63,112 bases of DNA, filler included, from Perkinsus chesapeaki ATCC PRA-425 (GCA_013115145.1; 9 parts of 9 records of this genome joined end to end with filler, not necessarily neighbours in it); one strand, 5' to 3'. Positions 1 to 63,112 are shown, counted from the whole stretch's first letter. The notes: generated from the letters alone by a model not told the origin. Translations and numbers: made by a program.

Positions 1-121
1 CAACCCCTGTTTTCTATGGCATCAACTGTAGAGTTACCGGCACAGATAGAGAACAGAACCGGCCAAGACATGGGAGATCATTATAGTGAATACCATCTCT
101 TTACAATGGACCACAAATTGT

Positions 122-1519
122 TTACGCACTGGGCTTGAGCTCGACGTCAGAATGTTCTGTGGAATAACCGTCGAGTGAAGGATCGGCGGCACCATCCAAC
201 AACTTCCTCTTGAGGAATATCAACGTCGATGCCAAACCCATGGCAGCAACACCAGCACATACGTACATGACACCAGCCAATCCGAGATTAGACTGCATGA
301 TGGGGAAACAGTAAGCACCGATAATGGCACCTACCTTACCCATAGATGCTGAGAAGCCATGGCAAGTACTCTTGACATCGATAGGGAAGATCTCGGAAGG
401 GATAATGAAGGTAGTAGTATTTGGACCGAAATTAGTCCAGAAGAATGTAATAGCGAATATGACCAAGTTCAAGTAAGCATTGGTACTGAACTGAGAGCAT
501 ATCCCCATAATAACATAGAACAGAATCATCATCACGAAACCGAGAACCTGCAATCTCCATCTTCCAAGCTTATCGATGAAGAGGCATGCACAGATATAAC
601 CGGGGAGACCGACAAGTGAGACCACAAAGGCGAACCAAGAGTCGTTCATCACCTTGTCTACACCTTGTCCACCGGGGAACAGCTCGTTAGCTACAACATG
701 CTTGAACTCGCCTGTACCATAGAAAGTAATATCCATGAACATCCAGGAAAGAGAAGTGCCAAGAAGAGGCAAGACGAGAGACCAGATGGTCCTGAAGAAC
801 TTGGCTGCGCGGTCAACAGTGTTTCCATGTCTCTTGCTCTTGGCATCGTTGAAGCTCTCGGACTCCTTTAGGGAGAACCTCAAGTACAACGCAAACGCAC
901 TTGGGAGCACTGCGATGGCTAGAAGTACACGCCATGTCACTTGAAGGGATGCTCCACAACCAATCAAGATCAAAGGCAGCACAGCTGCGGCGACAGCGCC
1001 TAAGCCCTGCATGGAGAAGATACCCGCAGTAACACGACCACGTGTAGCGGCCGACGACCGCTCAGAGGCCATAGCAGCTGATAAAGGGTATTCTCCACCG
1101 ATACCAAAGCCGAGCACTAAACGGCATAGGAAGAGCTGATATGCCAGAGGGAACGCTTCGGACCTCATACAGCAAGCCGACGCAATAGAGCCAACCACGA
1201 CCAAGGAACCAGTGCACATGATAGCTAAGCGACGACCAACTTCATCACCGATAATACCGAAGAATATCATACCAGCAACAGCACCTATAGATGTAGCCGA
1301 TGCAATCAATCCTTTGGTACTCTCATCCAGACCGATGCCTTCGCCATCGAAATCTTGGAGTTCACCCAAGATGGATAGCACTATATCGATAACAAACATA
1401 TCATAAGCGTCGGCAAAGAAACCAGAACCGAGCTTCAAGATGAGCGGGAAGTTTTCTTTGAAAACCGCGAAGGTACTCTGGGACTTAACCTCGACATCAG
1501 GCTTGGTAGTCGTTGCCAT
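122..1519 (-). CDS. MFS inorganic phosphate transporter, PHO84/PHT1 family (copy 1), intronless
   Basis: 465-aa ORF with about 12 hydrophobic segments, N-terminal GFFADAYDMF, and the family motifs GFGIGGEYPLSA and NFGPNTTTFIIPSE. Confidence 0.93.
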   Translation of the reverse strand: MATTTKPDVEVKSQSTFAVFKENFPLILKLGSGFFADAYDMFVIDIVLSILGELQDFDGEGIGLDESTKGLIASATSIGAVAGMIFFGIIGDEVGRRLAIMCTGSLVVVGSIASACCMRSEAFPLAYQLFLCRLVLGFGIGGEYPLSAAMASERSSAATRGRVTAGIFSMQGLGAVAAAVLPLILIGCGASLQVTWRVLLAIAVLPSAFALYLRFSLKESESFNDAKSKRHGNTVDRAAKFFRTIWSLVLPLLGTSLSWMFMDITFYGTGEFKHVVANELFPGGQGVDKVMNDSWFAFVVSLVGLPGYICACLFIDKLGRWRLQVLGFVMMILFYVIMGICSQFSTNAYLNLVIFAITFFWTNFGPNTTTFIIPSEIFPIDVKSTCHGFSASMGKVGAIIGAYCFPIMQSNLGLAGVMYVCAGVAAMGLASTLIFLKRKLLDGAADPSLDGYSTEHSDVELKPSA

Positions 1520-2119
1520 GAAATACGAAAATAAACAAATAAAAGGGTCTACTACAGCGATAAATCTAGCAAATCTTTCATTCCCAACCTTAGCTGAACT
1601 CTACCACGTACCGCTCAAATGCCAGCAAGCAGCTCAAATGACACCAATAAATCAAGCGATGTCCACACAATGGAGAAGGATATTGCACTATAATAAGCGC
1701 TTGCGTTCCAACTAGCTCTCACACAAAACGGGACATTTCCGGAGGAGCTAAGTATAATTAAGAAGCGGTAGCGCGGATTGTGTCCCCTCATACACAACGC
1801 AAAACATCATCATCCTTCACCATTCGAAAAGCTACGAGAACATGACGAACGGTTAGTACAGGGCTGACTGAGACTAAATCTCAAAGGGTCTCTGGACCAG
1901 GCGTGCTGGGCACCATCGAGGCCTTTCTAATCTTCCAACTATATGCTACCGATCAGTCAACAAAGCCGTCGCCAATCCAGCAGGAGAGATAAGGCAATAA
2001 GCCATCTCGGAAAATATGAGGTTGCAGCGTCGACGGCGCCAGGAAAGCGGAGATAAACGTACACAAATGAATAAATAGTTTAGCCTTCGGGGTGGTGAGG
2101 AGCTTCCGGATGCGCCTGT

Positions 2120-3535
2120 TTACAGCCCTTCGACGCTGTTCCCATCTGAGGAGTCACGCGTCGAAGGACAGCCGCTAAACGTCCCCTTAGGTTTCGTCAT
2201 CCCAGCGTCCTCCACCATACGCCTTCTAAGAAAAGCCAAGGTAGAAACAAGGCCCGCAGCTGCCACAACAGCGCAAACATACATCACGCCATCTAGTCCT
2301 ATTTTAGCTTGGAGCGTTGGGAACGAGTAAGCGCCGATAATAGCGCCGACTTTACCCATAGCCGCAGAGAAGCCATGACACGTGGTCTTGACCTCAGTGG
2401 GGAATATTTCTGATGGTATAATAAAGGTAGTTGTATTAGGTCCAAAATTAGTCCAGAAGAATGTAACCCCAAATACGACTAGATTTAGATACGCATTGGC
2501 ATTAAATTGAGTACATAATGCCATAACTACATAGAATATTATCATCATTATAAAGCCAATAACTTGTAACATCCATCTTCCTAGTTTATCTATAAAAATA
2601 CATGCACATATATAACCAGGAAGAGCAATGAATGATATTATCATTGCGAATATTGCTGCATCAATAACTTTCTCGTGACCATTCTCTTGCGGGAAGAGCG
2701 AGTCAGAAACGGCGTGCTTGAACTCACCGGTCCCGTAAAATGTAATATCCATGAATAGCCAAGACAAAGATGTCCCAATCAAGGGCACTGCCACCAGAGC
2801 GAGGGTTTTCATCAAAGCCTTCACACGTGACACAGGGTTAGCTGGAGCCCGGCTTTTAGCCTGGCTGAAGACAGCCGACTCTTTAAGACCAAATCTAAAG
2901 TACAGGGCTACTGCACTGGGAAGAACCGCGATCCCCAGCAGAAACCGCCATGTGAAGTGCATAGAAGCCCCGGCGTATAGGAAAATCAAAGGGAGGATGG
3001 AGGCGGCCAACATACCGACTCCTTGCATTGAGAAAACACCAGCTACAACTCGGCCGCGAGCATCGCTTGACGCGCGTTCAGAAGCCATAGCGGCCGAAAG
3101 CGGGTATTCACCACCGATGCCAAAACCAAGTACCACACGACATAAGCAAAGCTGGCTGGCTAAGGAAAACGTCTCTGACCGTTGAACACATGCAGAAGCT
3201 ATGGATCCGACCATGACAAGGGCACCGGTACATATGATAGAAACACGACGACCGAAGTAGTCCCCAATGATACCGAAGAAAATCATTCCCAAAACGGCTC
3301 CAGCGGAGGTAGCCGCGGCAATGAGCCCCTTAGTCTCCGCATTGAGGCCCAGCCCCTCAGGGTCCTCGAGCTGAAGCTCGTGTAGAATAGCAAGCACAAT
3401 ATCAACAACAAACATATCGTAGGCATCGGCAAAGAAACCCGAACCAAGTTTAAGGATTAGAGAACCATTCTCTCTGAACACGTCGATGTTGCTCTTCGGG
3501 GTAACATCGCGACTGTAAATTTTCGTTTCTGACAT
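2120..3535 (-). CDS. MFS inorganic phosphate transporter, PHO84/PHT1 family (copy 2), intronless tandem paralogue
   Basis: 471-aa ORF with the same motifs, colinear with copy 1 over its whole length. Confidence 0.93.
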   Translation of the reverse strand: MSETKIYSRDVTPKSNIDVFRENGSLILKLGSGFFADAYDMFVVDIVLAILHELQLEDPEGLGLNAETKGLIAAATSAGAVLGMIFFGIIGDYFGRRVSIICTGALVMVGSIASACVQRSETFSLASQLCLCRVVLGFGIGGEYPLSAAMASERASSDARGRVVAGVFSMQGVGMLAASILPLIFLYAGASMHFTWRFLLGIAVLPSAVALYFRFGLKESAVFSQAKSRAPANPVSRVKALMKTLALVAVPLIGTSLSWLFMDITFYGTGEFKHAVSDSLFPQENGHEKVIDAAIFAMIISFIALPGYICACIFIDKLGRWMLQVIGFIMMIIFYVVMALCTQFNANAYLNLVVFGVTFFWTNFGPNTTTFIIPSEIFPTEVKTTCHGFSAAMGKVGAIIGAYSFPTLQAKIGLDGVMYVCAVVAAAGLVSTLAFLRRRMVEDAGMTKPKGTFSGCPSTRDSSDGNSVEGL

Positions 3536-4197
3536 CTAGTTGAAGACCGATGCTCAAACGGTCCTGGGAACTAGACAATAGCTATGAGTCAGCGTAGGAA
3601 GAAGAAAAGATTCCTTGTTCATGCGTGCACAGGATTTCTGCGCGCGCCACATTTTGAGCAGGCAATTGAAATTCTTCCCGCCTGCAAGGCCTCCAGTACA
3701 ATCCCACTTGGAATGTCGGTTGCCGGCGTCTTTCGGCAGCGCTTTCCCGGATATCGTGTCCGTATCCACGAGATTCACGGGCTTCCGAGGTATCCAATCC
3801 CTAGCACCGCCTTTCGAGATTCTGTTTAGCACTGCCAAGGATATTCACATTAAACTAGTATGCGGAAGAGGAGTAGAAGATAAGGTAAGTAATAGGACCT
3901 TGCTCGAAATGTTCCTGAGTGGTCAGTGATACCACTAACAGTATCATGTACTATTCGAATTTGAACTGCTTGCTCTCAACCACGTCATACGTGCCCCTGG
4001 GATGCACATGGGTTAAGCGAAGACTGAGGAGCGAAAGGTTACAATCCCGCCCCCCCCCCTCTCCCGCGCAAAAAGTCATAAACCTATCGTGCTGGTGCGA
4101 AATCCCAATCCTGTGGAACCTTCTTAGCAGAGCGCGCGTCGCATTAGAAATTTTTAATTTTCCCCCTAAAGATGTACACACTCCTCAGTATCCTTAA

Positions 4198-5647
4198 GTG
4201 AATTTATTCCTCTTGCTGTTACAGACGTCATCAGCGTCAGTGCCGGTCGAAGCAGGGAAGGCTGTAGTGGAGAAGACTTTTACACTAGCAGTACAACAAG
4301 CCTGCCAATTCTCAAATATATACGATCGAACAGGATCACCGCCTGGACGTCAATATTTTCATACTCGGAACACCGCCGAATGGAGGGTCGGCAGGCGCTG
4401 CTGCAGCTGACGTCTCTGGGATACGCAATTTGAGTGCATACGAAAACGTTTGCGGCTGTCATTTGGTCCTCGCTGATCTCATTAATTCTCCAAATCCACG
4501 GTGGACAGCCCTGCGAAGCCAAGACGTACGTCTGTCCTACGAGGACTTCACTAGCTGCTATCTAAGGTTCTTGGTGAGGTTCGCGACTCGGGTGCTATCG
4601 AAGAGCCGTCACTGGAAGGTCCCCGAGTAGCCTCCCGGACTTAGACTTTTGACATTACTACTTCAGATGTCGTTTACTGTTGAGCGCTGCAGCTTGCTTG
4701 TGGGGACATCGGAGGAAACGTGGAAGTCGACCAGCTTCGCAGGCAGACAGTCACCGGTTGATTCCGCCAAGGCAACCGCTCGAACTTACTCAAACTCGAT
4801 TCTAAATTCCTTTTTTGCTGTTATCGGTGGCACTATCTACCGTTTAATCACCGAAGGCCAGCGGTGTAGTATTCTACATCGCCTTCGTTGGCTGGCTTGT
4901 GATTTTTCGTGCTCGTAACTGGAATGAGACGCTCGGTAATAATACCACACTTCCCTCAACTTGTAGGATGAGGAAGGCATTGAGTCGTCTCATCAAGAGC
5001 TATGCGCCGCGAATGCCAGTGTCAATGCTGGTGGTCCGAACAGGAATCAAACTGAAGTGGCGGTCGGGTACGTTGATGATATAATAGATCGAGGCCTCGA
5101 GGATATGCAGCGACGATTGGGGTGTTGTAGTAAAGGGGAGCTTGGCAAGCTTGTGAGGTCAGTTGGGGGAGTAAATACTAGTGTGAGCATCGAGGTTCTC
5201 AAAGCACTTCGTAACGGCTCGTATATGTCAACTGACCAGGACCTAGAAGGTTTGGGAAAACGCGTGGTGGTTGTTGAGGATCCTGTAACTGCAGCTGTTA
5301 TCGAGAGCTATAATAGAAGTAATATAGCCGAAGCTGCGTGAGGTTGCCCTCAGCGAACTTCTAGTGACCGCAGTTGTGACGGGATGAATGCCCAGTGGCG
5401 TGTGTGTCCTGTCTTAGACACTGACAGGCTACTCGCAAGTACTGCTATTATCCGGGGCCTGCTAGAAGGTGAAGATCAAGAGGAACAGTACCAGTATTTC
5501 ATGGCCAAGCATTCTTCCCATGTCCAGCAGTGTGGTAATTTAATTCACCGCCTTTCAGTCCAGAGTCAGGTGGCTGAAGCTGCTGGGACAGAAAACTCAC
5601 AGAGCGTCCCTTCTCTGGGCGGGCAACGGCAGAAAAATCGCCGGTGA
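4198..5647 (+). CDS. Probable multi-exon hypothetical protein
   Basis: Chain of open segments separated by short GT..AG intron-like stretches (e.g. ~4628-4667, ~5340-5376). No family recognised and boundaries uncertain. Confidence 0.35.
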
Positions 5648-5672
5648 TGATGTAATAGCGGTTCGCAGGGGG

Positions 5673-6053
5673 GTGACACTTAAGGGTCTGCTCCACAAAG
5701 AAATGGTGAAACTCAAGCTGCGCAGGCTTCTATTGTGCGAGACTTCATTCTGGATTGGCTCACTTCTTCAGGTAGTCTCTTGCGCTGTAGCTGTTAAGAT
5801 TGTAAGAGATCTTCGAAGAGTCTCGGTGGGCACGCGTGCGGAAGGATCGGAGGAGGAAGAGGAGGGAGAACAGATTGTGTCTGCCAAGTGGGAGCGGGAT
5901 AGGGTTACCTTCTGCCGTGCCTTCATCACCACCGACCTCAACACCGAATCACATGCACTAATGCGTGCTGAGTCTCGTGAAGTTGCAGAATGGGCGCCTC
6001 TCAAAATGCCAGGAATAATCAGCCACCTACGGGACTCGAGGCTTATTCGCTAA
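5673..6053 (+). CDS. Hypothetical protein with acidic patch
   Basis: 126-aa ORF containing EEEEEGE. No recognisable domain. Confidence 0.3.
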   Translation: MTLKGLLHKEMVKLKLRRLLLCETSFWIGSLLQVVSCAVAVKIVRDLRRVSVGTRAEGSEEEEEGEQIVSAKWERDRVTFCRAFITTDLNTESHALMRAESREVAEWAPLKMPGIISHLRDSRLIR

Positions 6054-6241
6054 AGTGAGATTGAAAACCTCCGGGGGAAATATGAGTTTTGGAGAAGGTG
6101 GGATCTCTTTGTCGGGGTAGACGTCCGTTGTCATATCACTAGAGCAACTCTTTCGCCCCACGCTGGCGACGCGCAATAAATATTTCTTTTTAATTCCGGC
6201 TTCTTAGGCTTCGCAGCGGAGCTAGTGTAGCTCTCTCACGC

Positions 6242-6716
6242 ATGTTCTTGCTTATTGTAATGTTATCTGATGATGAAGAGGTTACCTGGGACGCCACGGA
6301 CGATAGTCTGACCGTGCTGGGAGAGGAAAAGGCAGCGGAGCAACCTTGGCGGTTGGCAGCAGCGACCCTGCTAGGCCTTCAGGTAACCGAGGAGAGCTCG
6401 ACTATTTATAACCCTGTCGCCTAAGGCCGGGGTCAACATACTGTTGGAGGAGGACACAGCCGAACCCTCCGGCAATCGTTCGGCTAGTAAAGCGTTGCAC
6501 ATGCTGACACATGTGGAAGGGATTGCCGAGGAATCTCTGAAGTGCATCAAGAATGATATGCACCAGCTCCACCAGGTGAGCAACGGATGAGCATTCTTGC
6601 ATAGTTCTCCTCAGGAGCTGATACTTCTGCGTACAGAGAGAGACATCGAAGCCCGTATTCGCGAGTCACAGGCGAAGCTAGAGAAGGCTGGAGCCTTGCT
6701 GTCTGACTGTGGCTAA
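6242..6716 (+). CDS. Small 3-exon hypothetical protein
   Basis: Splicing two short GT-AG introns gives a continuous reading MLSDDEEVTW...LLGLQ|AGVNILLEE...HQLHQ|ELILLRTERDIEARIRESQAKLEK...DCG*. Confidence 0.5.
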
Positions 6717-6855
6717 GCCATGCTCGACATGGGTGGCGCACTGCCGTTTCTATAAGACTGGCTTGACTTGTCAAATTGTGGGAGTTGGCGTACACACCGA
6801 AAGGCAGGAAGGACGCGTAGCTTGACGGCACATATAGATGTCCTAGCTCTCTGCT

Positions 6856-8908
6856 ATGGGACCGCCTAAAGTAACATTTTCCGAACCAAACGCCTCCACG
6901 AGAAGGCATAATGCTGTGAGTTGTGGGGTGGACTCGTCCGGACAGAACCCATGGCAGTTAACGACACGCATTCCCGAACAAACCGGAAGGCTAGAGCAGC
7001 AGCAAAACCAGCAGCGACTCCAGGGACCAAAGAAGAAAGGTGTGTACAGCATTCGCCAGATTAATTGATCACTTCTCCTGAGCAAGATACCTCAGAGGGC
7101 AAATTGCCTATTTGCGAACGGACATGGTTCAACGCAATGATGGGAGGCATTATAGTTATCAACGCCCTTCTCATCGGTGGGAGGCTGGCTCCTGGGAGAG
7201 AGGACGGCTACGATCTCAAGTCTCAGGTGTTCAGACCGATGCTGAGAACCCCGACCATCTCATCTTCGAAGCTGCGAACATTTTGTTTATTTTTATTTAC
7301 ACAGCTGAGCTTGCCACCAGGATATACTATAATAGGGGCGAGTTCTTCAATAGCTCCTTCAACATCTTCGACTGTATCCTCGTCATCAAGGCGATCCTCG
7401 AGACATTCATCCTCGCCAACTCTGCCTTGAAGTCCCTCACGAGCCTCCGACTCGTTCGAATGATTCGCCTCATCAGACTTGTCCGCCTTTTGAAACTCTT
7501 CCGGGAACTTTGGCTCGTTATTACCGGAGTAACCAGAATGCTGAAAACCCTGGCCTGGGTGGCCACGCTGTTGCTGTCACTCACCTGGATCTGCGCAATC
7601 CTTCTGCGCATGCTCCTAGGCCAGTCTCAAGCCTGGTCCTTCGTAAGCCGCACAACTGCTCAGCCTTATGAGTTCTTTGATCCATACGAGTACTTTGGCA
7701 CTCCTTGGGCGGGCTCCTTCACACTTTTCCAAGTGACAACCAAGGATCACTGGACGGACAGCGTGGCCCGCCCAGTGTGCGAGACCTACCCCGTCATGTG
7801 GCTCTTCTTTCTCCCGTATCTATTCATGACGGCATACGCTATTCTCAACATAATGCTGGCAACAATCGTCAATAACGCCATCGACGCCTCCAAGGTGACG
7901 GCGGGGTCACATTAACGCGCAAGGATTCGCGGGTCAGGCCAACGACGCGCAGTTGAAGTTGCAGAAGTCCCGAACACACGCTAAAGTGATGCTCAAGTTG
8001 AGAAGAATCTTCGAGGAGATTGACATCGATGAGAGCGGCAGCTTAGACAAAGAGGAACTAAAAGTGCGGCGCCAGACCATCCTATGGCCGCGTGCTTCCC
8101 GAATAGGCTTACATTGTCAGCGAGCGAAATCTCACGTGGCTCAAGCTTCTTTCCGACCTTAGGAGGCGGCCGAGAACCCTAAGATAATATCTCTCTTAGC
8201 CGAGATCAACATGCCTGCGAACGACCTGGCTCGGGTTTTTGAGCTACTAGACGCCGATGGTGATGGTGAAGTTGATCGAGATGAGTTCCTGAAGGGCTGC
8301 GCTAAACTACGAGGTGAAGTGGTAGCTCCGCTGTCTCATTGTCAACGCATCTTAGGGGGGCCAAGCTTACGAGATGTGAACCGGATACCCATTTTGATCC
8401 GCTCGTTATCGTCTCGTATTGATTGGTATGAGAAGAAAGTAGACGGACTCATCGACGAGGTCGCCTTCTAAGCGCTGCAACCGCATGCTGGCTCTCAGGT
8501 ATATGCCTTGCTCGAATCCAAAATGCATGAGGCCGGTCTCACAACGAACTTTTTGCACCATCGGCAGGGTTATCTTCCTCTTTCCGGCGACTCGTGGAAG
8601 ATCGATGTCAGGTGCTGGTGCAGCTGACCGAATCAACGGGATCGATGCAAATGCGCTGGAAGCTCTAAGGAAGCAAGCTCTCCGGCGAGGGATTGGCAAG
8701 GAGGAAAATGTCCGGCGTTGCTCTTACGCTTGTCGGAACTACTGCTCAGGAGTACGGAGTTAACCTCAATGAAGTTAGGATAGACAGGGAACACATACCT
8801 TTCTCTTTGCCACTTGGAAGCGAGAATCTTCTGCGAGCACTGCCGTCCATGAGAGTGCCGCAGGGCAGGTCCAGAAATCAGTTGATGTCGGCTAGAACGG
8901 TAATCTAG
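6856..8908 (+). CDS. Single-domain (6-TM) voltage-gated cation channel with C-terminal EF-hands (BacNav/CatSper/EukCat-like), multi-exon
   Basis: S4 SLRLVRMIRLIRLVRLLKLFR with R/K every third residue. Pore helix and filter FTLFQVTTKDHW..VARP. S6 ends AILNIMLATIVNN. EF-hands DIDESGSLDKEE and DADGDGEVDRDE. 3' end approximate. Confidence 0.88.
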
Positions 8909-9504
8909 CTAGCTTATCTGCAGGGGAGTGCTGTACAGGATGGAGATAACACCACCGAGCCTTGCGTCGTGCATCTGCCGATATTGCCGCCCTCTTCGAG
9001 GCTTGCCCAACTTATGTCCACGCGGGAGGTAAACCTGTTGTGGAATTCTTATGTCTGGGTCACTGCTTGGGCTCATGAATTCGCGAGTATAAGAGCAGCC
9101 CCCTTCAGAGTGTTTCTTGCCCCCTTTCGATTGAGTTCTGGTTACTTTGTATTTTCCCATCCTGCGCTGAGCTTGTGACCCATTACTGCGTGCCGGTGGC
9201 CAATGAGCACTCAGGTTCACCGTCAGCGAGATACAGTCGACTGTGGTCATTTCGGACACCTTCCAGACGCCCCACATAGACCACAGACCGCAGAAACGGA
9301 CGAGTGCGTCTTCTGGCCGCGCTACTCTTATTATCACTTTCGCAGGTTACCCGGAACGGTCCGGTCCTATGACTCAACTACCACAGACAGTAGTTAATTC
9401 CGAGACTAGGTTCAACGGCGCTGAAAACACTTGTCTCTAGAACGAAACTGAATGAGTTTTCACAGGCTGGGCAAGCTAACAGGCTCTCAGGTCTTGTAGA
9501 ACTT

Positions 9505-11127
9505 ATGTCCAAATCTCGTCGGCGCAAATTCAAGTCTCCCTTCAGCAGCGAACAGTCCTGCTATGAGGCTCTCAGTGCAGGCTACTCGCACTTCGACGAG
9601 TCTCTCGCCAATAGGGTATCATCACCGAGAAGAAGGGAACATCCTTTTATTAATTTCCAGGTACTTTCCCTCCATTCGCTGTCTGGAGGCAACAAGCAGT
9701 TGCTCGTGAAGAACACAGAGGGGGCTGATGCCATTACCGTGCCGATCTTTGAGCAGGAGCATACACCGGATACCGTGGGTGCCTTCACAGTGGAATTGTT
9801 GTACGTTCGCGGTTTCCCTCAGGAATTTACTGTGGACCTTGCAGACGTATCCGCGTTAGTGAGCCTCCTCAATGCTCCTAGGGGAACTTCAAGCAGTGAG
9901 AGTGATACAGACCGAGAGACGCGCCTCTTGTATCATTTGCGGCGGATGAATCGAAGCGCCGTCGAAGGTGAGCACATCGATGCGTAGGTCTTGGTCCTCT
10001 CATGCTACAGGCCTTTGCGTCCGCTTTTATCGAGCAATGCGAAGTCACCCTGCAGTGGTGGAGTTTATCCAATGCCCTGTTCCATGCGAGTAAGCCCAGA
10101 GTTGACGAGCAATGACGAGCAAGTCAGATATTTCTATTAGGCAAAAACAGAGTATGCACCGAAGCCAAAAGTCACCACAAGCCAGCCCAACAATGGTGCC
10201 AGCTAAAATAGCATCGCCCGGATCCACGGCATCTAACGTGCATGAACGCTCTCATGCCGCCGAGTCTGAGGTCACTCCTCGCCGCATATTGGGCACAAGA
10301 GCCGAGTGTGATCGGATATTTAACAGACTTTACTCCGATGCTCTCAAGCAGCGTGAGCGGAAAGTCGCAAGCGCGGAACGACAGAGGCAAGAAGAACAAC
10401 GAAAGCAGGCGACCGAGTGCTCGTTCACACCAAAAATCATTGATAGCGAGCCCAAGCTGCACCGAAGTCGGGCAGCTGCAGCTAGTCGAAGGCTCTTTGA
10501 AGATGCTAACGAACGGCAATATCGACGGCTCTTCATCGAGCAAGGATCCTGTCATCATTCCAAGCCTCGGGCGTTCCTACCGTCAAAGTCCACGAGCTCC
10601 ATTTCTGATAGGCTCTATGGGCAAGCCGCCGTCATACGGCAGAAACGAGCCGAGCTGGCGTCAAAATTTGTGTCTACCTTTAGCCCGGATTGCTCGAGGA
10701 GCAGGAAATCTTTCGGTACATTGGTACATAAGTATCCCCGAAATGACCAAGAAGTCGTAGACAATGCTGCATATGAGCGTGAACAGGGCGGGTAAGCTTC
10801 TTATGAGATCATGATAATCTCATTACCCCGTCTTGTATCTGCCTACTTGTCAGGCCTGATAGCGACTTCGACCTTGGGGTTGTGGACGTTGGCGGGTAGG
10901 CTTTGTCACTTCCATCCCGCATCGTGGTTGGGGAAGTTTTAGTACCTGCTCTCAGGGCCGACTCCGTACCATCACTCGGCGAATCAAAGTACATGAGTTT
11001 CGACGACCAGTTGTCAGACGGCATGAGCGACGCTGCGCTGGAAGCGTATCGGTTGCTGGGAGAAATGCAGCACTCTGAGTTCGGCGCCGCTGAGTCCGTG
11101 TCGTCGGTGGAGATAATCACATTGTGA
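9505..11127 (+). CDS. Hypothetical multi-exon protein(s) with RLY/RLF coiled-coil motifs
   Basis: ORFs 9505-9987, 10112-10795 and 10903-11127 on the same strand with intron-sized gaps. Repeated FNRLYSDA / RRLFEDA / SDRLYGQA motifs and an FTPKI motif. Confidence 0.5.
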
Positions 11128-11231
11128 CCATTGCGCATCATGAAGTTCGATGTCTAACATATTCTCAGTCTTGCGTTCGTGAAATAGAGTAAGTGGACGT
11201 TTCGGGTAGAGGCTAGAGGCATTGCCCGTCC

Positions 11232-12006
11232 ATGTCCGAACCGAGAGGCTCCCACGCCATGTCAACTCGTCAGAGCGTTTCAGTCACAAGCTTCGGCGTC
11301 ACAGATCTCCACATAGCTGCATACCGAAATGACGCAGCTAGGGTTGAGGAACTCCTGGAGTAGTTTAATGTTATCCTGGCATCTCTCAAAGCTCTGTCAG
11401 GAAATCTGCCGATCCTAATGCTGAGGACTTAGCCAAGGTCACCCCTCTACACGCCGCCTGCCAGCGTACACATGTCGCCTGTTGCGGCCACGCTATCCTC
11501 GCTTTGTAGAATCAGACAGCTACGACGTTGTTCGGATACTTCTGCGTTTCCGATGTGATGTTCGTAAGAGAGATAGCATCGGCCACACGCCTTTGCATTG
11601 GGCAACTTTCGCAGGAGAGTGTCAAACTGTCAGACTGCTTCTTAGTGTGTAAGACTGGTATGTCATGCAGTTTCGGCTCGGCATGCCGTTGCCTGCTTCA
11701 GGGACGGTGGCAGCGATGCGGCTAGGATCGAAGATGTTACGCGTTCTACGCCACTAGACATCGCCGAGAGGTTGAACTATAGAGAAATTTGTCAAGAGCT
11801 TAAAGCCACACTGCGTGCAACGGAAATGGTGCCCCTTTCTCCGTGTTATTGAGATGATCATCTTGCTTCAGTCTCGGCCGGCACCAGCAGTTATAACTCA
11901 AGCTTATCGCGATGGAGTTGTGGCCGCGCGACGGAGTCGCGAGAAGATGATGTTATCTACGAAAAGGTGGCGTCCGCAGAGAGAATGGCGCCCTACGTCT
12001 GTTTGA
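11232..12006 (+). CDS. Ankyrin repeat protein, multi-exon
   Basis: Spliced reading gives TDLHIAAYRND..., DPNAEDLAKVTPLHAACQ, DVRKRDSIGHTPLHWATFAG, TPLDIAE, which are ankyrin TPLH consensus repeats. Confidence 0.85.
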
Positions 12007-12159
12007 ACTAACTGCATAACTTTACTAATATGTTAATCTTCGAGCTGGAGCAACAACCGATCTGTTGAGTTCGATTCGAGTACAAACTCTCTAACGGAAG
12101 TCCAACAAACTCGTCCACAAGAAACGCAATGATCGTTAGCATGCATACAGATCTGAGAA

Positions 12160-13900
12160 TCATATGACGTACTTGGAAAGATCGGACTTTGTCATCAAGC
12201 TCGCAACGGTCTCCTTCACCTACAACCAGACATAGAGGCATGTCATAGAACTTAATAGAAGCCTCGCTTGTTCAGCAAATCGAGCGAAACGTGGGGACAT
12301 GGAGTGCTTACCCGATCCTTATCGATCCTCACAACGGATGGCCCGCCAGAACCGGCCTCGAACCTGAACGAGGACGCGTATTAGATTCGAAGAACGAGAC
12401 ATCCATGACCCAAGTTTCCACTGGAAACTTTCTATTTTCAAGCTCCGAAGAGAAATATAGTTCCAAATCTACATTATGTGGTAGTAGGCACCTACTTGAT
12501 GTCCTCCAGTAAGATGCTCATAACACTTTGCAAGCGACGAGCACCAGTGTTGGCAGAGCTTCGGTTCAGCTCGAATGCACTCCTGAGCACAATCTTGAGT
12601 TTTGGTTTCGACGCCGGCAACAGTTAGCGTTCTGGAGCAGAAAGATAATCGGACTTTGAAATTTCCTCAAGGGCTTCAGGGTCGAATTGCAAATCGACAC
12701 CTTCAACTTCCAACAGAGCTCGTTGCTGCGTCGGAAGCGTGTACCTGAAATCCCCGATTCTGAAATCATCGGAATGAGCACGCGGAGCTTACCGAATGGC
12801 AGTAAGTATTCGAAGGAAATCATCCGCAGTGAGAGGCTTGAGCACGCTCCTAATTGGCAAACGACCCTGCAGCTCTGGCATAATCTGCGACGGCTTAGTC
12901 GAAGTGAACGCTCCGGCACAGATGAATCTGCCAAGAGAAACACCTGTGCTCCCGGTGGCTACACAAGACTTGCAGAATGTGCTCAGTGGATATCCTCCCA
13001 AGCCTCGGAGTAGTGACAACCGTTCCCTCAATCAGGGACAGGAGCTCTTTTTGAACGCCTTTGCGTTTAGAGCCAAACCCACTTCCGATCTGATCAGCGT
13101 GAACATGTACCACACGGCTCCTCCACATTCACGAGGTTGGAGACCATGTGCAAGACTTTAGATTTACTTCTCGCTCCTCGCTGATAAGTTTGTCAAATTC
13201 GTCTATGAAGACCATACCACGCTCTTCGCAGGTAACTCGCGCGCGCTCTCGAATTTCAGGCTCTCGGTCAACTATCAAAGTGCTGGCGTAGTGCTCAGTC
13301 ACCAGAGACTGACAAGCAGACACACCACGGACTGACAGCAGCAAGACAACAGAAACCAAGCAAATACATTCTTACGATAGCATCACGGACGGTGAGTTTG
13401 CTCCATCGAACGCTTTCCTCGACGCTGGCACCTTGACCCATCCGAGTGCCATATTGCTGTCTGCCCGCAACAGAGCTCTGCTCAGGAATATATGGAGGTA
13501 CTTCATCTGGCAGACGTCGCACTAAAACGGCACAGCACACGCTCGGTACCGACCTCTCCTGCCTCTCTGTCCTCCACCCCCATTGAAGATGCCATCGGGC
13601 CTGCTGATATCGACCGATGCAGGATGCGTCAGATACGTCTCGATCTCAATCTCAACCTCCATTGCTTCTATGTCCTCCCTCTCAATGAGTTTCTGGGCAA
13701 AGAGGAAAACTCGAGCGTTGAGTCTGTTCCGCTGGGGGGCGCCAATTCCAAACATCTTGAGGATACTGGATTCTTACTTTCGCCGCTTCAACAGTATTCT
13801 GGCGAGTCCCTTCCGGAGTGCACAGGTATGCTCTAGCAACAGCCTCGATTGCAAGTTGGCGAGCCTCGACCTGGTTGAAGAAGACTTGCGCCATTCACTA
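12160..13900 (-). CDS. hslU: HslU/ClpY ATPase subunit of the HslUV protease (5' part with Walker A lost in gap)
   Basis: Walker [72 protein letters not shown], and C-terminus DLSKYVI* (stop 12160-12162), all diagnostic of HslU. Confidence 0.92.
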
Positions 13901-13974
13901 GACATTGCTTTGAGTCATAGGCCCAACGTGCCCTATCGAACAGTCCAAGTCTTGCATACCCCACATTATTTTTT

Positions 13975-14011
13975 ATGCGGAAGGCCCCGAGTTCAAACCT
14001 CGGCACGTCCA
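13975..14011 (+). pseudogene. Orphan 3' half of a tRNA (Ala-like)
   Basis: AT-GCGGA-AGGCC-CCGAG-TTCAAAC-CTCGG-CACGTCC-A gives the 3' anticodon stem, variable loop, perfect T arm and 3' acceptor strand. No complementary GGACGTG 5' half upstream. Confidence 0.6.
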
Positions 14012-14052
14012 TGCCTTTCACTGAAAGCCTTTCAGTGTAGAATACACCTTGT

Positions 14053-14152
14053 NNNNNNNNNNNNNNNNNNNNNNNNNNNNNNNNNNNNNNNNNNNNTTAA
14101 TTAATTAANNNNNNNNNNNNNNNNNNNNNNNNNNNNNNNNNNNNNNNNNNNN
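14053..14152. other. Scaffold gap with artificial TTAATTAATTAA linker (also 19007-19106, 21819-21918, 29393-29492, 55377-55476, 59231-59330, 60649-60748, 61835-61934)
   Basis: Identical 100-bp N-linker-N blocks. The linker places stops in all six frames. Confidence 0.98.
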
Positions 14153-15503
14153 GCAGTAAGTACCAGTCGGCCTACTTAAAGTACAGAGACTTCGATAAGG
14201 TTCAAACGGCTATCAGAGATGTTCGGGTCTTCTAGCGGCTTCGAAGGTGATACATTCGGTATCCTGTGGTCATGCAGTGAGTTGAGAGAGGTAAGTCACT
14301 ATTACGTATACATTACTTGTATCTAACCAGATTTTATCCAATCGTTATCTATCTAATTTTATTTAGCGTATTTTACACAATATATGGAAAATATGAATAT
14401 ATCTATATACTCGAAATAAGTAATTATACTTATATAGAAATTAACAATATTTAACCGTGATAGTGGTAAGATACGAATCGTATCATACGGCAGTGTCGTA
14501 ACGACACATGCTATAGTTACCAATGGTACATCGTCTATTATAAATATTGTTAATAACAATTTGTTATGCTTGTATTATATGCTACAATTTTCGTGAAAGC
14601 AGCTTGATCTAGGTCCACATCAACAAGACAGGCCACAAGAAACCGAAGCTTACATTCAATCTTATCGACGATAAGAGCTATGAGAGAGTCACCGTTTGGG
14701 ATGATGCGTAGGAGTGCGTTCTTAAGCCCACTGCAACAATGGACCTTTTAGGGCAAGAGCCTGTGCTATTAATCCACTGATGGCGCAGGAGCATCCTCTA
14801 GTCGCTCTGAAAGCGGTATGTGGGTAACGCCTCCAAATTTCCATTTCAGTTTGATGGATTTTGAGGGAATTTCATTCGACATTTTCAAACGCACAGCTCT
14901 CAGAGGACTAAATTTTAAACGTTACCATCCCTTTGCGGGCCACATCCCAGTAGTTAACTGCAGAAGGGTCATGTTGTGGCGTTAGGTTCGTATAACCGAA
15001 TATGATAACCAAGAAACCGGATTGACGGAGAAGGAGCTCACAGTTGGGGATCATTCTAAGATAGAGGTGGGATTCATAATGGGAGGATCTTTTCTGGGAT
15101 TACATTGATATAAGAAATGCATACTCGATGCAAACACTGTTTGCCAAACAGTTTTACAGGGTTCCCATATGTTCAATTATATACTATAAATGCTTATCAT
15201 TATAGTGTTATTATATATACTATAGTAAATACTTTATAGCACGTACATATAATACAACTATAATGATCATAATAATATAAAAATATACCATCAAGGCAAA
15301 GGCATTTTATATAGTTCTAACCCCCGCCATGAGCAATAGCAATAACTCCTTACCAATACGCGCTAATAAAAATACTTTTCTTCTGAAACGTCATTCAGAT
15401 TGGTCTCGACATTGACATTCCCTGTCTCAACGAGGTGCGCGCCTGGTGGAACATGCAGACTCGTCAGCTGGAGACAGATGTTGTTGACTTGACTTCTCCC
15501 TGA
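14153..15503 (+). CDS. Partial multi-exon gene, possible RPA70-like OB-fold
   Basis: Exon-like segments KPKLTFNLIDDKSYERVTVWDD and VRITEYDNQETGLTEKELTVGDHSKIEV resemble OB-fold strands. Model is incomplete. Confidence 0.3.
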
Positions 15504-16051
15504 AAGAAATCCTATAGGCCAATATTTCCTAATTAGTGTCATTCTATGTCACTCTGCCTAGAATATGAAGTCTATAATAGATAGTCAAGAATAATCCTTT
15601 ATGAGTCAGACTCGAGTTTATCAATGCACGGCATGGCTGTATATTATAGGGTGACACCCTAAGGGTGTTCCGCGAGAAGAGCGAAATTACGTTCCTGATA
15701 CCTATGATGAGTCGAGTATCACTAGGTTTAACTTTAAATTTATTTAAATTGAACAAAGTCAGTAAAATATGAGAGTTAAAGTTTGAAGCATTAAAACAAT
15801 GAGTTAGAGTCAACTTTAGAGCATAATGCAGTAGGAAAAAACCCAACTTCGAAAATGTGTTCGAACTTGATATTTAAGGCATCGAGCATTATACAGGTAA
15901 CTTAGAGCGAAAAATAAGTTCAATTTAAAACTTCTTTCTGAAATTGACAGCCTTCAGCAATAAAAAAATAACTCTATTTTCCGAAGTGATCTCGAGTCGC
16001 AATTATATACAATTGAATTCCAATTTAAAGCTTAAAACCCTGAGCAATACA

Positions 16052-16566
16052 TATGGACTTAAAAATTAATAATATATATAGGCATAAAAGTTAATATTGT
16101 TGTATATAGACTTAAAAATTATTAATATATATAGGCATAAAAATTAATATTATATATAGGCATAAGAGTTTTATAATATATATAGGTATAAAAATTAATA
16201 ATATATATAGACTTAAAAGATTAATAATATATATAGGCATAAAAATTAATAATATATAGGTATAAAAATTTTATAGTATATATAGGTATAAAAATTAATA
16301 GTATATATAGGCATAAAAATTAATATTATATATAGGCATAAAAACTAATAATATATATAGGCATAAAAATTAATAATATATATAGACTTAAAAATTAATA
16401 ATATATATAGGCATAAAAATTAATATTATATATAGGCATAAAAATTACTATTATATATAGGTATAAAAATTAATGATATATAGGTATAAAAATTAATAAT
16501 ATATATAGGCATAAAATTTTTATAATATATTTAGGTATAAAAATTGATAATATATTGGCATAAAAA
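16052..16566. repeat. AT-rich tandem repeat, ~25-27 bp unit, ~20 copies
   Basis: Recurring (A)TATATAGGCATAAAAATTAATA(A/T)T with variants GGTAT and GACTT. Confidence 0.95.
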
Positions 16567-16609
16567 CAGTCATGAAATGAAATCAGCCATTTCTGTTACC
16601 TTACTAATC

Positions 16610-18741
16610 ATGAGTGACTCCAGCGGCAACGGAACCCCTATTCCATCATCGGACTTTTCCACACCGCTATCAGTTGGAGAAATCGCGGCTGTCCGAGAGC
16701 TGATTGGGAGACAACTTGGTGGTGAACAGAATAACGAGGTTCTGCAGGAGAGCCCCAATGAGAAGGCGCCCTATTCGTTATCTGACACCAGACGAAGTGT
16801 GCTTTACATTGCTGAGGAAAGAAAGTTCCAATCAAAAGAGGAAGCACATACTTACCTAGAAGCTAGGAGTGGACAGCGTATGACCAGTAAGGGGGGCTAC
16901 CCTACGAAGGACGGGACATTTGTATGGAGATATCAGTGTAGCCTTGTGGGGAAATCCGAGCCCGAATGCCACTATACGGCCCAAATCCGGCGCAGCAGGG
17001 GAGAATGGACCGTTTGCCTTCCTCAACCACCACATCATAGGCATGTGCATCGTGGCAACGCAGTATCCTCAAGATCAATTCTATCAGAGGCGGCGAAAAC
17101 AGTAATAATGGATCAGATGAAGGCTCGCATGAAGCCCCGAGAAACAACAAGCAGCTTGAGGGCGAGAGAACTCATTCCTGAGGAAGACACGGTAACACGA
17201 GCTAAGCTGAAGAAAGCGGTTTACAATGCGCGGGCTTACATGAAAAGGAGCTTAGAGAAGTCAGAGGAGGGAACTGGATACACTGTGGCTTCCATAAGAG
17301 TCTTCGCTGAGGCCCACTCGGAAACTCCAGATGACCAAGATAAGGCCTTTTGTCTCGATTATACTATTGTACCTGGAGGATTCTTTTATTTCGTCTTCTC
17401 TTGCGTAAGACTACTACGCGAGAATTCGAGTTACAATGTAATTACCTGTGATTATACGGCAGCCCCGAACTGGCTGGGCTTACCCCTCTTGGTATTGGGG
17501 GCCATAGATTCCTATGGGCACTTCCGAGCTCTAGGCTTCGCGATCACCAGTGATGAAACTTGGGAGTCTGTCGCTCGAACTTTTCGAAGCATTCAGCGTC
17601 ATGCTGAACTACTTCATTGCCGGTTCGACCCTCAAGTCTTGATAGCAGATCGAGCAGATGCATTCAGCCGAGCCTTCAGGGAGGTGAGAGGAGTCGTAGT
17701 TGACCTAAATAAGATTGAAACACAATTGCTATCACTCTATAATTAATAAGAAAAGAAGCTTATTTAATATAAATATTCATATTGTCTTCACGAAAAAAAA
17801 TAAACACCTTAATCTATTATACGTGGACCATATATAACATGAAATTACAATAAAAATATAATAAATCTATGTAGGCATAAAAATTGTTAAAAAAACCATA
17901 AAAATATAATAAATCTATGTAGGCATAAAAATTGTTAAAAATGTAATATATAACCAGAAAAATACAATAAGTCTATGTAGGCATAAAAATTGTTAAAAAA
18001 ACCATAAAAATATAATAAATCTATGTAGGCATAAAAATTGTTAAAAATTTAATATATAACCATAAAAATATAATAAATCTATGTAGGCATAAAAATTGTT
18101 AAAAATGTAATATATAACCATAAAAATATAATAAATCTATGTAGGCATAAAAATCAAGGATAAAACACAAGGATAAAAGTTAATAAAAATATATCGGAAT
18201 AAAAAGATATAGGCATATATCTACGAAGAAATCTAGTTGAAAGCTATTAGGTATATAATATATAAATTTTACCCTACTAGCTGTACGGTTATAAAACCTG
18301 TTTAAAAACAGTGTTTTTGCCAGACGTTTGGTCCCACGAGTCCAACAGGGCTTACCCCACAACTACGCTGGTGCCATACAGATTTCACAGATCGAACTAG
18401 ACTTTACTGCTGGGTGCACATGTTGCGCTCCGTTAGAGGCTGGTGCTCATCGTACATCAACACGAAGACCGAAGGCTCGGCCAAATCTGCAAGCTCGAAG
18501 AGAGGCGACTTTTACCGCGACCTGAAAGTTCTCCATTGCTGCGGTAGCGACAGTCTATTCGAGGATGCAGTTAACTTACTTAAAAAGAAGTGGCACCCAA
18601 CATACCCATCCCTCTGGGACAAACTCGAGGCTACTTGGCTTCGAAGTTGGGCCACATGGTATGTTGGAGCCCACGGAGTATTGGGAAGTATTCCACGGCA
18701 CAGTTGTGCCGTGGAGGGGATTAACTCCAGTGTGAAAGGAG
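16610..18741 (+). mobile_element. Mutator-like (MULE) DDE transposase gene, intron-containing, 3' end lost in gap
   Basis: N-terminal WRKY/FLYWCH-like Zn module (WRYQC..C......HHRH), D1 ITCDYT, D2 LIADRADA, CxxH CWVH and catalytic E in SCAVEGINSSVK. A phase-0 intron at 17684-18323 joins AFRE|TFGP in frame. Confidence 0.88.
17851..18153. repeat. AT-rich tandem repeat inside the transposase intron, 6 copies, 48/58-bp periods
   Basis: GTAGGCATAAAA at 17871, 17919, 17977, 18025, 18083 and 18141. Confidence 0.95.
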
Positions 18742-19699
18742 GTACGTTTCTTTACCTGTGGAGGAACAACAAATTTATGACAAATATGTGAAATTTCATG
18801 TATAAATAGTGAGTATTGATATTATGTGATCGCCATACTATATAACGATATGACATCCACTACTGTAGTTTATAAAGCGAACCTGTTAAATGGGAAATAT
18901 AGCGTATGCAATAATAACAATGTAAGCTATTTATAGTATAAATTCTACGTAGACTAGTAGCGCCATTGCATGACGTAGAATCTAAAGATCATAGAGGAGC
19001 CAAGGCNNNNNNNNNNNNNNNNNNNNNNNNNNNNNNNNNNNNNNNNNNNNTTAATTAATTAANNNNNNNNNNNNNNNNNNNNNNNNNNNNNNNNNNNNNN
19101 NNNNNNTCCTTATGAGCATATCAACGTTAGAGCATTAAGAAGTTAGTATATGAGAAAATATCGCAAAAAAACTGTAGTTGTTAAGAATGTGTTGCGCAGT
19201 GTAGTTACTTTTTAAGTAAGGGGGTGGTGCGGAATGGGTCGTGATTACTCGGTAAGGGAGTTTCTAGCTTGAGGGTGTTATGTTATCGCGGGTGTTCCAA
19301 TGGGTTGGACGGGTGCGGTGTCGCTTGTAGTTGGCCTCACCGGCAGGTGGCTGAAACCACTGGTGGTGGGGTGTCTTTTCGAGACGTTTATGCGCACCTG
19401 ACTACATGCATGGGCATGAGTACACCTGCAGTAGTATGGCGCAAGTTGTGCCGACCCCCTTGTGCAGGGCGGTTTTCTTAGGTTTCCCCATGTACGGCCA
19501 CCACCTTATGTGTATGGCGTGTTATTGGTCAACCGAGGGACCGTGATTGCGACAGGGTGCTTGTGTGTTGGCTTCGTTCTCGTCTGTCGTTTTCGCCACA
19601 GTCGCTCTGCTGTAGTTCCTTGTCGGGTGTTGTCTATGACTACTTTCACCTTGTTATAGTTCGGCGGGGATGAGGAGTGGTTTGCCCCGGTTGCTTTGA

Positions 19700-21818
19700 G
19701 GGTGCTGAGTCACTCAACTGATGGTTGATGGTTCAGCGACGCCGAAGTGAAGAAGGCCAGAGAGATGTTTGTATCCGAAGCGTTAAAGTGCCTCAAGCTG
19801 GTGCCTATCGACCTGGTGGTGCCCTTAGCCACAGTTTTGGACGCGGTGTATACTTTCGCTTATACTGAGTTCAGAGTGCGGTCGGAGGAGGCATCAGCCC
19901 GTCGTGAGGAGCGCTAGTTAGCTACTGACAGAGAGGGTGCAGAGGTGGTCGTTAAGATGCCCAATAAGGGCAGAGAAGTTAGCTCCTTGGACGAGTGGCT
20001 CCTTGAATGTGTGGATGGGGGACGGCCGTCTGCATGGCTATCGAATCCAATTGCTATGTGGTTATGGAATACACCGCTAGGATCGCTGATATTACCAAGA
20101 GAGTGGGTATTGCACAGGCCCTACCCTATGAACGTAGGTATAGGTCTAACATGGGTGTGAACTTCACACTGTGAAGGTGAAGCGGTTAATGGAGTCGCGC
20201 AGCCTGGACAGAGCTAGAGCATTCGAGGTCTACATGCGAGAGTGCACCGATAGCGAGCTGATGGCGCAGACTTACGCGAGGTAACACCCGTTGCCTATGG
20301 CGGCAAGGGGACGGCAAGATCAAAAAAATTGGAAAGGGAAAGGCTGCGAGGAGGTCTGATGGGGCAGGTTTGACCCCTGGTGTATGCAAGTACACGCCAT
20401 CTAATTGTCCTTTCAACCCGTGCAAGTATAGATTGCATTCAGAGGAGGTTAGTCAGGTAGGTGACGCGTGGGCCCTTTGCAAGGGCAAGCCGGGTACTGG
20501 TTATGGTTGTGGGAAGCCTGGTAAGGGAAGTGTGGAGGGCGAAGCTCCCAAGAGAGCGAAATTGCAGAAGTAATTGTTAGGCCGTGTTGGCTCAGTCGAC
20601 CAAGTTGTCTCAACTTACTGGTTGTGAGTTACTCACAACCTACTGTAGGCATAGTGGTGGCGAGCCTAGGCAGGCGAGGGCTGGTTTCTCCTTGTGTGTG
20701 AGTCCGTAATGGTAGTGGTTGAAGTAGATAGGGATTCATCTCTGCGAGTGTCGGTTGTGTTGGTCAATTTGTGTTGGCTGATAGTGGTGTCTTGGTAGGT
20801 GGTTGTTTTTGTACAGCATGCCGGGTCGCAGACCTAGTCAGGCTAGAGTGGCGCGCAACAAATGTAGGCATCTGCATCAATGGGATAGGACGTTGGGGGT
20901 ATTTTTGAGTATGCCGCTGACAGAGAACGACAGGATGGGTCAGGAGCACCGTGGGTTGTCCAGTGGGATACGGTTGATTTCCCGGGGGAGCATTGGGAGG
21001 CAGTGAGCGAAGTTGTAGCGATTCTCAAGGACAGTTGTCAGGAGTTCGGTGAAGGTAACCAAGAGTTCTTGGATGCCTTCTTTGGGGCGGACAGCCTGTC
21101 CGGGACAGGGAGCTCGAGACTGAGCTAGCGAAGGGTTGGGAGGCCTTGGAGGGTGTTGCTGAAGAAGCGGCAGTGAAGGTGGCGGGTGTTTTGGATAGAT
21201 CAGGGACGTGTGTGGCCGCGGGCGTCGAACCTCACCAGCTGTTAGATGGAGCATGTCCCCCATCCAAGCTTCGGTGGGCACTGATGAAGGTCCTCGCAGT
21301 AGCTACGTCTGATTTCCCGCGGGCGCGGGACGTATCGACGATTGAGGGCTGGGGGAGCGACTACTTCGATGTTGGTAAGTTGGAGGGTGAGGAAGATCTA
21401 GATATTTGTGATACAGTACTGTATCACATACTGCAGTATGTTGCGCGAGGGATGCCCCATCGGTTTAGTGCCGCGTCTTGTTGAGAAGAGTGCTTGGCCG
21501 CCGTATAGAGCCCCGGGTGGGTTGCGTGCTGGGGACTCCCCAGTGGTGAGCCTGAGGATGGGGATCTGAGATGGGCCATGGAAAAGCTAGTGAGCCAGGA
21601 CCGGTCAGCTCTCCCTATAGGGGGAATGTCAGGGGATTGTAACCAGACTCAACTCAAGGATATAATGTTTTGGTTTACCGGTCTTATGGGAGTAGGCTGA
21701 TGATTAATGGTCAGGCGTAATCCCCAATAACCGAGTTAATGAAAAGCCCTTGGGCTCAAAACCCCCGGACCTAATGACGGTCTGGGAGGGAGAGGTGGGA
21801 AGAAAGGAGTCGGGACGT
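19700..21818 (+). mobile_element. Decayed retroelement-like remnant (gag-like CCCH finger, pre-RT-like segment)
   Basis: Stop- and frameshift-riddled frames. C-x6-C-x4-C-x4-H at 20385-20438, LRWALMKVLA...EGCPIG...SAWP segment at ~21270-21500, purine tract at 21784-21809. No RT YxDD motif seen. Confidence 0.4.
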
Positions 21819-22368
21819 NNNNNNNNNNNNNNNNNNNNNNNNNNNNNNNNNNNNNNNNNNNNTTAATTAATTAANNNNNNNNNNNNNNNNNNNNNNNNNN
21901 NNNNNNNNNNNNNNNNNNTTTAGCATTCATCAATAAGACTTGCGTTTGTCAAAATGGATTTAAGGTGACTAACTGCGCGGGTCTCGTATAACATAGGTGC
22001 AGATTTTCACGTTTACCTTTTTTCGAGTTGACGGACCGCTGTCCTATCCTACCGTGTAGATGTATATATTAGGACTGTATAGGAGAAAAAATTACCTCAA
22101 AACTCTCATTTTTGAAGAAGTTACGGCTGCTCATCGATTCTCCCTCTCTAGATGACCGGTACTGTATATTTCCTGTATTCCACAGTTATTTCCGTCGTCA
22201 ATTTGGCGACTGAAATGGCGCGCGCAAGAGGTGTAGCTAGACCTTCACGTTGCGTGAGACATGCGACGCCGCTGACTCGCCAGATCGAACGTGACTGGTT
22301 TAAACTTCAAACCAAGGGTCTTCAAACTTTGAAGAAGATTCCACAGCAATTAGTTGCTTTTGGTTGTG

Positions 22369-25045
<2,677 letters not shown>

Positions 25046-26347
25046 TTATATGCATGAACAGGCTTAAATAGACCCACTGTCTTTCACGACTTTGCATTGA
25101 TAAGCTCATGGTCGTATATTGAAAGTCGTATTGAGTCAATTGAGTTTTAATGAAAGAACACGCAGTGTTGTGCAGTACAACTGTAAAGCGGAATGGGAAC
25201 AGTGTTATGGGGACACAAGTTGCGTCGACGGTTCGGGGGCCGTGCCCGACAGTTTGTGTTATGATGGAAAGGCGTTGAGGAAATACAAGGTACCAATATT
25301 GAATCACTGCTAATGCTCTCAGGCATCCTTTGCACGACCTGATGGCCAAGCCAGCTGCATTGGCGTTCAAGCGGAAGATTTCAAAGCTTCAGTATGAGCT
25401 GTATACACTACACGTCCAGTATAACAAAACCCACACGCGATAGAAACTGTGGACTAAAAGCAACGGCAACAGTTTTACTGCATCGACCATTGGTCGGCGT
25501 AGTATTTCCATTTCGCCCCGAACCTCAGACAACCGGCAAGTTGTGTTAAACGGGTTTTGGATTGGAGTCGACGAGTTGCATTATGGCCTATGTAATGCAC
25601 AGTGCGTTACGCTCTGCTAGACGCGGCAACTTCTCACAGGCTCTGTCTGAACCGGGTTTTTCTTGATTCATGAAATGATTTTGCCGAGTTTTGCGATGTA
25701 GCTCCGGACCTAGTTGACAGAGCTTCACAGATATGAGTGGGATTGGTTCTCTCATCCAACATGGTCACTCACTGCGCAACAGAACACAACAGGTTCCTAT
25801 CACGTAAACATCCTTACATAGTACGTGTTAATACCTCTTAACATTGATAACTCGCCAAACTCTGGAGAACAAGAAAACGGGAGCTTCTCAAGGAAAGCCT
25901 ATTAATAAAGGCTATTGAACAGGAAACTAAATTACATCGGTCAGCAAGACCTACACTGAAAACTGTGGAAGTTCTCAATTGAAAAAATGGAAGAAATGTC
26001 TCGAACAGCAGTCGTAAAATGACTTATACCGTCATGAGGAGATATTCTATTAACAGCTGACATATGTACAGGACCTGTAACACGGGTACAGAACATACTA
26101 GTATAGCCCTCAATACGAGCCCATGATGGAGAGTTGGGCAATACACTTAATTTATTTACAATTCTCTATAAACAGTCACCGGTTAAATGAACGAAGCGTA
26201 TACAAGCGCGCGCACTTGGTTCAAAGATCCAAGTGAGAGTATATAGAACACTACTATATGAGAGAGGATAACTAAAGTTTCCCTCATACGGCAAGACACG
26301 GACAAGCAAATTACATAATAAACACTCTACGTGATGTTAGTGCTACT

Positions 26348-28000
26348 TTAGAACGTTACAGGGCCAGCCTTCCAGATGGTCCAAGTCCAAGGCCAGTTAT
26401 GCTTGTAAACCAGGATATTAACCCACACATGTACATTAACATGTGATTGGAAATCCCACACATTAGCCTGCTGATTAACAGTGTTGCCATAGATATCGAC
26501 AGAGACACCAGCTCCTACCACGGCCAGACTAACATCGATCCCCAACACCCCATAAGCTGATATGTTGCTGTGCGGAGCTCCCCAAACTGCAACCCCACCG
26601 TGAAGGGATATACTCAAAGCTGGAACAACGGGAAGCTTGATATTGAAGGACACAGTGATATCTGCTGCTCCTTGGTAAGTACGCTTGTCGGGTTGTAGTA
26701 GATGGTCACCAGAGGCATTTGCCGAGAGGCAAACTTTGATATTGAGATTAGCAAAAGCGATACCTTTCTGGAAGACGATAGCGCATCCGCCGCCAACAAA
26801 GCTGAAGTCTAGGACGACCTCAGCACCGGGCCATTCAGCAGTAACAGAGATTTTAAGTTGCGCCACATCAGCGCTGTTGTGAACATCAACGAATGACATC
26901 GCAAACTGTAGATCCAGCGCAGTGCGGTTGACATCAACGTCGACGTATAAGCAATACGGTGTGTTACTGCTCGCCTTGGCGAGTTTGCAGTCATGTGGGA
27001 ACTCGAACTTGACCAAGTCAATGAGATGGCGATGATACTGAGAGAGGAAGAACTTGTGGGCAGCAGAGCCTTCCTCGAGTTTGAAGTAATCAATGGGAGA
27101 AGCAGTTCCGTCAGCACGACGTAGGCGTCTTTGAGACTTCCAATCAGGAGTCTCACCATCGTTGAAGAATAATCGAGCATCCTCCCCGACTAAATGTGTA
27201 CGGGAGAGTCGAGCTTCTTGTATGGGCGCCTCATCTGCCGTGGGAGAAGATGCCGAGTGCTCTTCAATCTCGTAGGCCGAGAACACGTGTTGGAGAGCAT
27301 CGTCGACAGTGAGGTCGTCGTGCAGCTCTTCCCAGTGAGTGACTACGGTTTCTTGATAGACCCTATCGTTCTCAAAGACATTGGTGCTCAGCAACTTGAC
27401 CATCTTCTTGTCAGCCTCATCTGTGAAGAGGGTCCAAGAATTGGGCATGAGTCCAGTCTGAGATAATGCTGTCATATTAACACCAGTCTTCTGATCGACA
27501 CCTTGGACACCACTCCTCACCCACTTGTTTAGCTTCTGACCGTCGACTTGTACTAAACCTTGATGCGTCCAACCATCGTCTTCTAGGGTATGGCCAACAT
27601 CGAGCCTTCGGACAGATGACTCTTGTTGTTCATGGGTTTGATGATGAACAGGGTATGACTTCTTGTTGAATAGCTGTAGCGTCTGAGAATGGGATTCAGT
27701 CTCGGCAAAGACCAAGTATTGATAAGGGTGGTTTGGTGACGCTTGGACCACGACTTGACCATCCTTAGCGACTAGGACGTCCTGACGCATAGTAAAGGAT
27801 TTGCCGTCGTCCATGCCAGGAAGAACAAGCCCCATAGTCTCCACCGAGTTAGATATATGGCATTGAACAGGCTTGCCGTGCTCGTCGAGAAGGTCGGGGT
27901 TGCAGTAATGCTTGACCGTAGTCTGCATTCTAACATTACCCATAGTAAAGGCTGATACACCAACAGAACATAGCAAAGTAGTGTGGAGGGCTGCTAGCAT
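26348..28000 (-). CDS. Secreted beta-rich hypothetical protein (550 aa), intronless
   Basis: Long ORF with an N-terminal signal-peptide-like segment, six Cys shared with the 33928-35670 paralogue, alternating beta-strand C-terminal half, ending WTIWKAGPVTF. Confidence 0.85.
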   Translation of the reverse strand: MLAALHTTLLCSVGVSAFTMGNVRMQTTVKHYCNPDLLDEHGKPVQCHISNSVETMGLVLPGMDDGKSFTMRQDVLVAKDGQVVVQASPNHPYQYLVFAETESHSQTLQLFNKKSYPVHHQTHEQQESSVRRLDVGHTLEDDGWTHQGLVQVDGQKLNKWVRSGVQGVDQKTGVNMTALSQTGLMPNSWTLFTDEADKKMVKLLSTNVFENDRVYQETVVTHWEELHDDLTVDDALQHVFSAYEIEEHSASSPTADEAPIQEARLSRTHLVGEDARLFFNDGETPDWKSQRRLRRADGTASPIDYFKLEEGSAAHKFFLSQYHRHLIDLVKFEFPHDCKLAKASSNTPYCLYVDVDVNRTALDLQFAMSFVDVHNSADVAQLKISVTAEWPGAEVVLDFSFVGGGCAIVFQKGIAFANLNIKVCLSANASGDHLLQPDKRTYQGAADITVSFNIKLPVVPALSISLHGGVAVWGAPHSNISAYGVLGIDVSLAVVGAGVSVDIYGNTVNQQANVWDFQSHVNVHVWVNILVYKHNWPWTWTIWKAGPVTF

Positions 28001-29492
28001 TTGAGAGTTAAAAAGTACAACTTCAATACATTAGTAACAACGAAGCTATCGTTGGGAGTTGTGGCTAAGGCCTTTATCCAAGGTTTATCAAGGGCGCAGA
28101 ATACCCTAACGTATGCGTGCAAATGTGTAGATCACAGAGCTAATAGCATACTGTGCAACTACGAAGGATAAAGCAAAGGTAACCATTCTCAGCTACCTGA
28201 ACTGAATAAGTTATACTGAAATCATAGCGCAACTACTCAAACTAGTGCGCATAGAATGACATAACCAATGCTAGTAAATACATATCATCTACTTCTTTAC
28301 ACTGTATGTGCGTGCGTGCACGGTGAATCTCTCTTCAGCGTGAAGAAGTACTTTGTCCCTAATCACGCCGAACTGCAATGGCATGAGGTGCTCACATCAC
28401 CATCCCATTAGGAACCCGATCCCACCAGACTACTCTGATGAGCAACGACAATGCGCCAGCCTGCATCTGTGAGGGAGCGGACTTTGCCCCCCGAAATAAG
28501 ATATATCTCAACCCTGCCAATGCAGGTAATGGGGGTGTCATGTCACCTTCACCCATATAGACCGAAAGCATATTAGAAGATCTCCAAATCGATCCCGAAA
28601 ACCAGTATAACACTCCACAGAAGGAGTGGTAGTTGCTTCCTCATTCACTGTGACAGTGGCGCTGGTAACCTTGCCGATGGCGCTGGTAGACTCATTTGAG
28701 TGCTCTTTCTGCGAGCTACCTTTCATTCTTTGGGCAAACTTGAACGATACTGCTCCACAGCATCTCGGTTGAAGCGAAGGGGCCAGCTTCTCTACCAGTT
28801 CTCGGCTTCATGTTAGCTGTTTACTCGACCATTTTGTCTGCTTTATATTAAGGGCCCTAGACCGAGAGGTTGCTCTCTGGCGCGATACCGCCCGCGGTCA
28901 TTCTGTCTCGTGACAGAATCCCCTTTTCAACAGACTGTCCGGTGAAATTGGGACTATCCAATGTGCGATCATAATCGAGTGGTATCGGAGTTCGATTCTC
29001 GTGCGCTGGATGCCCGGCTCTTCGGGATAGTGAGTTGCATCCAGGTGAGTTCTCCGCACATCTTAGTCCACGAGTCGTGGATGTTGCGGTACCATACCTC
29101 CGGTAGGGCTTGTGCCAGATTAATCGCGAACGACAAACTTAACTATTTCACTTGACCTTATTGGAGAACAGATCGAATCGTCACGATCTGAGACGCCCTA
29201 ATATAATCCAGTTCAAGGTAGTGAAAGGCTTTCTCTAAATTCCGTCAACCCCAACTTGTGCATGCACACACCGGAAGGAGATCAGCACGCATGCGTTAGA
29301 GAGGCCTGCGGTGAGGCCCTATTAGCAGATGCACTCGCACTGGTTGACTCAACAACTGGATTGGGCATAATTGGATTAAGTACAAACAATATNNNNNNNN
29401 NNNNNNNNNNNNNNNNNNNNNNNNNNNNNNNNNNNNTTAATTAATTAANNNNNNNNNNNNNNNNNNNNNNNNNNNNNNNNNNNNNNNNNNNN

Positions 29493-29563
29493 CCACTTTA
29501 GCTTAGTGGTAGAGCGTCTGCTTCGTAAGCAGAAGGTCGTCAGTTCAATCCTGGCAAGTGGCT
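29493..29563 (+). tRNA. trnT-CGT: tRNA-Thr(CGT), first base lost in gap
   Basis: Cloverleaf CCACTTT/AAGTGGC, anticodon arm TCTGC-TTCGTAA-GCAGA, GTTCAAT T loop, followed by a T-run terminator. Confidence 0.92.
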
Positions 29564-29575
29564 TTTTAAGCCTAC

Positions 29576-32500
29576 TTATTTCTTCCACTGCATTTTTGCC
29601 CTCCGCTCCCTTATCGTGTTCGTTCTCTTCGCCTCCCAACTGGGAGCTGTCATCCACGTCATCTTCAACTTCGAAATCTTCAGGATACCTGCTCACCAAT
29701 ACTTCTCTCCAACACATACTGGCGTCCTACTCTTCTTCCTGCACTGGTAGATCTGCGACCTCCACATGATTCGATGCCTCGACGACGTCGGCTTTCTCCT
29801 TGATAGGCGACGGGAGCTTTTCTAGACTATCCACTGCTTTCGCCGATACTATTGGCGGCAGACGCACCTTGCAAAGCTGCTTGAACAGATAAAAGTGAAT
29901 ACAATACTTACATGTTCGGCGGAGCGAAGCTTCTTATCCTGACTCTGAGAAATATCAGGATTCCCCTTGCCAGCAGTCACCGAGACCGGGTCCCCTATCG
30001 ACCCCAATAAAACCTTTAAAGACAAAAAAGCGTGAAAATGCGCAGCAGCGAGTCGATATTATAATTCCATCCCGGCACGTTCACCAAATTCCAGTTGGCT
30101 GTTGGACCGACTCGGAGTTTCAATGTTAGTTACAGAATAGATTCCGAGAGTGAAAAGTGACATCGAACAAACATTCCCAATGAGGGCCTTTCATGTTCTT
30201 CTAAGATTCACTGAATACGAGCTCTGTGTCAAAGAGCCATAAAATAAAAAATCATACCCATGAATGTTCACTAAGCTGACGAGTCAGTACGATTGATGAC
30301 TCTGGAAGTGACTCAGAGTTCCGGTCTACTGTGCAAGGAGATTAACGTCACTAATTCAGCCTCACTTGATCATCTTGCGGATTGGTTACCGGTGATGGCA
30401 TAACTACGACAGCGGGCAGTTTGATGTCCTCTTTCTGGTAGTATCTACAAACATTAAACCATCTTACAGTCTCCGTGTTGGGGACAACGAACAGTCCCAG
30501 AAGAAACACTTCCGGCGTCCCTTCCCGTAGCAGGGGTAGCGAGTGAGAGCGATAGTGAATTGCGGTAATGTGTTTTCATTAGAATTTCCGTGGGTAAGAT
30601 GAATCCTCATGACGTTACCGAGTTCTATTCTCTGGCATCGGTGAAAGAGCTCGACCTGCTCGCCGCTGAAACGGCCTAGTTAAGGACGACCGTGCAGAAC
30701 TGAATAAAAATCCTTGTCCAGCAAGCGCACGCGTGCATACCTGGTCAACCCGCGTATTCTGGCCACGAACCCACTCGGCTTGGCGGCACTCGGCAGGGCT
30801 GGAAGCTTAACGACATTATTAGGTGATGTAGCTGAAACGTGCAAGCTTCAAGCTTGGATTCTCGCGGGCTTCGGTACATCCGTTCTTAAGCGTGAAGTCC
30901 AAGTCATTGCATGTCTCCAGTTCCTAATTGACACACGTGACCAGCCATCACAAGTAGCTCGAGCTCACTTTCAAGACGTATCTTCTTAGAAGGGGGAAAT
31001 TCAGAAGATCTTCCACACTTGGACGTTTCTCTGACTCCCGAGTCAGCATGACTCGAACGGTGTCACGCTAACAGTAATAAAATATGTGTGATTTGCGCAC
31101 GCGTACGCGCATGCGTGCATTATACATACCACGTCCTTGGTATAACGTGTCTTGTCCGGGTCCTCAAACTTGAGATTCAGTATCCTCACAGCTAAGTGCT
31201 GAATGTTCCTTGCATCGAAGGGATGCTTTAACGTAAGCATCTCGTAGAGTATAATGCCTATTCGTCAAACTTGATTGGCAAAATTTCCTACTCCCCATTT
31301 ACCCATGGACCAGACGTCAGACTTGAACCCGTACGGTTGTTCCATTATGATCTCTGGACTTAAATAGTAGGGAGTCCCGACCTGCACCAAAACGATTACA
31401 ATAGGGGATAAAGGCAAAATTCAACGGTGACGGAAATATAAGTAATGATCCCTTTTCATAGCTTAGTAGTTATTCACCAATGATAATTCACTGTATAGTA
31501 AAGTCACTGATTATTCTGTAATGAAAAGTTTAAATTACAAAATAATAGGATAATACTCAGTTTATGAGAAGACAGAAAAATCGTGTTTAATAGAGCTGCT
31601 ACAATGAAGAGAAAGTGTCTGTGCTAGCTGCGCCCGAAACTGAACCCCTAGAGCTGATTCGATACACTGGTGACCGGAGTCGTCACTGAAGGGCCACTGT
31701 ATGCAGGCTCCCACTTGCCTGCATACAGTGGCCCTTCAGCTCCCACTAGGAACTCATATCACGAACCTATAGGCTGTTTCATTTGAGCGACGACAGCCAC
31801 GTCCGATCTTCCACGAGAAATCTGCCCACGCCACGGGGAACTCACCATAGTGCGAGCAAGATCTCTAGTCTGCTCCAAAACGCGACTAATTCCAAAGTCA
31901 CCGAGCTTAACTGTGCGACTGGGGCCATGCAAGAAAACGTTCTGGGACTTGAGGTCTCTGAAAGTGGATAGACAGTCCGCCTAATCGTTACAGATACGTT
32001 CATTCTGTGGCTTCGGACTGTTACCAGATGAACGAGCGGTATAAAATAGGTACATTTCCCCCACCTGTGGATGACTCGTTGTTTGTGTACATGGTGAATG
32101 GCAAGACAAAGTTGAGTGAACATCCTCAACACCTCTTCCTCGGCAAGAAGGCCTCGTCGACGTTTCAGGAATCTGAGGCGTTTTTCTGACACCTCTAGCT
32201 ACACCGATGTCCTTACGTATGGAGGTCTCCGCCGTCAGCGTAGCCCATCACGATGCACATTTTCTGTCGAGGAGTTACGAAAACTTCGTGGTATGCAATC
32301 TACAACCAAGTAAACGAAACAAACTAAAGGGACTATTGTTACTATAAATGGATGATGCATTTTCTTCAATACCCAGGCCTCCTGAAACATGAAAATTACA
32401 GCTTAGCGAGCAGAGCGCTCGACCCGTATCCCAACAATCCTTAGTTCAATCCCGCGGTATGGCAACTTACTCTCAATGCTTCCTTCCTAGGGTCTTTGGT

Positions 32501-32818
32501 TTCCGAGATCTGATCCTCGTCGACGTCCATCTGCTTCAGCACCTTGATACGGAATCGTCCGAACTATTCATCAAAGAGTTTCAAACTTGACCAGCTCAGC
32601 CGACAATTATTTCACACCGGAGATGAAGTACTTCCTAACTACTCGCGGAATGACACAAAGGGGGGTTCAGACACTTCCGATCGATATGATGTAACCACGT
32701 CCACTATCAATGCTACCCGGAGCTCCTTGGTGGGAATGTGAAGCACCAAGTAGACCTTCCCGAATGACCCTCGACCGAGAGTGCCAACTTTCTTGTATGT
32801 CGCGTGCACTAGTGCCAT
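29576..32818 (-). CDS. NIMA-related (NEK) Ser/Thr kinase, multi-exon, C-terminus probably continues beyond gap
   Basis: [35 protein letters not shown]|[52 protein letters not shown]. Confidence 0.9.
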
Positions 32819-33497
32819 GGCTTCGGTTCCCAGGGGTGCTTCGTCCGGCTCCTGAGAGCAACTTGATATTGTGAATTCGTATTTAGGGTGTTTACGAGTG
32901 GTTTCTTTTGCGGAACGAGGATGGGCAGTTTGAGCCTTTCACCCTCCTGTTTGCCGCGCGGCGACTTTCTTTTTTTCCTGCGTGCCCGTCTGTCCTCGAC
33001 CACGGTCATTGACTTCCACGCCGTTATTTCGTTGAGTGTCGGCAAACCGTCAAAATTAAGAAATCAACTCCCTGATCGCCGGCACTTACTCCCTGAACCC
33101 TGCGTCAGAGCGAGCAATACGGTTCCCCAGAAAGCCAAGCTTCCTCTACCCCCCGATTATCAATCCCAGTATTATGGAGCCATGCTTCCATGCAGGAAGA
33201 ACACAACGCTTTTCTAGAGCAAATCATCAGACCGATCCTAGTCAAGGCCAAAACGTTCCACTCATCAAAATAAACAACCCAAACACAGAAAAAGCGGACG
33301 CCCCGTTAATATCACACAAGGTTAAATTGCGAGCCTGAATACTATAGTGTGATTCTTAAACATTGTATCGACCTTCTCGAGATTTCGGTCTGGAATTGGA
33401 CAGAGTCATTTTCGGGCGATCCCTATTATAGATGCGCTGTGAATGCAAGTGGCGCTCGCCGAACGCTGGTGTTGGATTTTTTTGGGGGCACAGAGCA

Positions 33498-33591
33498 AAA
33501 AACCAAGGAAAAGTACCAAAAACGAAGGAAAAGTACCAAAAACGAAGGAAAAGTACCGAAAACGAAGGAAAAGTACCGAAAACCAAGGAAA
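33498..33591. repeat. 20-bp minisatellite, ~4.7 copies
   Basis: AAAAC(C/G)AAGGAAAAGTACC(A/G) repeated in tandem. Confidence 0.95.
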
Positions 33592-33927
33592 GGTTACCAT
33601 TTCAACTCCCGCACGAGAAAACAAACACCTATCGATCACAGATGCAAAATTCCAATCCCCGCTTAAGCTCATTAGAAATCTCTAACTTCACATTTTTAGA
33701 GTTCCGCCGCGTTTGTGAAGAGTTCCATAAGAGAGAGGTGAGTAGCCAGGGTTGTGAAGTAGGCCCCAGTTCGCAAAGCAATCTTAATGTGACTTAGGAT
33801 GCTCTACAGATCACTTAGAGATAGTTCGCTGCTGATCTCGGATTTCTTCGCACTCAGTAACGCAAGCAACCCGGAAGTAAGACAATCAACAAGAATGTGA
33901 CCGTATAACAGACGTAAATTTAACAGA

Positions 33928-35670
33928 TTAAAAGGCAAAGGGACCAACAGCCCATTGCTCCCAGCGCCAGTGATAGACCCTCCTCCAATTCAATATCTTC
34001 TTTGATACCTCGAAGTCGGTCCCTGCCAAGAACGCCCATTCGTTCATCATGTGGCGCCTGTTCGACACGTTGACGTCGTAAGAGACAAGCGCACTGGTCG
34101 CATTGGTTTCGGCACTCCCCGAGACTGCTCCTTCGACGACTACAGTTATGTTCTTGGGGAGGGCGGAACCGCGCAAATCGTTCGTAGTGGTAAATTTGCC
34201 GGAACCACCGACTTGACTGTATGTTACAGACATGCTAAGCTTGACATCCTTCTTAGAAGTAGCATCACCTTTCACACAGAGGCTCAGCGATACACCAGAC
34301 TTCGCATCCACACCAGCTTGCCACACTACGGCACAACTTCTGCCAGAAATAGTTACACTCTCAATGTTCTCGCCCCCAGGCCAACTCATTAAAGTAGTGA
34401 ACCCGGCCACAGCACGAGTTGTCGGAGAAGTGATGTCCTGAGGGACGATGCCCACGTCAGCTTCAAGGGACCCTTGATTGAAATCTACGTCGATGAAAAG
34501 GCACACATTAGGGTCCTGCACCAAGTTAGGGTTCCTCTTGCATCCAGAAGGATACTGGAACCTGTTGAGTTTTATGAGACATCGAGCATTAGATTCAGCG
34601 TTGTCATGGAAGAATGCATAAGAGCTCGTGCCCTTCTCGATTCTGTAGCAATCGATAGGGGAGGGAGGGCCTTCGCTCGTCCGTGGCTTGCAATCTGCCG
34701 GGGTGATAAACTGGAAGAACTGCCGAGTGTCCTCGGTGATGATGTGAGTGTCGGCCAACACAGGGTGCACATAAGGGACTGCATCCGGATCGGCAGGTCC
34801 GGGGATCTGCTTCTCAACACCGTAAATATTATTAATACTAGCAAGTGCGTCCTTGACGGTCATGCTGTCATCCAGGGACTTCCAATAGGTGATCTCCGAG
34901 GTTTGCAACAACGTATCTTTAGGTCCACCCACAGCTTCAATATTGTACAAAGTTGTGTTGGTCTCATCTAGATATAAGATCCATTTGTTCGGGACAACCT
35001 CACCATCACCGAGGAAGTTGAACTTCTCCCCACCATGACCCTCAGGAAGGCCCTCAGTAGAGGCCCATACGCTCCTGTTGACGCCCTTGACGAGCTTCAA
35101 CCCTTGATACTTCCAATCATAATCAAGTAGACTCACATTGGTCCCAAAGCTCTGCTCTGACTTAACGTCATCTTTCCGTATCAAATATGAAACGTGGTTA
35201 TAAAATTGATAGACCGATCTCTCATTATTTTTGAAGACGTACGCCATGTACTGATACGGTCGGCTCGGCCAGGCCACCACGGATGCCTGGCCATCTTCCA
35301 CCACGAAGGTGTCTTCCAAGATAGTAAGGGTACCATCATCCATCAGAGGAAGGGTCCTGCCGAAGGTTTCACTGGTTCTGGAATGTCCACAAGTGGTGCT
35401 CTTACCATCGGGGGTCTTCAAGCGGGCGTTGCAATGATACACAGTCTTTGTCTGGATACGCATGTTGGTCGCATTAAGGAAAGTAGGGGGCAGGGTAGGC
35501 ACCGGAGTGGTCGTAGTTGTCGTTGTAGTTGTGGTAGCAGTGGTAGTACTGCCAGCAGCTGTCGTTTCACCCGGGTCGGGCGTGGTAGCCCTCAAGGGGT
35601 GCCCGACGATGCTCAGTAGAAGTGCCCACAACCAGAGGCTCCACAAAGTGGCCATTAACAATGCTGACAC
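33928..35670 (-). CDS. Secreted beta-rich hypothetical protein (580 aa) with Thr-rich linker, intronless paralogue of 26348-28000
   Basis: Signal-peptide-like N-terminus and poly-Thr/Pro stalk. Shared blocks include HCN..C..S.T.ET, MDDG, DGQ..V.A.P..PYQY, CL(Y/F)(V/I)DVD and a terminal W..W.(A/V)GP..F. Confidence 0.85.
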   Translation of the reverse strand: MSALLMATLWSLWLWALLLSIVGHPLRATTPDPGETTAAGSTTTATTTTTTTTTTPVPTLPPTFLNATNMRIQTKTVYHCNARLKTPDGKSTTCGHSRTSETFGRTLPLMDDGTLTILEDTFVVEDGQASVVAWPSRPYQYMAYVFKNNERSVYQFYNHVSYLIRKDDVKSEQSFGTNVSLLDYDWKYQGLKLVKGVNRSVWASTEGLPEGHGGEKFNFLGDGEVVPNKWILYLDETNTTLYNIEAVGGPKDTLLQTSEITYWKSLDDSMTVKDALASINNIYGVEKQIPGPADPDAVPYVHPVLADTHIITEDTRQFFQFITPADCKPRTSEGPPSPIDCYRIEKGTSSYAFFHDNAESNARCLIKLNRFQYPSGCKRNPNLVQDPNVCLFIDVDFNQGSLEADVGIVPQDITSPTTRAVAGFTTLMSWPGGENIESVTISGRSCAVVWQAGVDAKSGVSLSLCVKGDATSKKDVKLSMSVTYSQVGGSGKFTTTNDLRGSALPKNITVVVEGAVSGSAETNATSALVSYDVNVSNRRHMMNEWAFLAGTDFEVSKKILNWRRVYHWRWEQWAVGPFAF

Positions 35671-37382
35671 AGGAAGACCAAGTCACTGCGCTCCGGTGGG
35701 CATACTTGCGATGCCGAATTGCGGGATTCTTTACGCTCATTCGAGATGGTATCCGCTGGCCCGTGGCCCAATTGCAGCAGCTGCCTGCCGGATAACTGGC
35801 GCGCACATTGCGCACGCGTGCCGATTCTGTATCACATTTTTCCGACTGTCGTTTTTGTTAGGGTGAAGAATGATAGCTCGCCTCTGGAGTTTGGCCAGAA
35901 ACTCTGGATGAGGATCCCATGATCATCTTAAATACCTCTGCCCAACAACTGGGGTCTGGGCAATGCTTCGGAGCAGCATGATCGCACGCATGTACATATC
36001 GGTGACACACATTGTGTTGAACTCCTTGTGTGGGTATCAGGTTCTGTGGCACAGAATCTGTGCTGAATGGCTGGCGGCCAGGTGTCTTTTCGAAACAGCA
36101 TTTCCTATGCAACCGGCAGGGGTAGCGCCTGTGGTTCAGTCAGCCTCACGGAAATGCGTTTGTCGAGCGCCAAAAAGTCTACCCGGTTGGAAGGTACCGT
36201 GGGGACTATTGAAGAGATTAAGCTCAAATTATATCCTCATCGGTACATTTGATCTTCTCGATGTCCTCCTGGAAATCACAAAGTACGATCGCCGCTTCCA
36301 TATCAGGTTGTCGGCTCTGTTGAATTCTGTTATTCTCTCTTTGTAGTTCACTGCTCCACATTTTTGCGGATTCTGTCTTCCTTTTCGCGTACCATGGAAC
36401 GCGGTGGAGCTGCCCATTCCGAGTTCACGCGCAATTTCTTAGGCCGGCAACGCGGGCGATGTTTCTCTACGACTGTGCGAGGTCATACTCGGTCACATAA
36501 ATCCAGTCGTTTGAAACGACTCGTTTCATTAGCGACCTATACGTCCTCCTTGTTCAGTTCAACTGACTCACCTGGGCCCTGAGGCTCCCCCACTATTCCT
36601 TCGTGGTACCTACACTGCGAGATATCATATCACGTATTAGATGCGGAAGCTGACTTTCTCGAATGCATGTCTTATTTCCTTAGCATCACTCCTCGACGAT
36701 AAGGATATTTCAATGATACAGTTTTCTATAACCGTAGGTCAGGCCCTTTTTGGCTCGTTAAGAAGCATCAGACATTCTCGAAGATATGCAGCTCATGCTA
36801 AACTGGTGCAGTTCAAGTGTGTTATACTATGCTTTGGTTTGTAGTCATACAATACCGGCGAGCTCCACCCCTTCACCCCGAAGATCTAGTGTTGTATATG
36901 ACATATGTGATGAAAGTTTGGTATGCAGGATGCATTTGATGTTCTCTATTACTCCAGAGAAATTCCTAGCAAAATGCCCATCCTTCAGCATTAGGGACGC
37001 TCACTAACAGTTCCACGAGACTAGACGACTCCTTGCTCCTCAAGAAGGGATGTTTGCATCCCCAGGCCACCTTCTCTGAGCTGCAACCGCAATGGCTCAG
37101 CGACGCGCCCTTATATGTGAAACGATAAGTACTCAAAAAGATACGAAGAGTAACTCATGGAGAGTGTTGATGCCATTGACTTAATGCCATTAAGTTAATG
37201 GGTGTAGGTCCGCACTGTAGGTCCTACAGTGTAGGACCGTGAGGTAACCACCTCACAGTGTGAGTGTTTGCGTACAACTGCACGCATGCGCGTAACCGCC
37301 GAACATTCCAAAGTTGGCACAATAGATGGATTTGAGGTTGATTGTTAGTTGACCTATTTAGTATCTTATATTTCAATTAACC

Positions 37383-40300
37383 ATGCTCTCTCTTGTCAAG
37401 AATCTCTTCAGTAGACCAACGCAGCCTACCTCCGAGGATCGAGATGATGATGCAGATGATGGAAGCCGCATCGGTGAGGACTTGGACCTTTCAGAAATAA
37501 CATTTTCGGGAATAACGTGTAAAAATAAGTTTCCAGGCAATCGACTCCAGAATAACACTTTACTAGTGTAAAAATAAAGGACCGTCAGAAGTTATTGTGT
37601 AACATTTTGCTTTTGTAACCCCACTCACTTGACCCACCAAAGGCCCTTATTAAGTAAGTTGTCTACGACTAACTCGACCAGAATCAAATAGGAATCAAAA
37701 ATCTAGTAAACAATCTCCAAAGATTCAACCCATCCATTCCAAGGATGGATTCATCGGACAAGCTCCCGACTCTACTGAACAGTCATTCTCGTTTAGATTC
37801 GCTCAAAGGTCCCTCTGGCCAGCCGGGATGCGCCATCGATCTCCTAAAGGGTGACTTCTTCGTACTTGACGGAGGTGAATGGACCAGTCTGGCTGATGGG
37901 GTAATGACAGAGGGTCATCTATTAACCTTCTATGAATCTTTTGGCGGTTTCAGCTCTGTAGTGTTACATTCGATGAGGCCCTTGGTAAGATGCATGTCTC
38001 GCAGGAGGATGAACAAGTTGAGGAAGTATTCAATGTAAGCTTGGATGGGAGGCAAGCGGACATCGACAGGAGCCTCCGAGGAGTCATAAAATGACATTAA
38101 TGGATACTTTTATTGGGAATGAATACTCCATAATTTCAAGGAATTGACCAACATGGCTTCGATCGCTAAAACACTTCCCCTCGGATATTCTCGTCTAGTT
38201 CGGATGTACCTTCTCTCACCATCTCCATCATCGCAGTTTAGATTGTATTTCCGCACGGAGAATGCGGGTCTTGGACGATCGATGAATCTCCGAGTGAAGT
38301 GCTGTTTGAGTTCCGCTATTGAGAGCTTGGTAATGTTTACTTTGAAATGAAAACCATTCCGACTTTCCCAATTTCAAGCGTGACACACTTGCCTTGAGAT
38401 GATGGACTACACCGGTTCACCGACCGCAGACCTAAAGGGCTGTAGAATCTTTCTACAAAAGACACTGAAGGACAGCCCAGTGATAGTAGATTACAGTACC
38501 GCCAGCAAGACTCTCATCGAATGAAAGCACGTGAACCTTTCACTGTTTCAAGTGTTAGATCGTTCAAATCAGTTTTAGTCATTTCTATTTTATTCTTTCA
38601 TTGATACTAGCACTCCCCTATTTACTATTAACCTACATAGTAATATTTCAAAATATACAATGCTCGGATGAAATGGGAAGATACTTTCATATTAGGTCCA
38701 ACAGATGACAAATGTGCAACGTTACAGCGATCCAGACGATGGCTATCCGTGTGTTCAATGGATAGTAAGTTACATCTCATACCGACTTTTCCACAACTAA
38801 CCTAACTTTATAACAGGTGGTTACGAAGAGTGATAATATGAGCGAGTGGGGGATCAAGTTTAGGAATGAAGAAGCAGTTGATGAGTTCGTCAGGTCCGGT
38901 CATGGAGGGATATTAGTTACTGCATATCATGTTCTTGCTCGGGGATGCATCTATCATTTTCAAGAATATATCTCTCGAAGGCGCTGTATCTCCATCGCTC
39001 CATAGTTTAACCCCGAGCTGACTGCTCTTCAACTCTATTCAGCAACATTTAGAGATCATTGCGGTGTGCTATGCAACGGTTCAGATTTAAAATATTATTT
39101 GCTTGAAATATTTCGGCAGTTCTTGCGGGTGCGTAAATTTCTTTAATGTGCTTGACGAACAAAGTTGGTTTAAATTGAAGATGTGGTGATCCTCAGGCAA
39201 GTGGAGATGCTAGGTCAAGCAGAGTCAACAATAGTAAGCCAGATAGATGGTCTCAGTATGCTGGCTCGAGAAGGTATACAAGAAAAATATTCCCAACTTA
39301 GTCACATTTCAGGCCCGGGTGAATGGGCACCTGTTGGGCACCCGAACGCCGTGATGGTGATGATAACTCAACGAAAGGATTTCGAGGCGCATCTAGTCAT
39401 TTCTGATCGTAGTGCCACCCGGGGGTCATCGTCGGGCGCCTCGGAGATGCGCTTCTTTAAAATAATAAATGGTTCTTAGTGCATAGATATGGTCAATCAA
39501 TATTTGTTAGTTGTCGAGGGAGGAAATAAAAAGCTTGAAAAATGACAAAAACTGAAACGTTCTAGGAGGAATACTTTCACTGTGAAAGTAGATTGTGAAT
39601 ACTTTCATGAGAAAGTCTCACAATGAGAAAGGAGACCTCACTTGCCGAGTTATTTGACTTTTTCAGAGGCCGATGACAGTCTCTTGTACAGCGGAGCGAT
39701 CACGGCTGGTTTGGGATTCAAATATGAGTGGCCGAAGATAATGTAATAAGGAAGTGGTGGGGGAATAGTTGGAAGATAATGAAGTATTCTTAGGGGTTCT
39801 CTTTGTCCATTTTGGGGAAGGCGATTTATTATAACGCTAATTTGATGTGTATGGAGTTCAAGCGCTTCGGGCAAGTAAATGGCGCTTATTAGTCAACTCG
39901 GGTTAAAGAAAAGGAAGCTATGAAAATTATAATAAGAAAAATCACATGGCCCGATCCCTGCGTCTGAAAGTAGACGGACTCGGTCTGGCCGAGAAGGGAT
40001 TACCTTCCTGTAATGAGAGTACAATAATTATTATATCTAGCATGGCGGTCAATTCGATAGGGGATATGTTACTAATAAAGTGGTCGACCATGTATATGGT
40101 ATGAACTATGTCTTGCTGCCTTACGTAGCTGTAGGTGTTATGAGAGTAGAACTAATGTGATTATAGAATATCTGATATAATGTTAAAACCGATAGCGAGT
40201 GATAAATATGAACTGCCTCAAATGATTCCTCCTGTGGCAGGTTCCTCGGCTTCTCCCCTTTGTCCTCCAAAACGCCAGTGCTGGCCATTGAGTGTATGTG

Positions 40301-43300
40301 CATGCGTGCAAGCTCACCTAACTAGTATCATCTTTCAGGTCCTTCTCATGATGCCTTTGCGTCCCTTTGCGCTGCCCTGGATAAAGTTCAAGCGGAAAGG
40401 CGGTTTAAGAAGAAAAGTAATGAGGAGTATCTAAGGTTGAAGCGCGCATTCCACTCTGATGGGATTGTTCCAATAGGAGTTCCGAGTGCAGTGGCCACTG
40501 CTGCCTTGACGATTTTCGAGGGGTCATCGAGAATCTTGAAAATGTGTTCTAGGAAGCGGAGTTGAAAAAATAGTTTACTGCTTCCGCAAAATGCCAGGGA
40601 ACTTCGATAGATGGTTAAAGTATAGGACGGTGGTAGTGTCGGAGTTTTACATCGACAAATCGAAGAACCTCCTCAGCTTAGATTGTGTCATAGATATTCT
40701 CACTTTATTGCTCATTCTTCAACTTGGTTCATATTATTAACTTAGCGATTATTTTATCAAGGTTATAGTCTATAATTTATAGATAATGAAATAATTATCA
40801 TCCGAGGACATGCAATTACTTATTCATAAAAGCTCACCATTATTTTCCTTCAGTAACAACCCAGGCCCCCAAGGACGAGTTTTATGACGTAGATGGCGAT
40901 GAGGAGACGGCGGAGCGAAGCGGTAATTCATTATTCTTTTCATTTCCCTCATCCTTTCTTCAGGAGAGCCTCAGTCGTCTGATGATGATGAAGATGCATG
41001 GTCGAGTGAGGACGAGTATGAGGGTTCACCGGTGAAGACATATCCTAGGAAACAGGTTGGTCATTATAGTGAGGTCAATTTCGTGGCGAGTGACGGAGTG
41101 TGGGGAGTCGTTATAAAAAGCTCATCGAGTTGTTTTTGGGTATATAGTTAGTGGCATGACACTTCCATTGGTGACAGGGGGTTATCTACCCTCACAGAAA
41201 TGTGCTCCTCAGAGAGCAAAGAGTCATGCTGCGGAGATGCTATAGGAGCATGTTTTGCTAGAAAATATGCTTCTTCAAAAGCATCCCTTCTGGGCCTAGC
41301 GTCTCACCTTCTTGTGTCAGTCCCTGAGCATAGACTGCATTTTGGTAACATTCTTGAAGTACTAAACTCAGCAGTGAGATTGGCTTCGAAGAATAGGCTA
41401 TCGCTGCTGCGCTGAAATGTTGAAGCTCTTTCGAACGTTGTGCTAGGAATACCTTTCGTATCTTCTTCAAAATATCTTTGGTATCTTTCGTATCTTCGTG
41501 AGATCCGCCGCTAAATTCTTTATGTTTATTGAAGCTTAATGTGGCTTTATTTCGTTTGATGAAATAAAATTATGCGATGTGATTAAATAATTATGTGATT
41601 AATTTCTTCCCCTCTCGTGGTGAAATAAATTATGCTCAGAATGCTCGCGAAGGCGGCGGTGCAGAAAGCAATAGACTAATGGGCACTTCCAAGAGAGTCG
41701 GGGGAGACAGAGCATTTGTGTGGAGGACCAAGGTGAGACTGTGATGATACTTGATGGACTTGATTTCCTTCAATAGGTTATGAACAGACGCCAAGGAGGA
41801 AGGCATGAAGCAGGCGGAGGAGCTAACATGAATGTAGCTCAGTTCGTTGGTGTTCTGGTTTATTAACCTTTCCACCCAAGTTCGAATCGCACTTTAGTCA
41901 TTTTAGGTTTTAAGAATGGATTCTGATGGACTGGAGCAAGTGACGAGAATTAATAATGTAAGTGAGTGGCAGAAGAGAAAGTGAAATTGTAGATTCTGGC
42001 TCGGGGTGTGCGTCTGCGTGCAGCAAACACCCTAGATTAAGGATCATCTAAACCCTTTCTGTTGGGTTTAACGTGTCTGTCACCTCATAATTGCTTCCTA
42101 TAAACTCGGATGCATTCCCTGTTGAAGCGTTGAACTCAGAATCTCGTTCCGGTATAGCCCGTAGTTATAGCAAGTTTTACCGTCTACCACTTTCTGTTCA
42201 TTGAGATCTGAAAATTATTTTGATGACTTAGTTTATTGAAAGACATAAACCTCACGAAGGTCAGTTCGAATGTTCTAAGTTTTGTTGTCTGCACTTGTGT
42301 GAATTGTTGAATAATTTCCCAATTTTCGGAGCGTTTGTGACCATGATCGTTTGCAGATCCTCTATAAAGGTGAAGGCGTCTGTCCGACAGCTTGCATGAT
42401 GCATGAGGGTGACAACAAGATGCTTTTATTGGACCATAGTGAGTAACTGATCACCGAAATAGGATTATTGCACTCTTTAGCCAATCCTATGGACGCTGAC
42501 AAAGTCCTCTGCATGGACCTGAACGTTGGGAAAGTGGTAGGTGCATGTTGTTGACCTTCTTCAGTTTTGGCTTAGGAATATGTGATGAACTTTTTTATCG
42601 ATTTGATAAGTTTAATTCATTAGAATTTCGGGGATGTGGCCCGGCTGAGCTACAGAATGTTTAGGTCATTTTGCAAAGTTTTATGAAAAGTAGAACCGAA
42701 TAATAATACAATAAGGAAGTCTAATTACGTAGTTGGGAAACTAAATCCGTTCGTTAGTGAGGTGAACTTTGTTTTTGCGAATATTTCTGCCTCAGCTGTT
42801 GATAGAACTTCTGATAGGTTCAAGAATGGAATGCGGACAGCATGAGGGTGAATAGTCTGGTACCGACATCGAAGACGGCACAGAGTAAGGAGGAGGGGAG
42901 GGGTGATTCGGCCGAGTGGTAATCGAGTCGAGATAGCCAACTGTCTAGGCTGTCGCTGAGGGCGAGAGACTCTCCCGGAGAGTTCGGTGGGGATTTCTAA
43001 ATTTCCGAGAAAAGTAATTAAGCGGACGGAACTGAAAAGCTCAAGAATGATGCTTGGCAAACGTTGTTTCTAGTGGGGAGTTATAAATTCAGGCTTTATG
43101 TCTCCATAGGTGGCGAAATTGCACAAATTCTGTCTCCTTCAATTTCCCTAACTCTTGTGGTAGGCACCGGGGAGCAGTGCTTCATGGGAATGAATGATAA
43201 AGCAGTGTTTGTTATGGATCCGAGGCTTGATTCTAGGAAAACCAACCGGGTAGGATTTGCTGGTTAATTCATACCACATTTCTCTCTAATCACAGGCTCA

Positions 43301-45770
43301 AACTTACGCTTATGCCAGTAACGTTAAGTTGAGCGCAGCAGCAACCGACGGAGGTGGAAGATTTGTAAAGATATCTTGGTGCACACAAGCTGACCTATTT
43401 TGTATCTTTTGCCAGGCTCTCGGAAACCGTATTGGTGAGTATAGATTGTTTGATGGTCAGACGAACAAGGATGGTCAAATTAAGAGATGCAAGACGCTGC
43501 TGAAGGGAACTGGGGATCCAATCATTAAAGTTGATGTCACGTAAGCCTTGTCTTAGTATTTATGAAAAAGACGGAAGCGGATTCTGGTGATTTCTGAAAT
43601 TTCCAATTCAACATGACCAGAGCATCGAACAAGCGCATCAATCGCAGGAAACATAAAAGTTGGCTGTGGAAGTGTAAATGATCTACAACTCTTACAAACG
43701 CGTGTGGGTCAATGTTGTTATCGATCTCGTAGTTCGGACCATTTGACAGCTTTGTTTTTCTAGCGAACTCACTCACGCGCAACCCCTTATAAGGCGGAAA
43801 CCATGAAAACTGGAACCCATCTATCGAAGAGAGCAGCTCACTGGTGGTGAACACCAGGGTCGACGACGCTCTCTTTGCTCGCACCACTTTCATAATCCTG
43901 AAAAGCCAACTCGGATGCACGTGACATGTCAAACTACCTTAGTGGCAGCTGCTCGCGGACTGCCCTCAGTGTTGTGGGGAAGTTCGAACTCCTTGACCCA
44001 TTCCCTTACCGATTTCCGAGTGCAATCGAAAAGCTCGGCAACCATCGACTCCGAATCCCACCGAGACTGATTTAGAACATAGACACCGCGAAGCGCGAAA
44101 TGACAAGCCAGACGCTTTTTGAACTCGACTGACATCTCATCCAGCGGATTTTCATCCTGCAACCTTTGCAGAAGTGCGTCCACCTTGGCCGCTTTTTCTG
44201 CTCTTTTTTGGTTCCTCTCCTCCAAGCTGCTTCTGGTCGAACGGGACGATTGCTTCCGTCGAGTCAGCCGGCTCTTTTTGACCTTCATTCGTGGTTTGGG
44301 TTTCCGCGGTCCCCGAGGCCTCCCCAGCGCCGGTTTACTGGGTCTCCGAGTGTCCACCAGGCATAAAAGTTTTGACCTTCCAGAAGGTTTTTTGAGACGC
44401 TCGGACCTTCTCCTCGGACCGTTGGCTGCTTCGCTGGCCTTCCTTCTCCAATAAGGGGAGAGATCCTCCTCGGCGCTGCCGTCGTTGATGGTGCTCTGGG
44501 CTGATGATGACTGGGTGGAGGGGATGTCTTCGGGAGAGCTGTCCATATGCCAAGAGTGGAGGCGAATAACTACCCGGTTGCGAATGATTTTTCGAAGTGT
44601 TCTTCGCTCCCACTCCAAGGATTTTCTCGACTGAGCAGGCCAGTAGCAGCATTTGAGAGTAGCTCAAGGATTGATATACGATGTGAGTAGCCCTGTTAGG
44701 CTCCACTCCATTCAGCCCCATGACGACACCACACCCTTTATTTTCGATATAAGAATGCTCCGGCTTTGTAATCCACTTGCAGTGGGATGCAATAAGTTGT
44801 TCCTGCAATGGAAACTTCCCATCCTCCACAACTGAAGCACTCACTCGGTGCTTCAAAGTGCGTAGTTTTGGAGTCGTCGTTCACTAATACCACATCGCAA
44901 TGCTCAAGCGGGATGTGTTGTAAATGGGAATTCGTGGGGAGAGCGGAACAATCGGCATAGTTTCTCGTATACCCTCAGACTCAGCAAAGAGAACTTGTGT
45001 TTTCGGTCGTCGAAGGTTTCATCAGGTTTGATGGCCGGTATGTTCTTGGCACCACTGCGAAGTATTTGGTGCTCATCGACACTCAGCTGTCCGGAGGCAT
45101 CACCGGCTTCGACAAGTCTATGGGGCAAAACGCACCCGAATTGATATCCATCAGTTTGACACAAGAGGACTTTATCAAGTAGGGAGGGCGGAGCGAAGCG
45201 ATTCATGTTTGCATTTGTTCGAGTTGTCAGATACGGATTGAAAGATATCAACTTCACTCCAGCGAGATTCGAGAGTGGCGACCATGGCGAGGAGAGCATC
45301 GTGACGACCACCGGGAGTCTGATGGTCAGCTGGAAATTAAAGGTGACGAAACTGCGGCAATCCTCGTCGGTTTCGAGATTCTTTCAGGAGTCATGGTGTA
45401 AGATGAGATTTTAGGTCGAGAAGGGATTCACTTGATGTTTGCTTTTATTCAAATTCTCTCGTGAAATTCCCGACGTGTCTCAGCATTAAGATTATAGTTT
45501 GACGTTCGGAGAATACATTTGTGTGGGACTAGAAGGCTCTCTGAGTCTGAACTCATCACTTCTTACGTGCACAATAGTAGTTGACGATAACGATAATATT
45601 ATTATCATAATAAGTTACTGATTCATTGAGTGTGCTTCAGGACGTTCTACGCGGCAGAACCAACAAGTATTCGTTGAAGCCTATGGGCGACTATATCGTC
45701 GCCACCGAGTCTGCCCCGGGCGCCACGGAGAGCTCGGCGTCAGGAAGCGCCGTAGTCGCAATGTAAGGCT
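37383..45770 (+). CDS. VID27: VID27/CYPRO4-like vacuolar import/degradation protein, many exons, several long introns
   Basis: DRAFVWR, MMHEGDNKMLLLD, MDLNVGKVV, FMGMNDKAVFVMDPRL, GEYRLFD, KTLLKGTGDPIIKVDVT|FDGRYVLGTTAKYLVLIDT and NFTPARFE..EESIVTTTG follow the VID27 domain order. 3' end approximate. Confidence 0.85.
43929..44618 (-). mobile_element. Nested antisense ORF in VID27 intron: AT-hook-like plus HTH, probable transposase N-terminal fragment
   Basis: 229-aa ORF (likely ATG 44546) inside intron 43541-45025. Basic GRPRGPRK region, then ESMVAELFDCTRKSVREWVKEF helix-turn-helix. No DDE core and no TIRs found. Confidence 0.5.
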
Positions 45771-46676
45771 CGGAAATCATGTGCTTATTGGAAATTAAAC
45801 TACTCGCGTTAACTAAACCCTACGTACTCGTCATTGTTTGAAAGCGGGTTGGAAAGTTACAGGAGTTGTTGGGCAACTGCAGGCTGCAGTTGCGTTGGGC
45901 AACTAGCCGTGTGCGCAGTGCGTTTGCGTACAGGATGCGTCGCGCGCCCCGGCAGTGTTGCCTGTTTCCTTTCGCATTTTAAAGTTTAGAATTCGAGCTC
46001 GATTTGCAAAGTGATTTGCTTGGTTTTCTGGGGCTAGTCGCCGTACGGGTACATATTAGTAGAAAAATGTTTCCTTTACGGTATATCCAATAGATTAGCG
46101 GAGTTCTGGTGCCAGTGTGTCACCTCTGTCAGGTATCAGGATTCCATCGATTTGGCTCGTCGCAGGAGAAGTCATCGTCATTAAATCGTTCGTGCACTAA
46201 ACGTTGAATTATCAATTTCTTATGCTTTGAAGTACCCCAGTCGAGTCAAGTGTTTCAATGTCATCAAAGGCTAGGTTGAGACAGCACAATCAACCCCCCC
46301 AAGTGGGCCCTCCAGTAGAACGAGACTAGAGGGAACTTCAAACCTCTGAGATTTCCCTTTCTTTTATGGTCCAAAGGCGCGTGAGGGTTTGGTGGTGTGC
46401 GCGGTCTCTGTTTGCACTTCGTAGTTGTCCCATGAATATTGCTAGCTTCGTTTTCTAGCGTCGCGCGCCTTTCAAACCGGACGTGGTGTTATTTAATTTC
46501 CAAATTTATTTAAATCCCCTTTCGCGTCTGTGCTTTTGCACCTGTCCTGCCCCGGTATGTTCGGAACGTTCGCCAGTCTAGGAGGCGTGACGCGACACTT
46601 GATTCTGTCTCCTTTTGTGAATCGACGGGGACGCCCGAGACTTCCAATTTCTTAGGTGTAGCTTCACTTATTTTGT

Positions 46677-47700
46677 ATGGGTAACATTCCCCCGTCTTCT
46701 AAACCCCTTCACTCTTGCCGTCCACGCTATCGTCTGTCCAAGACTATGCCCCCCTCTCGGTCGGGTTCGGAGACCTCGGTCACCTCAAGGGCCTCGACGA
46801 GCGTCTCAGCCGTGGACTTGCACCCCTTACCAGCGAGGACTACTACAAGTTCTAGCCGAAGAAGCTGCCCTATTAAGCGTCAGTCAGCTATTAATTTATG
46901 CGTGGTCTCGAGACCGTGCTTGAAGAAGAGCGCGACGGCCCCGCCGCCGTGATTGTACATGATCTATATTATTGATGCGTTGAATGCTTCTTAAATTGTT
47001 ATTAATGCCCTTGTCTATGCTTTTGTAGTTCTGTCGTCGTGATAAGCCCTCTTACTACTGCAGAGCTGAAATGTTATCCAAAAGGGAAGTCCCAGTAGTA
47101 GCTTCGTCGATAATGTCAGCGCCACGTCGTTGCCGATTAACGATAGCTAATCACTATTAATGGTTACTGGTTTATTGCCAGCGAACTTATAGATCCTCGC
47201 GAGCTAATGTTATGTTGAGTTACAAACAGTCTTGGACAAAAGCAGCGACGAAGGAACTTCCTTTAAGGAAGTGAAACCCACTCAGTTAGAATCACTCAGC
47301 CGCCCTGCGTTAGTGAGACTAAATATGTCGGCTCGCTGCATGGTACAGATTATAGATAGCCTTCAACTTCGTAATGAACTATCCGGGGTACAACACGAGA
47401 TGAGAGCTGTTGGATGACCGTACTACGGTTACCCAAAACACATTTGTCGAAAAGCGCTTTCCGACATCGAAGGTGGTAGTTCCACCGTGGAACAAACATC
47501 TCGAGGATCTAATGTATTTACTGTGGCTGATGGGCATCGCTAAGCGGCGCCTTGAGCGTAACTAACTACGCGGTAGTGTCATCCACGGTAACTTGGTGTA
47601 TCCAAAGGATAGTAATATAGCTCTTCAATATAATGTCGGAGTACACCGCGTATTCACGTTCTTGTTCTGTCAAGGTTTTCAATATGTCCCCCGCATTAAG
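46677..47700 (+). CDS. Possible multi-exon hypothetical protein (Ser-rich)
   Basis: Several short open segments with intron-like separators. No domain recognised. Confidence 0.25.
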
Positions 47701-47891
47701 AACAGTCTTGAACCCTCGACTTAGGTGAAGCTAGACGAATCGATGCTTCTTTACTTTACTAGCTTGTTACACAACTCCCACTTGAGGATAACACAACGCA
47801 ATGTAGAATGCGTTAGTTGTAGACCATGCTAAGGCGGCGGAGGGCAAAATGTCCCACGGGGACTTCCAACTCGCCAATAGACCGACAGAAA

Positions 47892-48968
47892 TCACGCCAA
47901 GACTTGGTTGGACCAGGCGTAAATAAAGAAGACTAGACCAACTAAAGACTCAATTTTAAATACTCTACCAGCAAATTTAGCACTACTGGACTTGCTATAT
48001 AGCACCTCCTCGTAGCTAATGAAGAAGGCTATATCTGCTATGTAGTAGACAGAAAGCAGTGTAGATTTGAGCATAAAATAGGATACCTGAAGGAGGAGAG
48101 ATAGCCCAAGATGGTTACCGGCAGCGACCTACCAGCATGTGGCAAAACGTTAAAGTACACGTTAAAAGACTTGTCCACATTCTTCCAGCCTTTACGGCTG
48201 TAGTTCTCTTTCCAACCTTGGCGTCATCTTCTCGGTCGAGAATCTCAGCGTAGAGCTCGGATCTGGCCACCGCCAGCACGTGGAACAACCACGCACCTGA
48301 AGATGGAATACTAGGCGACAGCGAATCCCATATCACAGTGAGCCAACAAAATCACGGTACTATTGAATATAACGACACGCCTCAGAATGGCTAGTACTTC
48401 TGAATACGAGCTAACAACATTGAAATCGCCGGACAGACTTACCTAGTGATGGCAGCGGCACGTTGTTGAGCTCACACGAAAATAGTGCCAGAAAGACGAC
48501 CGACATCATGACACAGGGAATCTCCCATGGCCCCTTACGTGAAAGAGCAAACGGAGGGACATTGTAGAGAACATTCGAGAGCATGTACAGGGCGAGCCAC
48601 ATGAAAGGTTTCAAATTGTCAGTGATAGCAACGAGTGCAGCAATCGGAAAAAGGTTACACAGTATTATAATCAGTGGTAGCTCGGCAAGCTCTGCCTGGC
48701 TGGCCTTGGCACCGAAGTAGTAGTTACCCTTACGGTCATTGAGTTGATCAGTGTCGAAATCAACCATATCATTGAGTCCGTAAGTAAATAGATTCAACGG
48801 AAAAGTACAATAGAAGAAGCCTATGAGGAACTGAGGCGTCGAGCAGACCGCCCAATAGCCGCCGGTAGGCCATACAAAGAACCAAGCCAGAACAAACCAA
48901 AGGCCGGGACGAGACAATTGGAGAACACTCCTCCACGTCAAAGCTTTGAGAAGAGATGGCGAAGTCAT
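47892..48968 (-). CDS. UbiA-superfamily prenyltransferase, 3 exons
   Basis: SRPGLW, first Asp motif YGLNDMVDFDTDQLNDRKG, YNVPPF, second motif EILDREDDAKVGKRTTAV, multiple TM segments. Confidence 0.9.
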
Positions 48969-50192
48969 CGAGCAACCCTTGAGGGAAAACAAACTGTAAT
49001 AATAAACAATACCCACTTGACGTTAAAGCTGGTCTCAATGCTGTGTAGTAGACACTGGAACACAACGAGTACGATGAAATTGTCAGAGCGACACGCCCAT
49101 TTCGAGGCGATCTTTGGTGAAGGAAACTCTAAAGTTTTACAGGGTATTTAACATTGAGGCGAAGAGCCTAGAAACATATCTCTATCACATCGTAAAACTA
49201 ATCGTACGACTTGGGTATCCTGTACGCACCCTGCCCATCCAAATTATTCACGCGCCATACTGGATACATCTCTGAAACGGTTACATCTTGTCACCGTTTC
49301 GTTGCACAACTCTGTGACACAGAAGGATCGTTCAATAAACCGATTTTGAAGTTCAGAGTCGATTCCAGAAATGCTTTTTACACGTAAAATGCGATGCTGG
49401 AATCGATTCTGAATCTCGGAATTGGTTTAATGAACATTGGGAGAATATTGGTATTGTTTTGCCGAGTTCTGCAATTGCACAGTCTGTGTCACTCGGCCCC
49501 ATAATACCAATATTCTGTGGAATAACAACGCCGGAGCTTGCTGGGTTGGCTACCTTTCATTGTCGCTTCGATAATAACTTCAACGCAATTCGGATGATGC
49601 TCAAATTAACCATGCTCAGCAGCAGCGGCTTCACGGCGTTTATACTTATAACGATTTCGGCTTCTTACGTCCCAGAAGGGATACACTTTAGTATGATTAT
49701 GATGGCGGTGGTGATTCAACCAAAAAGAACAACCAGTGTGAGTATCATTTTAATGTTGTTGTTGACGAGGATGAGTGCTACAATACTTAAGCGATCGTGA
49801 TGCTGCAAATAATAATAATAAGAAGAAGTGATACGGACGAGCTAGAGAACTAAAAATACCGTGCAAAGTTGTGATGATAATAACCAAGATGATGATAATA
49901 ACTAATTACGACCAGATCATGATCGACAGCGTCAGTGGGCTTCCCGAAAGCCGCTCGATTGTAATAATAGTTTATGAAATATACTACTAGCAAGTGATCT
50001 ACTCTTGCTTAATAATAGTAGTGTTATGGTGTGTTAATCAACTCTTCGACGACGATCACGACGAAAACCAATTCTCTACATTTAACTGCCACTATCAACA
50101 GCACCATTTCACAGAGATAAAATAACCTGGCAAGGTTATCTGTACCCAACAAATCGGACATATTCAGTCTTACTTGTTCAGAGTATTACGAA

Positions 50193-53100
50193 TTAGCCAC
50201 GGCGAGAACCGCGATGGTGGTGGTGATGCGGACGAGAATAACCTGGCATGCCGAACTTGCGCTCCTGAGGAGAACGATCGTAAGATAACCATTGAAGCCA
50301 TGCTTGAACACGCACCAGATCCTCGGTAAGCTCCTTCACTCTGTCCTGTCTGTTATACTTCATCCACCCGTGAATTTGCGTTTCATACCTTCATTGGGAA
50401 AGTTCATTATTTCGCAAACAACAGATGACCTACGCTTTAGCGTCTGGTGCGCACTTCGCCGCCATACGCAGGATTGTAGGCGTCGCCAAGGCAGGATTGG
50501 GCGAATCAAAACCTCCATTATCTGCAATAGCCACCACACAACTTACCGAGTAAATGATGATGAGTCTCACCATTGCCTTGTTGCCTTCTCGAAGGCTTCA
50601 CTTTGCGCATGACGTCGAATATCTATCAGCGGCAAGATAGAAGAGCGACAAGTGGTAATGTACCCACCGCCTGAGCGGTTTCCATCTCGCCGTGAGTGAT
50701 ACAAGCGGAAATAAGGCAAGTCCAAACGTGAGCATTTGCCTCAAATCCGTGCCTGAATTATTATAATCGAGACCATCTAGTAGATCATTGCTTCCTACTT
50801 GGCAGGCAATTCCTCAACCAATTTGAAGGCACGTTCGAGGTCGCCCTAAAATGGTCAAATATGATCACAACAATTGACACACAGACTTCACCTGACGCCC
50901 ATAATGCTTAATCAGAATCGACAGTGTGTAGCTGTTGGGTTGAATTTTCCAGTAATTTGTCATGTCGTCCAGAAGTCTCTCGCATGTCCCATGATATCTA
51001 CTAATCAAAAAAGGAAATAGCCAACCACTAAGTGATACCTTCGTTTAACGCATCCATCAAGTAGGGTATTATAGATGACCAGGTCAGGCTGTAGACCATC
51101 ATTCAGCATTGCTGAGCACCACAACTGAGGCGATCACCACCACCCCCACAACCTACTGTCGAACATCTGCAATGATTGCTCCATTTCCCCTCTCGCACAG
51201 TATCCTTTGATAATAGTGCTGTAAGTGAACTTATCCGGCAAAGGCACCATCAGGCCGCCGCCGCCTCCTCTTCCGGCAGTGTTGTCACTGCCCTGTTCAC
51301 ACGAGGGGTCTCCATTACTGTTATTGTCGTTAATTCCGCCGCCATCATCTGTCGGAGCTGTAGCTGACATTAACAGCGACAAGCTATCATGTTTCTAAGA
51401 GGCCCTCTCACCGCTCGCGGCCTGCAGTTTCATGGCATCGAGAAGCTCCAAGGCTCCTTGCATATCTCCGACTCTAACGCAGGCGTGTATCAGGCAGTTA
51501 AAACTGAAAAAAAGACAAGTATCTCACATTTGAATGACAAAGACAAGTCTATTCGGGCTTCAAAAACGACGTAGATTCGACCAGAGTTTCTGCAGAAAAA
51601 GTGCCACATAACGAGATCGAAATTACGGCCTATTGACACGTCAAACTCTCACTAATGCATAGTTCTAAGCTCGATTTTTTATGCTCGAGTCCGATAGATA
51701 GACTCACGTGACTGCATTGCACAGGACATTCTCCTCCCTCATAAGAGCAAAAATGCTGCGAGCCCTGTTGGCATCATTCTAAGGGAGAAATACTAGTCAT
51801 ACCGAAACCTTCACCGTAATCAATCACCTGTTTCGCCCAACCATGGATGAGCGTACTGTATATAACTGTATTCGGTGGTATCTACACGAGGAATATATCA
51901 ATCACAATTCATCATGATAGGGTCACCAGCTCCTTCCACTCCCCAACGAGCTGCTCGGCCTCCTCGACCAATCTGTTGCTGACAAGAGCATCCGTCATGC
52001 ACCCAAGTGTGATCTCGTTGGGACGATAGATGGAAGCCGCGCCGGGGGATGAGCTCGGCGACGACGCCTGTCAGAAAAATTAACGCCAACCCGCGACCTC
52101 TGCCTACCTCTCCGTTCCCTCTACTCCTGTTTTCACCTCCGCGACCACGCCAGTTGGATAGACACTGTCCTGTGGTCACAAGGTGGTTCCAGACCTAAAG
52201 GAAGAATCTCCTGCGCGCCAAGAAACACCATTTTCCATGAATCAGCCCAACGCGATGCGTATAACTCAATAAGCTAGTCGAGTGAACGATGTGTTCTTAC
52301 TTTCCAACAAGATCTGATGTCTCCTCGCCTGCCACACTCCTTGATGATTGACGACGCTTCGGCGTTGTCTCGGTCAGAGGCTACTCTCAAGCGAGAAGAC
52401 AGCTTATCTTCACACTCGTCAACTTCGGTATTTTTAACACCTGAAAAGGAACGAAGTCATGGGCACTCTCAGTAGAGCAGATCCCACCCCGGTCAGCAAA
52501 AACCGCCGACCTTGATAGAAAAGATTATACCAACCAAAAGACTTCGTTAGAACTACTTAATAATACAAACTGATCCGAAAACTCCGCCCTTGCTCACTCC
52601 ATGCACCAACATCATTCTCCTTAGTCTCCTTCCAATCGTGTCCAGCATGCTCGTCCGACGCTTCGTTAACCCTGCTGCTCTCACTGGAGCTGAGTCCAGG
52701 CGGCGGGAACGACCTTGATAAGCAAACTACCCAACCGAACCTTTCAACAAACTCACGGGGGAGGCGGGGGTGAGGCCAAGCTTCTCTGAGCAGATCCGGT
52801 GGTACTGCGATTTCCATTAATCCCACCAGAGGCCGCAACAAGCTGCATCTGCAGCGCTGTAGAGCTGCAAAAGAAAAGCGCGAGCTGCCAGCGATCACTT
52901 TTAAATCCCCTACCTGAGTAGGAGCGCCAACATCGCTTGCTGATGAGATGCGCTGTTGGCTACAGCGGGGGCAGTGCCGCTAGAGGCCAACAAAGCCGCC
53001 TGTTGCATGAGGGAATCCATGGCGGCCTAAATAGACAATATTTAACGTGAGCAGAGAGATGCTTTCGCAGGATATTCATAAAGTAAAGTGGAAGATCACA

Positions 53101-54659
53101 AGAGCTGCATCATTGACGGTGAACAGCGTGAAGCCTTCGATCTCAACGAATTTCATCTGACTTACACTCATGTCTCCTTGAGATGCCATTTCTCCTATCC
53201 AGTTGTATTCCGGGCCTTCCAAGACGCGGGCACCAAAAGCAGTTGATGGCGCTGCCCCAGACGGGTCCTGAAAACCAATGACTGGCATTGTCCAGGTTCA
53301 AAGACTCGCCGCTCACGCTAAAGACATAATAACGCTTACCGTGGCAGTCGTGTAATCGCCGTGATTGGCTTCTTCGTGCGTAGACAGGTCCGGGATGCTC
53401 CAACCGGGAGGAGAGCCGGGCAGCAGAGCTTCAGGCGAGCTCGCAGGAGCGGCCGACAAAGCACCACTGGTGGGGTCATAAGGTCCTGAGCGATAAAATA
53501 CAAGCATTAGCATACATCAATGATTCCGAATGCTCAACAGGAGAGCTGTAGAGTGCTGAAGCATAAAACAGCAAAGCGTCCTATAGAGCCCCTGTGGGCC
53601 AGTGTAGCGAGGAATTTGCCGCCTTAACTGAAGCTCAATACACAAACTAAACGCACAGGGATACACTGATAGCGATTCGACACCAAGCCGCCCTATGAAG
53701 CCTACTTTGAGGGGATAGATAATGGCTGTCGATGGTGCTGGGTGTCCACACTCTCGCCTCAGGAGACAAAGTCACCGCGCCAGGAAATTTACCGCTGCTG
53801 TAGAGCCCTCTGCTGGATGATAATGGAGTGTCGGGAACTTGACCATACGGGCGGCTCGGGGGAAGAGATCCAGGACTTCCCTAAACACCACCAAAATCTC
53901 GCGCGCCACGAAACCCCAGACTCACCCAAAATTTCTCGCTGGACAGGCGGGACGTGCTCGCGCCACCACCAAATGTTGCACCTGTACGATGATATCTCCG
54001 AACGGCAGCAACCGCTCCCTACCCTTCTCGAGGGGAGTCGTCGCTTGCCACATCGACCCGCCACTCCTGCTCATTGCTAATGCAGACGAGGCAACCTGCT
54101 CGAGAAAGAAGGTGCAGTGAAGCCGAACTGTCTTACGCTCGGATCGTCGGCCAGAGCAGTCTCCAAGTTGAGCTCCATTGATTTATGTTGGCCATATGAG
54201 GGAATCTCGGCACCACCTGAATGACAGCCTATTAAACTAACTCATGAAAGATCCCGAAAATCAATTGCCGTAGCCCTCCGAAAACGGTTCTTACTAGCCG
54301 TGTCGGATGCCCCGAACAACAGCGACTCGTACAGCCCTGAACCCTGCAGCTGCCGACTATCTGTTGAAGAGCCAAAGCCTGAGGAGCAAGAGTTTCTGAC
54401 ACCTCTATCTACGGCAACTATACCGGTGGTTCCCGAAGGGCTCCAGGGAGATCTAAACGGACTCTTGTTGGTCAAAGAATGAGTGCCGATTCGAGCAGAC
54501 GTGGCGTCCTGAGAACGAGCATGGCAGTGGCGGTATTCGCACAAGATGTACCTCTGACTGAGCGGTCCCCTTCGGGGTAGTCAGGGACTCCGGCGGCGGC
54601 GAGGGCGAGTGCCCAACAGTTGGCGACATGGTTGTAGGCGAATTCTTCCTGTTTTCCAT
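50193..54659 (-). CDS. Pentatricopeptide repeat (PPR) protein, multi-exon; PPR motifs at ~50690-52050, 5' extent uncertain
   Basis: PNEITLGCMTDALV, PNTVIYSTLIHGWAK, FNCLIHACVRVGDMQGALELL, PDKFTYSTIIKGYCARGEMEQSL, PDLVIYNTLLDGCVK, PNSYTLSILIKHYGRQGDLERAF and NAHVWTCLISACITHGE. The upstream exons could belong to a separate gene. Confidence 0.8.
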
Positions 54660-55050
54660 GTGTAACTTTTGAGTTGTTTTGACAAGGTGACAATAACAAC
54701 ACAAGCAACTACACAGCATAATCCAAGTCATGACTTCAGGAGGGTGCACCGCTGGGACGGGGCAGCAGGCTTCACAGCCGCACGCGGACGCGGCGCGAAA
54801 ATCTTGCAGCGGTTTCAAGCGCGGAGAATCATCAACGCGTCAGGTGCGCACAGCGAAGAATTCTTCAGACGAAAGATGCGCATGTGAATTGACACAACCA
54901 AAACAAATGTTACGAATAAAGATAACAGACAATGAAAGAGCAGACTTGAATGTCTTAACTTTGATTTAAGGGGCTTCAAAGGGGACACGACGGCAAAGAA
55001 AACTCCTTCGATGGAGCAGTAGGAAAACCATCAAATAGCTGGGCGAAGAA

Positions 55051-55376
55051 TTAGACTGATCCCTTCGGCTGCTTGTTCTCAAGCAGTGAAGTTTGGATAC
55101 TTTGGTCGCGAATCTTTGAGCGCTCTCCATCTTCATTGACAAGTAAAAACAAAGGCAACCTCAGCAATAGTGCAACAGTATAAATCGCAGCTGTTATACC
55201 AAAAGCATAACGATAGTCGTGACCGTCACAAAGCCAACCACCAACAGCTGCACTGCCCGCCCAGGATGCAGCAGTAATACTTTCTACAGCATTCCAACGA
55301 CCGCGCTGTTTAGATGAAACATAATCCATAATAAGCGAACGGTCTAATGGATAAACGGCATTCTGGAAACCACCTC
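55051..55376 (-). CDS. MFS transporter, C-terminal part only (rest in gap)
   Basis: NAVYPLDRSLIMDYVSSKQRGRWNAVES..SWAGSAAVGGWLCD..YRYAFGITAAIY, a typical MFS TM10-12 pattern. Confidence 0.75.
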
Positions 55377-55499
55377 NNNNNNNNNNNNNNNNNNNNNNNN
55401 NNNNNNNNNNNNNNNNNNNNTTAATTAATTAANNNNNNNNNNNNNNNNNNNNNNNNNNNNNNNNNNNNNNNNNNNNTTTACTTCTGGTTTTTTTTGTTT

Positions 55500-55546
55500 T
55501 TTTTGTTGTTGTTGTTGTTTTTTTTTTGTTGTTTTTGTTGTTTTTT

Positions 55547-55578
<32 letters not shown>

Positions 55579-55580
55579 GC

Positions 55581-55653
<73 letters not shown>

Positions 55654-55698
55654 GCTGTTGATGTTGTTGTTGTTGTTGTTGTTGCTGTTGTTGTTGTT
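55500..55698. repeat. (GTT)n microsatellite with GCT/GAT variants
   Basis: Direct reading. It abuts a contig end. Confidence 0.97.
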
Positions 55699-55759
55699 CT
55701 CCTCTCGCTCTTATCAGGGGTGGAGTATCGAATCAGAATATCGATAATGGGTTCCTTCT

Positions 55760-57148
55760 CGTTTGGAAATTGGAAAGTCAATACGATCCTCATCAGAAAA
55801 GGGAGATTAAAAGTGTGAGTTAGCGCCCCATTGGATATGAACGCATTTGTAATCAGTAATAATGTCAGGAACGTGTTCTCAGACGAGCTAGGCTTGCGGA
55901 TAAAGCTTTGTTCTGTGGTGCTAAGATCATTTGTGAGATCCAGCGATACATAAGCGGCCCGAAAAATGCCGAAGTGAGTCTTGAAGCAGCAATGCTATAA
56001 CCCCGTCAGAGGCGTTCCGTTTCAGGTCGACCTGGGCATAGCATTCAATGCGGGTTATGCGATCGAGGGACCTGTCGGAAGTGACTTCAAGATTGATGCG
56101 AGCTACCTTGGAGCGGATGTGAAATGGACACTAACCCTTCAAGAACTCACTAGGGTTTACGATGTACTAGTTTCGTATTCTTGAATTACGGAGGCACGTT
56201 CGCCGTCACTGAGAAATAATTCCAAACTATGGATGAATTCGAGATCTTCGCATCCAGAATAAACAACACGAATGCCAAATCGCTAGGTAATTATCTATAC
56301 TTTCCAGGTACCACTGATCATCAGTAGTAAGGTTTATCTCATGGCATCGGTAATATTATTGATCGGGATAGCCTTCCTGACAGCTCCTTATACGTCTCCT
56401 CTGGGTGAGTAGCTTTTATTTCGAAGGTACATACGAAGAGTTCCTTTATGTTGATCGACTATATTCGTCTAGGAGAGACTTCTCCTGAGCCTCGTGCTAT
56501 CTACGCTTTGGCATTAACCACACTCACTGGCCAAACAGGACTATCGTATAGGGTGACCAAGATACCACGCAAGGTAGATGCAGCAGCACAATGCCAATCA
56601 CTTAACCCAACTTATCCGTGTTAGGTCGGATGTCTAGTAAAACCTGAAGCTCTGGGAGAAGTAGAAGACACGGTATTCACAGATGAGTTTCCAGAGTATT
56701 TATTCACCATTGATGTTGATGTTAACCGGGTGATAGAGGCCAGAGGTATGTGCGCGTGGTCTCCTTAAAGGTTAGGGCTTCCACTCAACCTGTCGCACTA
56801 TGTGGTCGTCTAGATTCGCGAACTTGGAGCATCAAATCCCAGCGCTTCACGTATAGCGTCTGTCTGTTTCAGGTTTATCCGAGATTCAGAGGGATATATT
56901 CCGCCAGATGTTCTGTTCCTTTGTCGAAGGGGACTGGGAAAAGGCTAAGTCAATTGCGGATGGACCTCCTGCGATTGAAGTGGGCCCTGCAAGGGCTATT
57001 TTGGAGTAAACACCAGGATGGGCTCTCTGTCCGATGGATAAAAATGGTTCGTTGGGTAGCCTTAATCTTTTCTTCGAGGTTCATGGAGGCTTCTGGAGAT
57101 CGACCCCCTGAAGGTTGGAAGGGCTGGCACATCATCCACACCATCTGA
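55760..57148 (+). CDS. Class III (alveolate-type) adenylate cyclase-like protein, C-terminal exons, catalytic motif degenerate
   Basis: LADKALFCGAKIICEI, GIAFNAGYAIEGPVGSDFKIDASYL, and C-terminal DG...FMEASGDRPPEGWKGW. Confidence 0.75.
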
Positions 57149-57256
57149 TTCCCTCATATGGCGGTTGAAATATCATCGTTTCCTGGTGGCAACATTCGCC
57201 TTACATGCACTTTGTAATTTCCACCAAGCTAGTAAATGTCATGTTCGGGGGTACTT

Positions 57257-57281
57257 CAGGGTTCGAGTCCCTGCATCGGAA
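57257..57281 (+). pseudogene. 3' fragment of tRNA-Glu (T arm plus acceptor strand) at the left edge of the tandem unit
   Basis: CAGGGTTCGAGTCCCTGCATCGGAA is identical to 58769-58793. Upstream sequence is unrelated. Confidence 0.9.
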
Positions 57282-57294
57282 AGTACATTATTTT

Positions 57295-57496
57295 AGCTTT
57301 CGTGATACGCAAGGGAAGAGCAGGACGAATGAGAGATAATTTGGGATTTGACAGCTGGGAAGGTCCAAGTGTACCCCCTGTCCCCCCCTGAGCAATGTTG
57401 GTCATCAGCCTCGAACATCTTGCGGGACTCAACATTGTCCAGGGGTGCGGGTAGAGCATGTCAGATGCTAACACGTATCCCACTATGACAGCTTTT
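57295..57496. ncRNA. Unassigned structured ncRNA candidate (~200 nt), copy 1
   Basis: Bounded by T-runs, with a closing helix and two internal hairpins, lying between convergent tRNA genes. No known family signature recognised and strand unresolved. Confidence 0.45.
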
Positions 57497-57502
57497 AATA
57501 AG

Positions 57503-57575
57503 TAGCAGCTCCTTGTTTCGATCAAGGGACCTTTGGGTTATGAGCCCAACACGCTATCCACTGCGCCAAGCTGCT
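57503..57575 (-). tRNA. trnM-CAT: Initiator tRNA-Met(CAT), copy 1
   Basis: A1-U72 pair (AGCAGCT/AGCTGCT), anticodon loop CTCATAA, eukaryotic initiator T loop GATCGAAA. Confidence 0.95.
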
Positions 57576-57646
57576 CGACTGCGTATGTCTCCTTAAACAT
57601 GGGTGGAAGACTTCAGTAAAACAGAGGCACAAAGCATAGATAACTA

Positions 57647-57718
57647 TGCACCGTCCGGGAATTGAACCCGGACCATCTGCTTGGAAGGCAGATATCCTAA
57701 CCATTAGACCAACGGTGC
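57647..57718 (-). tRNA. trnG-TCC: tRNA-Gly(TCC), copy 1
   Basis: GCACCGT/ACGGTGC acceptor, TCTGC-CTTCCAA-GCAGA anticodon arm, GTTCAAT T loop. Confidence 0.95.
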
Positions 57719-58720
57719 TTCCGATCTGGACGATATAGATGTTGGCAAGTCATACAAGGCATTGAACAGGCTAGGGATCATCTTAAATTCCAAAATAAAA
57801 CAATTGCTTAATGCGCATCATGTGGTTCACTGGTACAGATTGGTGCCAACGCAGTCACTACTCATGCTTGTGGCCCGTGCCTGCAACTTGCGCACTCAGA
57901 ACCCGAGATAGTGTGACTTTAGTGTAGTAGTGCATGGATTCCAAATCTTGGCCTTGGGCATAGCTCTGTGCCTACACTAGTGCCATATCATCGTAAACTG
58001 AGAGAGTTCTGGCCGAGATGGTATGAATTAGATACGCTGCTCAGATGGCTGACCGCTGTAGGGTGACAGCGAAGTAACGCGTGTCACAGCTCACTGCAGT
58101 CATCTTTGACACGATTTGTAGGCCGTCGATCGTTGGCAGGCGTTAAAAATATGTTGGGTAGCAGTGTGACAGCCTCAGTTAATAATAAGAGTAGACAATA
58201 TAAGATCTTTTTATTAGTCTTGCCGTGTCACCGCCGATGACTCGCCGGTTGGTGATGGTGAAGACTGTCCAAGCCTTGTAGTGCTTAGGCGGCATGCAAC
58301 TGTTCTGTGGTGATTCGCGCCCGAAAATTGGTTAGACCCGTCACCGCTCTGCTAGTGTGACAGTTGAGGATTGTTTGGTATGAACTGCATGCGCATGCAT
58401 TCAGTCATACCAAATTGTTGAGTTTCGCTGTATCTTTGCAAGGTCACACTCTGTTGCAGATGATGAAATGTTGTCCACGGCGATGTATGATTGAGGGTTA
58501 GTCAATTCTGATGGGTCGGGTTGAGATGGTGACCGTGGCGACGGAACGGGTCGGGAGGAACGCTCTGATTGCGATCTAGTACGGAAATAACTGGCTCTAG
58601 CATGCCGGAGGCAGGCGCGGCGAATCAGTGAACGAACAGAAGTCGCTTTTCGAAGTTGCGCAGTTCGTTGCATGATGTTTCGGAAAATTGGACGGGATCA
58701 AATTTGATCTTTAATGCCAG

Positions 58721-58793
58721 TCCGATGTAGTCTAGCTGGTTAGGATTCGTGGCTTTCACCCACGCGACCAGGGTTCGAGTCCCTGCATCGGAA
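58721..58793 (+). tRNA. trnE-TTC: tRNA-Glu(TTC)
   Basis: TCCGATG/CATCGGA acceptor, CGTGG-CTTTCAC-CCACG anticodon arm, GTTCGAG T loop, TTTT shortly downstream. Confidence 0.95.
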
Positions 58794-58806
58794 AGTACAT
58801 TATTTT

Positions 58807-59008
58807 AGCTTTCGTGATACGCAAGGGAAGAGCAGGACGAATGAGAGATAATTTGGGATTTGACAGCTGGGAAGGTCCAAGTGTACCCCCTGTCCCCCCC
58901 TGAGCAATGTTGGTCATCAGCCTCGAACATCTTGCGGGACTCAACATTGTCCAGGGGTGCGGGTAGAGCATGTCAGATGCTAACACGTATCCCACTATGA
59001 CAGCTTTT
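58807..59008. ncRNA. Unassigned structured ncRNA candidate, copy 2
   Basis: Appears identical to 57295-57496 (offset 1512). Confidence 0.45.
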
Positions 59009-59014
59009 AATAAG

Positions 59015-59087
59015 TAGCAGCTCCTTGTTTCGATCAAGGGACCTTTGGGTTATGAGCCCAACACGCTATCCACTGCGCCAAGCTGCT
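59015..59087 (-). tRNA. trnM-CAT: Initiator tRNA-Met(CAT), copy 2
   Basis: Identical to copy 1. Confidence 0.95.
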
Positions 59088-59158
59088 CGACTGCGTATGT
59101 CTCCTTAAACATGGGTGGAAGACTTCAGTAAAACAGAGGCACAAAGCATAGATAACTA

Positions 59159-59230
59159 TGCACCGTCCGGGAATTGAACCCGGACCATCTGCTTGGAAGG
59201 CAGATATCCTAACCATTAGACCAACGGTGC
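59159..59230 (-). tRNA. trnG-TCC: tRNA-Gly(TCC), copy 2, ends at contig break
   Basis: Identical to copy 1. Confidence 0.95.
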
Positions 59231-61352
59231 NNNNNNNNNNNNNNNNNNNNNNNNNNNNNNNNNNNNNNNNNNNNTTAATTAATTAANNNNNNNNNNNNNN
59301 NNNNNNNNNNNNNNNNNNNNNNNNNNNNNNTACTGGCCACTTGAAATGCAGATAAATAGTAACAACGTAGAAGAGGCAAAATAACATAAACCTGAACTAT
59401 CTTGGATCAGCCGGGTTCGAGGCCCACTGAAGGGTTACCCGACTTCCGCTTTCCCATGAGATATCATCCTATTTTCCATGTAAAGTCGATCGCGAAAGTT
59501 CTGCAGGTGCATTCTAGGCTCCTTGGTTCGTCTCACATTGTTAACCGCCCGAGCTAATCTGAGACAGAACGGCTTACTAATAAGGATGATATCTGACTGG
59601 TTTCTTGCGCGCAGCTGTGCAGTACACACTAAATACTTTCTCATGCCTGAAGCTAATCTTCCTCGAAGCTTCAAGCTATTATATACCACTAATGATGTTG
59701 CGAGTTGCTCCATTTTCTACTTTGGACTATCGGGCAATTCTCTCAGCCTGTGAGGGTTAGCGTCAGCCAAGGTCCAGTTACCTGGCTGCTCTCTGTGCTT
59801 TGCTGAACGGAGAGCTTGGTGTGTTTTCGACAGCGTTCTGTCCCTCGTGGGACACTGGAGGCAGATTTAGCGATCCAGCTCGGTCACGAGGTGGCATTGT
59901 AAATTTACTTGCAGCAATCGCAACTGGTGGTACATATAAAAACCCCTGGCACAGGAGTGTGTGAAGGGGCAGCACCAGGTCTCTGCTATGCGATACTAGA
60001 TCATTGTTGGAGAGGTTGGTTCTGCCCATGTCTACGATGGTACTGTGACGATACTATTGTCGAGTTAGGTGAATCAATGTGCACTATATAACAGAATTCC
60101 TGTCAATCACGCAAACTCAATATCGCACAATTGTCAGTGTTAACGTAGCAGGCCATGCGAGTGTAAGTGAAATGACACAGTTTAAGGGGGTGTACCCAGC
60201 CATCCCAAAGCCCCAATAACAGAACGTAACGCACACAATGTTGTCTACGCTAAGCTGTAGTGCTCCCCGCGAGGAACAAATCAGCCATTAACTAGGGAGT
60301 ATTACTAGGTTTCTTGACCCGTGATATTCTACTCATTAACGCGCTATCTCGTTAACTATGGGGCTCATAGTATGAGCCCAATCTGTAGTTGTTGCGTTAA
60401 AACTACGCTACATAAAACGAGATGGTGGAGATGTATTAACATTCGAGAGACATCCCCGCACGTAAAAGGAAAATTGGCTGACCAGAGCTCCTATTTGTTC
60501 ACACGCGACTCAAGTCATCTGCTCCATAGGTGTGAATGATATGAGCTGAAGCTGGTGAAGCACTTTTTGAGCAGTCACATATACGGTGAATAAGCCGCTG
60601 CACAGTGGACGCGACCTGACACTTCGCTTCCTGGATGTGGAGAAAGTANNNNNNNNNNNNNNNNNNNNNNNNNNNNNNNNNNNNNNNNNNNNTTAATTAA
60701 TTAANNNNNNNNNNNNNNNNNNNNNNNNNNNNNNNNNNNNNNNNNNNNGAAACACGTCGGGGTGAAGTAGGACACGCTAGCAACCATTCTTCAGCTCGAC
60801 ACAATTGTTTAACTTGTCTCTTGTTCCAAACCCGGTTGAACTGCAGGGACGTTTCTGTGCCAGACAGTCACCCTTGCATGTACGCTTAGTTTCTTTATCT
60901 TTCATCAAACTGTAAAAGGATATCGGACTTGATTACACATCGAGATGTATTCTACCGAGTATACAATGAAAAGTGTCTCAAGGCACTAAACGACTGTGTG
61001 AAAGCCTGTCCAGCGAACATACTTTATTTTTCCCCTACAAGTAGACAGAATGCTAGCGTTCAATGGAATATAACAGATTACAAGGAACGAATTATACTGG
61101 GTATGCAATGATAGGCGCCTTGACGGACTGAAAGGTTGGTTTGAAAGCCTATCTGCTCGTGGTCCCCTCGCCCCAGTCGATTCGGCACCCCTGCATCACC
61201 GTATTTGAGGCAACGCCATCAGATACCATAAACGAAGCCCTACCTAAAGGTAAGCTATCACACGTTACACCGTGACGCCGTGACGCAGTGACACTCTTGA
61301 GCTAAGTTCCGCCAGTTAGCGAGACAACAACACTGCCAAGCATAGTAGACAC

Positions 61353-61406
61353 TACCAGAGGCGAGGATCGAACTCGCGACCTTCTGCGTGTAAGGCAGAC
61401 GTCATA
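61353..61406 (-). pseudogene. 5'-truncated tRNA-Val(TAC)
   Basis: Minus strand TATGACG-TCTGC-CTTACAC-GCAGA-AGGTC-GCGAG-TTCGATC-CTCGC-CTCTGGT-A. The 5' acceptor strand and most of the D arm are missing. Confidence 0.8.
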
Positions 61407-61934
61407 TTCGGCGGTTATGACCCGGGTTATGAACCGGGGTAGTCTAGCGGTTATTAATCGCTAGACTACCCCGGCATGCTATGTCCATTAGGAATGTTTA
61501 AGGACGCGCATCGTCTCACTATAATTCCACGTAGACGTGCATTGAGCTGATTAAGTATTGCATCACTCAAGCCAGTCCCGATCTTATTCCGTTTGCGAGT
61601 GTGCAAGAAGTCTATCATCAGATCTTGCAAAGTTCTTCGAATAAAGTACTTATACCCACACGACGCCAAGTGTGAATGATACACTCTAGTTTCATCGCCT
61701 GCATGACTGAGATATTTTTTCAGCTTTTGACCAACTAGAAGACCCCGTTGCCTCCATAACATCTCGAATGATATAGCAACGTACTTTTAGTGCGAGTCAA
61801 ACAGGCATCGTTGTTAACGCGTTATCAATGTTACNNNNNNNNNNNNNNNNNNNNNNNNNNNNNNNNNNNNNNNNNNNNTTAATTAATTAANNNNNNNNNN
61901 NNNNNNNNNNNNNNNNNNNNNNNNNNNNNNNNNN

Positions 61935-63112
61935 ATTATTAATTTATTGTATATTTATATATCTATTAGCACTGCATTTATATATTATTATAGCACTGGA
62001 TAAATACCATTAATAAGGTATTTATATTATATTATAACTATTATATATATTATACTTTATATTATTATTAGTACAGGCATTTAATAAATATTTATAACTT
62101 GTAATATTATGTAATAATATTAGCTATTCTCTAGTCATATGTTTAATATATAAATCTTGTACCAGCACTATTATTATTTATTAGTATATATCCCTAGGTG
62201 TTATTAATATATATATGTATTTAAATATAAGATAATATATAATATAGGTAGTTAATAATAATTAAATGAATATATAATATAAGATATTAATATAAAATAT
62301 TATATAATTTATAAGGTTATCTTTATATTTATTAATGGTCTATATTATTATTTATATCTAGATATATATATTTTATAGTTATAATTATTATTTATTAGTT
62401 TATATCATTATTGGCATATATTATTAATTTCATCTCAATAGATATATTACTTTATTTTATCTCAACAGATTTATAAAGGTATAAGATCTCATTCCTTGTA
62501 TTTATTAATTATATGTATATTTATACTTTATATCTATTTCTATATGAATATTAATATATAATAAGAGGGTCATAATATCAATAATAAATATCTAATTTAG
62601 GGATTATATTATTTTTATAGGTATTTTATCATATATTTATATCTCTATAGATTATTAAATATTATAAATAGATCTATATATTAATACATTATATTAAAGA
62701 TATTATATAAAATACATAAGTTTATCTCATTAGATTAAAGACCTAATATTTATAGTTATAATTGGATTTATAGAATAATATTATATATGCACATCATTGG
62801 AAGGATATATATATATTTAAATTTATATAATAATACAATATTTATTAATAATATTACCAATAGCATTAACACAAGATATCATATCTTTATTATAAATCTA
62901 ATATTAAATTAATATATAAATAAACCTGCTGTATTACTATTATATTATCATTACTATATAAATAAGTGTATATTAATCTATTATATAATTAATTATAACT
63001 AGATATTAGATATAGTATTTATATTCATATATTATGTAGTAATATATTCAATTATTTATATCTAATTGGTTAAAAAACTATCGTTATATTCATATTTTAT
63101 CTATATGCCCTG
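61935..63112. other. Extremely AT-rich contig (roughly 10-15% GC on sampled lines), no long ORF
   Basis: Base counts on several lines gave 5-10 G+C per 60. Frequent TAA stops in all frames tested. Confidence 0.8.

Follow-up and report, generated by a model that had tools for sequence, protein, structure and literature searches.

In yeast, stem-loops cleaved by RNase III (Rnt1) downstream of rRNA and other genes provide fail-safe termination. Structured Pol III RNAs linked to tRNA genes are found in the tRNA-pre-miRNA units of MHV68 and in the dicistronic tRNA-snoRNA genes of plants. The spacers of the yeast rDNA array, NTS1 and NTS2, hold a fork barrier and an origin, and in Entamoeba the tRNA genes form tandem repeats whose 1-2-kb units include non-coding spacers. 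The locus of Perkinsus chesapeaki described here has something in common with each of them. Its hairpin, like the Rnt1 stem-loops, is a long stem soon after a highly transcribed tandem-array gene, a position from which the yeast stem acts in cis on nascent read-through. However, the yeast stems belong to Pol I and Pol II transcripts and are AGNN-capped, whereas the Perkinsus hairpin follows Pol III genes and has an apex that is not conserved. As in the MHV68 and plant units, a structured RNA past a tRNA gene could be made from the tRNA promoter, and the tRNA-Glu of P. olseni is without a run of four T (T4) before the module. The viral hairpins and plant snoRNAs abut the tRNA and are freed by tRNase Z, whereas in Perkinsus 58-88 unconserved nt separate the hairpin from tRNA-Glu (33 nt from 5S), a T4 intervenes in P. 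chesapeaki and there are no conserved C/D or H/ACA boxes. The likeness to the yeast NTS, a conserved non-coding module by the 5S gene together with an AT-rich segment flanked by inverted repeats, is positional: the sequences are not similar, and the Perkinsus module also occurs in a tRNA-gene array. The tandem tRNA-gene units recall those of Entamoeba, whose spacers are short tandem repeats, whereas the Perkinsus spacer shares two modules with the rDNA spacer.

The element lies in a window of 63,112 nucleotides (the whole stretch of DNA that was analysed), on a piece of 3754 nt that is, by sequence identity, the entire GenBank contig JAAPAO010001359.1 of P. chesapeaki (assembly GCA_013115145.1). 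At its start the contig has a long (GTT)n/T-rich microsatellite (55477-55700) whose minus strand reads as a Thr-rich ORF. It carries a partial gene, with product 'hypothetical protein FOL47_001480, partial [Perkinsus chesapeaki]', and five tRNA genes on which ARAGORN and Rfam agree. A position-by-position comparison revealed that 57257-57718 equals 58769-59230, a perfect direct repeat of 462 nt at an offset of 1512. The tandem unit is 1512 bp long, and 1.3 units are present on the piece, starting ~250 nt past a cyclase-like gene; the spacer that follows tRNA-Glu occurs twice, in identical copies. The array is laid out as follows.

57257-57281, plus strand: 3' 25 nt of tRNA-Glu(UUC) at the left array boundary, the same as 58769-58793 of the complete tRNA-Glu
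57282-57501, plus strand: spacer copy 1, from the end of tRNA-Glu to the 3' end of the initiator tRNA-Met(-)
57502-57575, minus strand: initiator-type tRNA-Met(CAU), 59.3 bits; A1:U72 and the GAUCGAAAC T-loop, read from the Rfam alignment
57647-57718, minus strand: tRNA-Gly(UCC), 71 bits
57719-58720, no strand: 1-kb array spacer, with the module GTGTGACAG - AT-rich - CGTGTCACC at ~58160-58240, as aligned to the array spacer and the rDNA NTS of P. olseni
58721-58793, plus strand: complete tRNA-Glu(UUC), 100% identical to P. olseni tRNA-Glu
58794-59013, plus strand: spacer copy 2, equal to copy 1, with the extended hairpin at 58881-58971
59014-59230, minus strand: second initiator tRNA-Met (59014-59087) and second tRNA-Gly (59159-59230), with the contig end at 59230

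Because the repeat starts within the T-arm of tRNA-Glu, the upstream tRNA at 57257-57281 is only a 25-nt fragment, and the full order tRNA-Glu(+), spacer, tRNA-Met(-) is visible at the second copy (58794-59013). An earlier note on this DNA had placed a structured RNA of ~200 nt at 57295-57496, locked between convergent tRNA genes. The tRNA-Met(-) on its right is confirmed; on its left there is only the remnant, and the complete tRNA-Glu precedes copy 2. The interval is part of the post-tRNA-Glu spacer found in every unit of the tandem array and not a discrete 200-nt RNA gene. Since the two spacer copies are identical, comparing them gives no covariation information. Elsewhere on the piece, the motif TGACAGC has five sites in unique sequence (56378, 57349, 57486, 58064 and 58167), all on the plus strand, for ~0.5 expected; the repeat copies lie at 58861 and 58998, and the motif is missing at the aligned places of the P. 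olseni spacer. To the left of the array boundary we noted an A-box-like TAGCTTGGTGG at 57221-57231 (-) and, at 57104-57118 (+), CCCCCTGAAGGTTGG, which is similar to the 5' arm of the hairpin; both may be relics of an older array unit.

The counterpart array of P. olseni was reached through the neighbouring gene, which was searched exon by exon: an exon compared with a representative protein library matched the product of the contig itself and a P. olseni protein, which led to its orthologues and finally to their contigs. This gave P. olseni orthologues and one from P. marinus, whose scaffold ends within the neighbouring gene, and the comparison covers three contexts in two species. Downstream of the orthologous gene in P. 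olseni (loci L013 and L014) lies a tandem array that repeats every 1484 nt, ordered as hairpin element, tRNA-Ala(+), 1.13-kb spacer, tRNA-Glu(+), hairpin element, tRNA-Ala. The element comes after tRNA-Glu in both species, and the two tRNA-Glu are identical. The gene after the element differs, being tRNA-Ala(+) in P. olseni and the inverted initiator tRNA-Met and tRNA-Gly in P. chesapeaki. The same arms were found in the P. olseni loci L009, L011, L012, L013 and L014, and again in the rDNA spacer of L012. Metagenome contigs gave 0 matches to the tRNA-Glu ... tRNA-Met synteny pattern, and the initiator-tRNA anchor gave 7 loci there, which are not from Perkinsus and none of which has the spacer. 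These seven contigs, from JGI and other metagenomes (L001-L007), hold tight Asn-Thr-Ile-Leu-Met tRNA clusters, partly 2-7 nt apart, in which tRNA-Met shares with the Perkinsus initiator tRNA an exact stretch of 37 nt from the T-arm to the anticodon arm.

In the spacer alignments, only 57357-57459 has a counterpart in P. olseni, comprising the GGGAAG motif and the extended hairpin. The features of the spacer are listed below.

57291-57294, plus strand: T4 run 10 nt past the end of tRNA-Glu; P. olseni has only ATTTAT there
57295-57351, plus strand: 5' part of the spacer, with the Sm-like, GAGAG and 'template' motifs; no P. olseni counterpart, ~39 unrelated nt being found there
57357-57362, plus strand: GGGAAG motif, kept in the P. 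olseni array copies and missing from the rDNA-spacer copy
57369-57459, plus strand: extended imperfect hairpin, the conserved core of ~91 nt, with an apical part of ~29 nt
within 57369-57459, plus strand: hairpin tiers GUGU/GCAU, CCUGU/GCGGG, CCCCUG/CAGGGG, a 2x2 internal loop and CAAUGUUG/CAACAUUG
57385-57400, plus strand: 5' arm CCCCTGAGCAATGTTG, 15/16 identical to P. olseni
57430-57445, plus strand: 3' arm CAACATTGTCCAGGGG, 14/16 identical to the P. olseni array copy; the rDNA-spacer copy is the same except for one extra A
57460-57501, plus strand: 3' part of the spacer, with the AGCAU hairpin, ACA and the second T4 (57493-57496); not conserved, P. olseni having a different sequence that leads into tRNA-Ala

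The 16-nt arms are as the earlier note had quoted them and are conserved in P. olseni. They are 29/32 identical between the species, with all three differences in the 2x2 internal loop. The remaining spacer aligns with 68 matches, 79 mismatches and 65 gap columns (46% identity), so the retention of the 28 paired arm positions by chance would have a probability of ~0.46^28. The apical part differs in sequence and in length (29 nt in P. chesapeaki vs 46 nt in the P. olseni array). Also common to both species are the upstream GGGAAG, a GTAGAG flank and a downstream G-rich stretch. Judged from these alignments, only the central ~91 nt of the spacer (57369-57459) is evidently under constraint.

Folding points to the same segment. 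The whole 202 nt proposed as an RNA reach -65.1 kcal/mol on the plus strand, against -60.0 +/- 4.5 in dinucleotide shuffles (z -1.12, 23/200 shuffles as good), and the minus strand gives z -1.41. The 93 nt from 57368 to 57460 (+) reach -37.4 kcal/mol (z -2.8), a value attained by none of 200 shuffles, and the long hairpin is all that stands out within the spacer when folds are compared with shuffles. When the piece is scanned in sliding windows of 70 nt, the hairpin has z ~-3.3 and is not at the top, several other windows being in the same range. The strongest local fold on the piece (z ~-5) is at 57610-57646, where a GCATAG/CTATGC hairpin separates the 3' end of tRNA-Gly(-) from its T4. The T-runs that had been taken to bound the RNA (57291-94 and 57493-96) are where they were quoted, and the closing helix between GTGATACG (57302-09) and CGTATCCCAC (57474-83) exists, with 8 bp and a 2-nt bulge, but is not in the minimum-energy fold; as an RNA feature it fails, its segment being absent or unalignable in P. 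olseni. The small AGCAT/ATGCT hairpin is likewise present at 57455-69 but not conserved in that species.

Searches for known families returned little. At E<=10, Rfam has no match to the spacer, whether the whole piece or the 220-nt spacer alone is searched. With the piece, the spacer alone and both P. olseni versions as queries, it gave only tRNAs, rRNAs and sub-threshold miRNA look-alikes, and the miRNA-precursor models score 15-18 bits on the element against thresholds of 44-104 bits. The idea of an unassigned structured RNA thus survives for the conserved core, which belongs to no Rfam family, but not for an RNA of ~200 nt with the proposed boundaries and motifs. Word searches found no homologue of the 93-aa ORF that spans the spacer or of a 66-aa exon, and three ORFs have no Pfam match. 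On the minus strand there are an A-box-like site at 57480-90 (1 mismatch) and a B-box-like site at 57407-17 (2 mismatches), 73 nt apart, with no T4 after them on that strand; chance alone would give 1.4 and 7.4 matches as good as these. The A-box-like site is within non-conserved sequence, and these weak, minus-strand matches, partly in non-conserved sequence, do not show an independent Pol III promoter for the spacer.

On the best reading, the element is not an snRNA, RNase P/MRP, H/ACA or telomerase RNA. An Sm-class snRNA was rejected: the Sm-like AUAAUUUGG (57337-57345) has no counterpart in P. olseni, and no Rfam snRNA model matches. The U2 and U4 genes of Perkinsus are known and adjoin SL RNA genes elsewhere (PMC3101222). 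The resemblance to ciliate telomerase RNA lay in a Pol III-sized unit and, on the minus strand, in UGUCA ahead of a C/A-rich stretch, AAUCCCAAAU, seen as a template. This 'template' would specify ATTTGGG and not TTTCGGG, which is the candidate telomere repeat of the sister species P. marinus (PMC3622300), and its region with the boundary motif (57337-57352) is absent from P. olseni; a ciliate-type telomerase RNA was therefore discarded. CCCGAAACCC is absent from the whole piece with up to 1 mismatch. In the CR-I-like GGGAAGGUC, only GGGAAG is conserved, and neither a P4 partner nor CR-V was seen by eye. RNase P/MRP RNA was set aside, since neither the piece nor the element has a hit to either family in Rfam at E<=10, and no complement to GGUCC(A) was seen by eye in the 3' part. 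The hint of an H/ACA RNA came from an ACA in a region (57460-57496) that is not conserved in P. olseni, and the snoRNA was dismissed, as the hairpin before the ACA has by reading 5+5 bp, a 1x6 internal loop and no pocket, and no Rfam snoRNA model matches. Readings by eye as SECIS, K-turn/U4-like, U6-like or C/D-box motifs did not hold, with partner motifs missing or the region not conserved. The 5' part of the spacer was also considered as a decayed 5S rRNA gene (CGCAAGG ... GGGAAG.TCC), and its local alignment is no better than those of shuffles.

The hairpin recurs in a third version in the rDNA spacer of P. olseni, 33 nt past the 5S rRNA gene, with the core 5' arm starting 44 nt beyond the T5 terminator of that gene. 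In L012, 5S is at 15166-15287, the hairpin at ~15320-15455 and SSU from 16443, which places the hairpin between the two genes. This copy has the same arms, nearly perfectly complementary, around a loop of ~70 nt. Its 5' flank aligned to the P. olseni array copy has a local score of 38, against a shuffle maximum of 35 (0/300 shuffles). Across contexts, the loop measures ~29, 46 and 70 nt, and the element lies 33, 58 or 88 nt from the upstream gene (58-88 nt after tRNA-Glu, 33 nt after 5S), with a distance to the next T-run that is not fixed either. The hairpin module sits past Pol III genes in tandem arrays of Perkinsus, at a distance of 33-88 nt, behind tRNA-Glu in both species and behind 5S in P. 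olseni. No description of an NTS hairpin in Perkinsus came up in a literature search. Locus L012 (JABANP010000245.1) leads from the neighbouring gene into the first array unit, made of the hairpin and tRNA-Ala, which passes without a break into an rDNA unit, 5S - spacer - SSU - 5.8S - LSU (14390-22483), and its similarity to the array unit stops at 15027. Either the tRNA array abuts the rDNA array at this junction or the assembly jumped via common repeats.

The two kinds of spacer also share a second module, GGTGACAC - ~45 AT-rich nt - GTGTCACC, present in the tRNA-array spacers of both species and in the P. olseni rDNA spacer, and placed in the same order relative to the hairpin in the tRNA-array and rDNA spacers. 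It is found at 58160-58240 of the window, 10695-10775 of L013 and 15757-15845 of L012, and forms an inverted repeat, GGTGA.TGGTGACAC and CTGTGTCACC, around the ~45 AT-rich nt. It may serve as an origin or a promoter. Related GTGACAG/GTGTCAC motifs occur here and there in the spacers, and at 15500-15760 of L012 the P. olseni rDNA spacer has a further family of inverted repeats, CAACTTTGCGCAC and GTGCGCAAAGTTG, on either side of an AT-rich stretch. To judge by these shared modules, it looks as if the tRNA-array unit was built on a backbone like that of the rDNA spacer.

All copies of the hairpin fold into three-tier stems of 23-27 bp or longer, with plus-strand z from -2.8 to -4.65. The P. chesapeaki copy has z -2.8 on the plus and -1.85 on the minus strand, and the P. 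olseni copy after tRNA-Glu (L013) has -3.6 and -2.5. For the first copies after the gene in P. olseni, the plus-strand values are -4.0 (L009, with -3.4 on the minus strand) and -4.65 (L011), and for the rDNA-spacer copy the values are -4.25 and -4.9. The plus strand folds better in these two tRNA-array copies (P. chesapeaki and L013) because several of the pairs are G-U. The rDNA-spacer copy folds about equally on both strands, which fits a DNA-level inverted repeat equally well. The outermost helix pairs in all three contexts through different pairs (G-U/A-U/G-C and U-A/G-C/U-G), two pairs having changed on both sides. In the main stem, 12/15 pairs are invariant, and the stem is therefore conserved as sequence, which lends no support to RNA pairing. 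Orthologues had been proposed as a source of covariation: the arms are kept in P. olseni, but overall covariation is weak, with 35/500 shuffles reaching the same level. The comparison thus shows arm sequences under strong selection and gives only a hint of pairing at the RNA level.

The T-runs suggest how transcription might meet the module. The T4 at 57291-94 is probably the ordinary Pol III terminator of tRNA-Glu, and the spacer ends with a second T4 (57493-96) just before the convergent tRNA-Met. In L013 and L014 the first T4 after the P. olseni tRNA-Glu comes only past tRNA-Ala, so any transcription of tRNA-Glu there must take in the module as well, and Pol III may make one dicistronic transcript of tRNA-Glu, hairpin and tRNA-Ala. 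The hairpin apex of the first copies in L009, L011 and L012 has a T5 where L013 has TTTCT. These terminator features are seen at L013 11464-11670 and L009 3560-3575. At the P. olseni 5S gene, a T5 is followed by the hairpin and then by a T4 ~40 nt further. The tRNA-Met(-) (57502-57575) has CTTATT after its 3' end and no run of four or more T on its own strand within the spacer, so its transcripts may enter the spacer antisense.

We consider it rather probable that the hairpin is a conserved cis-acting module of array spacers and belongs to none of the proposed RNA classes. How it acts is a more doubtful matter, and an RNA-level mechanism of read-through, the one we prefer, is put forward tentatively, from its position, the weakness of the terminators and the plus-strand G-U pairs. 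Pol III would pass the weak or missing terminator of the upstream gene and transcribe the module, whose long stem would form in the nascent plus-strand RNA. The stem might mark the read-through transcript for cleavage or decay, or slow the polymerase before the next T-run or gene, and the second T4 (57493-96) would serve as a fail-safe stop, specific to this species, ahead of the convergent initiator tRNA-Met gene. In this lineage, no established mechanism deals with Pol III read-through by means of a hairpin.

The same observations could be explained at the level of DNA, by double-stranded or cruciform DNA that is a protein site, a replication-fork barrier or a site of recombination and homogenisation shared by rDNA and tRNA arrays, without any RNA role. 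We regard this as unlikely, if well short of negligible. It would explain why arm sequence is kept rather than pairing (the 12 invariant pairs of 15), why the rDNA-spacer copy, a hairpin between the 5S and SSU genes as expected of an NTS element, is a near-perfect palindrome equally stable on either strand, and why the second module, in the same order in tRNA array and rDNA, resembles spacer architecture. It does not explain why the tRNA-array copies fold better on the plus strand, through G-U pairs for which DNA or the other strand has A-C, or why the outer helix changes sequence yet keeps RNA-type pairing, and an arm spacing of 29 to 70 bp is odd for a dimeric DNA-binding site. A stand-alone hairpin RNA, made by Pol III transcription from the upstream tRNA or 5S gene and diced from the conserved arms like a pre-miRNA or hairpin-siRNA precursor, seems improbable to us, and we rate no higher the corresponding function, a dedicated array hairpin transcribed by tRNA/5S read-through and processed to small RNAs that act on arrays or other targets. 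The element does have the features of a pre-miRNA, with a stem of at least ~22 bp (at least 23 bp in every copy), conserved arms and a freely varying loop; the only Rfam models that touch it are the sub-threshold miRNA-precursor models, and a review (PMC6027434) reports that P. marinus has Dicer-like proteins. However, those scores are far under threshold, there is no known target, the two arms are equally conserved, and the base of the hairpin is 33-88 nt off the upstream gene instead of abutting it.

Two further readings have much less in their favour. The arms could be terminal inverted repeats of a miniature foldback element that targets the 3' flanks of Pol III genes, alike through recent activity and not through host selection. 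Such an element would fit an inverted repeat whose interior varies in length and which follows Pol III genes at a comparable place in three different contexts, and Dada DNA transposons do target Pol III genes in Perkinsus genomes (PMC3706591). We nevertheless judge it very unlikely. By eye, no direct repeats or target-site duplications flank the ends of the inverted repeat in the three versions checked, the flanking GGGAAG and GTAGAG are also common to both species, and no copy lies outside arrays and rDNA in the ~100 kb of Perkinsus loci compared. Dada itself was rejected as a source: its targets in P. marinus are tRNA genes, but these transposons insert within the genes and are without terminal inverted repeats. 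The most improbable reading is the original one, of a single Pol III ncRNA of ~200 nt (57295-57496) from a diverged known class. The interval is indeed bounded by T-runs, the quoted helices exist, and the minus strand has the box-like matches described above, but the unit as a whole hardly departs from shuffles (z only -1.1 and -1.4) and has no Rfam match at E<=10 even when the element is searched alone. All class-specific motifs are in segments that P. olseni does not share, the 'template' is incompatible with TTTCGGG, U2 and U4 are already located elsewhere (PMC3101222), and the first T-run probably belongs to tRNA-Glu.

The analysis removes from the list a tempting but unsupported candidate for a telomerase, MRP, snoRNA or snRNA. 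What is left is a hairpin module of ~90-130 nt, probably acting in cis in array spacers, with arms conserved in two Perkinsus species amid diverged surroundings, and this module links the tRNA-gene arrays to the rDNA spacer. The rDNA spacer is a standard diagnostic target for Perkinsus species, and a segment conserved across species is for that reason of practical interest for assay design. If the hairpin were indeed processed to small RNAs, a hairpin RNA borne on tRNA or 5S trailers would be a class not described in alveolates. Should the module handle Pol III read-through or feed a small-RNA pathway, it would offer new insight into the repeated Pol III genes of a trans-splicing parasite rich in tRNA arrays.
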